A stretch of 64,000 bases of DNA from an uncultured Chloroflexia bacterium (GCA_963703345.1 OY969814.1:1216001-1280000); one strand, 5' to 3'. Shown: positions 1-64,000, counted from the first letter of the stretch. Notes: a model not told the origin generated them from the letters alone. Made by a program: numbers and translations.

Positions 1-2458
1 TGAGCCCACGGTAATCGGTCGGGAACCACCAGCGATGATGGTAGCGCGTTCCCTCCGTGAAGAGGGTCGGATCGATCTTGAGATAGGAGTTGTCCTGCCA
101 TTTCGCCAGCACGATGCTGCCCGGCGGCGGCGTATAGTCTTTGTCGATGTTCTGGATCGTCAGGTTCTCGTACTTACGCAGGTACCACGCCCACGGCCAG
201 GAGAAATCGTCGTTGGCGTCAATCACTATCGGCAATTGGACGCCCTCGCCCGAGACGGCCGCGATCTTATCGATGGCGTCCCGCACGACCGGGATGTCCG
301 GCGAAGACTGCACGTAGTCGAGCATCTCGACCGGCGTGTCGCCCCGGTCCGTCGAAGCCAGGGTGTTCGCGTCTTTCAGCAGGTCCGGGTGCCCCCAACT
401 CGAAAGCACGGAGGCGCGTACGGTGAACACGAGCAGCGCTGCGCCCAGCGCCGTCCCGGCGATGCGAAGGGCGGCCTGAGGGCTGAAAGAGCGCCCTGAC
501 CAGACTATCGTTAAGAGCGCCGCGACGACCAACAGCCAGCCGGCCACGGCGGGCCCGCTCTCGGCGCCGGCGAGCACGAACAGACCTACGGCAAGCGCCG
601 TCGAAAGCGTCGCCAGGGCAAGCGGCGCCCAGCGTCGCAGCGGCGGCAGCTCGACCCGCAGCTCCAGCCCCGCGATCAGGCTGCCGATCGACCGCCCGCC
701 AAGCAGCGCCAGCGGCAACGCGATATGCACGTTGAGCCAGGGCATCTTCTCCCCGGCGACGGTGAAGGCGAACAGCGCCGAAAGCGTCCAGTAGAGAAGG
801 AAGCGACTCAGTGCGTCCATCGGCAGCACGAGCATCGCGGCTATGATCGTGACGAAGCCGGCCTCCGTGCGGTAGGGGCCGATGAGCGGCGCCTGCCCGC
901 CGACGGTCGCCAGCGTGACGACGACCGCCAGAGCAGCGAGCGCTATCAGCCGCTGTGAGCGCCTTCCCCGCAGGAAGTAGAAGCCCACGGTCCCCAGCGC
1001 GAAGACCAGCGGCAGAAACTCGTAGACCGGCAACAGCATGAAGTAGTAGTAGCCCGGCTCGTTCCCCAGGTTCACGCCTTGCTGTCCCAGCCAGTAGTCA
1101 AGCGATCCCCAGGTGCCGCTCCAGAAACCGTTGGCATTCGTAAAGAACGACGTGAAGAAGAAGATGAAGATAGCCCAGAATATGGCCGCGGATGCCAGCC
1201 AGACCTGCCGACGCCACAGAATGCCGAAGAAGAAGGCGATGCCCATGAGCGTTAGAACCGTCGCGTGCATGACCGGCACTTCGCTGGCCGCGTTGTAGCT
1301 GCCGCGGTCGCCGACGAAGGGCAGCTTCTCCACGGCGGCGGCGCAGAGCGGCAGCGTCAGGCAGCCGACCAGCATCATCAGGTGGCCGGCGCGGGGGAAG
1401 ACCTCCAGTCGCAGGCGACGGCGCAGCGAGCCGAGGAGCGGCCAGAAAGGGAGCAACAGGGGCGTTGCCGGCAAGAACGCGGCGTGGACGGCGACGCGTC
1501 GCAGTTGGAAAGCGATTCCGGTTGGCGCCGGAGCGGCGGGCCGCCCGACAGCCTCTCGCATCTTCGCCAGGCGCCGGTTGTACGACTGCCGCTTGCCGGC
1601 ATCGGAAAGCACGGCGAATGCCTGCTGGATGCTTCGAGCGTCTTCGCCGCGCTGCCCCTTCGCCAGCCGGCGATAGGCGCGCCGCATGTCTTTGACGGAC
1701 GCGTCATCCGCCAAGCCGAGCAGCTCGTAGTGGCTCGGCTGGCCGCCTTCAGACGCCGCGTCTCCAGGCGCGTCGGGCGTCGCCTCGCCGAGGACCTGCG
1801 CCGCCAGCTCGCGCGCCGCCAGCATGTCGAGGTAGACGAGCAGCAGCGCGACGATGATGTAGGCGACCTCTTTCGTGGCGAAGGTGAGCGCCAGGAGGGC
1901 TGCAATCATATAGAGGTAAAGGCGTCGCGGTTGCTGAAGATAGCGCCAGACGCAGATGAACGTCGCCAGCGTGAAGAAGGCGACGTAGATGTCCTCGCGG
2001 GCAAAGCGACTAAAGTAGAGAAGCGTCGGCGACACTGCGAGCAGCAGCGATGCGACGATGGCCCCCGTCCGACCGAGATGGCCGCGAAGCAAGAACGGCA
2101 GGCCCACCAGCGCCGTGCCGAACAGCGCCGGCAGCACTCGCGCTGTGTAGTCGCTGTCGCCGAAGAGGACGAACACCAGCGCCGTGCCGAGAACCTGGAA
2201 CGGGCCCTGTGTCAGGGGGTTGTGGATGTAGCCGCGGCCGTCGGCGAGCTGCCAGGCGAAGCCGGCATGGATCGCTTCGTCAGCGTGGAACGTGCGGGCG
2301 CCGAGGTCCCAGAAGCGGAGCAACGCGGCAATGGCCAGTATCGCCGCTAAGACGACAAGCTCCCAACGGGTGACGGGGAATCGCCGTCCGAGAAGTGGCT
2401 TGTCGACGCGGCCCTTGACGCGGCCTTGAATTCGGGCGGAGTTCGTGATTCCGGCCAT
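1..2458 (-). CDS. Membrane glycosyltransferase-like protein (GT39/PMT-like, TIGR03663-type); 3' end runs off the window
   Basis: Hand translation of part of the frame from ATG 2458 (GGAGG upstream) gives LLRFWDLGARTFHADEAIHAGFAWQLADGRGYIHNPLTQGPFQ. Absent from the ORF track, presumably because no stop occurs in the window. Confidence 0.75.
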   Translation of the reverse strand, partial: MAGITNSARIQGRVKGRVDKPLLGRRFPVTRWELVVLAAILAIAALLRFWDLGARTFHADEAIHAGFAWQLADGRGYIHNPLTQGPFQVLGTALVFVLFGDSDYTARVLPALFGTALVGLPFLLRGHLGRTGAIVASLLLAVSPTLLYFSRFAREDIYVAFFTLATFICVWRYLQQPRRLYLYMIAALLALTFATKEVAYIIVALLLVYLDMLAARELAAQVLGEATPDAPGDAASEGGQPSHYELLGLADDASVKDMRRAYRRLAKGQRGEDARSIQQAFAVLSDAGKRQSYNRRLAKMREAVGRPAAPAPTGIAFQLRRVAVHAAFLPATPLLLPFWPLLGSLRRRLRLEVFPRAGHLMMLVGCLTLPLCAAAVEKLPFVGDRGSYNAASEVPVMHATVLTLMGIAFFFGILWRRQVWLASAAIFWAIFIFFFTSFFTNANGFWSGTWGSLDYWLGQQGVNLGNEPGYYYFMLLPVYEFLPLVFALGTVGFYFLRGRRSQRLIALAALAVVVTLATVGGQAPLIGPYRTEAGFVTIIAAMLVLPMDALSRFLLYWTLSALFAFTVAGEKMPWLNVHIALPLALLGGRSIGSLIAGLELRVELPPLRRWAPLALATLSTALAVGLFVLAGAESGPAVAGWLLVVAALLTIVWSGRSFSPQAALRIAGTALGAALLVFTVRASVLSSWGHPDLLKDANTLASTDRGDTPVEMLDYVQSSPDIPVVRDAIDKIAAVSGEGVQLPIVIDANDDFSWPWAWYLRKYENLTIQNIDKDYTPPPGSIVLAKWQDNSYLKIDPTLFTEGTRYHHRWWFPTDYRGL

Positions 2459-2855
2459 CCCTGCCTCCTGCGCCCGGGTCCGAATAAGGGGTCTAGAGCG
2501 CAACACTCCTCTTGCAGTCCTCCGATTATCGGTGCCACGCACTACGTCGTGGCGTAGGGAGGACGCCTATTCCCGGAGAGGGAGGCACGAATTCGTCGCC
2601 GAAATCGCCTTAGACGGCGAAATACCTTTACTCAAGGGGCGGGCGGATGATACCCTGCCACCTGATGTCCGTTTCCGTAATTCGTCGGCGGGATTTCTTG
2701 TGCTAAGAGAAAGCAGGTAGTACACTTCAAACCACGTCGGAGCAGATACGCCGTCGGCCCTTCTTGCGGCCTGCCGGCGTTCTGTGGCGGCCGGTACGCG
2801 TAACGCAAGAAGCGTATTTCGCCGAACACACCTGGCGTTCTCAGAGGTTGGCTGC

Positions 2856-3740
2856 ATGGACCAGTTTATACAGCAGTTTGCGACCGGGCTCTCGACCGGC
2901 AGCCTCTACGCCATCATCGCCCTGTCCCTCGTCCTGATCTACCGTTCAACAGGCATCGTCAACTTCGCCCAGGGCGAGATGGCGATGTTCATGACCTTTG
3001 TGGCGTGGTCGGTCTGGAACGTGAATGGCCATTTCTGGGTGGCCTTCTTCATTACGCTCGTGATCGCCGCTGCGTTCGGCGCCCTGCTGGAGATGATAGT
3101 CTTGCGGCCGGTCGAGACGGGGCCCATTCTCAATCCGGTCATCGTCACCCTGGGGCTTTTCACTGTTATCGAGAGCGTGGCGCTGCGCATCTGGCAGGGT
3201 GAGCCCAAGTTCTTCCCCTCGCCCAGCGCTTTCAAGGGCGCTCCCCTGAAGCTGGGTCCCGCCGCCATCAGTCGCACCAACATCGGCGTCTTCTGCATGG
3301 CGATCGTCATAATGCTCCTCATCTACTTCTTCTTCAATTACACGAAGCTTGGCCTTGCAATGCGGGCGACGGCGCAGAACCGCGTAGCCGGCTCGCTCGT
3401 CGGTATACGCGTGGGACGGATGCTCGCCCTGGGCTGGGCGCTTTCGTCAATGGTCGGCGCGGTGGCGGGCATGCTGCTGGCGCCGACGCTATTCCTTTCG
3501 CCCAGCATGATGGTCGGCGTGCTCCTCTTCGCCTTTGCTGCGGCTGTGCTTGGTGGACTCGATAGCCCGGTAGGGGCCATCGTGGGTGGGCTGTCAATCG
3601 GCGTGATTCAGAACATGGCGGGCACCTATATCCCCAACGGTTCCAACATCGACATCACAGTTGCCTTCGTTGTAATCATTGCCGTTCTGCTGGTTCGTCC
3701 TCACGGCATATTCGGTAGAAAGGTTGTTCAGAGGGTCTAA
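2856..3740 (+). CDS. livH: Branched-chain amino acid-type ABC transporter permease (LivH-like)
   Basis: GSLYAIIALSLVLIYRSTGIVNFAQGE, GLAMRATAQN and AAVLGGLDSPVGAIVGG motifs; start moved to MDQFIQQ after GAGG. Confidence 0.9.
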   Translation: MDQFIQQFATGLSTGSLYAIIALSLVLIYRSTGIVNFAQGEMAMFMTFVAWSVWNVNGHFWVAFFITLVIAAAFGALLEMIVLRPVETGPILNPVIVTLGLFTVIESVALRIWQGEPKFFPSPSAFKGAPLKLGPAAISRTNIGVFCMAIVIMLLIYFFFNYTKLGLAMRATAQNRVAGSLVGIRVGRMLALGWALSSMVGAVAGMLLAPTLFLSPSMMVGVLLFAFAAAVLGGLDSPVGAIVGGLSIGVIQNMAGTYIPNGSNIDITVAFVVIIAVLLVRPHGIFGRKVVQRV

Positions 3741-4840
3741 TGGTTCGTGCAATCTTCCGTCCCCGAATAATCTTCATCGCCCTGACCCTGGCCATACTGG
3801 TCTTATTTCCTTATCTCTACCGGCTTCCCTTCTTCAGTCACTTCCTCTCCAGCTTCCGGAACTTTCAAGCGACGCGCTTTGCCATCTGGCTTGTCATTCT
3901 CATGGGGTTGAACCTGCTGACCGGCTACAGCGGTCAGATATCCCTCGGCCACGCCGCGTTGGTGGCGGTCGGGGCTTACATTGCTGCGATCTTGATGAAG
4001 GACTCCGGCGCCCCGATCTTCCTCGCCGTGCTGGGGGCCGCCCTGTTGACCGGACTGTTGGGCTTCCTCATCGGCATACCGGCCCTGAGGCTTTCCGGAC
4101 CGTACCTGGCCATCGCGACGCTTGCCCTGATCATCGTCCTGCCGCAGATCCTGAAGCATCCCTCAATCGACCAGTGGACCGGGGGCGTGAGCGGCATCCG
4201 GCTGAGCAGTCCGCGCGTCCCCGTTTCCCTCGCCAACAACCTGGACATGAACGTCGACCAGTGGCTCTACTACAACTGCATGGCTGCTGCGCTCATAATG
4301 ACGGCGATGGCCTGGAGCCTGACGCGCAGCCGCTTTGGGCGCGGCTTCGTCGCCCTGCGCGACTCAGAGATTGGCGCTCAGCAGATGGGAATCAACGTTT
4401 CCCTGTACAAGATGACCGCCTTTGGAATCTCTTCGATGTACGCTGGCGCGGGCGGCGCGCTCTACTTCTACCAGGCCGCCTATCTTGGCCCTACCTCATT
4501 CGATATTCTTTTCTCGCTAACCCTACTCGTCATGATCGTCCTCGGAGGCCTCGCCTCCATTACCGGCACCATATTCGCTGCCCTAATAATGACCTTCCGC
4601 GTCGACATCACCAATTTCGTCGCCAACCACATACCGTTCGGCGACCAGATTGGCATTGAGAGCAGCCGCGGTGCCATCTTCGGCATCCTCCTCATCCTAT
4701 CGATCATCTTCACGCCGCGAGGCATCGCCGGGAACATCGAGCACATGAAAGAGGCGAACATAGGCGGCAAGTTGGCGGGCCTCTTTCGTCGATCAGATCG
4801 GCCCCCCCGGCAGAAAGAAGCAGAAACATCAAGCGATTGA
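3740..4840 (+). CDS. livM: Branched-chain amino acid-type ABC transporter permease (LivM-like)
   Basis: GLNLLTGYSGQISLGHAA, LRLSGPYLAIATL and SRFGRGFVALRDSEIGA motifs; overlaps the livH stop (TAATG). Confidence 0.9.
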   Translation: MVRAIFRPRIIFIALTLAILVLFPYLYRLPFFSHFLSSFRNFQATRFAIWLVILMGLNLLTGYSGQISLGHAALVAVGAYIAAILMKDSGAPIFLAVLGAALLTGLLGFLIGIPALRLSGPYLAIATLALIIVLPQILKHPSIDQWTGGVSGIRLSSPRVPVSLANNLDMNVDQWLYYNCMAAALIMTAMAWSLTRSRFGRGFVALRDSEIGAQQMGINVSLYKMTAFGISSMYAGAGGALYFYQAAYLGPTSFDILFSLTLLVMIVLGGLASITGTIFAALIMTFRVDITNFVANHIPFGDQIGIESSRGAIFGILLILSIIFTPRGIAGNIEHMKEANIGGKLAGLFRRSDRPPRQKEAETSSD

Positions 4841-5012
4841 AGCGGGGGGCTTCACCAGGGGCGCAGTAGGCGCCGAGCTCGGGCAGACCACGGGCCATCC
4901 GTGTTTCGGCTGGCGTGCTTCAGAGGCAATCCCTAGAGAGCGCTGAAGCTCGCCGAATCAGTAGGGCAGGGCGGGAGGCTGCCGCCGTTGCTCCAGATCA
5001 AGTTAGACGGAG

Positions 5013-6398
5013 GTGAAAGGAATGTTCAAGTCTAGTCGTTTGGTCCTCCTTGTGATTGCGGCATTTATGGTCTTTGGGCTGTCGTTTGTTGCCTGTGGGG
5101 GGAGCAGCAACAACACGGCCAGCACCGGTGGCGGGACTCCAAGCTCCCAGGCATGGCCTACCCCGGTTGCCGGGCCGGGCGTCGGAGAAACCATCGGCGT
5201 CACTGACACGTCGGTAAAGCTCGGCACCCTTCTGCCCATCAGCAACACGACCGCTGCTGCCTGGGGTGTGCCGGAAGAGGCCGGCATGAAGGCCTGGTTC
5301 CAGTACGTTAACGACAACGGCGGTATCTACGGCCGGAAGATCGACCTGGATATCGGCGACAGCCAGTACACAGGGCCGGCTGGAAGCGAGGCGGGAAGGA
5401 AGCTAGTGGAGCAAGACGGCATATTCTCCATGTTTGGCACGATTGGCATCGAAGTTGAGCTGGCCATCATGCCCTATCTGCAGGAGAAAGGCATCCCGGA
5501 CATGTTCATCCAGGCGTCCGAGAGCGAGACTGTTAGCCCTATCTCCTATCAGCGCTACCGCTGGCTCCCTGACTACACCAAAGAGGGCGCTATCCTCGGT
5601 AAGTACATCGGTGAGAACTACAAGGACCAGAAGGTCGGCATCCTCGCCCAGAACGACTCGTTCGGCAAGGCCGGTGAGGCGGGCGTGAAGCAGGGTCTAA
5701 ACGACGCTGGCTCCAAATCTGCGACTACGACTCAGTACTACGACGCCACGGTCAGCGACGTGACTGCCCAGATGCAGCGGCTGAAGGCTGATGGTGCGCA
5801 GGTCATCGCGCTCTACGCCCAGCCCGGGCAGGCGGCCGGAGCGATAACCCAGGCCCGGACGACGCTCAGCTGGGACGTCCCCTTCTTCATGACGGGCGTC
5901 AACGCAGCCCAGATCATGGGCGCGCTCGCCGGCTACGCCAACATCCAGGGTGCGATCACAGTCTCCTTCGGCCCGCAGTCCGACCAGACAGAGTTTGCGG
6001 GGGTCAAGCAGTACCAAGACAACATGAAGAAGTACCAACCCGACGCGCAGATCAACAGCATTGGCTTCTCCGCCTACACACTCGCGCAGGTGATGACGGC
6101 GGTCCTGATCCAGACAGGGCCGGACCTCACCCGGACCAACTTCTTGAAGGCTGCTGAGTCGATCTGCAAGTGGGATAACGGAGTAGTATGGACGCCCAAG
6201 AGCCTGTCGCCAACGGACCACGACTGGCAGGAGTCGGAGATGTTCGTGAAGGCGACCGGAACTTCGGCTGACAACTTCAAGTGGGTGCCTTTCGGCGACG
6301 TCGTTGACTTCGAGACGACCAAAGACTGCAAGGCGCCAACCCCGCCGGCCGAAGCGACTAAGCAACCGGGGTACGCGCCGCAGGGCGTAACCAAGTAG
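5013..6398 (+). CDS. ABC substrate-binding lipoprotein, LivK/periplasmic binding protein type 1 family (paralogue 1)
   Basis: Lipobox FVAC; GVTDTSVKLGTL, VNDNGGIYGRKI and KLVEQDG motifs. Confidence 0.9.
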   Translation: MKGMFKSSRLVLLVIAAFMVFGLSFVACGGSSNNTASTGGGTPSSQAWPTPVAGPGVGETIGVTDTSVKLGTLLPISNTTAAAWGVPEEAGMKAWFQYVNDNGGIYGRKIDLDIGDSQYTGPAGSEAGRKLVEQDGIFSMFGTIGIEVELAIMPYLQEKGIPDMFIQASESETVSPISYQRYRWLPDYTKEGAILGKYIGENYKDQKVGILAQNDSFGKAGEAGVKQGLNDAGSKSATTTQYYDATVSDVTAQMQRLKADGAQVIALYAQPGQAAGAITQARTTLSWDVPFFMTGVNAAQIMGALAGYANIQGAITVSFGPQSDQTEFAGVKQYQDNMKKYQPDAQINSIGFSAYTLAQVMTAVLIQTGPDLTRTNFLKAAESICKWDNGVVWTPKSLSPTDHDWQESEMFVKATGTSADNFKWVPFGDVVDFETTKDCKAPTPPAEATKQPGYAPQGVTK

Positions 6399-6626
6399 AC
6401 CATAACCAAGTAGAACAATCGAATATAGGACCTGAGACAGGATACGGAGTCGCCGCTCGCTTGGCTAGCATGAGCGCTGCAGCGGTCACTCCGCCGGGCA
6501 CAAGTACGGCAGGAGATTGAACAATGCTGAGACAGCGGCGGCAACTGCCGCCGCTGTCTCTCTTTCCCTCGCCGCCCGAACATGTAGAGCGTGGAAGGGG
6601 CTGGATCAAGAACGGAGGTGAGAGGC

Positions 6627-7970
6627 ATGCTTGCGGCAAAGCGGTTCTCCCTGGTCTTACTTGGATCGCTGCTGCTAGTCGTCCTCGTCGTGGCAGGCTG
6701 CAAAGGGAGCAGCGAGAAGGCGGGCGGCGGCGGCGGGAACACGGCGATAGCTCCCGGCCCGGGCGTCGGCGAAACGGTCGGCGTTACCGACACCTCCGTC
6801 AAGATCGGTACCCTCCAGCCGACAAGCAACACGACCGCCGCGGCCTGGGGCATCCCGATCTCCAAGGGAATGAAGGCCTTCTTCGACTACATCAACGACC
6901 AGGGCGGGATCTATGGTCGGAAGGTGGAGCTCGACATCGGTGACAGCCAGTACACCGGCCCCGTGGCGAGTGAGGCGATCCGAAAGCTCGTCGAGCAAGA
7001 CGGGATATTCGCCCTCCAGGGCATTCTGGGGACAGAAGCCCACCTCGCGGTCTACAAGTATCTCGAGGAGAAGGGCATTCCCGACATGGCCATCCTCACC
7101 GGCGACTCGCTATGGACCGATCCCGTCGCTCACAACCGCTTTGGCTATCTTGTGGACTACACCGATGAAGGCCGGATACTCGGCCGCTACATCGGACAGA
7201 ACTACAACGGCCAGAAGCTTGGCATCCTCGCCCAGAACGATGGATTCGGCAAGGAGGGCGAGAATGGCCTCAAGCTCGGCATACAGGACGCCGGCGCCAC
7301 CATGGAGATGACGACGCAGTACTACGACGCTACGGCAACCGACGTCACCGCCCAGATGCAGCGATTGAAGGCCGACGGGGCGCAGGTCATCGGTTTCTAC
7401 GGCATGCCGGCTCAGGCCGCCAGCGGACTGAAAGCCGCCCACGAGACCCTCAACTGGAAAGTCCCCGTCGTGATCACCGGCGTCAACGCGGTCGAAATCG
7501 TCGGCCTGCTCGCCGGCTACGACAATATCGAGGGCGTGGTCAGCGTCGTCTACGGTCACCAGGCCTTCGAGCATGATTGGCCGGGCATCAAGGAGTACAC
7601 GGACATCCTCGCCAAGTATGCGCCCGACGTGCCGATGGACAATCTGACCCTGACGGGCATGGCCGTCGCCGATTCTACCGTTTCCACTCTGCGGCAGACC
7701 GGCCGGGACCTCACGCGAAGCCGCTTCCTGGACGCCGCCGAATCGACCTGCAACTTCGTGGCCCGCGCCTCTATCGCGCCGTCGAGCACGAGCCCGACCG
7801 ACCACCGGCCGGTGGAGGTCGAGGAATACGTGAGGGCCACGGTCGACAGGACGGATCCCTCTAAACCCAAGTTCACCTGGCAACCGTTCGGCGACATAAT
7901 CACCTTCGAATCGACGAAGAGCTGCACGACGCCAACGCCGCCGCCGGACTTCGACCAGCAGCCGCATTGA
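6627..7970 (+). CDS. ABC substrate-binding lipoprotein (paralogue 2)
   Basis: Lipobox VAGC; INDQGGIYGRKV; start taken at MLAAKR after GGAGG. Confidence 0.9.
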   Translation: MLAAKRFSLVLLGSLLLVVLVVAGCKGSSEKAGGGGGNTAIAPGPGVGETVGVTDTSVKIGTLQPTSNTTAAAWGIPISKGMKAFFDYINDQGGIYGRKVELDIGDSQYTGPVASEAIRKLVEQDGIFALQGILGTEAHLAVYKYLEEKGIPDMAILTGDSLWTDPVAHNRFGYLVDYTDEGRILGRYIGQNYNGQKLGILAQNDGFGKEGENGLKLGIQDAGATMEMTTQYYDATATDVTAQMQRLKADGAQVIGFYGMPAQAASGLKAAHETLNWKVPVVITGVNAVEIVGLLAGYDNIEGVVSVVYGHQAFEHDWPGIKEYTDILAKYAPDVPMDNLTLTGMAVADSTVSTLRQTGRDLTRSRFLDAAESTCNFVARASIAPSSTSPTDHRPVEVEEYVRATVDRTDPSKPKFTWQPFGDIITFESTKSCTTPTPPPDFDQQPH

Positions 7971-7980
7971 CGCGAGCCAC

Positions 7981-9345
7981 GTGATGGCTATGGCGGGGGG
8001 AACGCGAGGGCGAAGGCACATTCTGGCCGCGGCGCTTTTTGCGCTCCTCCTTCCTTTCGCTGCCTGCCAGAAAACGCCGGAGAGCGCTAGTCCCGACGAC
8101 TCCAATCAGGACACAGACGTCATTGGTAGCGAGATAAAGGTAGGCACGCTCCTGCCCCTGAGCGGCAACCCCGCCGCTGCCTGGGGAGTCGAGATAAGCG
8201 AAGGCATGCAGGCTTATTTCGACTACATCAACGACCACGGCGGGATCTACGGGCGCAAGCTCAAGCTCATCGTCGGTGACGACCAGTACTCCGGCCCCAT
8301 CGCCGCTGAAGTCGTGCGCAAGCTCGTGGAGCAAGACGGCGTCTTCGCCATCCAGGGAAGCCTGGGGACGGAAGCCCACAGCGCCGTCTACAAGTACCTC
8401 GAAGAGCACGGCGTCCCCGACATGTACATCCTCAGCGGCAACAGCAAATGGACCGTGCCCGTGGCCAGGAACCGCTTCTGCGGCCTGGTCGACTACATCA
8501 CGGAGGGGCGCATCTTCGCCCGCTATATCTACCAGAACTTCAACGGCGGCAAGCTGGGCATCATCGCCCAGAACGACGAGTACGGCGCCGAGGGCGAGGA
8601 GGGCATCAGGGAAGGACTCCAGGAGTTGGGCGCCAACGTGGACATCGAGGTCGAGTACTACGACGAATCGCAGACCGACGTCACATCCCAGGTTCAGCGC
8701 CTCAAGGGGGCCGGCGTCGACATCATGGCGTTTTGGGGGGGACCCGTGCAGGCGGCCGCCATGATCAGGACCGCCCGCCAGATCCTGAGTTGGAACGTTC
8801 CGATGATGATCAACAGCACAAACGCCCTCGAAATCGTTGCCCAGCTCGCAGGCTACGACAACATCGAGGGAACGGTGAGCGGGATGATCGGCCACCAGGC
8901 GTGGGAGACGAATATCCCCGCCATAGCGGAGAAGAAAGCTATTATGGGGCAGTATGCGCCCGGCGTTCCTTTCGACAACACCTCGCTGGTCGGCTACACA
9001 GTCTCTGAAGCGTTGGTGGGTCTCGTGAAGCAGGCCGGGCCCAATCTGACCCGCGATGCGTTCCTCCAGGCCGCCGAATCCGTCTGCAAGTACTACGATG
9101 GCACGACACTCGTGCCGGCCAGCACCAGTCCTACAGACCATCGCTTCCTTGAAGGCGAGGTCATGGTGCGCGCCACAACCGATAAGTCCAGCGGCGTCCC
9201 TGCCTTCCGCTGGGTGCCCTTCGGCGACGTTATCGCCTTCGAATCGACAAAGGACTGCGTGGTGCCCACGCCGCCGCCCGGCTCGGAGGACCAGCCCGGG
9301 CCACCGCTCCAGGGCCAGCAGAAAACGCCGACTGCCGCTCCCTGA
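7981..9345 (+). CDS. ABC substrate-binding lipoprotein (paralogue 3)
   Basis: Lipobox FAAC; INDHGGIYGRKL. Confidence 0.9.
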   Translation: MMAMAGGTRGRRHILAAALFALLLPFAACQKTPESASPDDSNQDTDVIGSEIKVGTLLPLSGNPAAAWGVEISEGMQAYFDYINDHGGIYGRKLKLIVGDDQYSGPIAAEVVRKLVEQDGVFAIQGSLGTEAHSAVYKYLEEHGVPDMYILSGNSKWTVPVARNRFCGLVDYITEGRIFARYIYQNFNGGKLGIIAQNDEYGAEGEEGIREGLQELGANVDIEVEYYDESQTDVTSQVQRLKGAGVDIMAFWGGPVQAAAMIRTARQILSWNVPMMINSTNALEIVAQLAGYDNIEGTVSGMIGHQAWETNIPAIAEKKAIMGQYAPGVPFDNTSLVGYTVSEALVGLVKQAGPNLTRDAFLQAAESVCKYYDGTTLVPASTSPTDHRFLEGEVMVRATTDKSSGVPAFRWVPFGDVIAFESTKDCVVPTPPPGSEDQPGPPLQGQQKTPTAAP

Positions 9346-9501
9346 GCCGCGCCGATCCGTGGAAACGCTGTGTGCTGCCTGCAACCCTAGAAGATCGGCG
9401 CCCAAAGCGTGCACGTAAGCCGGATGTGCTGTAGCATTGCGACACGTTCATTTCGTGATGCCGTTTGCCCCGGCATCCGCAGCTAGTGATAGGGGGAGAA
9501 G

Positions 9502-10833
9502 ATGTCGTCGATCATCAAGAAATCGTGCTGGGTTGGGCTTAGCGCAGCCGTGATCGCGGTTGTGCTGTTGATTACCGCCTGCGGAGGGGGCAGCACCTCA
9601 CAGAATACCGAGGGCACCCCGGATACCACCGGCGTGTCCGCCACGGAGATCAAGCTGGGGACTCATTATCCGCTGAGCGGGAATCCGGCAGCCGCCTACG
9701 CGCCCATCGCCTACGGCATGAAGGCGTTCTTCGATTACATCAATGCGCAGGGTGGAGTCTATGGTCGAAAGATAAACTTCATCATCGGCGATGATCACTA
9801 CAACCCGCCGGACACGGTGGAAGTCGTCCACCAGTTGGTCGAGCAGGACGGCGTCTTCGGCATGATCAGCGGGTTGGGCGAAGAGACGCACCTGGCGGTC
9901 TACAAGTACCTCGAAGACAAGGGCATCCCTGATATGTACCTGTCCACCGGCCTCGCGCTATGGACGGACCCGGTTGCCAAGAACCGCTTCGGCGGGAACC
10001 CTGACTACGTGACAGAAGGCACCTACCTCGGCCAATGGATCGCTAAGACGTATCCGAACGCCAAGCTGGGCATTCTGGAGCAAAGCGACCAGCTCGGAGT
10101 GGACGGAGAGACGGGACTGCGCAAGGGTATCGAAGGGACCGGCGTTCAGATAACAGCCATCGAGAAGTACGACGTCGTTCAGTCTGATGTCTCCGCGCAG
10201 ACCCAGCGGTTGAAGAACGATGGCGTTGACGTAGTCGCCGTCTTCGCGATCCCGCCCCAGGCCGCCAGCCTGACCAAGGTCGCGCGGGAGACTCTGAACT
10301 GGCAGGTCCCGATAGTCGTTAGCGGCATCAACTGTAGCGACATCTTCGTCCTGCTCGCCACTGCCAAGGATGCCGAGGGCGTCGTGAGCTTCACGTTCGG
10401 CCGGCAGGCGTCCGAGCCCCAAGACCCGGGCGTCCAGAAGTACGAGCAGATCTGGAACAAGTTCGAGAACGGCGCCAGCGGCGCGATGACCAGTTTCGAA
10501 CTCTACGGCATGTCCATCGCCGAGGCCACCACATGGGACCTGGAGATGGCTGGCAAAGACCTCTCGCGCCAGTCCTTCCTCGACGCCGCGGAGTCGATGT
10601 GCAAGGTCGAATGCACAACCTGTAACGGCTTTGGGACCTGGAATACCAGCCCCACGGACCACAAGATCAACGAGACGTTCATCATCAACGTGGTGAAGAA
10701 CGGCCAATGGACACCTATGGGTGAGACTACCAGCTTTGAATCGACGCCAAACTGTACGCCGAAAACGCCGCCGGCCGGCTTCGATCAGCAGCCCAAACTG
10801 GGATTCGACGCGTCCTACGTCGAAACTCCCTAA
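9502..10833 (+). CDS. ABC substrate-binding lipoprotein (paralogue 4)
   Basis: Lipobox ITAC; INAQGGVYGRKI. Confidence 0.9.
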   Translation: MSSIIKKSCWVGLSAAVIAVVLLITACGGGSTSQNTEGTPDTTGVSATEIKLGTHYPLSGNPAAAYAPIAYGMKAFFDYINAQGGVYGRKINFIIGDDHYNPPDTVEVVHQLVEQDGVFGMISGLGEETHLAVYKYLEDKGIPDMYLSTGLALWTDPVAKNRFGGNPDYVTEGTYLGQWIAKTYPNAKLGILEQSDQLGVDGETGLRKGIEGTGVQITAIEKYDVVQSDVSAQTQRLKNDGVDVVAVFAIPPQAASLTKVARETLNWQVPIVVSGINCSDIFVLLATAKDAEGVVSFTFGRQASEPQDPGVQKYEQIWNKFENGASGAMTSFELYGMSIAEATTWDLEMAGKDLSRQSFLDAAESMCKVECTTCNGFGTWNTSPTDHKINETFIINVVKNGQWTPMGETTSFESTPNCTPKTPPAGFDQQPKLGFDASYVETP

Positions 10834-11030
10834 ACCCGAAGTATTATGATAGCGAAGAGTGGCGGGCAGCGATGCCCGCCCTCTTGTCGTTCGACCCTCG
10901 GACGATGCGGTCACGGCGTCGAAGTTGTTCGTCATGCGTTTGCGGCGTACTATTTGGTCAGGCCGCATCAGGTGGGTTCGTGAGGTGGTCCTCCACACGG
11001 TCGGAGTCCCACTGGTATGGAGGTTGAAGA

Positions 11031-12416
11031 ATGTCGTCGGTCAGGAAACTGCGCTCTACCGTTGTGGTCGTTTTCCTTGTTGCCGTCACTGCCCTGATCG
11101 CCTCATGCGGCGGGGGGAACGGGTCTCCGGGCGCCGGCGTGACGACGGAGGGGAGCGCGGGACGGCCCGTAGTGCAGCTTCCGGGCCCCACGTTGACGGC
11201 TGAGGCGCTTGACACGACCGGAGTGACAGACAACGAGATCAAGGTGGGCACTCATTTTCCTCTGAGCGGGAACCCGGCAGCCGCCTACGCCCCAATCGCC
11301 TTCGGCATAAAGGCGTTCTTCGACTACATCAACGCCCAGGGCGGCGTCTACGGTCGAAAGATCGACTTCATCATAGGTGACGACCACTACAACCCGCCGG
11401 ACACCGTTGAAGTCGTCAAGAAACTGGTCGAGCAGGACGGAGTCTTCGCTATCGTCGGCGGCCTGGGAGAGGCCACGCATAGCGCGGTCTGGAAGTACCT
11501 GGAGGAGAAGGGTGTGCCGGACATGTTCGTCACCACCGGGCTCGACAAATGGACGAACCCGACGGTGAGGACGCGCTTCGCCGGCAACCCCGACTATATG
11601 ACGGAGGGCATGATCCTGGGCCAGTACATCGTGAAGAACTATCCTGAGGCAAGGGTGGGCGTCCTTCGCCAGAGCGACGAGCTTGGCCAGGAGGGGGAGA
11701 ACGGCCTGCGCAAAGCGATAGATGGCACAAGCGTCAAGATAGCGGCCGTGGAGAACTATGACGTGATTCAGTCCGATGTCACCGCTCAGACCGAGCGCCT
11801 GAAGAATGCGAACGTCGACGTGCTGATTGCTTATGCTATTCCCCCGCAGGCAGCCAGCATGGTGAAGGCGGCCCGCGAGACGCTGAGCTGGGACGTCCCC
11901 ATCCTCGTCAGCGGCATCAACTGCAGCGACATCTTCGTCGCCCTGACAGGCGCCAAGGACGCCGAGGGCGTGGTGAGCGTAGTCTTCGGCCCGATGGTAT
12001 CCGAGACCGACAACCCGGCGGTCCAAAAATACCAGAAGATCTGGGACAAATTCGGCTCGGGTGGAGCACTCAGCAACTTCTCCTTCTACGGCATGAACGA
12101 CGGCGAAATGATGGTGCATCTCCTCGAGATGGCCGGGCCAAACCTGACGCGCGGCTCCTTCCTCGATGCCGCCGAATCGCAATGCGGCTTCGTGTGCTCG
12201 GGCTGCACCAACCTCGGGCCCCAGAACATGAGCCCGAGCGATCACCGTCCGATTGAGGATGAGATGTACGCCCAGGTCAAGGACGGGGCGTGGGTGAAGA
12301 TCAGTGATCCCATCGGGTTTGAGTCGACTCCCAACTGCACGGTGCCGACGCCGCCGCCCGATTTCGACAAGCAGCCGAAGGTTGGGGCCGACACGCCCTT
12401 CGTCGAAACGCCCTAA
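11031..12416 (+). CDS. ABC substrate-binding lipoprotein (paralogue 5)
   Basis: Lipobox IASC; closest to paralogue 4, with the same FDxQPKxG..VETP end. Confidence 0.9.
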   Translation: MSSVRKLRSTVVVVFLVAVTALIASCGGGNGSPGAGVTTEGSAGRPVVQLPGPTLTAEALDTTGVTDNEIKVGTHFPLSGNPAAAYAPIAFGIKAFFDYINAQGGVYGRKIDFIIGDDHYNPPDTVEVVKKLVEQDGVFAIVGGLGEATHSAVWKYLEEKGVPDMFVTTGLDKWTNPTVRTRFAGNPDYMTEGMILGQYIVKNYPEARVGVLRQSDELGQEGENGLRKAIDGTSVKIAAVENYDVIQSDVTAQTERLKNANVDVLIAYAIPPQAASMVKAARETLSWDVPILVSGINCSDIFVALTGAKDAEGVVSVVFGPMVSETDNPAVQKYQKIWDKFGSGGALSNFSFYGMNDGEMMVHLLEMAGPNLTRGSFLDAAESQCGFVCSGCTNLGPQNMSPSDHRPIEDEMYAQVKDGAWVKISDPIGFESTPNCTVPTPPPDFDKQPKVGADTPFVETP

Positions 12417-12614
12417 CGCCACGGTACGAGCGCTCAGGCATTCCTAGCATCAGCCCCTAGGGAGCTGTGGGATGTACAATGGAGTCGAGGGCGGCGCAGG
12501 CTGCCTTCGGCGATCTCGTCAGTCCGAGTCGTCGGAGAGCCGAGGCCCGTGACGCCGCCCGGTCGGAAGGCGATTCACACCAGGTCGTAGGAAGACGGCC
12601 TCCCCAAAGGCAGG

Positions 12615-14258
12615 ATGCGCCCTCGCAGCTACTGGTTCATCGTTGCTGCTGCCTCTTTCGGCTTCTTCATGGCTATCCTGGACACATCGATAGTCACAAT
12701 CGCCGTCCCCACAATCGAGCGGTCCCTCAAAACGAACATCGATAACGTTACCTGGGTCCTCAATGCTTACAACCTGGTCTTCGCCGTGCTGCTCATCCCC
12801 GCGGGCCGTGTCGCCGATCGGGTGGGACGCAAGAAGCTGTTCATCACCGGTCTCGTCATCTTCACAGTCTTCTCGCTGGCCTGCGGATTTGCCCATCAGA
12901 TAGGGCTGCTGATAGCGGCTCGTGCCTTGCAGGCCGTCGGCGGCGCAATCATGGTCCCCGTGAGCCTCGCCATCCTTGTCGTGGCGGTGCCGCCGCAGCA
13001 GCGGGGAGCGGCAATCGGCATCTGGGGCGCGATAAACGGTGTCGCCAGTGCCGTAGGGCCCACGCTGGGGGGAGTCCTGACACAATATGTGGGCTGGGAG
13101 TGGATATTCTTTATTAACGTACCAATCGGGATAATCGGTGTGCTCGCCTGCCTCTACATCATCCCGGAGTCGCGCGATCCGGAGCAGAGCCAGGGGGTTG
13201 ACTATCCGGGCGTCGTCTTCCTTTCGGTGTCTCTATTCACGCTCACGCTTGCGTTGATACGCGGCGAAACGAACGGCTGGTCGTCCCCGTTCGTCCTCAG
13301 CCTGTTCGCGACGTTCGCGATCACTGGCGTCTTGTTCGTTGTGACCGAGAGCCACGTCACGGACCCTCTCGTCGATCTGCGGATGCTCAAACAGAGGACG
13401 TTCAGCGCCGCCAACGCGACCGTGTTGCTCCTCGGCGTGGGCTTCTTCGGCTCTCTCTTCCTTGGCATCCAGTACCTGACGGTCGTGCTTGGCTACTCCG
13501 TGCTGCACGCCGCGCTTGCCATCACGCCGTTTCCCGCGACGATCGCAGTCGTGGCGCCGATTGCCGGGCGGCTGAGCGATCGTTTTGGTCCACGAGGCGT
13601 CGTGCCGGCGGGGCTGTTCATCTTCGGGCTTGCCTTGTTCTTCTACGCGTATCTGCCGGCAAACGCCAGCTATGTGCACGTTTTCTGGCGATTGGTCCTC
13701 GCCGGGTTTGGCACCGGTCTGGCCTTTCCGCCGCTGGCCTCCTCGGCCATGGGAGCGGTCTTCAGAGGGAAGCAAGGCGTCGGTGCGGGCGTTTTCAACG
13801 CGTCGCGACAGATCGGCTTCACGCTGGGACTGGCGGTGCTGGTGGCTGTCTTCCTGGGAGCGCTGCACCCGCGTCTTAGCAATGCCCAGGCGCAGGCTAC
13901 CGCACTCGTGCAGCAGTCCAACCTGCCCGACCCCGTAAAGCAGGGGATCATCCAGGGGATAGACAACGCCGTCTCCACCAGTTCAGCGGAGGCGGCGCAA
14001 TCGGGCGAGCAGCAGAAGTTCCAGCTCTACGACGCCGTCAAGCAGATGGCGGGGGCGCAAGTCGCCGACGCGAATCGTGCCACGCTCGACCGCCTTTCGC
14101 AGCAGTTGCAGAAGATCTTCGCTCAGGCAGCAGCGTCTTCCTTCGACCGGGCGTTCCTGGTGGGCTGGCTCATCGTCTGGCTGTCCGCGGTCACTGCTCT
14201 GCTGATCCCGTTGACCGTCCGTCCGCTTGGAACGCAAGCGAGTCCGGGCGGCGGCTGA
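12615..14258 (+). CDS. MFS transporter, DHA2/EmrB-QacA family (14 TM)
   Basis: LDTSIVTIAVPTI, GRVADRVGRK, ARALQAVGGA and WEWIFFINVPIG motifs. Confidence 0.9.
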   Translation: MRPRSYWFIVAAASFGFFMAILDTSIVTIAVPTIERSLKTNIDNVTWVLNAYNLVFAVLLIPAGRVADRVGRKKLFITGLVIFTVFSLACGFAHQIGLLIAARALQAVGGAIMVPVSLAILVVAVPPQQRGAAIGIWGAINGVASAVGPTLGGVLTQYVGWEWIFFINVPIGIIGVLACLYIIPESRDPEQSQGVDYPGVVFLSVSLFTLTLALIRGETNGWSSPFVLSLFATFAITGVLFVVTESHVTDPLVDLRMLKQRTFSAANATVLLLGVGFFGSLFLGIQYLTVVLGYSVLHAALAITPFPATIAVVAPIAGRLSDRFGPRGVVPAGLFIFGLALFFYAYLPANASYVHVFWRLVLAGFGTGLAFPPLASSAMGAVFRGKQGVGAGVFNASRQIGFTLGLAVLVAVFLGALHPRLSNAQAQATALVQQSNLPDPVKQGIIQGIDNAVSTSSAEAAQSGEQQKFQLYDAVKQMAGAQVADANRATLDRLSQQLQKIFAQAAASSFDRAFLVGWLIVWLSAVTALLIPLTVRPLGTQASPGGG

Positions 14259-14422
14259 TCTCGCGGTCGCAGTCCTGGGCTCACAGGAACACAACGATCG
14301 CGGGGTTCCGGCAAGCGCGGGGCGCACTGGAAGCCGTTTCTGTCGTTTTCGCTCCGAGCGCATCGATGGCTACGGCAAGGACGAAATATGAGAAATATGG
14401 AAAAATAGGTAGGGCAACCCTC

Positions 14423-14450
14423 TTGACAAAGCGTGGGACTGTAGTATACT
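14423..14450 (+). promoter_or_regulatory. Sigma70-type promoter for the 14560 gene
   Basis: TTGACA-16 bp-TATACT with AT-rich upstream sequence. Confidence 0.65.
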
Positions 14451-14559
14451 CCGTGTAACTGGTGGCCCAGAATCTCCCCGCCTTTCGCAGCTAACGCCTG
14501 CCGTTGAGCCTTTGGTGGCTGGTATCCCGACCGCCGTTAGTTGCTTGTGGTAGGACGCC

Positions 14560-17073
14560 ATGAGATCAATTAAGCACAGAATAACCAAAGGTCTTCGCTC
14601 TCCACTTTTCTGGCCGGCAGGAATCGGCATTGCTGCGCTCTTGGCGACCGCGGCCCTTGCGCTGTTTGGTCCTCAGGGCGGCCGCGCCGAAGCCTACACG
14701 ATCACCAGCGATGGGAAGATCATGATCCTCGCCAGCCATGTGCAGGTCGAGGTCAACTGCTACGAAGCCTCGTATGACAACCTCTTCGGCATACAATCCC
14801 CTTCGCCTGTGCAGGGCGGCCAGCCCTCGCCGCGGGACCTCTTCTATTGCAAGGACCCGAACCACCAGGGTATCCCACTCGACATCGGGACCTTCAACGC
14901 CGGGGAGCTCGAGTTTCGAATCACGACGCCCCCACAATCCCCCGGTAACCAGCCCTACACCTGGCTTACGGGGCCTGCTGCCCGCAACGCCGACAACTTC
15001 CAGCACGACCAGTTGGTCCACGAGTCCGACACAGTGGTCAGGATCATGTGGGAAGACCTCTACGGCGGCGGCGACCAGGACTACAACGACTGCGAAGTTG
15101 ACGTGACGATCGTGGAGCTGGCGACGCCGACCGCGACCGCCACGAACACGCCGACGAACACGCCCACGGACGGCAACGTGAAGGCGTTCGCTGCGCCAGA
15201 CGGAGTAACGTTTACGTTGAAGGAGACTCGGTACTCGGCTGCCGGTTGCAGCGGAACCGGGGACACTTCGCCGCCATTCGGAACGAAGACCGGAGTCGAC
15301 TCGCATAACGGCGACACGGTGGGCATCGGCGACGTAGAGTCCGTCAAGCTGGAGGCTGCGGCCACCTCGGATCAGGGGGGGGCATTTAGCGAGTGGACGA
15401 GCAGTTATCCCTTCACCGACCTCGGTGGGGGCGTGATCTGCGTGAACGGCTTCCCAGGAAACGGCACCCACGAATACTACGCCCACTACGGCGGGACGCC
15501 GACGCTCACGCCGACGCTCACGCCGACGCTCACGCCGACGCTCACGCCGACGCTCACGCCGACGCTCACGCCGACGCTCACGCCGACGCTCACGCCGACG
15601 CTCACGCCGACGCTCACGCCGACGCTCACGCCGACGCTCACGCCGACGCTCACGCCGACGCTCACGCCGACGCTCACGCCGACGATCACGAACACGCCGA
15701 TGGACACGTGGACGCCAACTGCAACGACCACGCAGACTCCGCCAGACACCTTCACGCCGACGGACACGCCGACGCTCACGCCGACGAACACGCCGACGGA
15801 CACGCCGACGCTCACGCCGACGGACACGCCGACGAACACGCCGACGATTACGCCGACGATCACGCCGACGATTACGCCGACGATTACGCCGACGATTACG
15901 CCGACGATTACGCCGACGCTTACGCCGACGCGAACGCCGACGAATACGCCGACGAACACGCCGACGAACACGCCGACGAACACGCCGACGAACACGCCGA
16001 CGAACACGCCGACGAACACGCCGACGAACACGCCGACGAACACGCCGACGAACACGCCGATTCCCGGCGTGAAGATGGTGAAGGACGCCAACATCGACAC
16101 GGGGGGTGTCCAGGACAGCGGCATCCTGTGGCTCACGAAGGCCGGTTGCTGGAAGACGAACCCGGACGGCTCGCTATATGTGAACGATCTGGGCCAGTAC
16201 GAAGTTGACCCGGCGAAGGCCCTCGTCAGCAAGGGCGAGGGCTGCCTGGAGATTGACGAGTGGGTCTACGGCATCTTCGACAAAGACAACACCAACGACT
16301 CCGATAACGTTCCTGAGGGACTCGGCGCCTGGGAGCACGAGATCTACTGGGACAAGCAGTTCGTGTCTGTGACAACGGCTCCGGACAACGAGTACATCAC
16401 CAGCGGTGGCCGCCAGGTCAATGTTAACCCTGGCCCCCTTAGCGGCTGCTTAGTCAGCGTCACGAACGAGAACTCGATTCTCGAGGGATGCGTGACCAAG
16501 GATGCGTTGGCCTGGGTGTACGACCCGGTGACGCAGACGTGGTCGTTGGTGCCGCAGAACAAGCCCGGACCTAACGGGTGCCAGGTGGGTGTTGACCCCG
16601 GCTGCACAGTCAGCAGACCGGACGGACTGCTGGCGCGGATCTACATCACGCCGAACCTGGCCAACCTGATCTACACTGCTCACTTCCGGCCGACGAAGGA
16701 CAACGGCGTGGTAACCACCGTCGCCGACAAGGACTGCGAGGTTACCGACACCCAGAGCGAGCAGATCCCGGGCACTCTTTCCGGCCAGCTAACGCCCGTG
16801 TGCGGCAGCGCCTTCATCACCATTCGCATGCTCGAAGGTGACCTCAACCTCGACTGTACGGTCGATGTTGCGGACGACCAGGCAGAGGCCTTCCGGTACG
16901 GCTTGACTCTCGGCCTACAGGGCTACGACCAGTGGTACGACCTGGAGCCGGCCTCTTCCGACAACGATGTCGACGTCAAAGACCTGCAGTTCGTGTTTGG
17001 TCGCAACTACAGCACCTGCGACCTGCCCCTACCTGACGACCAGGCTACTCCTGCGCCGCATGTAGACCCGTAA
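14560..17073 (+). CDS. Secreted/surface protein: signal peptide, DUF4114-like motif, long Pro/Thr linker, C-terminal dockerin/EF-hand-like domain
   Basis: Signal ending AEA; [14 protein letters not shown]; (TPTL/N/I)n; [14 protein letters not shown] and DNDVDVKDL. Confidence 0.75.
15495..16059 (+). repeat. 12-bp tandem repeat (ACGCCGACGCTC/AAC/ATT) encoding the Pro/Thr linker
   Basis: Directly visible long runs of near-identical 12-mers. Confidence 0.95.
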
Positions 17074-17263
17074 GCGAACAGGACAAGTCGAAGTCCAGGT
17101 ATAGACTGGAGCAATGAATTGGCGGGGGAGCGCCGATCCAGAAGTGGAGCGGCTCCCCCGCCAAAAAATTAGCGATGGGCGGACCATCACGGGCTAGCTT
17201 CGCAGCCGGAAGCCGGTTCGAGATGCAGCCGAAGGAGAGGACCGTGGCCTGAGGGAGGCGCGT

Positions 17264-17580
17264 GTGGTGCGGCACTATTTGCCCGCATCACCGCCGTTGC
17301 TGCTATCGGCGCTTCTCGACAGGCGGGAGCGGGCACATTCGGCATTTCCTTTCTCGGCGCCGCGCGGTCGCCGGTACTACCTCGGTCGCAACGCCCTCTG
17401 GCACGGCCTCCGCTCACTCCGTCTCGACGCGGGCGACGAAGCGCTCGTGCCTGCCTACAACTCCGGCGCCGAGGTCGATGCGATAATCGCAGCCGGTCTC
17501 GTGCCGTGCTTCTTTCGCGTCGGCCTCGAACTCATGCCGGACCTCCGCGACATGCAACAGCGCGTCTCCCGTCCGCGTTG
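17264..17580 (+). pseudogene. N-terminal fragment of a DegT/DnrJ-type aminotransferase
   Basis: GRNALWHGLRSLRLDAGDEALVPAYN..VDAIIAAGLVP, then similarity is lost. Confidence 0.6.
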
Positions 17581-17631
17581 GAGACGTCAATGCGAGGCAA
17601 ATTCAAGGACGGGCGAGAAGACTCGTTATCC

Positions 17632-18413
17632 ATGCTCCTCAAGACCCTTCCGGCGCTCCTGCTGGTCTCCGTGGCAGTTGCTTGCTCGAAATCGTCAGTC
17701 CCAAGCGCGACGCCGACGGCGATATCCAGGGCAATCGCCGTCCAGCCCCAGACACTGGCGCAGGCGCGCGAGAAGATCAAGCACGTCGTGATCATCATGC
17801 AGGAGAACCGCTCCTTCGACAACTACTTCGGCGCCTTCCCCGGCGCCGACGGCATTCCTATGGACAACGGCGTCCCCACCGTCTGCGTGCCCGACGACAC
17901 CACCGGCCCGTGTGTCGCGTCCTATCACGACACGGCTCTCCTCGATGCGGGCGGCCCTCACGCCTTCGCCGACACGGCCACCGACGTCAACGGCGGGAAG
18001 ATGGACGGCTTCGTGAACGAATAGCGGACCGCCTGCGCGACGGCCCCCAATCCCAACTGCGGCAAGGTCATCACCGAGCCGGACGCGATGGGCTACCATG
18101 ACGCCACGGAGATCCCCAACTACTGGGCCTATGCGCAGCAGTTCGTCCTCCAGGACCACATGTTCCCGTCGGTGGGTTCCTGGAGCCAGCCCGTCCATCT
18201 GTTCATGGTTTCCGCCTGGTCGGCCTTGTGCAGCAAGCAAGACGACCCTTCAAGCTGCACGAACGAGCCGAAGTCGCCGGATGCGCCCCCCGACTTCCAG
18301 ACTTTGCGCAACTGGGGGACCTGCTGCAGGGCTTCGACTTCTCGCAGCCCGCTCGCCCGCCTCTCGTACTGTCGGAGCACCCGCCACCAGGTCCGGCCTC
18401 GGTCGGGCCTTGA
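17632..18413 (+). pseudogene. Phospholipase C/phosphoesterase family lipoprotein, disrupted
   Basis: IKHVVIIMQENRSFDNYFG; in-frame TAG at 18022-18024; continues MGYHDATEIPNYWAYAQQFVLQDHMF; C-terminal GDLLQGFDF lies in another frame after an apparent deletion. Confidence 0.8.
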
Positions 18414-18484
18414 CTCTGGACTCAAACGGCAAATGAAGAACCGCGCCTGTCGTCAGTGCGGTTCGGCCATTCAGATATTGTGCA

Positions 18485-18500
18485 TGGCGACCCCGAGGGG
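18485..18500 (-). repeat. 16-bp copy of the tRNA-Asp 3' end (attR-like)
   Basis: TGGCGACCCCGAGGGG is identical to 29956-29971. Confidence 0.7.
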
Positions 18501-18835
18501 TGTCGGGGTCTCTCGCCGCAAACGCCCCTCGCTACGTGCTCCGTAGAGCCTAAGATCCGATCAGTCCGCCTCCATCGCAAGGTTACAGACATACGGCGGA
18601 ACGCCTCCACAGACGCCCCAGAATGGGCCAACCGGGCCCTGCGTCTTCTCCTTCCACGGCTCAGAGAACGCCTCGAATAGGACACCGGGCAGTCGCAATT
18701 GCTGGAGGTTGGTCAGAGTCTCCGCCGTGACAAGCCTCTGGTTTGCCTCCCCCGCAATGCCGCACTGTTCCCCAGTGTGACTATTCGGCGTGCTGTAGCC
18801 CTCCGGTCCTCCCGGCCATCCGAACTCGGTCAGTA

Positions 18836-19521
18836 TTACTTCCTTGTCTGGGTTCCGCGCGATGACATCGAGGAGACGGTCAATGTGAAACTCGGCCGCG
18901 TCCAGCTGCGGGCGTGCACGTGAATATCGCGGAGTTCTTGTTCACCCACCAGGGGAACACGTTGATCCCGATCCAATCGACCTGCTGGGCGAGATCCCAT
19001 TGACCACAGCCTGCCGATGCGTTCCAATTGTCGCCGCACCACTCCCCCCACGTATCGATAGATGTTACCGGCTGGGTCAGTCCAGCATTCTTCAACGCGG
19101 TGATGCAGCGTCTGATCACGGTGTCGGTACTTGAGCCGTAGCGCGTCCTCATCTCCGAACCACAACTGAGCCGGATGATCGTCTCGTTATGCTCCTGTGC
19201 TTCCGAGATGCCCGTCGCGATCGACTGGTCGTTCAGCGCTCGGCTCGCGTCGTTGACCTCAGGTACGAGCCAGATCACCGCGATGACCTTGAGGCCGCGC
19301 TCCTCTGCGGCCTGAAACGTATAGTTCAGACCGTTGAGCACACCACACGTCATGATGCATGAGAAGTTCGTCCGTTCAGCAATGACATCTAGCAGTGTAT
19401 CGATCTGTTGCGGGTTGGGATGAGGCCCAGAATCCGGGTCGAACCCCTCGACATAGGGACCAAACGCAATGCAGCGCAGCACGTCGCTGCTGGTGGCCTG
19501 GGGGCCTCCACTTATGCTCAA
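18836..19521 (-). pseudogene. Glycoside hydrolase family 17-like fragment
   Basis: CIAFGPY, LSCGSE and (other frame) VDWIGINVFPWW-type motifs; lacks a normal start and C-terminus. Confidence 0.5.
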
Positions 19522-19889
19522 CTCGTTGACGGTCGCCTGGGAGTAACCATAGAAGCCGCTCCAGCCGATTCGAATTTGGTCCGTCTGGTCGAACGCTGGA
19601 CAGGAGCTGATACCGCTCGCGTAGGCCGGCGCGAGACCGTCAACCGAAAGCTCAATGTAGTTATGCCGCGGCAGGTCCGTTCCCTGGCAGTGCCAGTAGG
19701 CCTTAACGCGATGCCAGGTGTTGGGGCGGCCCCCTGGGACACTTGGTAATACGAACCGGACTGCCCTCTCAATTCCAGCCAGACGCTACCACCGCTCAAG
19801 AAGACCCCAACGCTGCTGGACGTGCCGAGCACACCGACGTCGAACAGCCCGCCGCTCGTTTGCGAGGACCTATACCAGAACTCGACCAG

Positions 19890-20063
19890 CCCCTCAATGC
19901 GATGCGCATCGCCCAGTGTGTGGCCGGGCTTATCGACTGCGCGGTCATAGACCACACGGCCGCCGACGTCAACTGCGACGGTAAGATGTCGATGGTAGAC
20001 GCGATGTTCATCGCTCGGAAGGTGGCAGCACTGATCGATTCATTCCCGTGCAGCGTGCCGTAG
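19890..20063 (+). pseudogene. Dockerin-like C-terminal fragment
   Basis: AMRIAQCVAGL...ADVNCDGKMSMVDAMFIARKVAAL. Confidence 0.5.
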
Positions 20064-20356
20064 CCGATACCGACACCGTCGCCTTAGGAGCTCTCGCTCT
20101 CCATCGCCAACAGGTGGCGGTTCGCGGCAGGCTTCTTGTTGGCGGAAGGCAGATGCTACGCGAGGAAGCGTCGCCGGGCGGGACTGCAGAACGACTAGGC
20201 TGCGGGATGACCAGACACTAATCGTCCATGGTGGCGGGGTGCAGGCGACCTGCGCCGGAGACGGTGCTGCCGTGGGCAGGAAGCATGGTTCTGTCACACC
20301 AGATGCTACCTGTACGAGTAACATAGAGGGTGGACTCGTTTTCGGGGGGCAGGTCA

Positions 20357-20599
20357 CTATGCTACGGCGACTGTGATCGCCTGCTTAGGACAGACGTCGC
20401 TGCAGACCTCGCATCCCGTGCAGAGGCTCAGGAAGAGCGGCCCTATCGTCCAGTCCTCAGTGACTTTCCCGGGCTTGCGCCCATCCCGCGGAAAGATGCG
20501 AAAAACCCCTTGCGGGCAGGCGTCGAGACAGGCGCGGCATTCCTGGGGAGAGGTGCATTTCTCAGCGTCCCATCGTATGTCTATCATCGCAATCACCAT
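20357..20599 (-). CDS. 2x[4Fe-4S] ferredoxin
   Basis: CRACLDACP and CTGCEVCSDVCP. Confidence 0.85.
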   Translation of the reverse strand: MVIAMIDIRWDAEKCTSPQECRACLDACPQGVFRIFPRDGRKPGKVTEDWTIGPLFLSLCTGCEVCSDVCPKQAITVAVA

Positions 20600-21411
20600 T
20601 CGCCTGCCAATGCTGGAACGGAGGCCCTTTCAACGAGCGTGATCGCATCCCGATGGCACAGCGCCCTGCAGACGCCGCAGCCGTAGCACTGAAGCTGATT
20701 GACGGAGCACTTGCGAGAGTACGCGGAATAGCTGATAGCCCCGAAGTTGCACACCTTCATGCAGTTACGGCAGCCGTTGCACTTCTCCCAGTCGACTTTG
20801 GCCGCGTACTCCGCCTTGAATAGGGTCTGCAGACCGAGGCGAGTGCGCGTCTTCAGTGCCATGCACTCGTTGACGGAGCAGTTGCAGATACCTCCGATGA
20901 GCGGCGTAATGAACGTCCAGACGCTGTGGACAAGTCCTTCCCGGTCCAGCTTCCTGATTGCCTTCTTCGCCTCTTCTTTGTCCAAGACCTCCAGGTCCCT
21001 GTAGTCGGGATAGTCGGCGACGGGCACGAAGTCGGAGTTGGCACTGGTCACGCCGAAACAGTAGCGGGCGTCGCGAAACCCACGCAGCATGCTGCGGCAA
21101 ACGCAGGGGAGTCGCACCACCGAAATGCTCATGTCGAGGATCTGCTCGATCTCCTCGACGGGGACCACCTGTCCCCAGTGCTCCTTCTTCTGCTGGTCCA
21201 CGGCAATCGGCAAGAGCGCCTTGGCGGCCGTCGGGTCAGCAGCCATCGCCCTGTCCAGTAGCGCGGCCTTATCTCCAAACAGGTGTTCGAAGTCGCGAAA
21301 GAACTCTGTCATGAACTGCTTGCGCTGATCGTTGAGCAGCTCCTCGCTGTAGTTCTTCGCCTGCAAGTACCATTTCTTGCCCTCGCCGTGTTGAGCGCAG
21401 AACTCGCACAT
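20593..21411 (-). CDS. 4Fe-4S dicluster domain protein
   Basis: N-terminal CEFC, CVCR, ICNC, then CNGCRNCMKVC and CYGCGVCRALC. Confidence 0.85.
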   Translation of the reverse strand: MCEFCAQHGEGKKWYLQAKNYSEELLNDQRKQFMTEFFRDFEHLFGDKAALLDRAMAADPTAAKALLPIAVDQQKKEHWGQVVPVEEIEQILDMSISVVRLPCVCRSMLRGFRDARYCFGVTSANSDFVPVADYPDYRDLEVLDKEEAKKAIRKLDREGLVHSVWTFITPLIGGICNCSVNECMALKTRTRLGLQTLFKAEYAAKVDWEKCNGCRNCMKVCNFGAISYSAYSRKCSVNQLQCYGCGVCRALCHRDAITLVERASVPALAGEW

Positions 21412-21525
21412 AAGTCCACCTCCGTGTCGGTTGCGCGAACCAGCCGAGGCCTATCGCTCTATCACGGCCAGCAGCGAGCTGTCATTGCGGCGATCATAGC
21501 ACTGGCCGAGCGGCTGTCAACCTCA

Positions 21526-21562
21526 AGGGCCATGAGGGATTCGAACTCTCGACTCCCGGATT
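21526..21562 (-). repeat. Degenerate tRNA-Arg 3' fragment (att scar)
   Basis: AGGGCCATGAGGGATTCGAACTCTCGACTCCCGGATT closely matches 37424-37460. Confidence 0.55.
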
Positions 21563-22050
21563 CGCTGCCTCTCGACCGACGCGCCTACATCGCCCTGCTG
21601 CCTTGTTAGGTAGGCGTTCCCACGTGGACCGTTTTGCGCGTCCCCGTTCTAGTCTAGCAGCTAGCCGTGTGCCCAATTGAGATGCCCCCTTTTCTTCGGT
21701 CCAGTATTCTCTATTCTCTCGCTGAAGAGTACCATTGGCTCCGGACTCTCTTTCGGGGGCAGGCCAGAGGGGTCGCCGGCAATTTCGAAAAGATAGAGGA
21801 GGCCAACATCGGAAGAAAACGCTCGCGACAAGAGTGGCAGGGGCGCCAAGAAGAGGGTGAACCGGTACAGGACTAGTTGGGTCGGCTGCTTCCCAGGCGA
21901 CGAAGGACCGCACGCCGTGTCAGCCGCCGCCAGGCCCTGGGTCGATGACCCCAACAGGGAAGCTGGAGCGACAGGGAACGCTCATCTTGCGGATTCAGAG
22001 GTGGGCCTACCCGATCTTCTAGCATCATTCTCAAGAAAGGGGCACACAGA

Positions 22051-23418
22051 ATGAAGAGGTTACTCAAGCATTGGCCGTTGTTCTCACTAGGGGTTTTCGC
22101 CGTCGTCGCGCTCTCCGTGGCGGCCTGCGGCGGAAGCAGCAACGACAACGTCACCGCCACCCCGAAGGCGGGAGCATCGCCGGCACCGGCCGAAACGATA
22201 GTCCCCATCCCTGCCGGTGTCGAGACGAACGGAGTCACTGACACGGAGATCAAGATCGGTACCCTTCTTCCCATGAGCAATACGACTGCGGCTGCTTGGG
22301 GCGTACCCCTGAGTAACGGAATGAAGGCCTACTTCAGCTACATCAATGATAACGGCGGCATCTACGGTCGGAAGCTGACGCTGGACCTCGGCGACAGCCA
22401 GTACGTTGGGCCGGTGTCCAGCGAGGCCGCGCGCAAGCTCGTCGAGCAGGACAAGGTATTCGCCATGATGGGAGGTCTGGGAACGGAGTCCCAAGCTGCC
22501 GTCTACCAGTACCTGCAGGAACAAGCTGTCCCCGACATGTTCCTCCTCACCGGCGAGACCATGTTTACGGAGCCGATTGCCTCGACACGCTTTGCCTTCC
22601 TCGTCGACTACTTGGATGAGGGCCGGATCCTCGGCCAGTACATCGGCAAGACCTACCCTGGCAAGAAGCTCGGCATCCTCGCTCAGAACGACGACTTCGG
22701 GAAAGAGGGGGAGCAGGGCATCAAGCTTGGCGTCGAAGGCGCCAACATGACGATAGCCGACACGCAGTACTACGACGCGACCCAGACTGACGTTACGGCG
22801 CAGATGCAGCGCTTGAAGGCGGATAACGTTGACGTCGTCGGCTTCTACGGGATGCCGGCGCAGGCGGCCGGCGGGATCAATACCGCGCGCACGACGTTGA
22901 GTTGGAATGTGCCGTTCGTCATTACCGGTGTGGACGCAGCCCAGATCGTCGGCGCGCTCGCCGGCTACGCCAACATCGAGGGAACAGTGACCGTTTCGTT
23001 CGGCCATCAGTCCGACGAAACCGACGTCCCGGGCGTCGTCCAGTACCAGGAGGCCCTAGCCAAGTACACGAGCGCAAAGCCCGACAGCATAAGCCTTAGC
23101 GGCTACGCCGTCGCGGAGGCCATGGTGCGCGTGCTCATACAGGCCGGACCCAACCTGACGCGTAGCAACTTCTTGGCCGCAGCGGAGACGATCTGCAAGT
23201 TCAACGCCTCTACGGGCATCGCGCCCATAAGCTTGTCCCCCACGGATCACAGGTGGAACCAGCAGGAGATATTCGTGAAAGCCACCGGGACGACAGCGGA
23301 TACGTTCAGTTGGAAGCCCTTCGGGGACGTGATCGCGTTCGATTCCACGAAGAACTGCACGCCCGTGACGCCTCCACCTGACGCCACCAAGCAGCCGCAC
23401 ACAGGAACAGGAGGATAG
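22051..23418 (+). CDS. ABC substrate-binding lipoprotein (paralogue 6)
   Basis: Lipobox VAAC; closest to paralogues 1 and 2. Confidence 0.9.
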   Translation: MKRLLKHWPLFSLGVFAVVALSVAACGGSSNDNVTATPKAGASPAPAETIVPIPAGVETNGVTDTEIKIGTLLPMSNTTAAAWGVPLSNGMKAYFSYINDNGGIYGRKLTLDLGDSQYVGPVSSEAARKLVEQDKVFAMMGGLGTESQAAVYQYLQEQAVPDMFLLTGETMFTEPIASTRFAFLVDYLDEGRILGQYIGKTYPGKKLGILAQNDDFGKEGEQGIKLGVEGANMTIADTQYYDATQTDVTAQMQRLKADNVDVVGFYGMPAQAAGGINTARTTLSWNVPFVITGVDAAQIVGALAGYANIEGTVTVSFGHQSDETDVPGVVQYQEALAKYTSAKPDSISLSGYAVAEAMVRVLIQAGPNLTRSNFLAAAETICKFNASTGIAPISLSPTDHRWNQQEIFVKATGTTADTFSWKPFGDVIAFDSTKNCTPVTPPPDATKQPHTGTGG

Positions 23419-23464
23419 TAAGGCAACACTACAATCGTCCTGGCGGTATCGCCGACGGGAGGGG

Positions 23465-23896
23465 GTGGCGGCCGCCATGGTGTTGGGCGCAGAGGGCGTG
23501 ATGATGGCCTCGCGGTTCATAGCCACGACGGAGTGTCTCGTGCACGAGCGTGTCAAGGAGGAACTGGTCCAGCGGCAGGAGAACGACACCGTCATGATTT
23601 GCCGGAGCATCAATCTCCAGATGCGGGCGCTCAGGAACCCACAAGTCGAGAAGGTGCTCGAAGTCGAAGCTCGAAGAGGGGGCCTGGAAGAGATCATCCC
23701 CCTGATTGCCGGCAAGCGTCAAAGCGCTGGCTGGGAAACCGGCGACGTTGAATGTAGCCCTTTCCCCGTGGGACAGTCCATCGGGCTGATTGAGGACGTC
23801 GCACGCTGCGAGGAACTGCTATGGAGGATGATGCGAGAGGCAGGCGAGATACTGGCGCGAGTGCAGGAACGGTTCGTCGGAGATCCCGCGTCATAG
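23465..23896 (+). pseudogene. C-terminal fragment of nitronate monooxygenase/FabK-like flavoenzyme
   Basis: AAAMVLGAEGVMMASRFIATTEC and GQSIGLIEDV; N-terminal half missing. Confidence 0.7.
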
Positions 23897-23967
23897 CGCC
23901 GGCCCGCATTTCCCTCCGCAAACGATAGAGCCGAGCGCTGGTGGGCAGCCGGCCTGATTCACCCGCC

Positions 23968-25665
23968 CTAGGGGTTCATCTCGTAGGCGCCCTTGAGGGC
24001 GTATACATGGTCGCGCCACACGCGCGCATAGCGCTCGTCGTCCACCACCGGCTTCCGAATCATCTTCATGCAATAGGCCGACTGCTCCGGGTTGCACCTC
24101 GGCTTGCTGTAGAGCTGCAGCGCGAATTTCGAGAAGTCCCGCACGAAGCAATCGAACATCTGGTCAACGATGTCGGCCGGCACATCATCGATGCGTGCAT
24201 TCTCCAGGATGAGTTGCCCATAGGCAACCAGCGTGAATAGCTCGCCGACGGCCAGAAGGAAGTCCGTGTCGCGACTCTGGCTCTCGTCAATAGGTGCTGA
24301 GGCGAGCATCTCCGCGAATACGGCAGTCTGCTCACGGAAGGTGTTCACGTTGGGCAGGTCCCAGTCGCTGTAGACCAGGTTGTAGTCGTGGAACTGGATC
24401 TCGCCCATGCCTTTCGTCGGGCCCTGCCGAAACAAATAGTGGTCGTGTTTCGGTTCCGATCGCCGACCGATGCCGGCGTATTCGGCCGGGTTGAAGAAAT
24501 AGTTGTTCATGAACTTCAGGATGAGGGCGATGTTCACGTGGACTGTTCCCTCAAGCTTCGGCAGGCCGCGGATCTCGCTCGTAGCGGTCTCAAAGTACAT
24601 ATCCTTCTCGAAACCCTTCGCCGCGATCACATCCCAGAGCAGGTTGATGACATCTTCACCCTGCGTCGTCACCTTCATCTTCACCAGGGAATTGAACAGC
24701 AAATAGCGCCTGTCGTTCGGCGAAGCGACTCGCATGTAGTCGGCAGCCCGAAGCGTGAACAGCTTCATCGCTATCAGACGGGCATAGGCGTCGGTGAATA
24801 TCTGCTTGACGTGCGGGAAATCTGTGACGTACTGGCCATAGAGACGACGGTTGGCGGCATGGTTGATTGCCTCATACAGGGCATGTGTCGAGATCCCGAT
24901 AGACGCCGCACCCAGGTTGAACTTGCAGATGTTGACGGTGTTGAGGGCGGCGTCCCACGCCTCCCGCCCTCTCGACAATATGTCCGCATTGTTTATCGGG
25001 TAGTCCTGCAAGGCGAATGCCGAGACGTATTGTTGGGAGTCGACAACGTTGCCCAGTAGGTCGAAGTTGGGATTCGCGGAATCGGCCGCGAAAAACACGT
25101 ATTCCCCACTATCCGCCATCTTCCCGAAGGTCGAAATCATTCGAGCGACGTTTCCGTTGCCGATGTAGTACTTCTCTCCGTTTGCCCTGTAGCTCCCGTC
25201 GGGCTGAGGTGTGAGAGTCATCTCCGTTGAGTAGATATCCGCGCCGTGCTGGCGCTCGGACAGGCCATATGCGAATATCGCTCCGTCATCTAGAAGCTGC
25301 GCGGCGCGGCGCTTCGCTTCCTGGTTCCCGCTCATCCAGATCGGGCCGAGGCCAAGTGTGGTGACCTGCCAGGTGTACCAGTAGGGAAGTCCGTAGAATG
25401 CCAGAATCTCGTTGAAATCGACGTTGCGGAACGTGTCCCAGCGCGAGTTCGCGTCCCCGTACTCAGGAGGGGTGAGCAACGTGGCGAAGATCTTCTCGTT
25501 CTTGATGAAGTTGAGGAAGTCATCGTACCAGACCCGCTGGTGAGCGTCCTCCAGGAGACGCTTCTTCCCCTTCTTCTCGAAGAAGTCGATTGTGCTGGCC
25601 ATAACCTCCAGCGACCGCTCGTCGGGATAGCGTGGGCTAAGTTTCTTCGGGTTCAACAAAATCAT
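23968..25665 (-). CDS. Acyl-CoA dehydrogenase
   Basis: AYGLSERQHGAD, NGEKYYIGNG and PKLEGT motifs. Confidence 0.9.
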   Translation of the reverse strand: MILLNPKKLSPRYPDERSLEVMASTIDFFEKKGKKRLLEDAHQRVWYDDFLNFIKNEKIFATLLTPPEYGDANSRWDTFRNVDFNEILAFYGLPYWYTWQVTTLGLGPIWMSGNQEAKRRAAQLLDDGAIFAYGLSERQHGADIYSTEMTLTPQPDGSYRANGEKYYIGNGNVARMISTFGKMADSGEYVFFAADSANPNFDLLGNVVDSQQYVSAFALQDYPINNADILSRGREAWDAALNTVNICKFNLGAASIGISTHALYEAINHAANRRLYGQYVTDFPHVKQIFTDAYARLIAMKLFTLRAADYMRVASPNDRRYLLFNSLVKMKVTTQGEDVINLLWDVIAAKGFEKDMYFETATSEIRGLPKLEGTVHVNIALILKFMNNYFFNPAEYAGIGRRSEPKHDHYLFRQGPTKGMGEIQFHDYNLVYSDWDLPNVNTFREQTAVFAEMLASAPIDESQSRDTDFLLAVGELFTLVAYGQLILENARIDDVPADIVDQMFDCFVRDFSKFALQLYSKPRCNPEQSAYCMKMIRKPVVDDERYARVWRDHVYALKGAYEMNP

Positions 25666-25948
25666 TCCTGGCTTTCCTTTCTAGCGGCCTTCGGCTGGCC
25701 CTTTGCTCCGGGAGTACTGAGCGCTCTGCCGACGCGCTATTTTACTGTGGCCGCTCCTCAAGCAGCAATCTCACCGGACGTGGAGTGCGAGAGCTCGTGC
25801 GTATCTCGTCTCAGGGCTCGAACCGGCGACCCTATCTGAAAGGGGATGGACACAATGAGGTCATTGTGCGCGGTCTGGACGCTGATGGCTTCTGTCGGGC
25901 TCCGGGTGATATGGGGCGACGAGCGGTACCTCGTATGATGAGGATGGC

Positions 25949-27115
25949 CTAGAGTTGGGCCCTTTGGCTGAAGCGCCTGCCGAAGAGCATACTCGCCATA
26001 GTGATTCTGAGCATTTGGACGGTGCCGCCGGCGACCCTCCAGGCAAGGGCATCTCGATGCATCCGCTCCAGGGGGAACTCCTTGCTGTAGCCGTATCCCC
26101 CGAGGACCTGCATAGCAGTGCTCGTGACCTCGGCTGCCATCTCATTAGCAAAACACTTGCCCATTGCGGCCTCGTAGATCGACGGGAAGTCCTGGCCGGC
26201 GCCACTGGCGGCTCGAAAGACCAACAGGCGCGCCGCGTCCAGCCTCATGGACATATCGACGATCATAGACTGTACGCTCTGGAACTCGCATATGGGCCTG
26301 CCAAAGGCCCTCCGCTCCATGGCGTAGGCTTTGGCCTCTTCGAGAGCTCCGCCAGCCACCCCCAGGCACATCGCCGCATTTCCGCAGCGTTCGAGATCGA
26401 ACGTCGTCATCAAGCTCTTGAACTCTCCGGCGCCGATGACCACACTGTCTCTTGCCAGCCTGGCATCGTCGAAGATCAAGTCACACGAAGCCATGCCGCG
26501 AAGTCCCATGAACTGCTCTTGCTCTCCGAAACTGAAACCGGGCGTCCCCCTCTCAACGACGACGGCTCCAACGCCTCGCGAGCCGGGAACGCTGCCGAAT
26601 CTGCAGTAGACTAGATAGTGGGTCGCCTCCCCACCCCCGGAAATGAAGATCTTGCGTCCGTTCAACAGATAGCCGTCGCCGTCTTCTACGACTCTTGTCG
26701 ACAGGGAGGTGAGGTCCGATCCCGCTTCCGGTTCGGTCATACCGACCGAGACACTCATGGTACCCTTGCACACGCCGGGTATGATGCTGCTCTTTTGCTG
26801 GAGGGTGCCGAAGCGGTCGATGACCTTGACAGGGCCGATGTTCGACTCGAATACGGGCGTGGCTATCACCGGGCTGAACTTCGCGAGCTCCTCGATCGCC
26901 AGTATAGCGTTGATCCCGGGCTGACCTCCGCCGCCGAACTCCGGCGATAGGGTCATGCCCAAGAGACCCAGATCGGCGTACTTCTGTGCCAGATACCTGG
27001 GGAACTCGGACGTCCTGTCGATTTCGGCGGCAAGCGCCCTGAGGTCTTCCCGCTTGCCTAGATCACGTAGTGTGTCGACAAGGATGCGTTGTTCTTCGCT
27101 CAGATCGAAGTCCAT
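25949..27115 (-). CDS. Acyl-CoA dehydrogenase
   Basis: Start MDFDLSEEQ after GGAGG; MTEPEAGSD, NGRKIFISG and QVLGGYGY motifs. Confidence 0.9.
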   Translation of the reverse strand: MDFDLSEEQRILVDTLRDLGKREDLRALAAEIDRTSEFPRYLAQKYADLGLLGMTLSPEFGGGGQPGINAILAIEELAKFSPVIATPVFESNIGPVKVIDRFGTLQQKSSIIPGVCKGTMSVSVGMTEPEAGSDLTSLSTRVVEDGDGYLLNGRKIFISGGGEATHYLVYCRFGSVPGSRGVGAVVVERGTPGFSFGEQEQFMGLRGMASCDLIFDDARLARDSVVIGAGEFKSLMTTFDLERCGNAAMCLGVAGGALEEAKAYAMERRAFGRPICEFQSVQSMIVDMSMRLDAARLLVFRAASGAGQDFPSIYEAAMGKCFANEMAAEVTSTAMQVLGGYGYSKEFPLERMHRDALAWRVAGGTVQMLRITMASMLFGRRFSQRAQL

Positions 27116-27212
27116 AGTCCCTCCCTGGCTGGAGCTTAACAGTACATCGAAGATCCGGTTCTGTGCACCCCGTCGCATCTCGGACGCAAGGGCCCAGACA
27201 GAACCACCACGC

Positions 27213-27428
27213 TCACTCTGGAGAGAGAGGAGCTGAGAGCTCAAGTGCTGCCAGGAATTCGAGGAGCTCCTGGTTGACCTCGGAGGGACGCTCCTGCTGC
27301 GTCCAATGACCGCAACCTGGGAGCATCACTACCTTTCGCAGGTTTGGCACGTCCGTCCTCATCGCATCCATTCTTGTGAAGCCGAGCACGGGGTCACCGT
27401 CGCCTGCGATGAAGAGAGCCGGTTGCAA
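27213..27428 (-). pseudogene. C-terminal fragment of alpha/beta (epoxide) hydrolase
   Basis: PALFIAGDGDPV...GCGHWTQQERPSEVN; N-terminus missing. Confidence 0.7.
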
Positions 27429-27437
27429 GAGTTTGTA

Positions 27438-28451
27438 TCAAGCCACCAGATTGGCCTGTTTCATCCATTTCCGGATACGCTTCTTGGCTTCATCGTAGGG
27501 TATTCTTGTTTTCCACCCAAGCTCGCGCCGGGCCTTTGATGTGTCCAGATCATTGTTGCGACCCATCATTGCCACGTTATGGCGGGTAAGTGAGCTCTTC
27601 AAGCCGAAAATGGGAAACGCTCCTCCGATCAGGCCCGCCAGTGGCCATGCCACACCGAAGGGAATTGACAAGAACGTCGTCCTGGTGATCGGCTTCCCCG
27701 TGAATTCGGCGATATCCGAGAAGTACTGCCGGAAAGTGATGTCATAATCATCCATGATGTGATAGGTCTGACCCTTGGCCTCCTCTTTCGTTCCCGCCAG
27801 GAAGAACGCGTCCACAAGGTTTTCCACGTATACCAGACTCGCACTCCACCTTCCACCATCGATGAGCGGGAAGAAGGGTTTCTTCAGAGTTTCTACCGCA
27901 TCACGAACCCAGACGCTCCCCGGGCCGATCACATTGGTCGGACGTATGACGGTACCGATGATCTTTCCGTCTCGATGGTACTGCCAAAGCAGTCTCTCCG
28001 CGTCCAGTTTCGCATCCCCGTAGAATATGCCGGCCTTTCGCGTCGGATCCGTCTCGCGGTGACCGTTGAGATGCTTCCGTCCTAACCCGATGGCCACCAC
28101 TGAACTGGCAAGAACGAACCGCCGGCCGCTGCCGGAAGATTCCTCGAGCAGATGCTTCGAAGCCTCGTAGATGGCATCATAGAAGTCTTTTCGGGTACCC
28201 CAGTATGTCACACGGGCCGCCAGATGATACACTGTTTCGACGCCGTCGCAGATCCCGCGGATGGAACCCGGCTTGGTCAGGTCGCCCCTGACAATGCTGC
28301 ATCCCATTCTCTCTAAGTGATCCGCACTTTCCCCCGGCATGGCCAGGGCTCTTATGGAAAAACCTTCATCGATAAGCCTTTCGCACAGGAATCCGCCGAT
28401 GAACCCGCCCGCGCCGGTGACAAGAGTCGTCTTCCTTTGGTTCCCCGTCAC
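27438..28451 (-). CDS. NAD-dependent epimerase/dehydratase (3-beta-HSD-like extended SDR)
   Basis: LVTGAGGFIGG, HLAA and YGDAK motifs. Confidence 0.88.
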   Translation of the reverse strand: MTGNQRKTTLVTGAGGFIGGFLCERLIDEGFSIRALAMPGESADHLERMGCSIVRGDLTKPGSIRGICDGVETVYHLAARVTYWGTRKDFYDAIYEASKHLLEESSGSGRRFVLASSVVAIGLGRKHLNGHRETDPTRKAGIFYGDAKLDAERLLWQYHRDGKIIGTVIRPTNVIGPGSVWVRDAVETLKKPFFPLIDGGRWSASLVYVENLVDAFFLAGTKEEAKGQTYHIMDDYDITFRQYFSDIAEFTGKPITRTTFLSIPFGVAWPLAGLIGGAFPIFGLKSSLTRHNVAMMGRNNDLDTSKARRELGWKTRIPYDEAKKRIRKWMKQANLVA

Positions 28452-29317
28452 GACCGTTCTCCCAGGAGCTCCCGCTGTCTCCTGTAGAATTCCACCTCCT
28501 GTTCATATTGATAAGGGAGGGCCGGAGATTTCCAAGCGGCCACCGGCTTTCCGGGGTTCAATTTGGTTTGCAGGTAGTCGGAAGTCATTATGCTGAAGGG
28601 CTTGGCTGTATCCAGCCCCAACGCGCGGATGTTCTCCGCCAGGCGATGCTTGGTGGGCGCGACTTTGACCTTGATCTGCTTGCACCGGCAGTGCTTGACT
28701 TTGCCATGCGCTTCCACCACTGTTCTTAGAATCGAATCCTTGCAGTCGCTGAATGTTATCATGTCGAATGGCCTGGCCGAGAAGCCCCGACCAGTCTCCC
28801 CTTCCACGTCTACGATCGGCTCTTCTGAATCCGGATCCAGCACGCTGAACTTGAAATGGCTGCCGGAAAGTTGGTTCGGTATCCGGGTTAGGAACTTCGG
28901 GTAGCCCCAGATTTCCCGTCCCGCGGCCCTAGCTTCGGGGATAGTCACCACCATCTCCACGACGTATACCCCCATGTTCTTCCACCGTTTCTCGCTCTTG
29001 GCAAACAGGAGCTTGAGAGACGGCAGCGACGGCCGCCCCAGCGCCTCGGGGTACACGCTGACGGACAGTACAACCTCGTCATAGGCTGTCAGGCTCACCT
29101 CCTGGTAATTGAAGAACGTCAGCGAGGTGAGGACCTTCCCGTTGAAGAAACGGACCGGCAGCAATCCGGTCTCCTTCAGGACCGGAAGCACGCGGTTATA
29201 CTCGACGAAGTAGTTTATGGTCCGCATCGCTAGCCTCTGGTAGAACACCGGGAGCTGGACCACGCCGGATGACGTAGTGTAGTCGGTCTGTGGAACGTCG
29301 AAGAAATCGCTTCTCAT
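28448..29317 (-). CDS. Acetoacetate decarboxylase-like family protein
   Basis: YDEVVL and AGREIWGYPK motifs. Confidence 0.8.
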   Translation of the reverse strand: MRSDFFDVPQTDYTTSSGVVQLPVFYQRLAMRTINYFVEYNRVLPVLKETGLLPVRFFNGKVLTSLTFFNYQEVSLTAYDEVVLSVSVYPEALGRPSLPSLKLLFAKSEKRWKNMGVYVVEMVVTIPEARAAGREIWGYPKFLTRIPNQLSGSHFKFSVLDPDSEEPIVDVEGETGRGFSARPFDMITFSDCKDSILRTVVEAHGKVKHCRCKQIKVKVAPTKHRLAENIRALGLDTAKPFSIMTSDYLQTKLNPGKPVAAWKSPALPYQYEQEVEFYRRQRELLGERS

Positions 29318-29759
29318 AGGGAACCTCCCTGTGGTTGTCTAGTATGAGGTGTTCCTCATCGTAACTGACGATCTCCGACCCTGTGGGTCCCAAGAATCTC
29401 ACCTGTATCTGCGGCAGTCAAGTGGCCGCCACTCCTACTCGTGATGGAGACTTCCCAAGAACGAACCGAGCAACAGTGCCAGCCGCTTTCCGACGGGAGA
29501 TGCAGTCCTCTGCTTTGGAGCAGTACTCCCTCGAAACAACGGATACTGAAACCGCGAAGGACACGGTGGATGTCAAGATGCAACGCCAAACGAGCACGTG
29601 GCCTCCGACTGCTGAGGCGTTCGTTGAGATACTCCGCCAGGCTCGTGATGGTGGAACCTCCTGTCTTCACTGGAAGCAAATCAAAGAGCGCTTTGGGCGC
29701 GAGAGGCTACCATCCCGACAGAGTGCACGATGTTCGTCGCTACGTGGCCGGTTGGGATG

Positions 29760-29890
29760 GACCGTGCGGCGCGCCTTCGAGCAGTACGCTGGAGGCAACC
29801 GCTCGATGCTGGAGATAGCTGACGAGCTGAATGCCGCGGGTTTTCGTCCCCGGTCAAAGCGCGGTCGGCTCGTATTCTCCAAAGCCACCG
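29760..29890 (+). pseudogene. Remnant of a large serine recombinase (recombinase domain)
   Basis: VRRAFEQYAGGNRSMLEIADELNAAGFRPRSKRG resembles the recombinase-domain helix motif; lies beside the tRNA-Asp 3' end. Confidence 0.55.
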
Positions 29891-29955
29891 AGCGCGGCAC
29901 GCTGTTGTTCACGGCAGTTGCAGAAGAGGAAGGCGGGCTGATCAGTGTTTGCGGC

Positions 29956-30032
29956 TGGCGACCCCGAGGGGATTCGAACCCCCGATCTCCACCGTGACAG
30001 GGTGGCATGTTAGTCCGCTACACCACGGGGCC
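29956..30032 (-). tRNA. tRNA-Asp(GTC)
   Basis: Full cloverleaf, anticodon arm CCACC-CTGTCAC-GGTGG, CCA end; upstream TTGACA-18-TACAAT at 30066-30095. Confidence 0.95.
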
Positions 30033-30112
30033 GCTCACTTGGTCGCTGGCTTCCCAGCGAGGTTCATTGTAGGGGCGCGCGAAGCCTCCTGTCAACCGAA
30101 GAAGCGTCGCCC

Positions 30113-30877
30113 CTACGCCGACTGCCCTCCATCCAGTACTATCGTCTGGCCGGTCACGTAGCTTGAGGCGTCCGAGGCCAGCCACACGCATACTCCCGCC
30201 ATCTCTTCCGCTCGCCCGATGCGACCGAGCGGCGTCTGCGACAGCGTTCGCTGCAGGATCGCCTCATTCTCCCACAGCGCCTGCGCGAATTTCGTCTGGA
30301 TGACGCCCGGGGCGATCGCGTTCACCCGTATCCCCTGTGGCGCCAGTTCCTGCGCCAGGACTTGAGTTAACATAATCACGCCGGCCTTGCTGATCGAGTA
30401 GCAGCCCAGTCCCGGCGACGCCCGCCTGCCGCCGACCGACGCCACGTTGATGATATTGCCCGACTTCCGCTCGATCATCCCTTTCGCCACCGACTGGGCC
30501 AGGAGGAAGTAGCCCTTCAGGTTTACGGTCATGATCTGGTCCCACGTCCGCTCCTCGATGTCGACCAGCGGCCCGAAGTAGGGGTTGGTGCCGGCGTTGT
30601 TCACCAGGATGTCGATCTTGCCGAACTGGTCGAGCGTTGCCTGCACCAGCTTGTCGATGTCCTCGCGATTACGCATGTGGGTAGCGATGGCGGCAGCCTT
30701 TCGGCCCAGCGCCCGGACTTCGCCGGCGACGACGTCCAAATCCTCCTGCTTACGGCTCGCCACGACGACGTCCGCTCCGTAGCTCGCCAGCCCCAGCGCA
30801 ATCGCCCGCCCGATGCCGCGCGACCCGCCGGTTACGACCGCCACCCTGTCGGTAAGATCAAACGATGGCTCTGTCAT
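30113..30877 (-). CDS. SDR family oxidoreductase
   Basis: TGGSRGIG, NNAG and YSISK motifs. Confidence 0.92.
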   Translation of the reverse strand: MTEPSFDLTDRVAVVTGGSRGIGRAIALGLASYGADVVVASRKQEDLDVVAGEVRALGRKAAAIATHMRNREDIDKLVQATLDQFGKIDILVNNAGTNPYFGPLVDIEERTWDQIMTVNLKGYFLLAQSVAKGMIERKSGNIINVASVGGRRASPGLGCYSISKAGVIMLTQVLAQELAPQGIRVNAIAPGVIQTKFAQALWENEAILQRTLSQTPLGRIGRAEEMAGVCVWLASDASSYVTGQTIVLDGGQSA

Positions 30878-30899
30878 CTCCGTCTCCTCTCTTCGGCGA

Positions 30900-32351
30900 T
30901 CACGCCGTCGCCGACGCCTTCTCGTAGTAGGTCACGACGTTCGCCACCGCCCTCGCGACCCGGTCCAGGCTGGGCAGCGTTAGGATACCGAGCTCCCGAT
31001 AGCGGTCGCGCGCCCGTCGTCGGCCGGCCTCCGCGTCTGCCATCTCCACCTCCTCGCCGCCCACCGGCAGGACGATGACGACCGGCTTGCCGAACTTGTC
31101 TCGCACTGCGGCCGGCACGTTGACGAGCGCCCGCACGACCTCGTCCGGATTCGGCATCGGGAAGTGGCCGCCCAGCAGGTAGAAAAGCGGCTGGGTCGCG
31201 ATGACCGTATCGACGCTCTCCTGCGCCGCGACGGCTTCGAGCACGCTCTGGAAGACCGGTGGCGGCACCAGCGGCACGCCCACGTCGACCGGGTTGCGCA
31301 TCATCGTCCCCGCGATAGGCAGGAGCTCCAGCAATTGCCGTCGCATGGCCTCATCGAAGGGCGGCACCTCCAGGCCGACGGCCGCGCAGGCGTCCGTAGC
31401 CGCGACGCTCGTACCGCCGCCGCCGCCGACCATGCCGATGCGTCGTCCCGTCTCCCGAGGCAGAATCAGCAGGGCTTCCGCCGTGTCCGCCATCTCTTCG
31501 AGGCTGTTCGCGCGTATCGCCGCCGTCTGCTGGAAGAGCGCCCGCCAGACCTGCTCCTCGCCGCCCAGCGAGCCCGTGTGCGAGCGCACCGCCCTCGACC
31601 CGGCCTCGGTCAGCCCTGCCTTCCAGATGACGACGGGCTTCTTCGGCGCCGTCTGCTTCACCAGCTCGAAGAAGCGGCGGCCCTCGCGCGGGCCCTCCAG
31701 GTACATCGTGATTACCTTTGTCTCGGGGTCGTTCGCCATGTACTCCAGCAGGTCCGATTCGTTGACGTCGCAGGCGTTGCCGTAGCTCACCGCGACGCTA
31801 AAGCGCAGTCCGCGTCCCTTCGCCTGGCGGCCCAGCTCGACTGCGTGACCGCCGCTCTGAGAGATGAAGCCGACCGGCCCGCTCTCTTTCGGAAAGTCGC
31901 CGCCGGGCAGGAGGGTGTGGCCCGATGCCGGACAGTACACGCCGAAGCAGTTGGGCCCGATGACGCGTATCCCCTGCGCCGCGATGCGCTTGACCTCCTG
32001 CTCCAGCGCCGCCCTCTCCGGATCGCCGGTCTCCGAGAAGCCGGAGCTGTAGATCTGCGCGCCTCTCACGCCCTTCGCCAGGCATTCGCGGAGGACCTGC
32101 GGCACCAGAGGCGCCGGCACCATGATGTCTGCGGAGTCGACGGGCTCTGGGATGTCGGCGACGGTCGGGTAGATTGGCAGGCCGAAGACTTCGCCGCCGC
32201 TGGGATTGACGGGGAAGAGCTTTCCTTTGAAGCCGAAGTCGAGCAGCGCCTTGAGGAAGCGGCCGCCGAAGGCGTTGCTGTCGGCGGAGGCGCCGATAAC
32301 GGCGAGGGTTCGCGGGAAGAAGATGGCGTCGAGCTGGGAGGACCTGTTCAT
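30900..32351 (-). CDS. Acyl-CoA synthetase (ADP-forming), alpha/CoA-binding subunit
   Basis: AVIGAS, IGPNCFG, FISQSGG and SHTGSL (phospho-His) motifs. Confidence 0.88.
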   Translation of the reverse strand: MNRSSQLDAIFFPRTLAVIGASADSNAFGGRFLKALLDFGFKGKLFPVNPSGGEVFGLPIYPTVADIPEPVDSADIMVPAPLVPQVLRECLAKGVRGAQIYSSGFSETGDPERAALEQEVKRIAAQGIRVIGPNCFGVYCPASGHTLLPGGDFPKESGPVGFISQSGGHAVELGRQAKGRGLRFSVAVSYGNACDVNESDLLEYMANDPETKVITMYLEGPREGRRFFELVKQTAPKKPVVIWKAGLTEAGSRAVRSHTGSLGGEEQVWRALFQQTAAIRANSLEEMADTAEALLILPRETGRRIGMVGGGGGTSVAATDACAAVGLEVPPFDEAMRRQLLELLPIAGTMMRNPVDVGVPLVPPPVFQSVLEAVAAQESVDTVIATQPLFYLLGGHFPMPNPDEVVRALVNVPAAVRDKFGKPVVIVLPVGGEEVEMADAEAGRRRARDRYRELGILTLPSLDRVARAVANVVTYYEKASATA

Positions 32352-32606
32352 GCTGCCCTTTCGAGTCTGACGCGAGGCACAGTCGCTCGCGCTCGTCGAG
32401 GTCGAGCAGCGTCAGTATAGTGTACCCGCCGTTTCGAAGAAACGAAGTGGCGCTGGCATCCGGACGGCCGGTACCTCTATCGAGACGCCGTGCCTTCACT
32501 CGTTCTTCACATAACGGCCGCTTAACTCACGCGCTTTTCACGTCGCGGCGGTACGTTAAGCTGTTGCCGGTAGAGAGAATGGCCGGCGCAGAAAGAGGTA
32601 AAGGAA

Positions 32607-32930
32607 ATGGCTATCGCACTGGTTATCGAATTCCCCGGCGTGAGTCGGGAGCAGTATGACAGGACAATGAGAGACCTCCGCCTCGATGGGGCCGACCCGG
32701 AGTCGCCGCGGGGCATGCTTCTCCACATCGCCGGACCTGCCGAAGGCGGCTGGCAAGTCGTCAACGTGTGGGAGACGCGAGCCGACTTCGACCGGTTCCT
32801 CGACAGCGATCTGGGACGGGCACTGAAGAATGCCGGAATATCGACGCCCAGGGTGAGGGAGTTCTCCGTCTACAAGGCGCTCCGCTTGCCGAAGGCCGTC
32901 GGAGCGGGAACGGGCGGAATGCGCTCCTGA
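32607..32930 (+). CDS. Small hypothetical protein (ABM/dimeric alpha-beta barrel-like)
   Basis: HIAGPAEGGWQVVNVWETRADFDRF; AAGGA RBS. Confidence 0.7.
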   Translation: MAIALVIEFPGVSREQYDRTMRDLRLDGADPESPRGMLLHIAGPAEGGWQVVNVWETRADFDRFLDSDLGRALKNAGISTPRVREFSVYKALRLPKAVGAGTGGMRS

Positions 32931-33247
32931 CCGACTTCTCCAGTCTAACTCAGCGAAGGGCGAGTGCGGGCCGAACAGGATGCTTAACGCAAGCGGCCCG
33001 CACTTGTGGCTAGAAGTTGTCTATGCCCCTTTCACGCAGGAACCAAGCCGTCGGCAGCCGCAATGGGCCATTGACAGGCAGAGTCTCTGAGACGGCCGCA
33101 TTCCGCAATAACCGGCCATCGCGCGGAAGCCCAGCCCCCTAATCAGGTGTTGACAGCCCTGATAGAATGAAACCTCCGTCGGCGGCCAATCTCCTGGACG
33201 TAACCCATTAAGAGCGTCAGAATACCCGCAGGGGCTCAGAAACTCGC

Positions 33248-35293
33248 TTGGATGCCGACGAAGTGACACACTCTCCCGCTGCGAAAGGCGGGGCTCATGA
33301 GCGGCCCGTTGGATGGTGGCAGGCTCGTCCGAAACTGCCACGATGGGTCGGCGAGCTGATCCCAAGGCTGGTGCTTGTCACCGGCGTCGCGCTGGCTGCC
33401 CTGGGGCAGTTCGTCAGCGGCCGTTCATTGGAGGGGCGGTTCGCTTTTCTCCACGGCGCGGCCGGGGCCTTCCGCGGTATCTATCCAAACCCGCAGACAA
33501 TGGTCCTTGCCGTCGCTCTCCTCGCGACCGGCGGGGTATTGTTCGCTGTGGGCGCATGGCTGCTGCGTCGAGACGAGGGCGAGACCGTTTCCGCTGAATC
33601 GATTGGTTGGCCCCCACTGCCGGGTCTTGCCCTGGCAGCGATAGCGATTGGACCGTTCGCCTACCTGCTACTGAACCTCTCCCACCACAAGTATCGCGAG
33701 TGGTACCCTTACCTCCTTGTCGCGTCAGTCAGTGCATTTGCGGTCTTCTGGGCGCTGAAGAGGCCAATCAGGTTCAAGTTGAGCCGGCCGCCGCGAACCG
33801 TCTACGTCGAAGTCGGCGTCGTGGCGCTCATCACGGGCGTGTTTGTGGCTCTAAACGTCCGTGACCTCACCTCCTGGTTATACTCGGCCAACGGCGATGA
33901 GTATTCTTTCTTCGTCGCCGCGCATGAGATTGGACATGGCGTCACCCACAATCTCTTTTCCCAAACGGGTGTCTACAGCAACCACCCCTGGTTGACCTCG
34001 GCTTATCAGGCGATGGTGATGAAGGTGCTCGGGTTCGATCAGTTTGGCTGGAGGATGACTTCGGTCCTGTCTGCAGCGGCCGTCATTCCGCCTCTATACC
34101 TGCTCGTGCGTATGCTCTTCGGGGTCCGCGTTGGCCTGTTTTCGGCTACGATCTTCGCAGCTTCCCACTACATCCTCGACTTTGCCCACTACGGCTACGA
34201 CAACCTGTTTCCTCTCTTCCCGACCGTGCTCGCGCTCTGTCTGCTGGTATTCGGGTTGCGAAGGAGGAATGCGCTGGCGCTGTTCGGTGCGGGCTGCGCG
34301 GCCGGACTCGGCTTCTACACCTTCTACTCATCGCGCGCAGCCATCGTTATCATCGGACTCTATCTCATCACGCTCGGCCGGCGGGGGCTCCGCCCGCAAG
34401 TGGTCTTGCCCGTTGGCGTGGGCTTCCTGTTGCTGGTGGCGCCAATGCTCGTCGTCAATAGGCTGGACGTCTTCAGAGCCATGGGCGACCAGTCGCTCAT
34501 CGGGTACGATCAGTCGTTTGTGGGTGAGATTAGCCGGCATCTTCGGGAGAACGTGCCCATACAGATGCTTGCCTTTAACGTCAACCAGCGTCCCATCGGG
34601 TCGCTGCTCGATCCGGTTTCAGCGGTGCTTGCTGTCCTCGGTCTGATCTATGCCTCCATTCGAGTCAGGCACGGAGGTCAACGCTTGCTTGTGATATGGT
34701 TTGTGATAGGCATCACCGCGACCGGCCTCTTTTTCCCGAAACCGGGTGTCGCCGAGACGAGGCTCATGTATATGGTGCCGGTGATGGCCGTCCTCGCCGG
34801 CCTGGCGCTCGACCGCGCGCTGGCGGTCTTCCCTCCGCGCGATTGGCCACGGCCTGCTGCCGCGACAGTTCTTCAGGGTACGTTCGCGGTGGCGGTCCTG
34901 GCCGCAGTAGTTACCTTGAACTTGTATCGATTCTGGCATGAGATCCCGCTGAGGGCCAAAAGATCGCCGGAGGCTGTCGCCATGCGGGCGCTGTTCTCGC
35001 CGGAGTGCCAGTCGCCTGCGCTCATTGTGGGCCAGTTCCCGGATCCCCTCCTGAAGCCGGTTGTCTCTACGTATGCGCTGGGCGACAGGACGCCGCGCAT
35101 CGCCTCGTTCGAGCAGGTACTCGATGCGCCAAACTTTAGTGTTGGCGCATCGTGCGTTATCTTAATGCCCGAGGACGATAAGCAATCGGACCAGGTGCTG
35201 GCGCAGCTCAAGACGGGCCTAGGCACTTATAACGAAAGCCGGATGTGGGATATCGCGGGAATCACGTATGTCGATGTCCTGACCCGTCGCTGA
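33248..35293 (+). CDS. Glycosyltransferase family 39/ArnT-like membrane protein
   Basis: Multi-TM; NGDE luminal motif, HP, GWRMTS, GLGFYTFY. Confidence 0.75.
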   Translation: MDADEVTHSPAAKGGAHERPVGWWQARPKLPRWVGELIPRLVLVTGVALAALGQFVSGRSLEGRFAFLHGAAGAFRGIYPNPQTMVLAVALLATGGVLFAVGAWLLRRDEGETVSAESIGWPPLPGLALAAIAIGPFAYLLLNLSHHKYREWYPYLLVASVSAFAVFWALKRPIRFKLSRPPRTVYVEVGVVALITGVFVALNVRDLTSWLYSANGDEYSFFVAAHEIGHGVTHNLFSQTGVYSNHPWLTSAYQAMVMKVLGFDQFGWRMTSVLSAAAVIPPLYLLVRMLFGVRVGLFSATIFAASHYILDFAHYGYDNLFPLFPTVLALCLLVFGLRRRNALALFGAGCAAGLGFYTFYSSRAAIVIIGLYLITLGRRGLRPQVVLPVGVGFLLLVAPMLVVNRLDVFRAMGDQSLIGYDQSFVGEISRHLRENVPIQMLAFNVNQRPIGSLLDPVSAVLAVLGLIYASIRVRHGGQRLLVIWFVIGITATGLFFPKPGVAETRLMYMVPVMAVLAGLALDRALAVFPPRDWPRPAAATVLQGTFAVAVLAAVVTLNLYRFWHEIPLRAKRSPEAVAMRALFSPECQSPALIVGQFPDPLLKPVVSTYALGDRTPRIASFEQVLDAPNFSVGASCVILMPEDDKQSDQVLAQLKTGLGTYNESRMWDIAGITYVDVLTRR

Positions 35294-35499
35294 CCGGCGC
35301 CTCGGAGCGAAGAGGGAAGTGGCGACCTCAAAGGAGTCGAAGCGAGGCAGCCCGGTGGGCGATACAGACACCATCAGCGGTGAATCTCCTGAGGGCAGGT
35401 CAATGGCTTCTGCGGCGTCCTTTCGCCCGCATTGATCAACGCCTTGCGCGGGAGTAGATTGGCTTCATGGAAAGTCGCCCGAGAGCAAGGAGATACGTG

Positions 35500-36780
35500 A
35501 TGAAACGCTGGTCATTCGTCGCACCTATCCTTTCGCTAGTCGCGGCCGGCATCGTCTTGGCCGGCTGCTCGAACTCGAAGGAGGAAACATCGGGCGCGAC
35601 GCCCGGGGGTCCGGTGCCCGGCGTCACCGACACCGAGATCCTGCTCGGGACGCACATGCCGCTGAGCCAGACGCCGGCCGCGGCCTGGGGCGTTGTCGCT
35701 GACGGCATGAAGGCCTACTTCGGGTACGTCAACTCCCAGGGTGGCGTCTATGGGCGCAAGATCAAGCTGATAGTCGGCGATAACCAGTACGCCGCGCCGG
35801 TCGCGGTGGAGGTTGTGCGGAACCTGGTGGAGCAGGATGGAGTGTTCGCGATCGTGGGTGGCCTCGGCGACTCATGTCACCTCGCCGTCATGGATTACCT
35901 CGCGGAGAAAGGCGTTCCTGACCTGTTCATCGGCGGCGGCATGCCACAGTTCACCGATCCCATCGTGAAGACGCGCTTCAGCATGGTGACCGACTATGAT
36001 ACCGAAACGAAGATCAACACGCAGTACATGAAAGAGCATTTCGCCGGCAAGACGTTAGGCATTATCTATGAGAACAACGAGGGCGGTAACCTGGAGTTGC
36101 AGCGGACTGAGGAGGGGTTGGCCGGCTCAGACATCAAGATCGTCTCCGAGCAGGCGTACGATTTCACCAATTTCGACCTCACTGCCCAGGTGCAACGCCT
36201 GAAAGCCACCAACCCCGATTTCGTCTTCGTGATAGGCAACCCGGGCTCCCTGGCCAGCGCCTTGAAGGTGGCGCGCGAGATCCTCAACTGGGACGTACCT
36301 TTCATGACCAGCGCTGTCTCTGCCGTGGAGATGACGATTGCGCTCGCCGGAGCCAGCAACGCCGAAGGTCTGGTCAGCTTCACAACGGGCAGGATGATCT
36401 CTGAGACGGACGATCCGGGGGTGCAGCGCGACATCGCGCTGATGAAGCAGTTCGCGCCCAGCGTACCGCCGAGCAGCCTGACGGAGTACGGCATAAGCAC
36501 CGCTGAGTTGGTCGTGCAGGCACTGAAGAACGCCGGCCCGAACCTAACACGCCAGAGCGTGGTCGACGGGGCGGAGCAGATCCGCGGTTACTGCTGCATC
36601 GCTTGCATTGCACCGGTCAACCTCAGCCCGACCGATCACCGCCCCGACGAGGCAGAGTGGCCCGAGCAGGTGGTCGACGGGAAGTGGGAGCGCAGGTCAG
36701 ACACGCCGATCAGCTACGAGTCGACGCCCAGCGACGTCACCGCGTGCGAGAACGGGGAGCCGGTCCACAAGGGCCAGTAG
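35500..36780 (+). CDS. ABC substrate-binding lipoprotein (paralogue 7)
   Basis: Start MKRWS after AGGAG; lipobox LAGC; GVTDTEI and VNSQGGVYGRKI. Confidence 0.9.
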   Translation: MKRWSFVAPILSLVAAGIVLAGCSNSKEETSGATPGGPVPGVTDTEILLGTHMPLSQTPAAAWGVVADGMKAYFGYVNSQGGVYGRKIKLIVGDNQYAAPVAVEVVRNLVEQDGVFAIVGGLGDSCHLAVMDYLAEKGVPDLFIGGGMPQFTDPIVKTRFSMVTDYDTETKINTQYMKEHFAGKTLGIIYENNEGGNLELQRTEEGLAGSDIKIVSEQAYDFTNFDLTAQVQRLKATNPDFVFVIGNPGSLASALKVAREILNWDVPFMTSAVSAVEMTIALAGASNAEGLVSFTTGRMISETDDPGVQRDIALMKQFAPSVPPSSLTEYGISTAELVVQALKNAGPNLTRQSVVDGAEQIRGYCCIACIAPVNLSPTDHRPDEAEWPEQVVDGKWERRSDTPISYESTPSDVTACENGEPVHKGQ

Positions 36781-36832
36781 GTCAGGCTTCGGCGGCCGTG
36801 CCTGGGGTGACCTCAGCCGTGCAGGGTGGTCT

Positions 36833-36980
36833 TGGTGGGCGATGCAGGGCTCGAACCTGCGGCCTTCTGAGTGTAAAGCATCTGCGCCTGAGCGCTGTGC
36901 AACAGATTCAGCACCCCTGAGCGAAAACGCGGAAGTTATCATCTGGAAAATGGGCCATTAGGCGCGACTGCGACTAGTCC
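36833..36980 (-). repeat. tRNA-Val 3' half plus conserved arm, copy 1 (distal)
   Basis: TGGTGGGCGATGCAGGGCTCGAACCTGCG..GTGTAAA then GCATCTG...GGAAAATGGGCCATTAGGCGCGACTGCGACTAGTCC. Confidence 0.95.
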
Positions 36981-36990
36981 CACCTGTACG

Positions 36991-37377
36991 TCACTGCCGA
37001 GAAATAATGTCCTTGAATGTTACAGGGTCTGTCGCGTAGAGAACCGCTCGTTCCAAGGCTTCTTCGCGGAAACTATGAACCTTGAGATAGTCGGGGTTGT
37101 TGGCCATTTTGAGGAACGCCTTACGGGACGGATATTGGACGAGCATCACAATATCCCACGTCTCTATTCCATTGAGCAACTCTTTTGCCTTGCCGAAATA
37201 AAGCAGCTTGCCGCCGACGTTTTCGACGAAGGGCCCCGATTCCTTGATGTACCGAAAATAAGCCCCGCGGCCTCCTTCGTTCTTAAACTTCAGGAGGTTG
37301 AGCATGACAAATGGTCCTTCATTCGTATTAGCGGCTAATTCCTGGAATTGATCTTTGTTGGTTTTGATGCCAGTCAT
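36991..37377 (-). CDS. DUF1330 family protein
   Basis: MLNLLKF...WDIVMLVQYPSRKAF..M...Y..VH..REEALER; lower GC than the flanks. Confidence 0.8.
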   Translation of the reverse strand: MTGIKTNKDQFQELAANTNEGPFVMLNLLKFKNEGGRGAYFRYIKESGPFVENVGGKLLYFGKAKELLNGIETWDIVMLVQYPSRKAFLKMANNPDYLKVHSFREEALERAVLYATDPVTFKDIISRQ

Positions 37378-37420
37378 TCTATGCTTTCTCCTAAAAGAAT
37401 GGGATGTAAGAAAAGCCGTC

Positions 37421-37469
37421 TGGAGGGCCGTGAGGGGTTCGAACGCTCGACTCCCGGATTAGAAGTCCG
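37421..37469 (-). repeat. tRNA-Arg(TCT) 3' fragment (anticodon arm to CCA), att scar
   Basis: Reverse complement CGGA-CTTCTAA-TCCG...GTTCGAA...GGCCCTCCA; no 5' half. Confidence 0.7.
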
Positions 37470-37595
37470 CGAGTCGTTTGGGCCATACCGGGCACCTGCG
37501 GATCCTGTGGTCTTGCCCGCGTTGACATCTGACGACAGGATTACACTGGTTCTTCAGGGCTGCTGTCTGCGGCTGCTAGGGCGTCGCCGCGACGG

Positions 37596-38042
37596 CTAGT
37601 GCCTGCTTCGGGCAGAGGTCGCTGCAGATCCCGCAGCCGCGAGCGGGGCAGGCTGCGAAGTATCCTGGACTCCATCCATAATCGGATGCCAACCGTCTGA
37701 GCCTTCCCCTTGCGTAACTGCCTGGGCCGCATCATCCCCGGAGGCGGCGCTCTCCGAGGCCTGCTCAGAAAGACGGAGCAGGCCCTGAGCCAGCTCTTCC
37801 ATGCTGTAAGGGCCCTGTCGGCGGTGGCGCATCAGGGCCTCAACGTTCACCGAATAACGGTTGCGCCGGCCTATCTTTTCCCGCGATATCATGCCGTCCT
37901 CCTCCAGAGCCCTGAGGATGGAGAAGGCAGCTCTGTCTGTGATGCCGACGGCAAGAGAGATATCGCGCTGGGTCGAATGTGGGTGGTCGATGACGTCGAT
38001 CAGGACAAGGGCGTGATTGGTGAGGAAATCCCAATGAGCCAT
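37596..38042 (-). CDS. Winged-helix (MarR/AsnC-like) transcriptional regulator
   Basis: WDFLTNHALVL...TQRDISLAVGITDRA..ILRALEEDGMISREKIGRRNRY; GGAGG RBS. Confidence 0.85.
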   Translation of the reverse strand: MAHWDFLTNHALVLIDVIDHPHSTQRDISLAVGITDRAAFSILRALEEDGMISREKIGRRNRYSVNVEALMRHRRQGPYSMEELAQGLLRLSEQASESAASGDDAAQAVTQGEGSDGWHPIMDGVQDTSQPAPLAAAGSAATSARSRH

Positions 38043-38062
38043 GTTTTTTCCTCCAAAAGGGC

Positions 38063-38090
38063 TTGACAAGACCGAAAAGGGAAGTACAAT
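38063..38090 (+). promoter_or_regulatory. Sigma70-type promoter facing the repeat/USP region
   Basis: TTGACA-16 bp-TACAAT. Confidence 0.55.
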
Positions 38091-38286
38091 GCTGGTAAAA
38101 AGTAACGGGGTATGAGGTTCATGGTATGCCTGTCTGGAATGTGGTAGCCGGTAACACGTAACCTGGTATGAAGTTCCTGGCACGTCGGTCTGGCATGTGG
38201 TAACCGGTCTTCATTGTCACGAATCATTATTCATGATAGGCGCTCCAAAGTCAAGCGGTTGGAGCGACAAAAGAGCCAAGAATCCC

Positions 38287-38559
38287 GGCAAGGGCCGGAT
38301 AGCCAGAAAGCCGTGGACAGGAGAGATCTCTGAGGCCGTCCATTCAGGGAGGATTCGGAGCCCGTCGTCGCGGAGGGGGAGTAGGGGGTAGGCCACTAGT
38401 CAGGACTGGGCGACACGGGCGTCAGTGGTGACCGGGCCTGCGGAGAGAGGTGATGGGCGATCGGATACGGGGTCCGAGGGGTACCCCGCCGGGCGGCTGG
38501 CCAGGGTCGGCCTGTCCCGCCCCGTGGGCCCGGTCAATCCAACACCAAGCCTACGTTGG
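38287..38559 (+). repeat. ~270-bp non-coding element, copy A
   Basis: Highly similar to 39078-39333; contains the GACCGGGCC...GGCCCGGTC inverted repeat. Confidence 0.9.
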
Positions 38560-38578
38560 AGGTCGGAGGTAGGACGCC

Positions 38579-39028
38579 ATGTACAAGAAGATGCTGGTCC
38601 CGGTGGACGGTTCCCTTCGTTCGGAGGTCGTAGTACGCCATGCCGCCGAGACAGCGAAGGCATTTGGCTGCACCATCAGGCTGCTCACGGTCGTCGATCT
38701 CGACAAGCGCAACGGCAAGGTGACTCAGGGCGGGGACTCCGATGAGGTGGCGAGCCTTGCCTGGGTCGAGTCGCAGATAGAGAAAGCCGAGAACCACCTG
38801 CGACCGGTGGCGGAGCGCTTTGAGGACGAGGGCCTGAAGCCGGAGATGGAAGTGCGCTTTGGGAACCCGTCGAGCGAGATCCTGAAGGCGGCCGCCGAGT
38901 ACGGCACGGACATCATCGCCATGGCCACGCGCTCGCGACGAGGCGTCGCGCGGCTGATGTTCGGCAGCGTGGCGGACCAAGTGCTGAAAGAGTCGCACGT
39001 GCCGGTCCTGCTGATAACGGCGGCTTAG
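38579..39028 (+). CDS. Universal stress protein
   Basis: MYKKMLVPVDGS...GNPSSEIL...DIIAMAT..RR...FGSVADQVL...PVLLI. Confidence 0.93.
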   Translation: MYKKMLVPVDGSLRSEVVVRHAAETAKAFGCTIRLLTVVDLDKRNGKVTQGGDSDEVASLAWVESQIEKAENHLRPVAERFEDEGLKPEMEVRFGNPSSEILKAAAEYGTDIIAMATRSRRGVARLMFGSVADQVLKESHVPVLLITAA

Positions 39029-39077
39029 CCGTCGGGCCGGACGAGCGCCAGATAGCGACTAAAGAAACAAAAATCGT

Positions 39078-39333
39078 GGCAACGGCCGGATAGCCAGAAC
39101 GCCGTGGACAGGAGAGATCTCTGAGGCCGTCCAATCAGGGAGGATGGGAGCCCGTCGTCGCAGAGGGGGAAGAGGTCACTAGTCAGGACTGGGCGACACG
39201 GGCGTCAGTAGTGACCGGGCCTGCGGAGAGAGGTGATGGGCTATCGGATACGGGGTCTGAGCGCTGCCCCGTCGGGCGGGGTCAGCCTATCCCGCCCCGT
39301 GGGCCCGGTCCATCTCAGCACCAAGTCTACATG
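39078..39333 (+). repeat. ~260-bp non-coding element, copy B
   Basis: Direct repeat of 38287-38559 with small indels. Confidence 0.9.
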
Positions 39334-39385
39334 GTGGGCGATCAAAGTTGGAAGTTAGAGTCTGGAGAGTGAATCTGGGCGGTTC

Positions 39386-39534
39386 TGGTGGGCGATGCAG
39401 GGCTCGAACCTGCGACCTTCTGGGTGTAAAGCATCTGAGCCTGAGCGCTGTGCAACAGATTCAGCACCCCTGAGCGAAAACGCGGAAGTTATCATCTGGA
39501 AAATGGGCCATTAGGCGCGACTGCGACTAGTCCC
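39386..39534 (-). repeat. tRNA-Val 3' half plus arm, copy 2
   Basis: Near-identical to copy 1. Confidence 0.95.
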
Positions 39535-39797
39535 GGTGGAAGCTCTGCGCAGTGGCTTCGTAAGTACGAAGCTGGTCTTCAAACGTGGACACAGAGCCTT
39601 GCCATCGGAGCAAGCACAGTTCGGTCACGACAAATGGTGCCTATGGGAGTCACACGCTGGAGTCGTTTCCGGGGGCAGGTCAATGGAAACTGGCGAAGCT
39701 TCGGACCCTATGGGACTGCCGCATTCTGGCGGCGCGGTGTATAATCTGGCGCGACATGGAAACGAACGTGCTCTATGGCGACAAAGGAGGCGAGCTA

Positions 39798-39968
39798 GTG
39801 TTTGAGTACAGAATCGTCAAGTCCAACACGCATGCCGGTCTTGAGGAGCAAATCAACAAAGCAGCCGCTGAGGGCTGGGAGCCGATAATGGTCTACGCTT
39901 GGAATACGGGATGGGTGACCGCAGCTCATGCTGTCCTGCTGCGGCGTCCTGCGCCCGGGGCCGTGTAA
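39798..39968 (+). CDS. Small DUF4177-like protein
   Basis: GTG start after AAGGAGG; FEYRIV...LEEQINKAAAEGWE; TG-preceded TATAAT at 39740-39745. Confidence 0.7.
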   Translation: MFEYRIVKSNTHAGLEEQINKAAAEGWEPIMVYAWNTGWVTAAHAVLLRRPAPGAV

Positions 39969-40011
39969 GCCCCTAGCGGCTGGTACGTGAAGATCGGATA
40001 GAAAGGTGGCC

Positions 40012-40040
40012 GAGGGGCCGCCCTCAGGGGCGGCCTTCTC
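40012..40040. terminator. GC-rich hairpin after the DUF4177-like gene
   Basis: GAGGGGCCGCCC-TCAG-GGGCGGCCTTCTC. Confidence 0.5.
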
Positions 40041-40179
40041 ATTACCAGTCGGGCATGCTAGCTGTACCTCGGCTGTCGCCCGTCGTTGCGTGTGGAGGGG
40101 CTTGTCTCTCGACGACGGGGCGGCGCGGCCTCTCCCTTTTCGAGGCAGGACGCCCCGACTCGCAATTCGTTTGGAGTTC

Positions 40180-40326
40180 TGGTGGGCGATGCAGGGCTCG
40201 AACCTGCGGCCTTCTGGGTGTAAAGCATCTGAGCCTGAGCGCTGTGCAACAGATTCAGCACCCCTGAGCGAAAACGCGGAAGTCATCATCTGGAAAATGG
40301 GTCATTAGCTGCGACTGCGACTAGTC
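40180..40326 (-). repeat. tRNA-Val 3' half plus arm, copy 3
   Basis: Near-identical to copies 1 and 2. Confidence 0.95.
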
Positions 40327-40505
40327 TTGGTGGAAGCTGGGCGTAATGGCTTCATAAGTGGTCGGGCGAGAAGCAATGCAGTCGACGAACGGATACCGCC
40401 AGCCTGGCCGATAGATAGGGCAGGTAACAAGGGTGGTAGGACCGGAGAGTGGTCACCGGCCGATATCTTCCTGTCCTTGCTCGGCAGCGCGCAGGTCGCG
40501 GATGT

Positions 40506-41186
40506 CTAAGCCGCAGTCTCGTCGTCTCGCTTGTGGCGATGCAACAAGTTGCGGAACCGGTCATGCACGCCAGCTCGAGTCTGGCCGAGTTTCTCTTCGC
40601 CGTTGGGCCCCACCGGTAGCGACCAGTCGTCCCCAGCTTTTGGCCATTGGTCGGGGTCGGGCGGGCCTTGAATTTCGACTCCGTCAGACGCGCTCGGCTC
40701 TGCGGGCTGAGACTCGAGATAGACCTCTTCTTCCAAGGGCAACGGTATGGAATCATCGCGAAAGACGTCCACAGTTTGAGACTTAAGATATTCGTCTTCA
40801 TCTGGAGGCGGTGGAGCCTCATGGACAACGCTGTCTACGGGTTGAGACTCGAGATGGAGCTCCTCATCTGAGGACGACGGTGCGACCTCGTCGCCGAGGT
40901 CATCCACGATTTGAGACTGAAGATCAATCTCGTCATCTGAAGACGGTGGAGCCTCGTCGACGACGCTGTCCACCGGTTGAGATTCGAGATAAATCTCGCC
41001 ACCTGAGGGCGACGGTGTAACTTCATCGCCAAGGTCCTCCACGGTTTGAGACTGAAGATCTTCCTCTTCACCCGAGAACTGAGGCATGCCTTCGTAGCGT
41101 GCGTTGTCGTTGCCGACCTCAGCTAAGCGCTTCAGAGCCCACGCACCGAGAGCCGCGACTATTGCTAACGTCAGGAATCTGCGCAT
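40506..41186 (-). CDS. Membrane-anchored acidic repeat protein
   Basis: Start MRRFLTLAIVAALGAW after GGAGGTG; about six 20-aa units (LxSQxV) alternating two variants. Confidence 0.7.
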   Translation of the reverse strand: MRRFLTLAIVAALGAWALKRLAEVGNDNARYEGMPQFSGEEEDLQSQTVEDLGDEVTPSPSGGEIYLESQPVDSVVDEAPPSSDDEIDLQSQIVDDLGDEVAPSSSDEELHLESQPVDSVVHEAPPPPDEDEYLKSQTVDVFRDDSIPLPLEEEVYLESQPAEPSASDGVEIQGPPDPDQWPKAGDDWSLPVGPNGEEKLGQTRAGVHDRFRNLLHRHKRDDETAA

Positions 41187-41364
41187 TTCTTCACCTCCAT
41201 GTGTCAATGAATTATCGGCACACTGCACGATCGGAGGACTGCATTAAGGCTGCTGGTTGGCACCATCTTCACTTAGTGTGGGTTCTGCAGACGGCTGGGG
41301 TCCGCAAAAGGGAGTTTTGGGAGAATTGGAAGTTAGAAGCTGGAAAGTGAATCTGGAAGGTTTC

Positions 41365-41512
41365 TGGTGGGCGATGCAGGGCTCGAACCTGCGACCTTCT
41401 GGGTGTAAAGCATCTGAGCCTGAGCGCTGTGCATCAGATTCAGGACCCCCGAGCGAAAACGCGGGAGTCATCATCTGGAGAATGGGCCATTAGCCGCGGC
41501 TGCGAGTAGTCC
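41365..41512 (-). repeat. tRNA-Val 3' half plus arm, copy 4
   Basis: Same element with several substitutions. Confidence 0.95.
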
Positions 41513-41766
41513 TGAGCGCCAAAGCGATCGTTCCTCGCTCTGGGCCGGGGTTCGGATGACTCGCTGAGCTAGCGCTTAACTACTTTCAGGCATTTCACCC
41601 ACATCGTCGCTCCTTTCATCGTTGGCAGGCGCAGCGAGCATGGTTTCTTCACCTCGATTGGCTGGCCTTTCACGCGGCAACCATATCGCCGTGATAGCCT
41701 CAGCTTAACGAGCAGTCGCCGACGACACCTGGCTCATTCAGCAGATGCGAAGAGGAGGGATATCCA

Positions 41767-42402
41767 ATGGCAACACCGCTTGATGCTATAACCAGCATCC
41801 ACAAGGCTTTCCGTCGCGATATCGCAGAAATTGACGATGCGGCATACAAGGCCGCAGCAGGCGACGGTGATTTGTCGGTTGTTGTGGATCGACTTCGCTT
41901 TTTCAGCGAGATTTTGCGATGGCATGCAGACGGCGAGGAAAAGACGGTGTTCTCGACCATGGACAGAGTGGCGCCGCTCGTGGCGAGGCCCTACTTCCTA
42001 GATCACCGCCAGTTGGACATGATGACCGATGGCCTGGCCCAGGTGTCGGCTACGTCAGACCCGCTTATTACAGCCCGGGCCACGGCGGCGCTCAACACAC
42101 ACTTGCGAATTCACCTCGACAAAGAGGACGTACATCTCTATCCGATTCTGCGCGAGCGTACCCTAGCGGACGAGCAGGCCTCGATAGTCGGAACGATGGC
42201 CGGAGAAGTGCCGCCTGAGCGACAGCCCGAACTCATACGCTGGTGGTTCCCCCTGGTAGGACTCGATGATCGAGAGGTCACGATCAGCGTCTGGAAGGTG
42301 CTGATGCCTGAGCCCGTGTTCGCCAGGCTGAAACCGCTTATCCAAGACACCATTGGACCGGATTGGGCGGAGCTAACGCGGCGAATCCCAGGACTAGCCT
42401 AG
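41767..42402 (+). CDS. Hemerythrin-domain protein
   Basis: HKAFRRD, HADGEE, DH and HLDKED motifs. Confidence 0.85.
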   Translation: MATPLDAITSIHKAFRRDIAEIDDAAYKAAAGDGDLSVVVDRLRFFSEILRWHADGEEKTVFSTMDRVAPLVARPYFLDHRQLDMMTDGLAQVSATSDPLITARATAALNTHLRIHLDKEDVHLYPILRERTLADEQASIVGTMAGEVPPERQPELIRWWFPLVGLDDREVTISVWKVLMPEPVFARLKPLIQDTIGPDWAELTRRIPGLA

Positions 42403-42587
42403 CATGATTCCATTCCCCGGCCCCTGCACCGGCGACGAGCAGGGTGGTCCGCCTTCGATAGCACGGTAACTTTCGGGCTTCAACTTCGGGGCTGGAAGCT
42501 GGGGCCATAGCGCATGGGGGGCGGACTTAGGAGACCGTCGAGACCGGAGGCGCTAAGCGACGCCTATCATTCGTTTGGCAGCGGTTT

Positions 42588-42706
42588 TGGTGGGCGATGC
42601 AGGGCTCGAACCTGCGACCTTCTGGGTGTAAAGCATCTGAGGCTGAGCGCTGTGCATCAGATTCGGCACCCCCGAGCGAAAACGCGGAAGTTATCATCTG
42701 GAAAAT
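42588..42706 (-). repeat. tRNA-Val 3' half plus arm, copy 5 (proximal; arm diverges after GGAAAAT)
   Basis: Same element; GACTAGT reappears at 42741-42747. Confidence 0.93.
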
Positions 42707-42742
42707 CTGATGCTGCGAATGAGGCTAATGGCTGGCGCAAGA

Positions 42743-43453
42743 CTAGTGCGTTCGTTGCACCATCGAGCTCAATAAGTGTACAGCTTCATCGGGAAGACCG
42801 GAGTCGCCGATGCGAAGGATATTCAGTCTGAAGATGAGTTGAGCCTTCCTTGAGAAGGCTATTGTGAGAATGACGGGGACTATTTGGTTTCCGCTGGGGA
42901 GGGTTGCGTTGACTTCCGCACCCCACGATTCATCGCCGATCTGTGGGAAATCGAGTTTCTGAACGGCTCCGTAGGATACGCCCTTGCAGGAGGTGTTGGC
43001 CAGTTGCGATATCCCATCGGCCATATAGTTGAAAGCCATGGCGGCACCGGTCTGGTCTTGGAAGACGTGTATTCCTGAACTTATCTCGAAGACGCCGTCC
43101 GAGGCTGTCTGCGTTCCTTCGGATGGTCGGAAATCGTTGCCGTAGCCTCCGAGTTCGTGAGAGGCGTCGAACACCGCCCCGGTATTGGGATCGCACGAAG
43201 AGCTAATGGCGTTTTCCCGTGTCCCTGCTCCAGACCGCGCGGGGTCGAGGGCGAATGTACTGTAGGTAATAGGCAGATCACCAGCCCTCAGAACCATATT
43301 AGGAAGATCTGCCAGGGAAAGGGGGGTAGTTGTTGGGCTGGTGCTCGTTGCCACGCTTTGCGGGGTGGAGTTGCCTCGGCCACAGGCGCATATTACCAAC
43401 GCTATGCCGGTCGCAATGAGGAGGAAGAGTCTCGGGTGCATGATTCGCCTCAT
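42743..43453 (-). CDS. Hypothetical lipoprotein
   Basis: Signal peptide with ICAC lipobox, S/T linker; minus-strand TTGACC-16-TATAAT at 43557-43584. Confidence 0.75.
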   Translation of the reverse strand: MRRIMHPRLFLLIATGIALVICACGRGNSTPQSVATSTSPTTTPLSLADLPNMVLRAGDLPITYSTFALDPARSGAGTRENAISSSCDPNTGAVFDASHELGGYGNDFRPSEGTQTASDGVFEISSGIHVFQDQTGAAMAFNYMADGISQLANTSCKGVSYGAVQKLDFPQIGDESWGAEVNATLPSGNQIVPVILTIAFSRKAQLIFRLNILRIGDSGLPDEAVHLLSSMVQRTH

Positions 43454-43608
43454 GTAGGCAGATCGGCGTGCTCCTGCGGCCGTTCGGAGGTCGGATCGCC
43501 TGCGAAAGGCCGAACCGAATCAAGAGCGAGTTGTTCAGGGAACGGGTAGTGTGGCCATTATAGGCCTCCCAGACGCTGGGTCAACCATGCGGGGGTTGCT
43601 GAGAGTTC

Positions 43609-43685
43609 TGGTGGGCGATGCAGGGCTCGAACCTGCGACCTTCTGGGTGTAAACCAGACGCTCTATCCAACTGAGCTAATCGCCC
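43609..43685 (-). tRNA. tRNA-Val(TAC), intact
   Basis: GGGCGATTAGCTCAGTTGGATAGAGCGTCTGG-TTTACAC-CCAGA...GTTCGAG...TCGCCCACCA; promoter TTGACG-17-TAGGAT at 43706-43734. Confidence 0.96.
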
Positions 43686-43819
43686 ACGCTTCGGCAGGCG
43701 TTTCGATCCTATAGGGGAGGTCCCGCCGCGTCAAGCCGGAGAGCTCGCTCCCAAGTCTTCGCGCGGATTTCGAGGGAGTGCCGGCATGCGCCCGGGAGGC
43801 GGGCGGGAGAGCGTTCCAC

Positions 43820-43852
43820 AAAAGGAGAGTCCGCCTTTCGGCGGACTCAAAA
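43820..43852 (-). terminator. rRNA operon terminator
   Basis: GAGTCCGCC-GAAA-GGCGGACTC hairpin followed by TCCTTTT on the minus strand. Confidence 0.8.
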
Positions 43853-43854
43853 GT

Positions 43855-43972
43855 CCTGGCAGTGGCCTATTTTCCGCAGGGAGTTGCCCCCCAAGTATCG
43901 TCGGCGCTGAGGCGTTTCACTTCCGTGTTCGGGATGGGAACGGGTGGTTCCACCTCGCTCTGACCACCAGAA
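43855..43972 (-). rRNA. rrf: 5S rRNA
   Basis: Reverse complement contains CCCGTTCCCATCCCGAACACGGAAGTGAAAC. Confidence 0.95.
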
Positions 43973-43982
43973 CGAACAAACT

Positions 43983-44057
43983 TGGTAGCGGGAGGAGGAT
44001 TCGAACCTCCGACCTTCGGGTTATGAGCCCGACGAGCTGCCACTGCTCCATCCCGCG
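43983..44057 (-). tRNA. Initiator tRNA-fMet(CAT)
   Basis: C1:A72 mismatch, GGG/CCC anticodon stem, CTCATAA loop. Confidence 0.95.
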
Positions 44058-44135
44058 ATGCCAAACTGCCTGTCGCAGGCACAGTATCAACTGAACGTAG
44101 GTAGCGTCTGCACTCTTTCGCGCGCGTATTAATGT

Positions 44136-47129
<2,994 letters not shown>

Positions 47130-47358
47130 ACACTAATACCCGCGCATTAAAGATGCGTCCGCTACCATGTTCAGTTGTTAATGTGCTTTCCACAAAACTA
47201 TCGGCCTGATGCCTCAAGCCGATAGGGTCGCTTCTCGCATCAGCCGGACTGGCTATTCGGTTATCAGTTGGCCGAAAACCATCTAATTACCGCTAGTCCT
47301 CCGTTAACCTCACTGAGTGTACCTCATCGGCCGTACTTTGACAAGTGCCCGGTGTGGC

Positions 47359-47434
47359 TGGTGGAGCCGAGGGGATTCGAACCCCTGACCTCCGCCGTGC
47401 AAAGGCGGCGCTCTCCCAGCTAAGCTACGGCCCC
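47359..47434 (-). tRNA. tRNA-Ala(TGC)
   Basis: Cloverleaf, TTTGCAC loop, in the 16S-23S spacer. Confidence 0.95.
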
Positions 47435-47440
47435 AGTCTT

Positions 47441-47517
47441 TGGTGGGCCATGGTGGAGTCGAACCACCGACCTCGGTCTTATCAGGACCGCGCTCTAACC
47501 AGCTGAGCTAATGGCCC
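47441..47517 (-). tRNA. tRNA-Ile(GAT)
   Basis: Cloverleaf, CTGATAA loop, in the 16S-23S spacer. Confidence 0.95.
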
Positions 47518-47737
47518 AGTTTACAGCAGCGACCTGTCCGCCGACGGCGGACCGCTCTGACCAGCAGGGCTAGTGGCCCGACCGTCAACCTACAATGACA
47601 CCTTAACTCCTGGATAGCGGAAGGAACGCCCCGTGGGACGAGAGGGGCATAGGTTTGACGATGGATCCGGTTACCCGGATCGCACCGATCGACCTAGGAT
47701 GAGCTTGGTCGCCAGAGGCAACCTCGCTTCTCCCTAG

Positions 47738-49247
<1,510 letters not shown>

Positions 49248-49453
49248 AACCTTCATCCCGGAAACGAATTCCCGGGACAAAGACCAAACGGTCTGGCCCC
49301 ACATTGTTCCTTCCGCTATCCAGTTGTTAAGGTGCCCAGCCGTCGAAGCCGACGACACACAAAATTAACACGACCCTCGCATCCTCGCTTATCGGAGCGA
49401 GAGCCTGTGTTAACGATGAGCGTTAGAAAGGCGGCTCAGTCCACCGCGACATG

Positions 49454-49482
49454 AGTCTATCATCGTCGAACGCGCTTGTCAA
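49454..49482 (-). promoter_or_regulatory. rRNA operon promoter
   Basis: TTGACA-17 bp-TAGACT on the minus strand, overlapping the tilS 3' end. Confidence 0.7.
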
Positions 49483-50995
49483 GGGCCGACGGCCGATTCG
49501 GCGAATCCCCTTCCTCCGCATCGCCGGACTCCGCCGCGCTCAGGCGCAGCACCCGCCGCGTCGACGGCGAAAGCTTCGTCCGTTCGGCGATGCGGTAGCC
49601 GGCGACCCAGACGATGCCTACTTCGTCCTCTACGACCGGTACGCTGTCGCGCCGTCGCCGCGGCACCTTGAGGTCCACGAAGACGTCCTGGAGCTTCTTT
49701 TCGCCCGCGAGCCCATGCCTACCGGCAGGCAGGCCCAGCGGTTGGAAGCGGTCGCCGGGGCGGCGCCGTCGCGCCCGCAGCCCGCCGACGAGCGAATCGG
49801 CGTCCAACGTGGCTTCCCAGGCGCTCTCGGACAATGGCGCGTTGTCATGGTAGAGCGACGCTTCGATCCGCCATCTGCCCGCCGTCGTAACGCCCGGCAC
49901 GACGAGGGGGACGCCGTCCACCGGCAGGGCCTCGACCGCTGACTGGTTCAGCGCGAGGACGAGATCGCCATATTCGACGTGCAGATGCAGGCCGCGCGGC
50001 AAGTCTAGCTCCGTTCCGGCCGGCTTCGCCGCTGCTGCCGCCATCGCTTGCAGATGCCGCTCCGTCAGGTCCTTCGCGTCGCCGAGTAGCTTCGATGCGG
50101 CCAGGCGCATGACCTGCGGCATCAGTTCCGCCGGTGCCTGTTGGAGAGATGCCAGCGAGAACCGCACGGTGCTGTCATCGATGGTAGCCGATTGCGCCAG
50201 CGCTCTCTCCGCGGCCTCCTCCAGCGCCCGCCGTTCCGTTGCCGCCGCTCTCGCCAACCGCAAAAGCGAGGCGTCGACGCCCGGGATGTGTGCGCGCAGC
50301 AGGGGCAGCAGCTCGTTGCGCACGACGTTGCGCTTGTGCCGCGGCGAGCGGTTCGTGGCGTCCTCCAGCGGCTCGCGGCCCATCTCGCGGCAGTACGACT
50401 GCGTCTCGGAACGTCGCACCTCAAGGAGCGGTCGCACGAGCGTGAGGTCGTGTTCTTCCGCAGGGGCTACCGGCCACGGCGAACGCGGCAGCATCCCGGC
50501 CAGGCCTGTCAGCCCGCTGCCCCGCAGGATGTGCAGCAGTACCGTTTCTATCTGGTCGTCCGCAGTGTGTCCGACGGCGACTATCCGCGTTCCGGCCTCT
50601 CGCGCGGCGCGGGCCAGGAAGCGATAACGCACCTCTCGCGCCGCTTCTTCGATGCCGAGGCGTTTTTCACGCGCGTACGTCCGGACGTCGTCAGAGCCGA
50701 CCGTCAGCGGGACACCGAGGTCACCGGCGAGGCGAGCGACGGTCTCCCGCTCCTCCTCCGACGCCTTGTTCCCGCGTAACTGGTGGTCGAAGTGGGCGGC
50801 ATGCAGGACGAGGCCGAGCCGGGGCGCGAGGCGGACGAGCAGCAGGAGCAGCGCTGTCGAGTCGGCGCCGCCGGAGACGCCAACGACCACGCATTCGCCG
50901 GCCGCGAGCAGCCCCTGCGCGTTGATGTAGCGGAAAACTCGCCGCTCGATGCTGCGAGCCTGCGGCGTCGTCTCGACAGGTCGGGATGTAGACAT
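49460..50995 (-). CDS. tilS: tRNA(Ile)-lysidine synthetase
   Basis: GVSGGADS, EEAAREVRY, GHTADDQIET, RPLL and TilS C-terminal KKLQDVFVDLKVP motifs. Confidence 0.95.
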   Translation of the reverse strand: MSTSRPVETTPQARSIERRVFRYINAQGLLAAGECVVVGVSGGADSTALLLLLVRLAPRLGLVLHAAHFDHQLRGNKASEEERETVARLAGDLGVPLTVGSDDVRTYAREKRLGIEEAAREVRYRFLARAAREAGTRIVAVGHTADDQIETVLLHILRGSGLTGLAGMLPRSPWPVAPAEEHDLTLVRPLLEVRRSETQSYCREMGREPLEDATNRSPRHKRNVVRNELLPLLRAHIPGVDASLLRLARAAATERRALEEAAERALAQSATIDDSTVRFSLASLQQAPAELMPQVMRLAASKLLGDAKDLTERHLQAMAAAAAKPAGTELDLPRGLHLHVEYGDLVLALNQSAVEALPVDGVPLVVPGVTTAGRWRIEASLYHDNAPLSESAWEATLDADSLVGGLRARRRRPGDRFQPLGLPAGRHGLAGEKKLQDVFVDLKVPRRRRDSVPVVEDEVGIVWVAGYRIAERTKLSPSTRRVLRLSAAESGDAEEGDSPNRPSALDKRVRR

Positions 50996-51064
50996 AACGT
51001 TACTGTTGCTTATGATGAAGGCCAGGTCAATGCCTGGCCTCTGTCTCCTTGCTCGTCGCCGGTT

Positions 51065-51478
51065 CTATTGTCCGAAGAGCGATTCCCACCAGGCGCCGGC
51101 TGCCGGCGTCGGCGCCGCTGCAGGCGTCCCCGCGTCCGTTTCCGGCGAGGAGACGATGACCCGCGTCTCGCCCGGCTTCACGAGGCCGAGCACCCGACGC
51201 GCTACGCTTTCGATGTACTCGTCGGACGAAAGGTATTCGCGGACGGAGACGAGCTCGTCGTGCTGGCGGTCGAGGTTGGCGATCTCCCGTCGGACCGAGG
51301 TCTCGTCCTGCGCCAGGCCGTGCGATTTCAGAGCGGTAGCGACGGTTGTGAAGAGGAGGTAGCCTGCGACGACGGCCGCCACTACGAGGATTATCCGGGG
51401 CACCGAACGTCCCAACACGTCCTTCGCGTCCTCTCCCTCGGACACGCCGTCCGCCCCTTTTCGGGCCGCGCTTAACAT
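51065..51478 (-). CDS. Septum formation initiator (FtsB/DivIC family)
   Basis: One TM, coiled coil, YIESVARRVLGLVKPGE; true start may be downstream. Confidence 0.85.
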   Translation of the reverse strand: MLSAARKGADGVSEGEDAKDVLGRSVPRIILVVAAVVAGYLLFTTVATALKSHGLAQDETSVRREIANLDRQHDELVSVREYLSSDEYIESVARRVLGLVKPGETRVIVSSPETDAGTPAAAPTPAAGAWWESLFGQ

Positions 51479-51577
51479 AGCACAGGAAAACCGTCATTAC
51501 AAGTGCAAGCGCTTATTCGTTTCGTCGCGAGGCGCGGCCTTGAATTTGCTGAGTGATTCCGCTAGACTGTGCCGGTT

Positions 51578-53275
51578 ATGGCGGCAACGAACGAGGAAAT
51601 CGGGTTTGAGCACAAGGGCATCGGCGACGTGCTTGCGCACAACCGCCTAGTAGTACCCCTTAATCAGAGGGAGTACTCCTGGGAAGAAGAACACGTCGAA
51701 GACCTGTTCCGGGATTTCGCGAACGCCATAGCGAACGACAGAGCCACCTATTTTCTCGGGACGATTGTGCTGACGAGAGGCGACGGCGACATTCCGGAGG
51801 TTTCCGACGGACAACAGAGACTAGCGACGACAACCATCCTTCTGTCCGCGATTAGGGACTACTTCTTCGGCACCGACGATGCCATCCGCGCCAGATCGAT
51901 TGAGTCTGATTTCCTAAGAACAACAGACATCGAAACAACGCAGATCGTGCCGAAGCTCCGGCTGAACGTAGACGACAACGAGTTCTTCACCAAGTTCATC
52001 CTTGCGGAGCCGTCCTCTCCCGACCGCGGGGTCAAAGCGACAAAGGAATCTCATAGCAGAATTCAGCGTGCCTCACAGATCGCGGCGAAACACATTGAGG
52101 CGATTCTTGAGCCTTATAAGGAGTCCGCTAGGACCGCGCGGCTCTTAGAGTGGGTGAAATTCATTCGACAAGGCGCTCAAGTAATCCTGCTTCGTGTGCC
52201 AGACCACCTGAACGCATTCATGATGTTCGAGACCCTGAACGATCGAGGACTGAAAGCGTCGCAGGCTGACCTTCTCAAGAACCATCTACTTAGCTACTCA
52301 GGAGACCGCATAAGGGAAGCCCAACAGAAGTGGAGCGCGATGACGAGTGTGCTGGAGACCCTTGGGGAAGATGATGTCACCGTCACTTATCTGCAGCATT
52401 TGCTCATAACAAAATTCGGCCCCACTAAGGAGCGCGAGGTATTCGACAGAGTTAGACAGGCGGTCAACAGCCAGGGCCGCGCCATTGAATTCCTCGATGA
52501 GATTGCCGACGGAGCAAATGACTACGTCGCGCTCTTCAACTCGGATCACAGGAAGTGGAACGAGTACGGCACCAGCACGAGAAACCATATTGCGACCATC
52601 AACCGCGATCTGCGCGTCCAGCAGATCCGCCCGCTGATGTTCGCCGTATCGCGGCACTTCGCCGTGAAGGAAGCTCAGATCGCGTTTCGCCTGTTCGTCT
52701 TCTGGTCGGTGAGATTCCTCATAGCTGGGGGGCGTGGGGGTCTTTTGGCCAGCCACTACGCACTCCGTGCTCAGGAAATCGCGTCGGGGAAGATAAAGAC
52801 GGCGAAGGGCTTGACCGACGCACTGGAAGAGATCGTCCCGGGGGACGCGTTGTTCGAAACGGCGTTTGCGGAGGCTCGCGTGTCTCAAGGTCACCTTGCC
52901 CGGTACTACCTTCGAGCCCTGGAGCTCAAGGCAAGCGGCTCGGCGGAGCCCGAGTGGGTTCCGATGAACGACGAGAAGGTCGTCAATTTGGAGCACATCC
53001 TGCCGGAGAATCCTGAAGGGGAGTGGGTGCAGATAGATCCCGAGACGGCCGCTGCCTACTGGCGGCGCATAGGCAACATGGTTATCCTTCAGGCAACACA
53101 GAACTCAATTATCGGAAACAGTTCCTTTGCGGAAAAGAAGAAGACGCTTCAGGATTCATCATATTTGCTCACGTACGAAGTTGGACAAAACGACGTGTGG
53201 GGCATCGAGCAGATCAAAGCGCGGCAGAAGCGCCTGGCTCAACTCGCGGTCGCCACCTGGCCAATGAAGATATAG
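51578..53275 (+). CDS. DUF262-DUF1524 protein (GmrSD-like restriction/defence nuclease)
   Basis: P.NQREYSW, DGQQRL, FETLNDRG and C-terminal LEHILP...IGNMVIL...N (HNH-like). Confidence 0.85.
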   Translation: MAATNEEIGFEHKGIGDVLAHNRLVVPLNQREYSWEEEHVEDLFRDFANAIANDRATYFLGTIVLTRGDGDIPEVSDGQQRLATTTILLSAIRDYFFGTDDAIRARSIESDFLRTTDIETTQIVPKLRLNVDDNEFFTKFILAEPSSPDRGVKATKESHSRIQRASQIAAKHIEAILEPYKESARTARLLEWVKFIRQGAQVILLRVPDHLNAFMMFETLNDRGLKASQADLLKNHLLSYSGDRIREAQQKWSAMTSVLETLGEDDVTVTYLQHLLITKFGPTKEREVFDRVRQAVNSQGRAIEFLDEIADGANDYVALFNSDHRKWNEYGTSTRNHIATINRDLRVQQIRPLMFAVSRHFAVKEAQIAFRLFVFWSVRFLIAGGRGGLLASHYALRAQEIASGKIKTAKGLTDALEEIVPGDALFETAFAEARVSQGHLARYYLRALELKASGSAEPEWVPMNDEKVVNLEHILPENPEGEWVQIDPETAAAYWRRIGNMVILQATQNSIIGNSSFAEKKKTLQDSSYLLTYEVGQNDVWGIEQIKARQKRLAQLAVATWPMKI

Positions 53276-53288
53276 CACTGTCCGTTCG

Positions 53289-53325
53289 CAAAAAGGAGGG
53301 CGGACCTTTTCAGATCCGCCCCCGG
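53289..53325. terminator. Hairpin between convergent genes
   Basis: AAAAAGGAGGGCGGA...TCCGCCCC; U-tract on the minus (clpC) strand. Confidence 0.55.
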
Positions 53326-53344
53326 GTTGCTGACCCCTTGAGTA

Positions 53345-55808
53345 TTACGTGAGCGCCGGCTGAGAGACGCCCTTCAAGTTCAGGCCGTCGTCGCCGCAGT
53401 CGATAACAACCGTATCGCCCGGGCCGAACTGGCCTTCGAGAAGCGCTTCTGATAGCCGGTCCTCAACCTCGTTCTGAATGAGACGCCGCAGCGGCCGCGC
53501 GCCAAACGTCTCGTCGTAGCCCTTGTCGCCGAGCCATTCCTTCGCGGCGTCGGTGATCTCAAGCGTGATCCCCTTGAAGGAGAGCTGGATATCGACCTCG
53601 CGCAGCATCAGGTCGACGATGGCGCGGATGTGGTCGCGGGAGAGCGCGTGGAACACCACAGTGCTGTCGACGCGGTTCAGGAACTCCGGCCGGAACGTGT
53701 TCTTCAGCTCGTTGAGCACCTTCTCGCGCATCTTCTTATGGCGTTGCTCCAGCGTCTTCGCCTCTTCCGTCTTCGTCGAGAAGCCGAGCGCCGTCTCCTT
53801 GCGGATCAGGTCGGAGCCGACGTTGCTCGTCATGATCAGGATCGTGTTTCGGAAATCGACCTTGCGCCCCTTGGCGTCCGTCAGATGCCCGTCGTCGAAG
53901 ATCTGGAGGAGCATGTTGAAGACCTCTGGATGCGCCTTCTCGATCTCGTCCAGCAGCACCAGGCAGTACGACTTTCGCCGCACAGTGTCCGTGAGCTGTC
54001 CCGCGTCCTCGTAGCCGACGTAGCCGGGGGGTGCCCCGACCAGTCGCGACACGGTGTGGCGTTCCATGAACTCCGACATGTCGAGCTTTATCATCGCGTC
54101 TTCGCTGCCGAACATGAACTCCGACAGCACGCGCGCCAGGTGCGTCTTCCCCACGCCGGTCGGGCCGAGGAAGATGAACACGCCTATGGGGCGTCGCGGG
54201 TCCTTGAGGCCGGCCCGCGCCCGCCGCACGGCCTTCGCCACCGCCGTTATCGCCTCGTCCTGGCCGATGACGCGGTCGTGCAGGCTTTCCTCCATCTGGA
54301 GCAGCCGCGCCGACTCCTCGCTGGCGATGCGCGAGACGGGAATGCCCGTCCACATGCTGACCACTTCGGCGATGTCCTCTTCGTTCACGACCGGCTTTGT
54401 CAGCTCACGCTGGTTCTCCCAGCCCTCTTCCATGTCGTCGAGCTTTTCCTGGAGCTTCATCTCGCGGTCGCGAAGCTCGGCGGCGTACTCGTATTGCTGG
54501 GCCGAGATCGCTGCTTCCTTTTCGCGACGCAGGCTGTCCAGCCCGTGCATCGCCTCTCTGAGCGAGGGAGGCGCCGTCGCCCGCGTGATGCGGACGCGCG
54601 AGGCGGCCTCGTCGACCAGGTCGATCGCCTTATCGGGCAGGAAGCGGTCGGAGACGTAGCGCGAAGCGAGCTGGGCCGCCGCTCTTACCGCCTCTTCCGA
54701 GATGGTGAGCTTGTGGTGGTCTTCGTAGCGCTCCTTGATGCCCATGAGGATGTCGATCGTCTCGTTCGACGTTCGGCTCCTCGACGAGCACCGGCTGGAG
54801 GCGCCGCTCCAGCGCCGCGTCGCGCTCGATGTGCTTGCGGTAGTCGTCCAGCGTCGTCGCGCCGACGCACTGGAGCTCGCCGCGGGATAGCGACGGCTTC
54901 AGGATGTTCGCCGCGTCGACAGCGCCTTCGGCCGCGCCCGCGCCGACGAGCATGTGCATCTCGTCGATGAACAGGATGCAGTTGCCGGCCGCCTTTATCT
55001 CTTCGATAACCTTCTTCAGGCGCTCCTCGAACTCGCCGCGGTACTTTGTGCCGGCGACCAGCGAGCCGATGTCCAGCGTCAGGAGCCGCTTGCCCTGCAA
55101 CGTCTCCGGCACCTGTCCGGCGACGATGCGGTGCGCCAGCCCCTCGACGATTGCAGTCTTGCCGACGCCGGGCTCGCCGATGAGCACCGGGTTGTTCTTG
55201 GTGCGTCGCGACAGGATCTGGATGACGCGCTGGATCTCGCTGTGACGGCCGATGACCGGGTCGAGCTTGCCGGCCCGTGAGGCCGCCGTGAGGTCCATGC
55301 CGAGCTGATCGACAGTCGGAGTGCGCGTCGTGGGACGGCCTGCCGGCTGTGCGCCGGGCGGCGTTGTCTGCGAGAGGATGCGCGTCGTCTCCGCGCGCAC
55401 TCGCTCCAGGTTCACGCCCAGGCTCTCAAGAACGCCGGCCGCGATGCCTTCGCCCTCGCGGACGAGGCCCAGCAGCAGGTGCTCGGTGCCGATGTAATGA
55501 TGATTCAGCCGCCGTGCCTCATCGACTGCCAGCTCGATGACCTTCTTGGCCCGCGGCGTCAGGCCTATCTCGCCCATCGTCGTGCGCTCGCCGCGCCCGA
55601 TGATGAACTCGACTGCCGAGCGCACCTTGTTGAGCTCGATGCCAAGGTTGGCGAGCACTTTTGCGGCCACGCCGTCGCCCTCGCGTACCAAGCCCAGCAA
55701 GAGATGCTCAGTACCGATATAATTGTGATTGAACCGCTGAGCCTCTTCCTGGGCGAGTGTCAGCACACGTCGTGCGCGCTCTGTGAATTTGTCAAATCTT
55801 TCTGCCAT
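53345..55808 (-). CDS. clpC: ATP-dependent Clp protease ATPase ClpC, with a one-base frameshift near 54765
   Basis: Clp-N repeats, [11 protein letters not shown]-type linker, GPTGVGKT; split between ORFs 54630-55808 and 53345-54745. Confidence 0.93.
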
Positions 55809-55893
55809 GCCAGTTTCCCTTGAATTCCCCTAGATCAACCTTAGCATACGGATCGAACCTAGTCTAGGGCCTCCATGGCAGCCGAACCTCTCC

Positions 55894-58008
55894 CTAAGCG
55901 TCCTCCTTGACAGATCCCTCTTCGCCGCTGACCGGCTCCTCGACATCGCTTTGCCCTTCCGTCTCGGCGTCGGCCTCGTCTTCGGCTGCTTCGGCTGCGA
56001 CGTCTTCGAGCGCCGGCTCTTCGACAGCCTCCGGCGCCTCAGCCGCCACCGCCTCAACGCTCTCCTCGGTCTCTTCCGTAGCCGCCTGCTCCTCCGCCGG
56101 CGTCTCTTCCTCTTCGGAGGCCGCTATCTCTTCCTCTGCCTTCTCTTCCATCTCGGCCGCCTCTTCGACGATGGCGGTCTCTTCGGCTACCGGCGCCTCG
56201 ACCTCGGCCGCAGCTTCGACGGTCTCTTCGGCTACCGGCGCCTCGGCCTCGGTTTCAGCCTCGACGGCCTCTTCGGCTACCGGCGCCTCGGCCTCGGTTT
56301 CAGCCTCGACGGCCTCTTCGGCTACCGGCGCCTCGGCCTCAGCTTCCGCTTCCGCTTCGACGGTCTCTTCGGCTACCGGCGCCTCGGCCTCGGTTTCAGC
56401 CTCGACGGCCTCTTCGGCTACCGGCGCCTCGGCCTCGGTTTCAGCCTCGACGGCCTCTTCGGCTACCGGCGCCTCGGCCTCGGCTTCCGCTTCGACGGCC
56501 TCTTCGGCTACCGGCGCCTCGGCCTCGGCTTCCGCTTCGACGGTCTCTTCGGCTACCGGCGCCTCGGCCTCGGCTTCCGCTTCGACGGCCTCCTCAGCTA
56601 CCGGCGCCTCGACCTCGGCCGCAGCCTCGACGGTCTCTTCGGCTACCGGCGCCTCGGCCTCGGCTTCCGCTTCGACGGCCTCTTCGGCTACGGGCGCCTC
56701 GGCTTCGGCTTCCGCCTCGACGGTCTCTTCGGCTACCGGCGCCTCGACCTCGGCTTCAGCCTCGACGGCCTCTTCGGCTACTGGCGCCTCGACCTTGGCT
56801 TCAGCCTCGACGGCCTCCTCCTCTTCCGTCTCCGCGCCTTCAGCCGCCGTCTTTGCCGCGCCCTTCTGCGCCACGCCTCCCGGCAGCCCGGTCACCCGAC
56901 CGTCCTTGTCGAAGACGAAGCCCATCTCCTCGGCCTCGTCGCGCGCCTGCCGCAGGCTCAACCCGAGTCGCTGCCGGTCGCGCTCGATGCGGACGATCTT
57001 CAGCGGTACCTGGTCGCCCTCTTTGACGACCTCCCGCGGGTGAGCGATCCGCCGGTTTACCAGCTCCGATACGTGCACCAGCCCTTCGACCGGGCCCTCG
57101 ATTCGGGCGAACGCGCCGAAGGTGACGAGCTTCGTTATGGTGCCGGTGACGATCTGGCCGACGCTATACTTATCGACAATCTCCTCCCATCTTTCAGGCT
57201 GCGCCCGTCGGATGCTCAGAGCTATTTTCTTCGCCTCCTGGTCGACCTTCATGACGTACACGTCGACCTCCTGGCCGACGCGGTACAGCTCCTCCGGCGT
57301 CTTGTCCCGCTCCCAGGACAGCTCCGACAGATGCGCCAGGCCATCCGCTCCCCCAAGGTCCACGAAAACGCCGAAGCTGCGGATGCTGCTTATCCGGCCC
57401 TTCCGCACTTCGCCCTCTTGCAGCTCCTCCAGCAGGCGGTCCTTCTGGAGCGCCCGCCAGTCCTGCATCGCCGCTCGCTCAGAGAGGATGACGCGGTTGC
57501 GGGCACGGTTAATCTCTATGACCTTGACTAGCAGCGTTCGCCCGACGACCGCTTCGGCCGGCGCGTCGGTCTCCTCACCCTCCGCCGGCGACTGGGCGCT
57601 GACGGACTGCGAGAAGGGGATGAAGCCGTGCACGCCTTCGACGTTGACGAGCAGGCCGCCCTTGTTGTGGCCGCCCACCTGCACCTCGAAGCTCTCGCCT
57701 TCCTCGAAACGTTGCTGGAGGATGCGCCATCCCTTTTCGCCGCGCGCCCGGTCGAGCGAGAGGAGCACCTGACCCTCCGGCGTCTCCGGCTGCATGACGT
57801 AGACAAGGATGCGGTCTCCGCTGGTGGGCCATTCCTCCATGTTCGGCCCCAGGGAATGCATCTCGCTGGGGGGGACGATGCCCTCTGACTTCGTCCCGAC
57901 GTCCACCACCATTCCGTCGCGGTCGGAGCCCACTACTACTCCCTCAAGAATATCGCCGCGCCGAAGACTCTTGTACTCCAGGGACTCTGCTTCTAACAGG
58001 GTTGCCAT
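55894..58008 (-). CDS. rpsA: Ribosomal protein S1-like (four S1 domains) with long acidic tail
   Basis: KSEG, NKGGL, FGVFVDLGGADGLAHLSELSW, FGAFARI..EGLVHVSEL; start taken at MATLLE. Confidence 0.88.
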   Translation of the reverse strand: MATLLEAESLEYKSLRRGDILEGVVVGSDRDGMVVDVGTKSEGIVPPSEMHSLGPNMEEWPTSGDRILVYVMQPETPEGQVLLSLDRARGEKGWRILQQRFEEGESFEVQVGGHNKGGLLVNVEGVHGFIPFSQSVSAQSPAEGEETDAPAEAVVGRTLLVKVIEINRARNRVILSERAAMQDWRALQKDRLLEELQEGEVRKGRISSIRSFGVFVDLGGADGLAHLSELSWERDKTPEELYRVGQEVDVYVMKVDQEAKKIALSIRRAQPERWEEIVDKYSVGQIVTGTITKLVTFGAFARIEGPVEGLVHVSELVNRRIAHPREVVKEGDQVPLKIVRIERDRQRLGLSLRQARDEAEEMGFVFDKDGRVTGLPGGVAQKGAAKTAAEGAETEEEEAVEAEAKVEAPVAEEAVEAEAEVEAPVAEETVEAEAEAEAPVAEEAVEAEAEAEAPVAEETVEAAAEVEAPVAEEAVEAEAEAEAPVAEETVEAEAEAEAPVAEEAVEAEAEAEAPVAEEAVEAETEAEAPVAEEAVEAETEAEAPVAEETVEAEAEAEAEAPVAEEAVEAETEAEAPVAEEAVEAETEAEAPVAEETVEAAAEVEAPVAEETAIVEEAAEMEEKAEEEIAASEEEETPAEEQAATEETEESVEAVAAEAPEAVEEPALEDVAAEAAEDEADAETEGQSDVEEPVSGEEGSVKEDA
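56175..56820 (-). repeat. 45-bp tandem repeat (about 14 copies) encoding EAEAEAEAPVAEE(A/T)V
   Basis: Directly visible in DNA and translation. Confidence 0.93.
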
Positions 58009-58203
58009 GTCCTGGTAACCCTCACTTGTGGGGCCTGTAGGATCAGGCGACGGATCGTTAGACAAGTCGCTCGGGCCTCCTAATTCAGCGGCAAGGCAAC
58101 ACGACGATCCGCATTCATCGCAGAATGAAGGACCTCGCGGAGCCCCGCCTGTTTGGCCCATTGTAGCACAGGGGATTACATACGGAAAGGCGACGATGAC
58201 CTG

Positions 58204-58863
58204 CTATCCCTCGCGGCGCTCCGGCGGCCAGCCTTGCGTCTCGGCCAGACCGCGCGCTTCCAGGTGACAGGTGTCGTTCATATGGACGACGATCATCCGC
58301 CCGCCGCGCACGTCGAGCAGGCTCGTCGCGGCCAGGTCGTGACGCAGGCGACGGAAATCGCAGATCGACATGTTGAGGGCTTCGCAAAGCAGGGCATGGA
58401 TGACGAAGTTGTGTGTGACCGCGACGACCGTTTCGCCGTCGTGGCGGTCGCAGATCCGCCGCGTCGCCTCTCGGGCCCGGTCCTGCACGTCCTGAAGGCT
58501 TTCGCCGCCGCCCGGCATGCGCAGGGTTCCCGCCTCGTCGCCCAGCCAACGGGACACGAACTCCGGGTTGCGTTCCCGCATCTCGCGGAACGTCAGGCCA
58601 TCCAGCTCGCCGACGTCCATTTCCGTCAGACCCTCATCGGGGACGACTTCGAGGCCGTGGGGCGCCGCAATTGCCGCAGCCGTCTCGAAGGCGCGACGCA
58701 ACGGGCTGGAGTAGACGGCCGCGATCTCCTCGCCGGCCAGGGCCTCGGCCAGGGCCTGCGCCTGCAGCCGCCCCTTTTCCGTGAGCGGCACGTCCTGCCG
58801 TCCCAGGCCGAGCCCCGCGCGATTGCTTGCCGTCTCGCCGTGTCTGGCTAGAATCAGACGCAT
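58204..58863 (-). CDS. Histidine phosphatase family (CobC/GpmB-like)
   Basis: RHGET, SSPLRRA.ETA, E...G, VTH, NDTCHL. Confidence 0.92.
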   Translation of the reverse strand: MRLILARHGETASNRAGLGLGRQDVPLTEKGRLQAQALAEALAGEEIAAVYSSPLRRAFETAAAIAAPHGLEVVPDEGLTEMDVGELDGLTFREMRERNPEFVSRWLGDEAGTLRMPGGGESLQDVQDRAREATRRICDRHDGETVVAVTHNFVIHALLCEALNMSICDFRRLRHDLAATSLLDVRGGRMIVVHMNDTCHLEARGLAETQGWPPERREG

Positions 58864-59402
58864 TGTCGCTCAACCAGAAAGAATTCCGCCCGAGGAGGAG
58901 AGTCGCGGAACAGGGCCACATAGATTGCGAGAAAGCGAGAGCCCTTCGGCAGGCAGAGGTTCGCGACTATTCGATCGGCGTCCCCCGCCGTGTTTGCTAT
59001 GGCCCGCACCAAGTCCACGACGAGATAGGTGGGCACCCCATACCGCTTCCTGCAGTGTGCTTCGATCGTCTGTTGGGCGTTGCGAACGAGCGCCGCTGTC
59101 GGGTTAACTAGAACCGGTGCCAACCCCAGCCTTTCTCCGATATCTTCACCGGGCCGAACGTAGCGGGCAGATAGTTCGGGCTTCCCGCGGAGGGGTGTCC
59201 AAGTATTGCGGGCTTCGTCGGCTGAGTAATCGGCGCTCGTCACCTCGATTCCGATGTGGTGGCCTCTCGAATCGTGGCAAGTCGCGTCAGGCGCTTCACT
59301 CGCTTTGGGGATTCCGTAGTCCGTGCCGTATCGCTCGTTCAAGAAGCGAACGAACTCACCGGCCAACGCCAACTCAAGTTCCTTCGCGACAGCATCAGCC
59401 AT
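58854..59402 (-). CDS. Hypothetical protein, possible PD-(D/E)XK-like fold
   Basis: Fills the gap between operon genes; EAPDA...IGIEVT. Confidence 0.6.
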   Translation of the reverse strand: MADAVAKELELALAGEFVRFLNERYGTDYGIPKASEAPDATCHDSRGHHIGIEVTSADYSADEARNTWTPLRGKPELSARYVRPGEDIGERLGLAPVLVNPTAALVRNAQQTIEAHCRKRYGVPTYLVVDLVRAIANTAGDADRIVANLCLPKGSRFLAIYVALFRDSPPRAEFFLVERQCV

Positions 59403-59406
59403 TTCG

Positions 59407-60099
59407 CTAGACGAACCTTCCGTGACGCCGCCAGGCCTCGTGCGCCGGCGAGGTCTCCGCCAGCACCAGCTTGCGCCGATGCAGCCGCGTCGGCTCCGGC
59501 AGCCCCATCGCCGCTATCACCTGCTCCGGCCGGCCCGCTCCGCCGCTGTCGGCGCGCAGCCGCATGGCGACGATCGCCGCTCCGTTGTTTCGCTGCTCGA
59601 GCCACATCTCCTGCACCAGCGCCCGAACGTCGTAGCGCCGGACCTCCTTATCGCGGAGTTGCTCCCACGGCAGGCTCTCCGCCGCCAGGAAGCGCTCGAC
59701 GGCCTGGCGCGCGCCCTCCTCCGCCAGCGACGCCGGCAGCGACGCCTCGTACTCGGCGGCCCGCAGCTCGGATTGCAGAGACGGCCCGCGCAGCCCGACC
59801 TCCTGCACGTCCAGCAGCTCGATTCCCGCCGGCAACTGGCGACCGACCTCTCGCAGGAACTCCAGCGGCGTCAGGCGCGTTGCCAGGAACACGTCGATAA
59901 GCTCGCCAGCGCTCGTCACGCCGACGGCCAGCGGCGCCGCCAGCGATAGCTGCGCATGGGGGGTAAACCCCTCGGAGTAGGCGACTTCGACCTTCGCCCG
60001 CCTGAGCGCCCGCTCCCAGAGGCGCATCAAATCAAGATGGGTGATGAACTTCACCTCATCGCCTCGGGAAAAGCGGACGCGAAGACGTTGTATCTTCAT
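59407..60099 (-). CDS. Radical SAM-linked protein (DUF2344/TIGR03936)
   Basis: KFITHLDLMRLWERALRRA..AYSEGFTPH..LS.AAPLAVG. Confidence 0.9.
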   Translation of the reverse strand: MKIQRLRVRFSRGDEVKFITHLDLMRLWERALRRAKVEVAYSEGFTPHAQLSLAAPLAVGVTSAGELIDVFLATRLTPLEFLREVGRQLPAGIELLDVQEVGLRGPSLQSELRAAEYEASLPASLAEEGARQAVERFLAAESLPWEQLRDKEVRRYDVRALVQEMWLEQRNNGAAIVAMRLRADSGGAGRPEQVIAAMGLPEPTRLHRRKLVLAETSPAHEAWRRHGRFV

Positions 60100-60101
60100 C
60101 G

Positions 60102-61448
60102 CTACTTCTTCGTCACCAGGACGCGCTCGATCTTCCTGCCCTGCATCTCCGCGACGACCATTCGAAAGCCGTCCTCCTCCACCTGCTCGCCTTCCTTTGG
60201 AATGTGCCCCAGCCGGTCGAGGACGAAGCCGGCCACGGTCTCGTAACGGCCCTCCGGAATCTGGAGGCCCAGCTCCTCGTTGGCGTCCCAGACGCTCATG
60301 CCGCCGTCCACCGACGCCGTGTGCTCGTCGATAGGCTGGAACTCCTTCGCCGTGCCCGCTTCCTCTTCCGCCACAGGGCCCACCATCTCCTCCAGTAGCA
60401 GCTCGATGGTCACGATTCCCGCCGTGCCGCCGTACTCGTCGACGACGATCGCCATGTGCTGGTTCTGCGTCTGCATCTCGCGGAAGAGCGCGCCGACCGG
60501 TTTCGTCTCCGGCACGAAGTACGTCGGTCGCATGCAGCTTTCGATGGAGCTGTCGCGCTCCAGCTCGCCGCGGGCAACGCTGCGGAGGACGTCCTTTATC
60601 GCGACGACGCCGATCACGTTGTCGACGCTCTCCCGATAGACAGGATAGCGCGAATGTCCGGTCTCCTCGAAGACGCGGTAGAAATCGCCGACCGTCGATT
60701 CCGTCTCCAGCCAGATGACTTCTGTTCGCGGTACCATTATCTCCTGCACCTGGCGGTCGCGGAACTGGAAGACGTTCTCCAGCAGCTCGCCCGTCTGCTC
60801 GCCGAGCACGCGCTCCACCGTGCCGATGTCGATAAGCATGCGCAACTCTGCCTCTGTGACCGTAGGCGTCGGTCCCGGCGCCGACCCGAAAAGCAGGCGC
60901 TGGAAGCCGCGCGGGATCGCGGCAAGGACCATCATGAGCGGATTGACGACGCGCACCAGCGTTTCCACCGGCCGCGCGACCAACAGCGCGTAGCCCTCGC
61001 CAGACTGCGCGGCAAGGACCTTCGGTGTGAACTCGCCGAGGAGCGCCAGCAGCAGGGTTGTGATTAGCGTGCCGAAGATCAGGCCCAGATTGCCAATTGC
61101 CTCGACGGAGAGAACGCTGGCCATGGCCGCAGCCATCACCACGAACAGGTTCTGAAGCAGCACGACGCCGGCGAAGAAGCGGTCGCGGTTGGCGCGAATC
61201 CGCTCGATGGCCTGCGCCCGGCGGTCGCCCGATTCCGCGAGGTGACGCACGCGAATGCGGTCGGCGGCGACGATCGCTATCTCGATGCTGTTTACGAGCG
61301 CGTACAGAACGACGCTAACGACAAGGATGACGACAATGAGGGGAGTGCTGAGGCCGCTTGCCCCAAGCCCATCCTGCGCGGCAAGAGGTGAAACCATATA
61401 GATCAACTCGGTGCCTCTTCGCACAAGCGGAGAACCGGCACCGGGCAT
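60102..61448 (-). CDS. HlyC/CorC family (DUF21-CBS-CorC) protein
   Basis: GEFTPK, IMVPRT, HSRYPVY, VVDEYGGTAG and TVAGFV motifs; start uncertain. Confidence 0.92.
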   Translation of the reverse strand: MPGAGSPLVRRGTELIYMVSPLAAQDGLGASGLSTPLIVVILVVSVVLYALVNSIEIAIVAADRIRVRHLAESGDRRAQAIERIRANRDRFFAGVVLLQNLFVVMAAAMASVLSVEAIGNLGLIFGTLITTLLLALLGEFTPKVLAAQSGEGYALLVARPVETLVRVVNPLMMVLAAIPRGFQRLLFGSAPGPTPTVTEAELRMLIDIGTVERVLGEQTGELLENVFQFRDRQVQEIMVPRTEVIWLETESTVGDFYRVFEETGHSRYPVYRESVDNVIGVVAIKDVLRSVARGELERDSSIESCMRPTYFVPETKPVGALFREMQTQNQHMAIVVDEYGGTAGIVTIELLLEEMVGPVAEEEAGTAKEFQPIDEHTASVDGGMSVWDANEELGLQIPEGRYETVAGFVLDRLGHIPKEGEQVEEDGFRMVVAEMQGRKIERVLVTKK

Positions 61449-61643
61449 TCAAATCATAGCAATTGCCGTCCCGCCTGTCAAAAACGGAAGCGCAAGCACG
61501 TTGGGCATGCAGAAAACGGCTGGAAACCAGGTCTAGCGCTTTCCCCATCAGCGGGCCCGTGCTGCTACGCCTCAGGAAGGTCTCCGGGAATTGGTTCGCA
61601 ATGCCTCAAAAGGCTATAATAGACATAGCAAAAAGGAGGAGAC

Positions 61644-63173
61644 ATGAGAACCAAAGAAGAGTACATCAGGGGACTGGGCAAGATGCGGCGGAACATCTAC
61701 TACAACGGTGAACTCATCGACCGCACCGACGAGCGGCAGATGGCCTGCCTCGACACCATCGGGACTACCTTCGATGAAGCGGCCAGGCCCGAGAACGAGG
61801 ACTTGTGCACGGCCATCTCCCATCTCACGGGACAGCGGATCAACCGCTTCACTCACATTCACCAGAACACCGACGACCTGCACAAGAAGCAGGATATGAC
61901 TCGCATGCTCTGCCAAAAGGTCGGCGGCTGCATCCAGCGCTGCATGGGCATCGACGCCACAAACGCGATCTACAACGTCTCCTACGAAGCCGACAAATCG
62001 AACAACGGCGCCACCCAGTACCACGAGAACTTCAAGAACTGGCTCGCCCGCTTCCAGACGGAGGACCTCGTCGGCTGTTGCGCGCAAACCGACGTGAAGG
62101 GCGACCGCTTGCTGCGGCCGGCCGAGCAGCCCGACCCCGACGCGTACGTCCACATCAAGGAGCGCCGGCCGGATGGCATCGTCGTCAGTGGCTGCAAGGT
62201 CCACATCTCCGAAGCCTCGGTTGCCGACGAGATATTGGTGGTCCCTACCAGGGCCCTGCGTGAAGAGGACAAGGACTACGCCGTCGCCTTCGCCGTCCCG
62301 GGTGACTGGGAAGGCGTGAAGCAGGTGGTCACGATCCACAACCTCCGAGAGAGAGAGTTCTACCCGCGCGGATTCATGCCGGGCTCCACCGACTCGTACG
62401 TGATCTTCGACAATTGCTTCGTGCCCTGGGAACGCGTCTTCCTCGCCGGCGAATGGCAGCATGGGGGAGTCCTGGCGCTCCTCTTCGCGTTGTTCCACCG
62501 CCACTCCTATTCGGGCTGCAAGCCGGCGATTGGCGATGTGATTCTCGGCGGGGCGGCTCTCGCTGCTGAAATGAACAACATCCAGAAAGCGCCGCACGTA
62601 CGGGAGAAGCTTGCGGAGATCATCATGACCACGGAGCTAGGGTACGCCGCCGGCTACACGGCCTCGGACCTCGGCAAGCCGGAGGTCTACATCCCCGGCG
62701 TCGGCTTCATGCCTTACGGACCCGGCTCCTACATCCCCAACTCGATCTACTGCAACGTCGGTCGTTGTCTCACCGGTGAGGCGGTTTATCGGGAAGCAGA
62801 GATCCTCTGCGACATCTCCGGCGGCGTCACGGCGACTTTCCCGTACGAGAGGGACTTCGCAAATCCGGAGATCGGCGGCCTCCTGCGCAAGTACACGAAG
62901 CGCAGCCCTAAGGCCGACGTCGAGGACCAGGCGCAGTTCTGGCGCTTCCTGGGCGATGGGCTTTGCTCCGCAGCGGGCGGAATCCACAACATCGGCTCCT
63001 ACCACGGTGGCGGCTCGCCGATCATGGAGCAGATCGCCATCACCACGCAGTACGACATCGAGGCACGGAAGAAGCTGGTGAGGTTCATCGCTGGAATGGG
63101 CGGCGGGGACCGTGAAGCGCTGGCCAAGAAGACCACCCGGCACCGCGCTAAGGAGGCTGTGTCCGTCAAATAG
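61644..63173 (+). CDS. 4-hydroxybutyryl-CoA dehydratase / HpaB-superfamily flavoprotein
   Basis: CIQRCMG.D, TDVKGDR, HRHSYSGCK (candidate Fe-S ligands), HGGGSP. Confidence 0.85.
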   Translation: MRTKEEYIRGLGKMRRNIYYNGELIDRTDERQMACLDTIGTTFDEAARPENEDLCTAISHLTGQRINRFTHIHQNTDDLHKKQDMTRMLCQKVGGCIQRCMGIDATNAIYNVSYEADKSNNGATQYHENFKNWLARFQTEDLVGCCAQTDVKGDRLLRPAEQPDPDAYVHIKERRPDGIVVSGCKVHISEASVADEILVVPTRALREEDKDYAVAFAVPGDWEGVKQVVTIHNLREREFYPRGFMPGSTDSYVIFDNCFVPWERVFLAGEWQHGGVLALLFALFHRHSYSGCKPAIGDVILGGAALAAEMNNIQKAPHVREKLAEIIMTTELGYAAGYTASDLGKPEVYIPGVGFMPYGPGSYIPNSIYCNVGRCLTGEAVYREAEILCDISGGVTATFPYERDFANPEIGGLLRKYTKRSPKADVEDQAQFWRFLGDGLCSAAGGIHNIGSYHGGGSPIMEQIAITTQYDIEARKKLVRFIAGMGGGDREALAKKTTRHRAKEAVSVK

Positions 63174-63218
63174 TAGTTACGGAGAGACGAGATAGCCGAC
63201 CGCGCCAAGAACGAGGCC

Positions 63219-63461
63219 ATGGGCCGATTTCATAGCCGGCCGGGCGTGGCATTGGGAGCGCCGATGGCCGGACTTGATCCCTTAGTTGAGGAAGTGCTGG
63301 TCGCGGCTCTAGCGGTGAGCGCTCTAATAGCGTTGATCGCTGTGCTCTACTGGCTGTCTACGGGCCTCTCCCCGTGGCCTTTCGTCATCCTGGCGGCTAT
63401 AGCCGGCTTCGCGCCGGGCATCGCAATCCTCTCGATTTCCTCACCGCGACATCGCGGGTGA
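63219..63461 (+). CDS. Small two-TM hypothetical protein
   Basis: Two hydrophobic segments; start uncertain. Confidence 0.5.
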   Translation: MGRFHSRPGVALGAPMAGLDPLVEEVLVAALAVSALIALIAVLYWLSTGLSPWPFVILAAIAGFAPGIAILSISSPRHRG

Positions 63462-63542
63462 CGGCTGCTCCGAATAATGCCCTCGGGCTGAAGTTCGCGC
63501 CGTCTCCACCGAGCTGAGGGCGGAGTTGAGGGGTCAGCAGAG

Positions 63543-64000
63543 CTAGGGGATCAGCAGGACGCGCCCGAAGGCCTTCCGGCTCTCGATGTAGGCGTGCGCT
63601 GCCGCCGCCTCCGACAATGGATACGTACGGTCGATGACAACCCGAAGGGTGCCGGCGGCTACGTCCTCCAGGTGCCGTGCGACAATCCCCCTGGCATGCT
63701 CCGCGTTCAGCGCCATCTCAAGGCCGAACACCATGCCGGTCAACGAGCGGTTGCCCTGGGATAGGAAGGCCAGGTCGGGAGGTTCGTTGCTGCGGGCGGT
63801 CCGCCCTATGCTGATCGCGCGCCCTCTGTAGGCCAGGCTCTTGATGCTTCCCTCCAGCGTCTTGCCTCCCACCGAATCGACAACCAGGTCTACCCCCTTA
63901 CCGTCCGTGAGTTTCAGGCAGACTTCCACGAAGTCACTGGTCACGTAGTTGATCCCATGGTCCAACCCGAACTCTCTCAGCCGCTCCAGCTTCTCGTCGG
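63543..64000 (-). CDS. Quinone oxidoreductase/MDR family, 5' end outside the window
   Basis: GKGVDLVVDSVGG...YPLSEAAAAHAYIESRKAFGRVLL. Confidence 0.88.
   Translation of the reverse strand, partial: DEKLERLREFGLDHGINYVTSDFVEVCLKLTDGKGVDLVVDSVGGKTLEGSIKSLAYRGRAISIGRTARSNEPPDLAFLSQGNRSLTGMVFGLEMALNAEHARGIVARHLEDVAAGTLRVVIDRTYPLSEAAAAHAYIESRKAFGRVLLIP

Follow-up and report, generated by a model that had tools for sequence, protein, structure and literature searches.

The window analysed here, a stretch of 64,000 nucleotides from the genome of an uncultured soil or sediment bacterium, carries an array of at least six small, recombinase-free units behind the tRNA-Val(TAC) gene (Table 1). Five co-oriented repeats lie downstream of the intact tRNA, each consisting of the last 45 nt of tRNA-Val (from the anticodon loop, TTTACAC) joined to a non-tRNA arm of 71-72 bp, which is about 30 bp longer in four of the five copies. 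Their starts are spaced at 2553, 794, 1185, 1223 and 1021 bp. The original prediction, made from the sequence alone, had given the same starts and unit sizes and had described each repeat as a tRNA 3' end plus a shared arm; on these points our analysis agrees with it. A profile of the arm scored 81-88 bits on the array copies (which were themselves used in building it) versus at most 13 bits for the best non-member match in the genome.

Table 1. Features of the tRNA-Val array (window coordinates unless marked otherwise)
Feature	Position	Strand	Remarks
tRNA-Val(TAC), intact	43609..43685	-	attB target, now attL
Predicted 7-nt crossover (anticodon loop of tRNA-Val)	43647-43653	-	
Unit 1	42633..43653	-	1021 bp; without homologue among other catalogued units
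Cargo 1, 236-aa lipoprotein-like ORF	42743..43453	-	signal peptide and Cys by eye
Junction R1	42588..42704	-	72-bp arm 42633-42704, anticodon loop and tRNA 3' half 42588-42632
Unit 2	41410..42632	-	1223 bp; homologues at tRNA-Val in G006, L081
Cargo 2, hemerythrin/HHE protein	41767..42402	+	PF01814
Junction R2	41365..41512	-	arm with 30-bp extension
Unit 3	40225..41409	-	1185 bp; retains some 57 nt from the left end of the autonomous element
Cargo 3, 240-aa acidic protein	40506..41228	-	three 135-nt repeats, 40699-41103
Junction R3	40180..40326	-	
Unit 4	39431..40224	-	794 bp; stands free in this genome and in L120; in G002, G003 fused behind DUF1330
Cargo 4, small ORF	39585..39968	+	weak DUF1737 match below cut-off; true start probably later
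Junction R4	39386..39534	-	
Unit 5	36878..39430	-	2553 bp; composite of USP/HTH unit and DUF1330 unit
Universal stress protein (USP), unit 5	38579..39028	+	PF00582
Winged-helix regulator, unit 5	37596..38183	-	PF13412
tRNA-Lys(TTT)-family attachment junction, unit 5	37422..37484	-	relatives have a Val junction there
DUF1330 protein, unit 5	36991..37377	-	Pfam
Junction R5	36833..36981	-	two changes in tRNA half, one in core site
Unit 6	35368..36877	-	encodes a periplasmic binding protein; retains its arm in other arrays but not here
Cargo 6, Peripla_BP_6 substrate-binding protein	35467..36780	+	PF13458
Probable degenerate tRNA-Val 3' remnant, older junction	35354..35367	-	14 nt; longer remnant at same place in G002, G003
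Sister element at tRNA-Gly(TCC)	1464478-1470301 (genome)		integrase 55-58% identical, same Rep_trans and small gene

The array begins at a tRNA gene adjoining an rRNA operon. The original prediction had noted no recombinase in any unit, and a domain search found no tyrosine or serine recombinase domain anywhere in the window, the nearest tyrosine recombinase lying about 155 kb away. Only rRNA and tRNA reached significance in an Rfam search of positions 35000-44200, and a promoter scan was uninformative, with 4 sites versus 2.5 expected. A coding role for the arm is doubtful: short opposite-strand open reading frames cross it, yet the copies differ by frameshifting indels.

The cargo lies in both orientations, with long leaders. 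Pfam supports the hemerythrin, USP, DUF1330 and HTH assignments of the original prediction, but the gene that it had called DUF4177-like has only a weak, sub-cut-off match to DUF1737. No Pfam, PHROG or NCBIfam family was found for the lipoprotein-like product of unit 1, and no Pfam family for the acidic protein of unit 3. The unit thought to hold DUF1330, HTH and USP together does carry these genes, but it is a fusion, joined by a tRNA-Lys(TTT)-type junction. Similarly, the five proposed junctions hold while the proposed extent does not, since a sixth unit lies distal to them. In other arrays this unit is fully bounded by arms; here its distal junction has shrunk to a 14-nt remnant, which is weak alone (37/1000 shuffles).

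Because the genome comes from a metagenome and the repeats measure 115-150 bp, a simple tandem duplication or an assembly artefact (the latter a worry voiced in the original prediction) must be considered, and none of the listed contigs spans the whole array. The chance of either is negligible, since the copies differ from one another, the cargo is unrelated, and the same architecture recurs across many independent assemblies; in addition, a contig from one public run, possibly that of the source sample, matches 40191-40613 without a difference and spans a junction.

A search for the arm, as the original prediction had advised, retrieved 12 copies in this genome, some of them at non-tRNA sites, and copies in 13 of 60 relatives, with cargo differing in content and order. 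We catalogued 98 units (89 non-redundant; median size 1305 bp, n = 95), which follow one plan throughout: tRNA 3' half, cargo, 71-bp arm and anticodon loop. In G000, G002, G003 and G008 the order of the USP, DUF1330 and binding-protein units is conserved, while the proximal units differ. Such conservation of the distal units points to growth at the tRNA end, in line with the predicted serial insertion at a regenerated tRNA, with the newest unit nearest to it.

From one genome to another, units recur with changed rank or order; they are shared between species and also lie outside tRNA genes. A small-protein unit stands proximal to USP in G003 and distal to it in G007 (764/795 identical; flanks 81-89%, USP stretch 92%), and the unit 4 gene, proximal to USP here, is distal to it in G002 and G003. 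The hemerythrin unit is 93.8% identical to that of G006, with a flank at 77% and other core stretches at 66% and 86%, and the neighbour of unit 6 differs between L088 and L098. The second DUF1330 copy of this genome stands free as a 576-bp unit outside tRNA genes (genome 1025925-1026500), identical end to end at 497/530 positions (94%) to an arrayed unit in L084. Secondary sites retain the core pattern TCTG-N-7nt-(C/G)CAGA(A/G)GG. Judging from these sequence comparisons, some units have moved after their formation.

The original prediction had called for an autonomous element with the same arm, and we found one of 4535 bp at tRNA-Val(TAC) on a metagenome contig (L073). The intact tRNA-Val is followed by an integrase, Rep_trans, cargo and then the arm (87.6 bits). 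The integrase beside the intact tRNA, the displaced 3' fragment at the far end and homology starting from the anticodon loop place L073 among tRNA-targeting tyrosine-integrase elements with anticodon-loop crossover, a class described in the parts of PMC4383910 that deal with them. Its integrase is an intact-looking, compact tyrosine integrase of 302 aa (PF00589 plus a SAM domain) without an arm-binding domain, and 16 protein clusters share 75% identity or more with it. L073 also encodes a small conserved 83-aa protein and a Rep_trans protein (PF02486) which, going by the portion of PMC5704250 on such proteins, could initiate replication, act as a MobT-like relaxase or do both. Across its right junction, 191 nt are 99% identical to positions 1920489-1920679 of the present genome. 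L073 is thus likely a helper whose integrase inserts and reshuffles units; as the intact element is followed by the start of a known unit, transfer in cis is possible as well. A cognate integrase was found neither in this genome nor in 93 genomes of the order, where the best match is 50-58% identical. We rejected a viral origin, since viral contigs held no match to the arm and no relative of the integrase, nor did phage records hold such a relative at 1e-40; plasmids gave no arm match.

A whole integrase is present in 1 of the 98 catalogued units and fragments in 6 (two of these being one locus), and the arms have a median identity of 93% to that of L073 over 80 units, with a sharp outer edge; because the metagenome loci were chosen by the arm motif and are short, long integrase-bearing units are under-counted and arm conservation is inflated. 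The integrase counts suggest that units arise as deletion derivatives, in the manner of CIMEs. At a score of at least 30, 29 of the 89 non-redundant units align to the first 140 nt of L073. Within our array a helper-like left flank is clear only in units 3 and 5, and right arm, core and tRNA 3' half are kept in all five junctions. Rep genes occur in incomplete units at L091 and L109.

Resident arms show no clear sign of selection, since rare variants are evenly spread (p = 0.11; the 39 arms that did not come from the pattern search), and differences between the arms of homologous DUF1330 and hemerythrin units (9-16%, values inflated by contig-end trimming being left out) are not below the synonymous differences of their cargo (5-20%). 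In 56/76 ungapped displaced tRNA halves, any change falls at a position that is variable among intact tRNAs too, while unit 6 cargo has diverged at 17-29% of its synonymous sites in 20 of 21 homologous pairs, which speaks for units that are still re-mobilised. Speaking against it, 13/95 displaced halves carry a palindromic insertion of about 20 bp that would spoil a rebuilt tRNA. Arm identity shows no age gradient over ranks 1-4 (0.91, 0.89, 0.94 and 0.92).

Taken together, we consider it probable that integrase-free derivatives of a small tRNA-Val-specific integrative element make up the array, stacked by serial insertion and still re-mobilised singly by a helper integrase acting in trans. 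Crossover would take place at the 7-nt anticodon loop, between inverted core sites, and the repeated CAGATG-type motif of the arm may serve as an accessory integrase site; a motif resembling it, located upstream of the integrase gene, may constitute the promoter of that gene. The excised circle would carry arm, loop and tRNA 3' half, and its insertion would therefore rebuild the tRNA and push older units away. New units may form when a helper element suffers an internal deletion or exchanges its cargo, and would likely be excised and singly re-inserted when a cognate or sister tyrosine integrase arrives with another element. Movement is presumably episodic, with junctions drifting and dying between helper visits; candidate routes between cells are co-transfer with a Rep_trans helper, transformation or particles. 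The proposal that the units are non-autonomous gains a same-arm element that could act in trans, while circles and mobilisation in trans are inferred.

Circles and empty sites, for which the original prediction had advised looking, did not appear. The contigs of 4 runs showed neither, and the one joint in them that goes back, from 40061 to 39381, is a shorter unit 4 variant followed by an ordinary junction. Among the 20 matching public runs listed, none had half of the words and none was RNA. Metagenome loci showed no terminal repeats or self-junctions, save one look-alike left end in L070, and the empty version of two secondary sites was not found among 8 congeners because the flanks themselves vary.

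The units may alternatively be pure relics, complete elements that lost their integrase in place and never again moved alone, their sharing being due to vertical descent, co-excision with an intact neighbour (cis-mobilisation) or homologous recombination at the repeats (115-150 bp). Such decay would account for the remnants of integrases and of left ends inside units, the conserved distal order, the evenly spread arm variants and the palindrome-broken tRNA halves, and it matches the three-step route to CIMEs outlined in PMC5704250 (in the section concerned); the Gly(CCC) element of this genome decays likewise, to a 51-residue integrase stub. We nevertheless regard both the relic origin and this account of the sharing as unlikely: the 576-bp unit has one end-to-end structure in an array and away from any tRNA, for which an identical deletion would have had to occur two times; order swaps are combined with high cross-species identity; and the newest intact element is expected at rank 1, yet only one rank-1 unit has a whole integrase. 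More distant still is a true integron, in which a resident integrase captures promoterless cassettes via folded single-stranded attC-like sites. The 'integron-like' label of the original prediction fits the outcome (single-gene units, polar growth, reshuffling) and nothing more: a junction folds no better than shuffles (z +0.5 to -0.8, both strands, one junction), the L073 integrase scores 65.6 bits against a cut-off of 265 for the integron integrase family (TIGR02249), there is no integrase at the array, and the cargo, with its long leaders, points both ways. Junction folding and integrase family lead us to reject this reading as highly improbable.

A variant of the preferred explanation, a stack re-mobilised in trans, differs only on the source of the enzyme. 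Here the resident sister element at tRNA-Gly(TCC) would be the standing trans enzyme, with Val, Gly and other units sharing one network of relaxed specificity. Gly arms are homologous to the Val arm (0/1000 shuffles reach the score), the core sites of tRNA-Gly and tRNA-Val are alike, and both tRNAs host close relatives of the Val integrase; moreover, at genome positions 978908 and 2124980 Val arms adjoin non-Val half-sites with altered 7-mers, and at 2126234 such a site adjoins a Val tRNA half. Against this, the resident integrase lies across a supported branch (97/96) from the Val integrase, its element duplicates the 5' rather than the 3' half of the tRNA, and many array-bearing genomes are without such an integrase at the cut-off used, leaving this source of enzyme tentative. 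Equally speculative is a broader scheme, a tRNA-anchored cassette economy of these Dehalococcoidia in which hundreds of different standard-ended single-gene units circulate between species as integrase-free circles, with rare 4.5-kb helpers or resident cross-reacting Val/Gly/Lys sister integrases inserting, excising and reordering them. If true, the scheme would stand in for an integron, using phage-type att sites in double-stranded form and dispensing with a resident platform.

Under the preferred explanation, accessory genes in a lineage of uncultured Chloroflexota would be gained and reordered one by one, via parts that a standard island finder discards: as far as its description in PMC4383910 goes, Islander rejects candidates that are shorter than 2 kb or without integrase, and its list for 2168 genomes has just 4 tandems with three or more members. 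Since a candidate helper integrase is at hand, together with the 71-bp arm, the core and the secondary sites found in nature, a plasmid assay could tell CIMEs as relics from CIMEs as mobile passengers. The compact L073-type integrase is also a candidate integration tool for Chloroflexota.

Among the closest known relatives of the array are CIMEs, which in the pertinent parts of PMC5704250 are elements that have lost integration and transfer genes, kept attL and attR, and stack at tRNA 3' ends by successive insertion. Our units likewise are without such genes, have attL/attR-type ends and hybrid internal junctions, and derive from an integrase-bearing element of the same site specificity (L073; integrase fragments in sister units); several streptococcal IMEs treated there also pair a tyrosine integrase with Rep_trans, as L073 does. 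Unlike CIMEs, the array has no adjacent ICE or IME, and its units are small (about 0.6-2.5 kb), mostly single-gene and up to six deep, integrase-free being the rule; solo units at secondary sites and swapped order point to mobilisation in trans and not only in cis. Tandem islands at one RNA gene occur in the same class of host, at ssrA of Dehalococcoides, where, in the extracts used of PMC2764846 and PMC3146451, 15 of 31 islands are without integration module and are proposed as possible CIMEs. These islands target tmRNA with a 20-bp repeat and the serine recombinases DsiA/DsiB, module-bearing ones being about 12 kb, whereas here we find tRNA-Val, a tyrosine integrase, a predicted anticodon-loop crossover, a 71-bp arm and units of about 1 kb. 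Tycheposons of Prochlorococcus, as presented in the relevant portions of bioRxiv 10.1101/2020.12.28.424599, are tRNA-targeting tyrosine-integrase cargo elements whose newcomers push older ones inward, leaving partial tRNAs and fragmented integrases behind; they are defined there as integrase-carrying and 10-20 kb long, integrase-less material being degenerate with unclear ends. The array units, in contrast, have precise, conserved ends without integrase or replication module, and their helper measures 4.5 kb and carries Rep_trans. A literature search, with most subscription papers outside its reach, retrieved no description of this element family or of minimal tRNA-Val arrays. Integrons, which show polar growth, and the pdif modules of Acinetobacter plasmids are arrays of small non-autonomous gene units served by a tyrosine recombinase encoded elsewhere. 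Unlike the former, our array has no attC hairpin, IntI or resident attI/Pc platform; unlike the latter, its sites are not Xer dif sites, the target being a tRNA that each unit would rebuild. The units of the array are deletion derivatives of a small integrative element, as in the published CIME/accretion scheme. The kind is already known as tandem accretion, and what is new is its minimal form.

The array behind tRNA-Val(TAC) is real. The window takes up positions 1216001-1280000 of a single 2.28-Mb contig, and recomputing the spacings returned the same five repeat starts and intervals that the original prediction had read behind this tRNA. Read in the sense of the tRNA, each repeat consists of an arm (the non-tRNA part), the anticodon loop TTTACAC and the remaining tRNA up to CCA. 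The cargo between these junctions (R1 to R5, with unit 1 nearest the tRNA) comprises hemerythrin, a universal stress protein (USP), a winged-helix regulator (HTH) and DUF1330, as well as a weak DUF1737 match and two proteins without a family. The array was predicted to lack an integrase, and indeed the genome's six tyrosine-recombinase and four resolvase-domain matches all fall outside the 64-kb window.

Coordinates of junctions and arm copies (window positions unless marked "genome")
Feature	Position	Remark
tRNA-Val(TAC)	43609-43685	minus strand
Five repeats	starts 36833, 39386, 40180, 41365, 42588	spacings recomputed
tRNA-Lys(TTT)-type junction	37422-37484	replaces relatives' Val junction between USP/HTH and DUF1330 parts
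Second array, three arm copies	genome 1919367-1923381	begins at non-tRNA site
Further arm copies	genome 978908, 1025925, 1981988, 2124980	
Palindrome-bearing junctions	L027, L029, L031, L032, L035, L075, L082, L085, L088, L097, L099, L110, L120	extracted loci

The predicted extent held for the five junctions but not for the array's end, since a sixth unit continues past R5: the DNA there is the beginning of a 1.5-kb periplasmic-binding-protein unit, found complete at seven other catalogued places. Its distal junction has decayed to 14 nt (35354-35367), weak alone (37/1000 shuffles) and longer in genomes G002 and G003, and the stretch from this remnant to a conserved gene at 32607 also varies among congeners. 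The substrate-binding protein (35467-36780) has no permease or ATPase partner inside this unit, which is the most widespread one and is conserved (dN/dS 0.17-0.54). Similarly, the supposed DUF1330+HTH+USP unit was correct in its cargo but is two units, separated in relatives by a Val junction and here by a Lys(TTT)-type one. A GC-rich structured repeat (~245-280 bp) flanks the USP gene on both sides (38263-38540 and 39054-39330), and a third copy adjoins a paralogous HTH gene (genome 550738-551013; repeat loci L159-L168). This repeat, present in 11 of 93 genomes, all of the same family, has no Rfam match and is possibly a non-coding RNA or leader; its consensus fold has 71 pairs, with two-sided change in only 5.

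Searching the arm, as had been proposed, retrieved 12 copies in the genome, five of them in the window array, and matches in 13 of 60 relatives (10/17 of the family and 3/13 of one other family, two of these weak). The arm is also present in 24 stretches of species genomes and 65 of metagenome contigs, with no match in viral contigs. Named records sharing the arm belong to Dehalococcoidia or uncultured Chloroflexia, which makes Dehalococcoidia the likely class of the host; the two exceptions are an unclassified bacterium and a genome labelled Bathyarchaeia, whose contig (L049) has arm and core without the tRNA half and for which mis-binning is the likelier cause. At every junction an inverted core is kept around a 7-nt centre, as is typical of tyrosine recombinases with anticodon-loop crossover, a class described in PMC4383910. 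A 576-bp DUF1330 unit at genome 1025925-1026500 is joined to foreign DNA through loop and tRNA half on one side and through arm and loop on the other, as would be expected had a circle integrated at a secondary site.

Several side observations concern other att families and tRNAs. Displaced fragments of Lys(TTT), Gly(CCC), Gly(TCC), Pro(GGG), Arg(CCT), SeC and tmRNA parallel those of Val, many of them distant from their own gene and in both orientations, and the genome may hold several such cassette families. In hybrid junctions (genome 978908, 2124980, 2126234) a Val arm or a Val tRNA half meets a half-site from another att family, with altered 7-mers; the 7-mer that 978908 and 2126234 have in common, in opposite orientation, could mark a large inversion or translocation. 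Behind one hybrid junction lies a shorter homologue, judged by eye, of the unit 3 acidic repeat protein (L003:8452-8838, genome ~2124451-2124837), so that this cargo type occurs with two att families. Inside a tRNA cluster (genome 1810383-1811088), three tandem 103-bp copies start with the tRNA-Asn 5' end and are accompanied by a 3' fragment.

The autonomous element sought with the same arm was found on metagenome contig L073. It measures 4535 bp and comprises, in order, intact tRNA-Val, a 302-aa tyrosine integrase, cargo, a Rep_trans protein, an 83-aa protein (phrog_2842; L073:860-1111), more cargo and the arm. The SAM-like core-binding domain of the integrase begins at residue 14, too close to the N-terminus for an arm-binding domain to precede it, and the catalytic motifs of the enzyme appear intact by eye. 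A motif resembling the core-proximal end of the arm is repeated both at the outer edge of the arm and upstream of the genes for this integrase and its relatives; by analogy with attI and the Tn4430 resolution site, these copies may be accessory integrase sites. The 83-aa protein, which occurs together with integrase and Rep_trans in elements of the Val, Gly and Pro types, may act as a directionality factor or regulator.

At an identity of 75% or more, sixteen protein clusters match this integrase. It did not turn up in the genome under study, where the best match (55-58%) belongs to a sister element at tRNA-Gly(TCC) (genome 1464478-1470301) with counterparts of the integrase, Rep_trans and 83-aa genes, all apparently intact, and a homologous arm. 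In a Gly(CCC) sister (2237080-2241657) the integrase has shrunk to a stub, and both sisters duplicate the tRNA 5' half, not the 3' half. Relatives at 50-58% occur in 12/93 genomes of the order, with a tRNA (Gly, Phe, Pro, Arg or Lys) in 13/15 loci; of those at 59-64%, in 6/401 genomes of the class, three adjoin a Val tRNA (CAC in two cases, TAC in one), two adjoin Gly(TCC) and one has no tRNA beside it.

Between successive junctions we called 98 units, with a median length of 1305 bp (n=95, after dropping one duplicate, one 97-bp miscall and one empty 135-bp unit); short contigs cause long units to be under-counted, and two incomplete units hold the rep gene. Of the 98, one holds a whole integrase and six hold fragments (two being the same locus). 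Among non-redundant units, 29/89 align to the left end of the L073 element (score at least 30; clear cases span 30-81 nt), and arm identity to its arm has a median of 93% (n=80), similarity falling sharply 71 bp from the loop. The integrase fragments, left-end matches and arm identity argue that the units are cut-down versions of this element.

Whether such minimal units moved is answered by evidence on both sides. Content and order vary between relatives, as predicted: a small-protein unit (presumably DUF3303-like) has rank 1, proximal to USP, in G003 and is distal to it in G007; the two copies agree at 764/795 positions, whereas the flanks are 81-89% and the USP stretch 92% identical. The unit 4 gene lies proximal to USP here but beyond it in G002 and G003. 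Over its whole length the ectopic DUF1330 unit aligns with one from an array in L084 (497/530 identical); the hemerythrin unit and its G006 counterpart share 93.8% identity, where core stretches of that genome reach 66-86%, and unit 6 is closer to another genus (88.9%) than to congeners (84-87%). In 56/76 displaced tRNA halves any changes are confined to tolerated positions, and dN/dS values of 0.06-0.65 in the pairs computed show purifying selection on the cargo. Against movement, the order of the USP, DUF1330 and binding-protein units is constant in four congeners, rare variants are distributed evenly over 39 unbiased arms (p = 0.11), arms of homologous units differ as much as cargo does synonymously, and a palindromic insertion breaks 13/95 tRNA halves. 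The proposed search likewise found no circle in the contigs of four sequencing runs and no empty version of two secondary sites among 8 congeners. The palindromes, of ~20 bp, lie at the same place, the T-arm start, and differ in sequence, which suggests that a miniature element repeatedly targeted this position; a similar palindrome splits a tRNA-Ser copy (genome 1147895-1148968).

Our best explanation, which we consider probable, is that the units are integrase-free derivatives of a 4.5-kb tRNA-Val element, likely to be re-mobilised in trans. Mobility would be episodic with decay between episodes, which fits the evidence both for and against movement; the array would grow at the tRNA end, its distal part being an old inherited tail.

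The array had been called integron-like, which is apt for the outcome but not for identity: an integron was rejected since the junction examined shows no attC-like folding and the L073 integrase is not IntI. Our literature search found no description of this tRNA-Val element family, and the importance of the system rests on the candidate helper identified here and the direct test that it makes possible. The array matches the scheme of CIMEs and tandem accretion (PMC5704250), which has also been put forward for 15 ssrA islands of Dehalococcoides that lack the module (PMC3146451, PMC2764846), and its stacking resembles that of tycheposons (bioRxiv 10.1101/2020.12.28.424599). The tRNA-Val units differ in their single-gene scale, in the near-absence of intact elements, in inserting singly at secondary sites and in forming hybrids with the junctions of sister att families.
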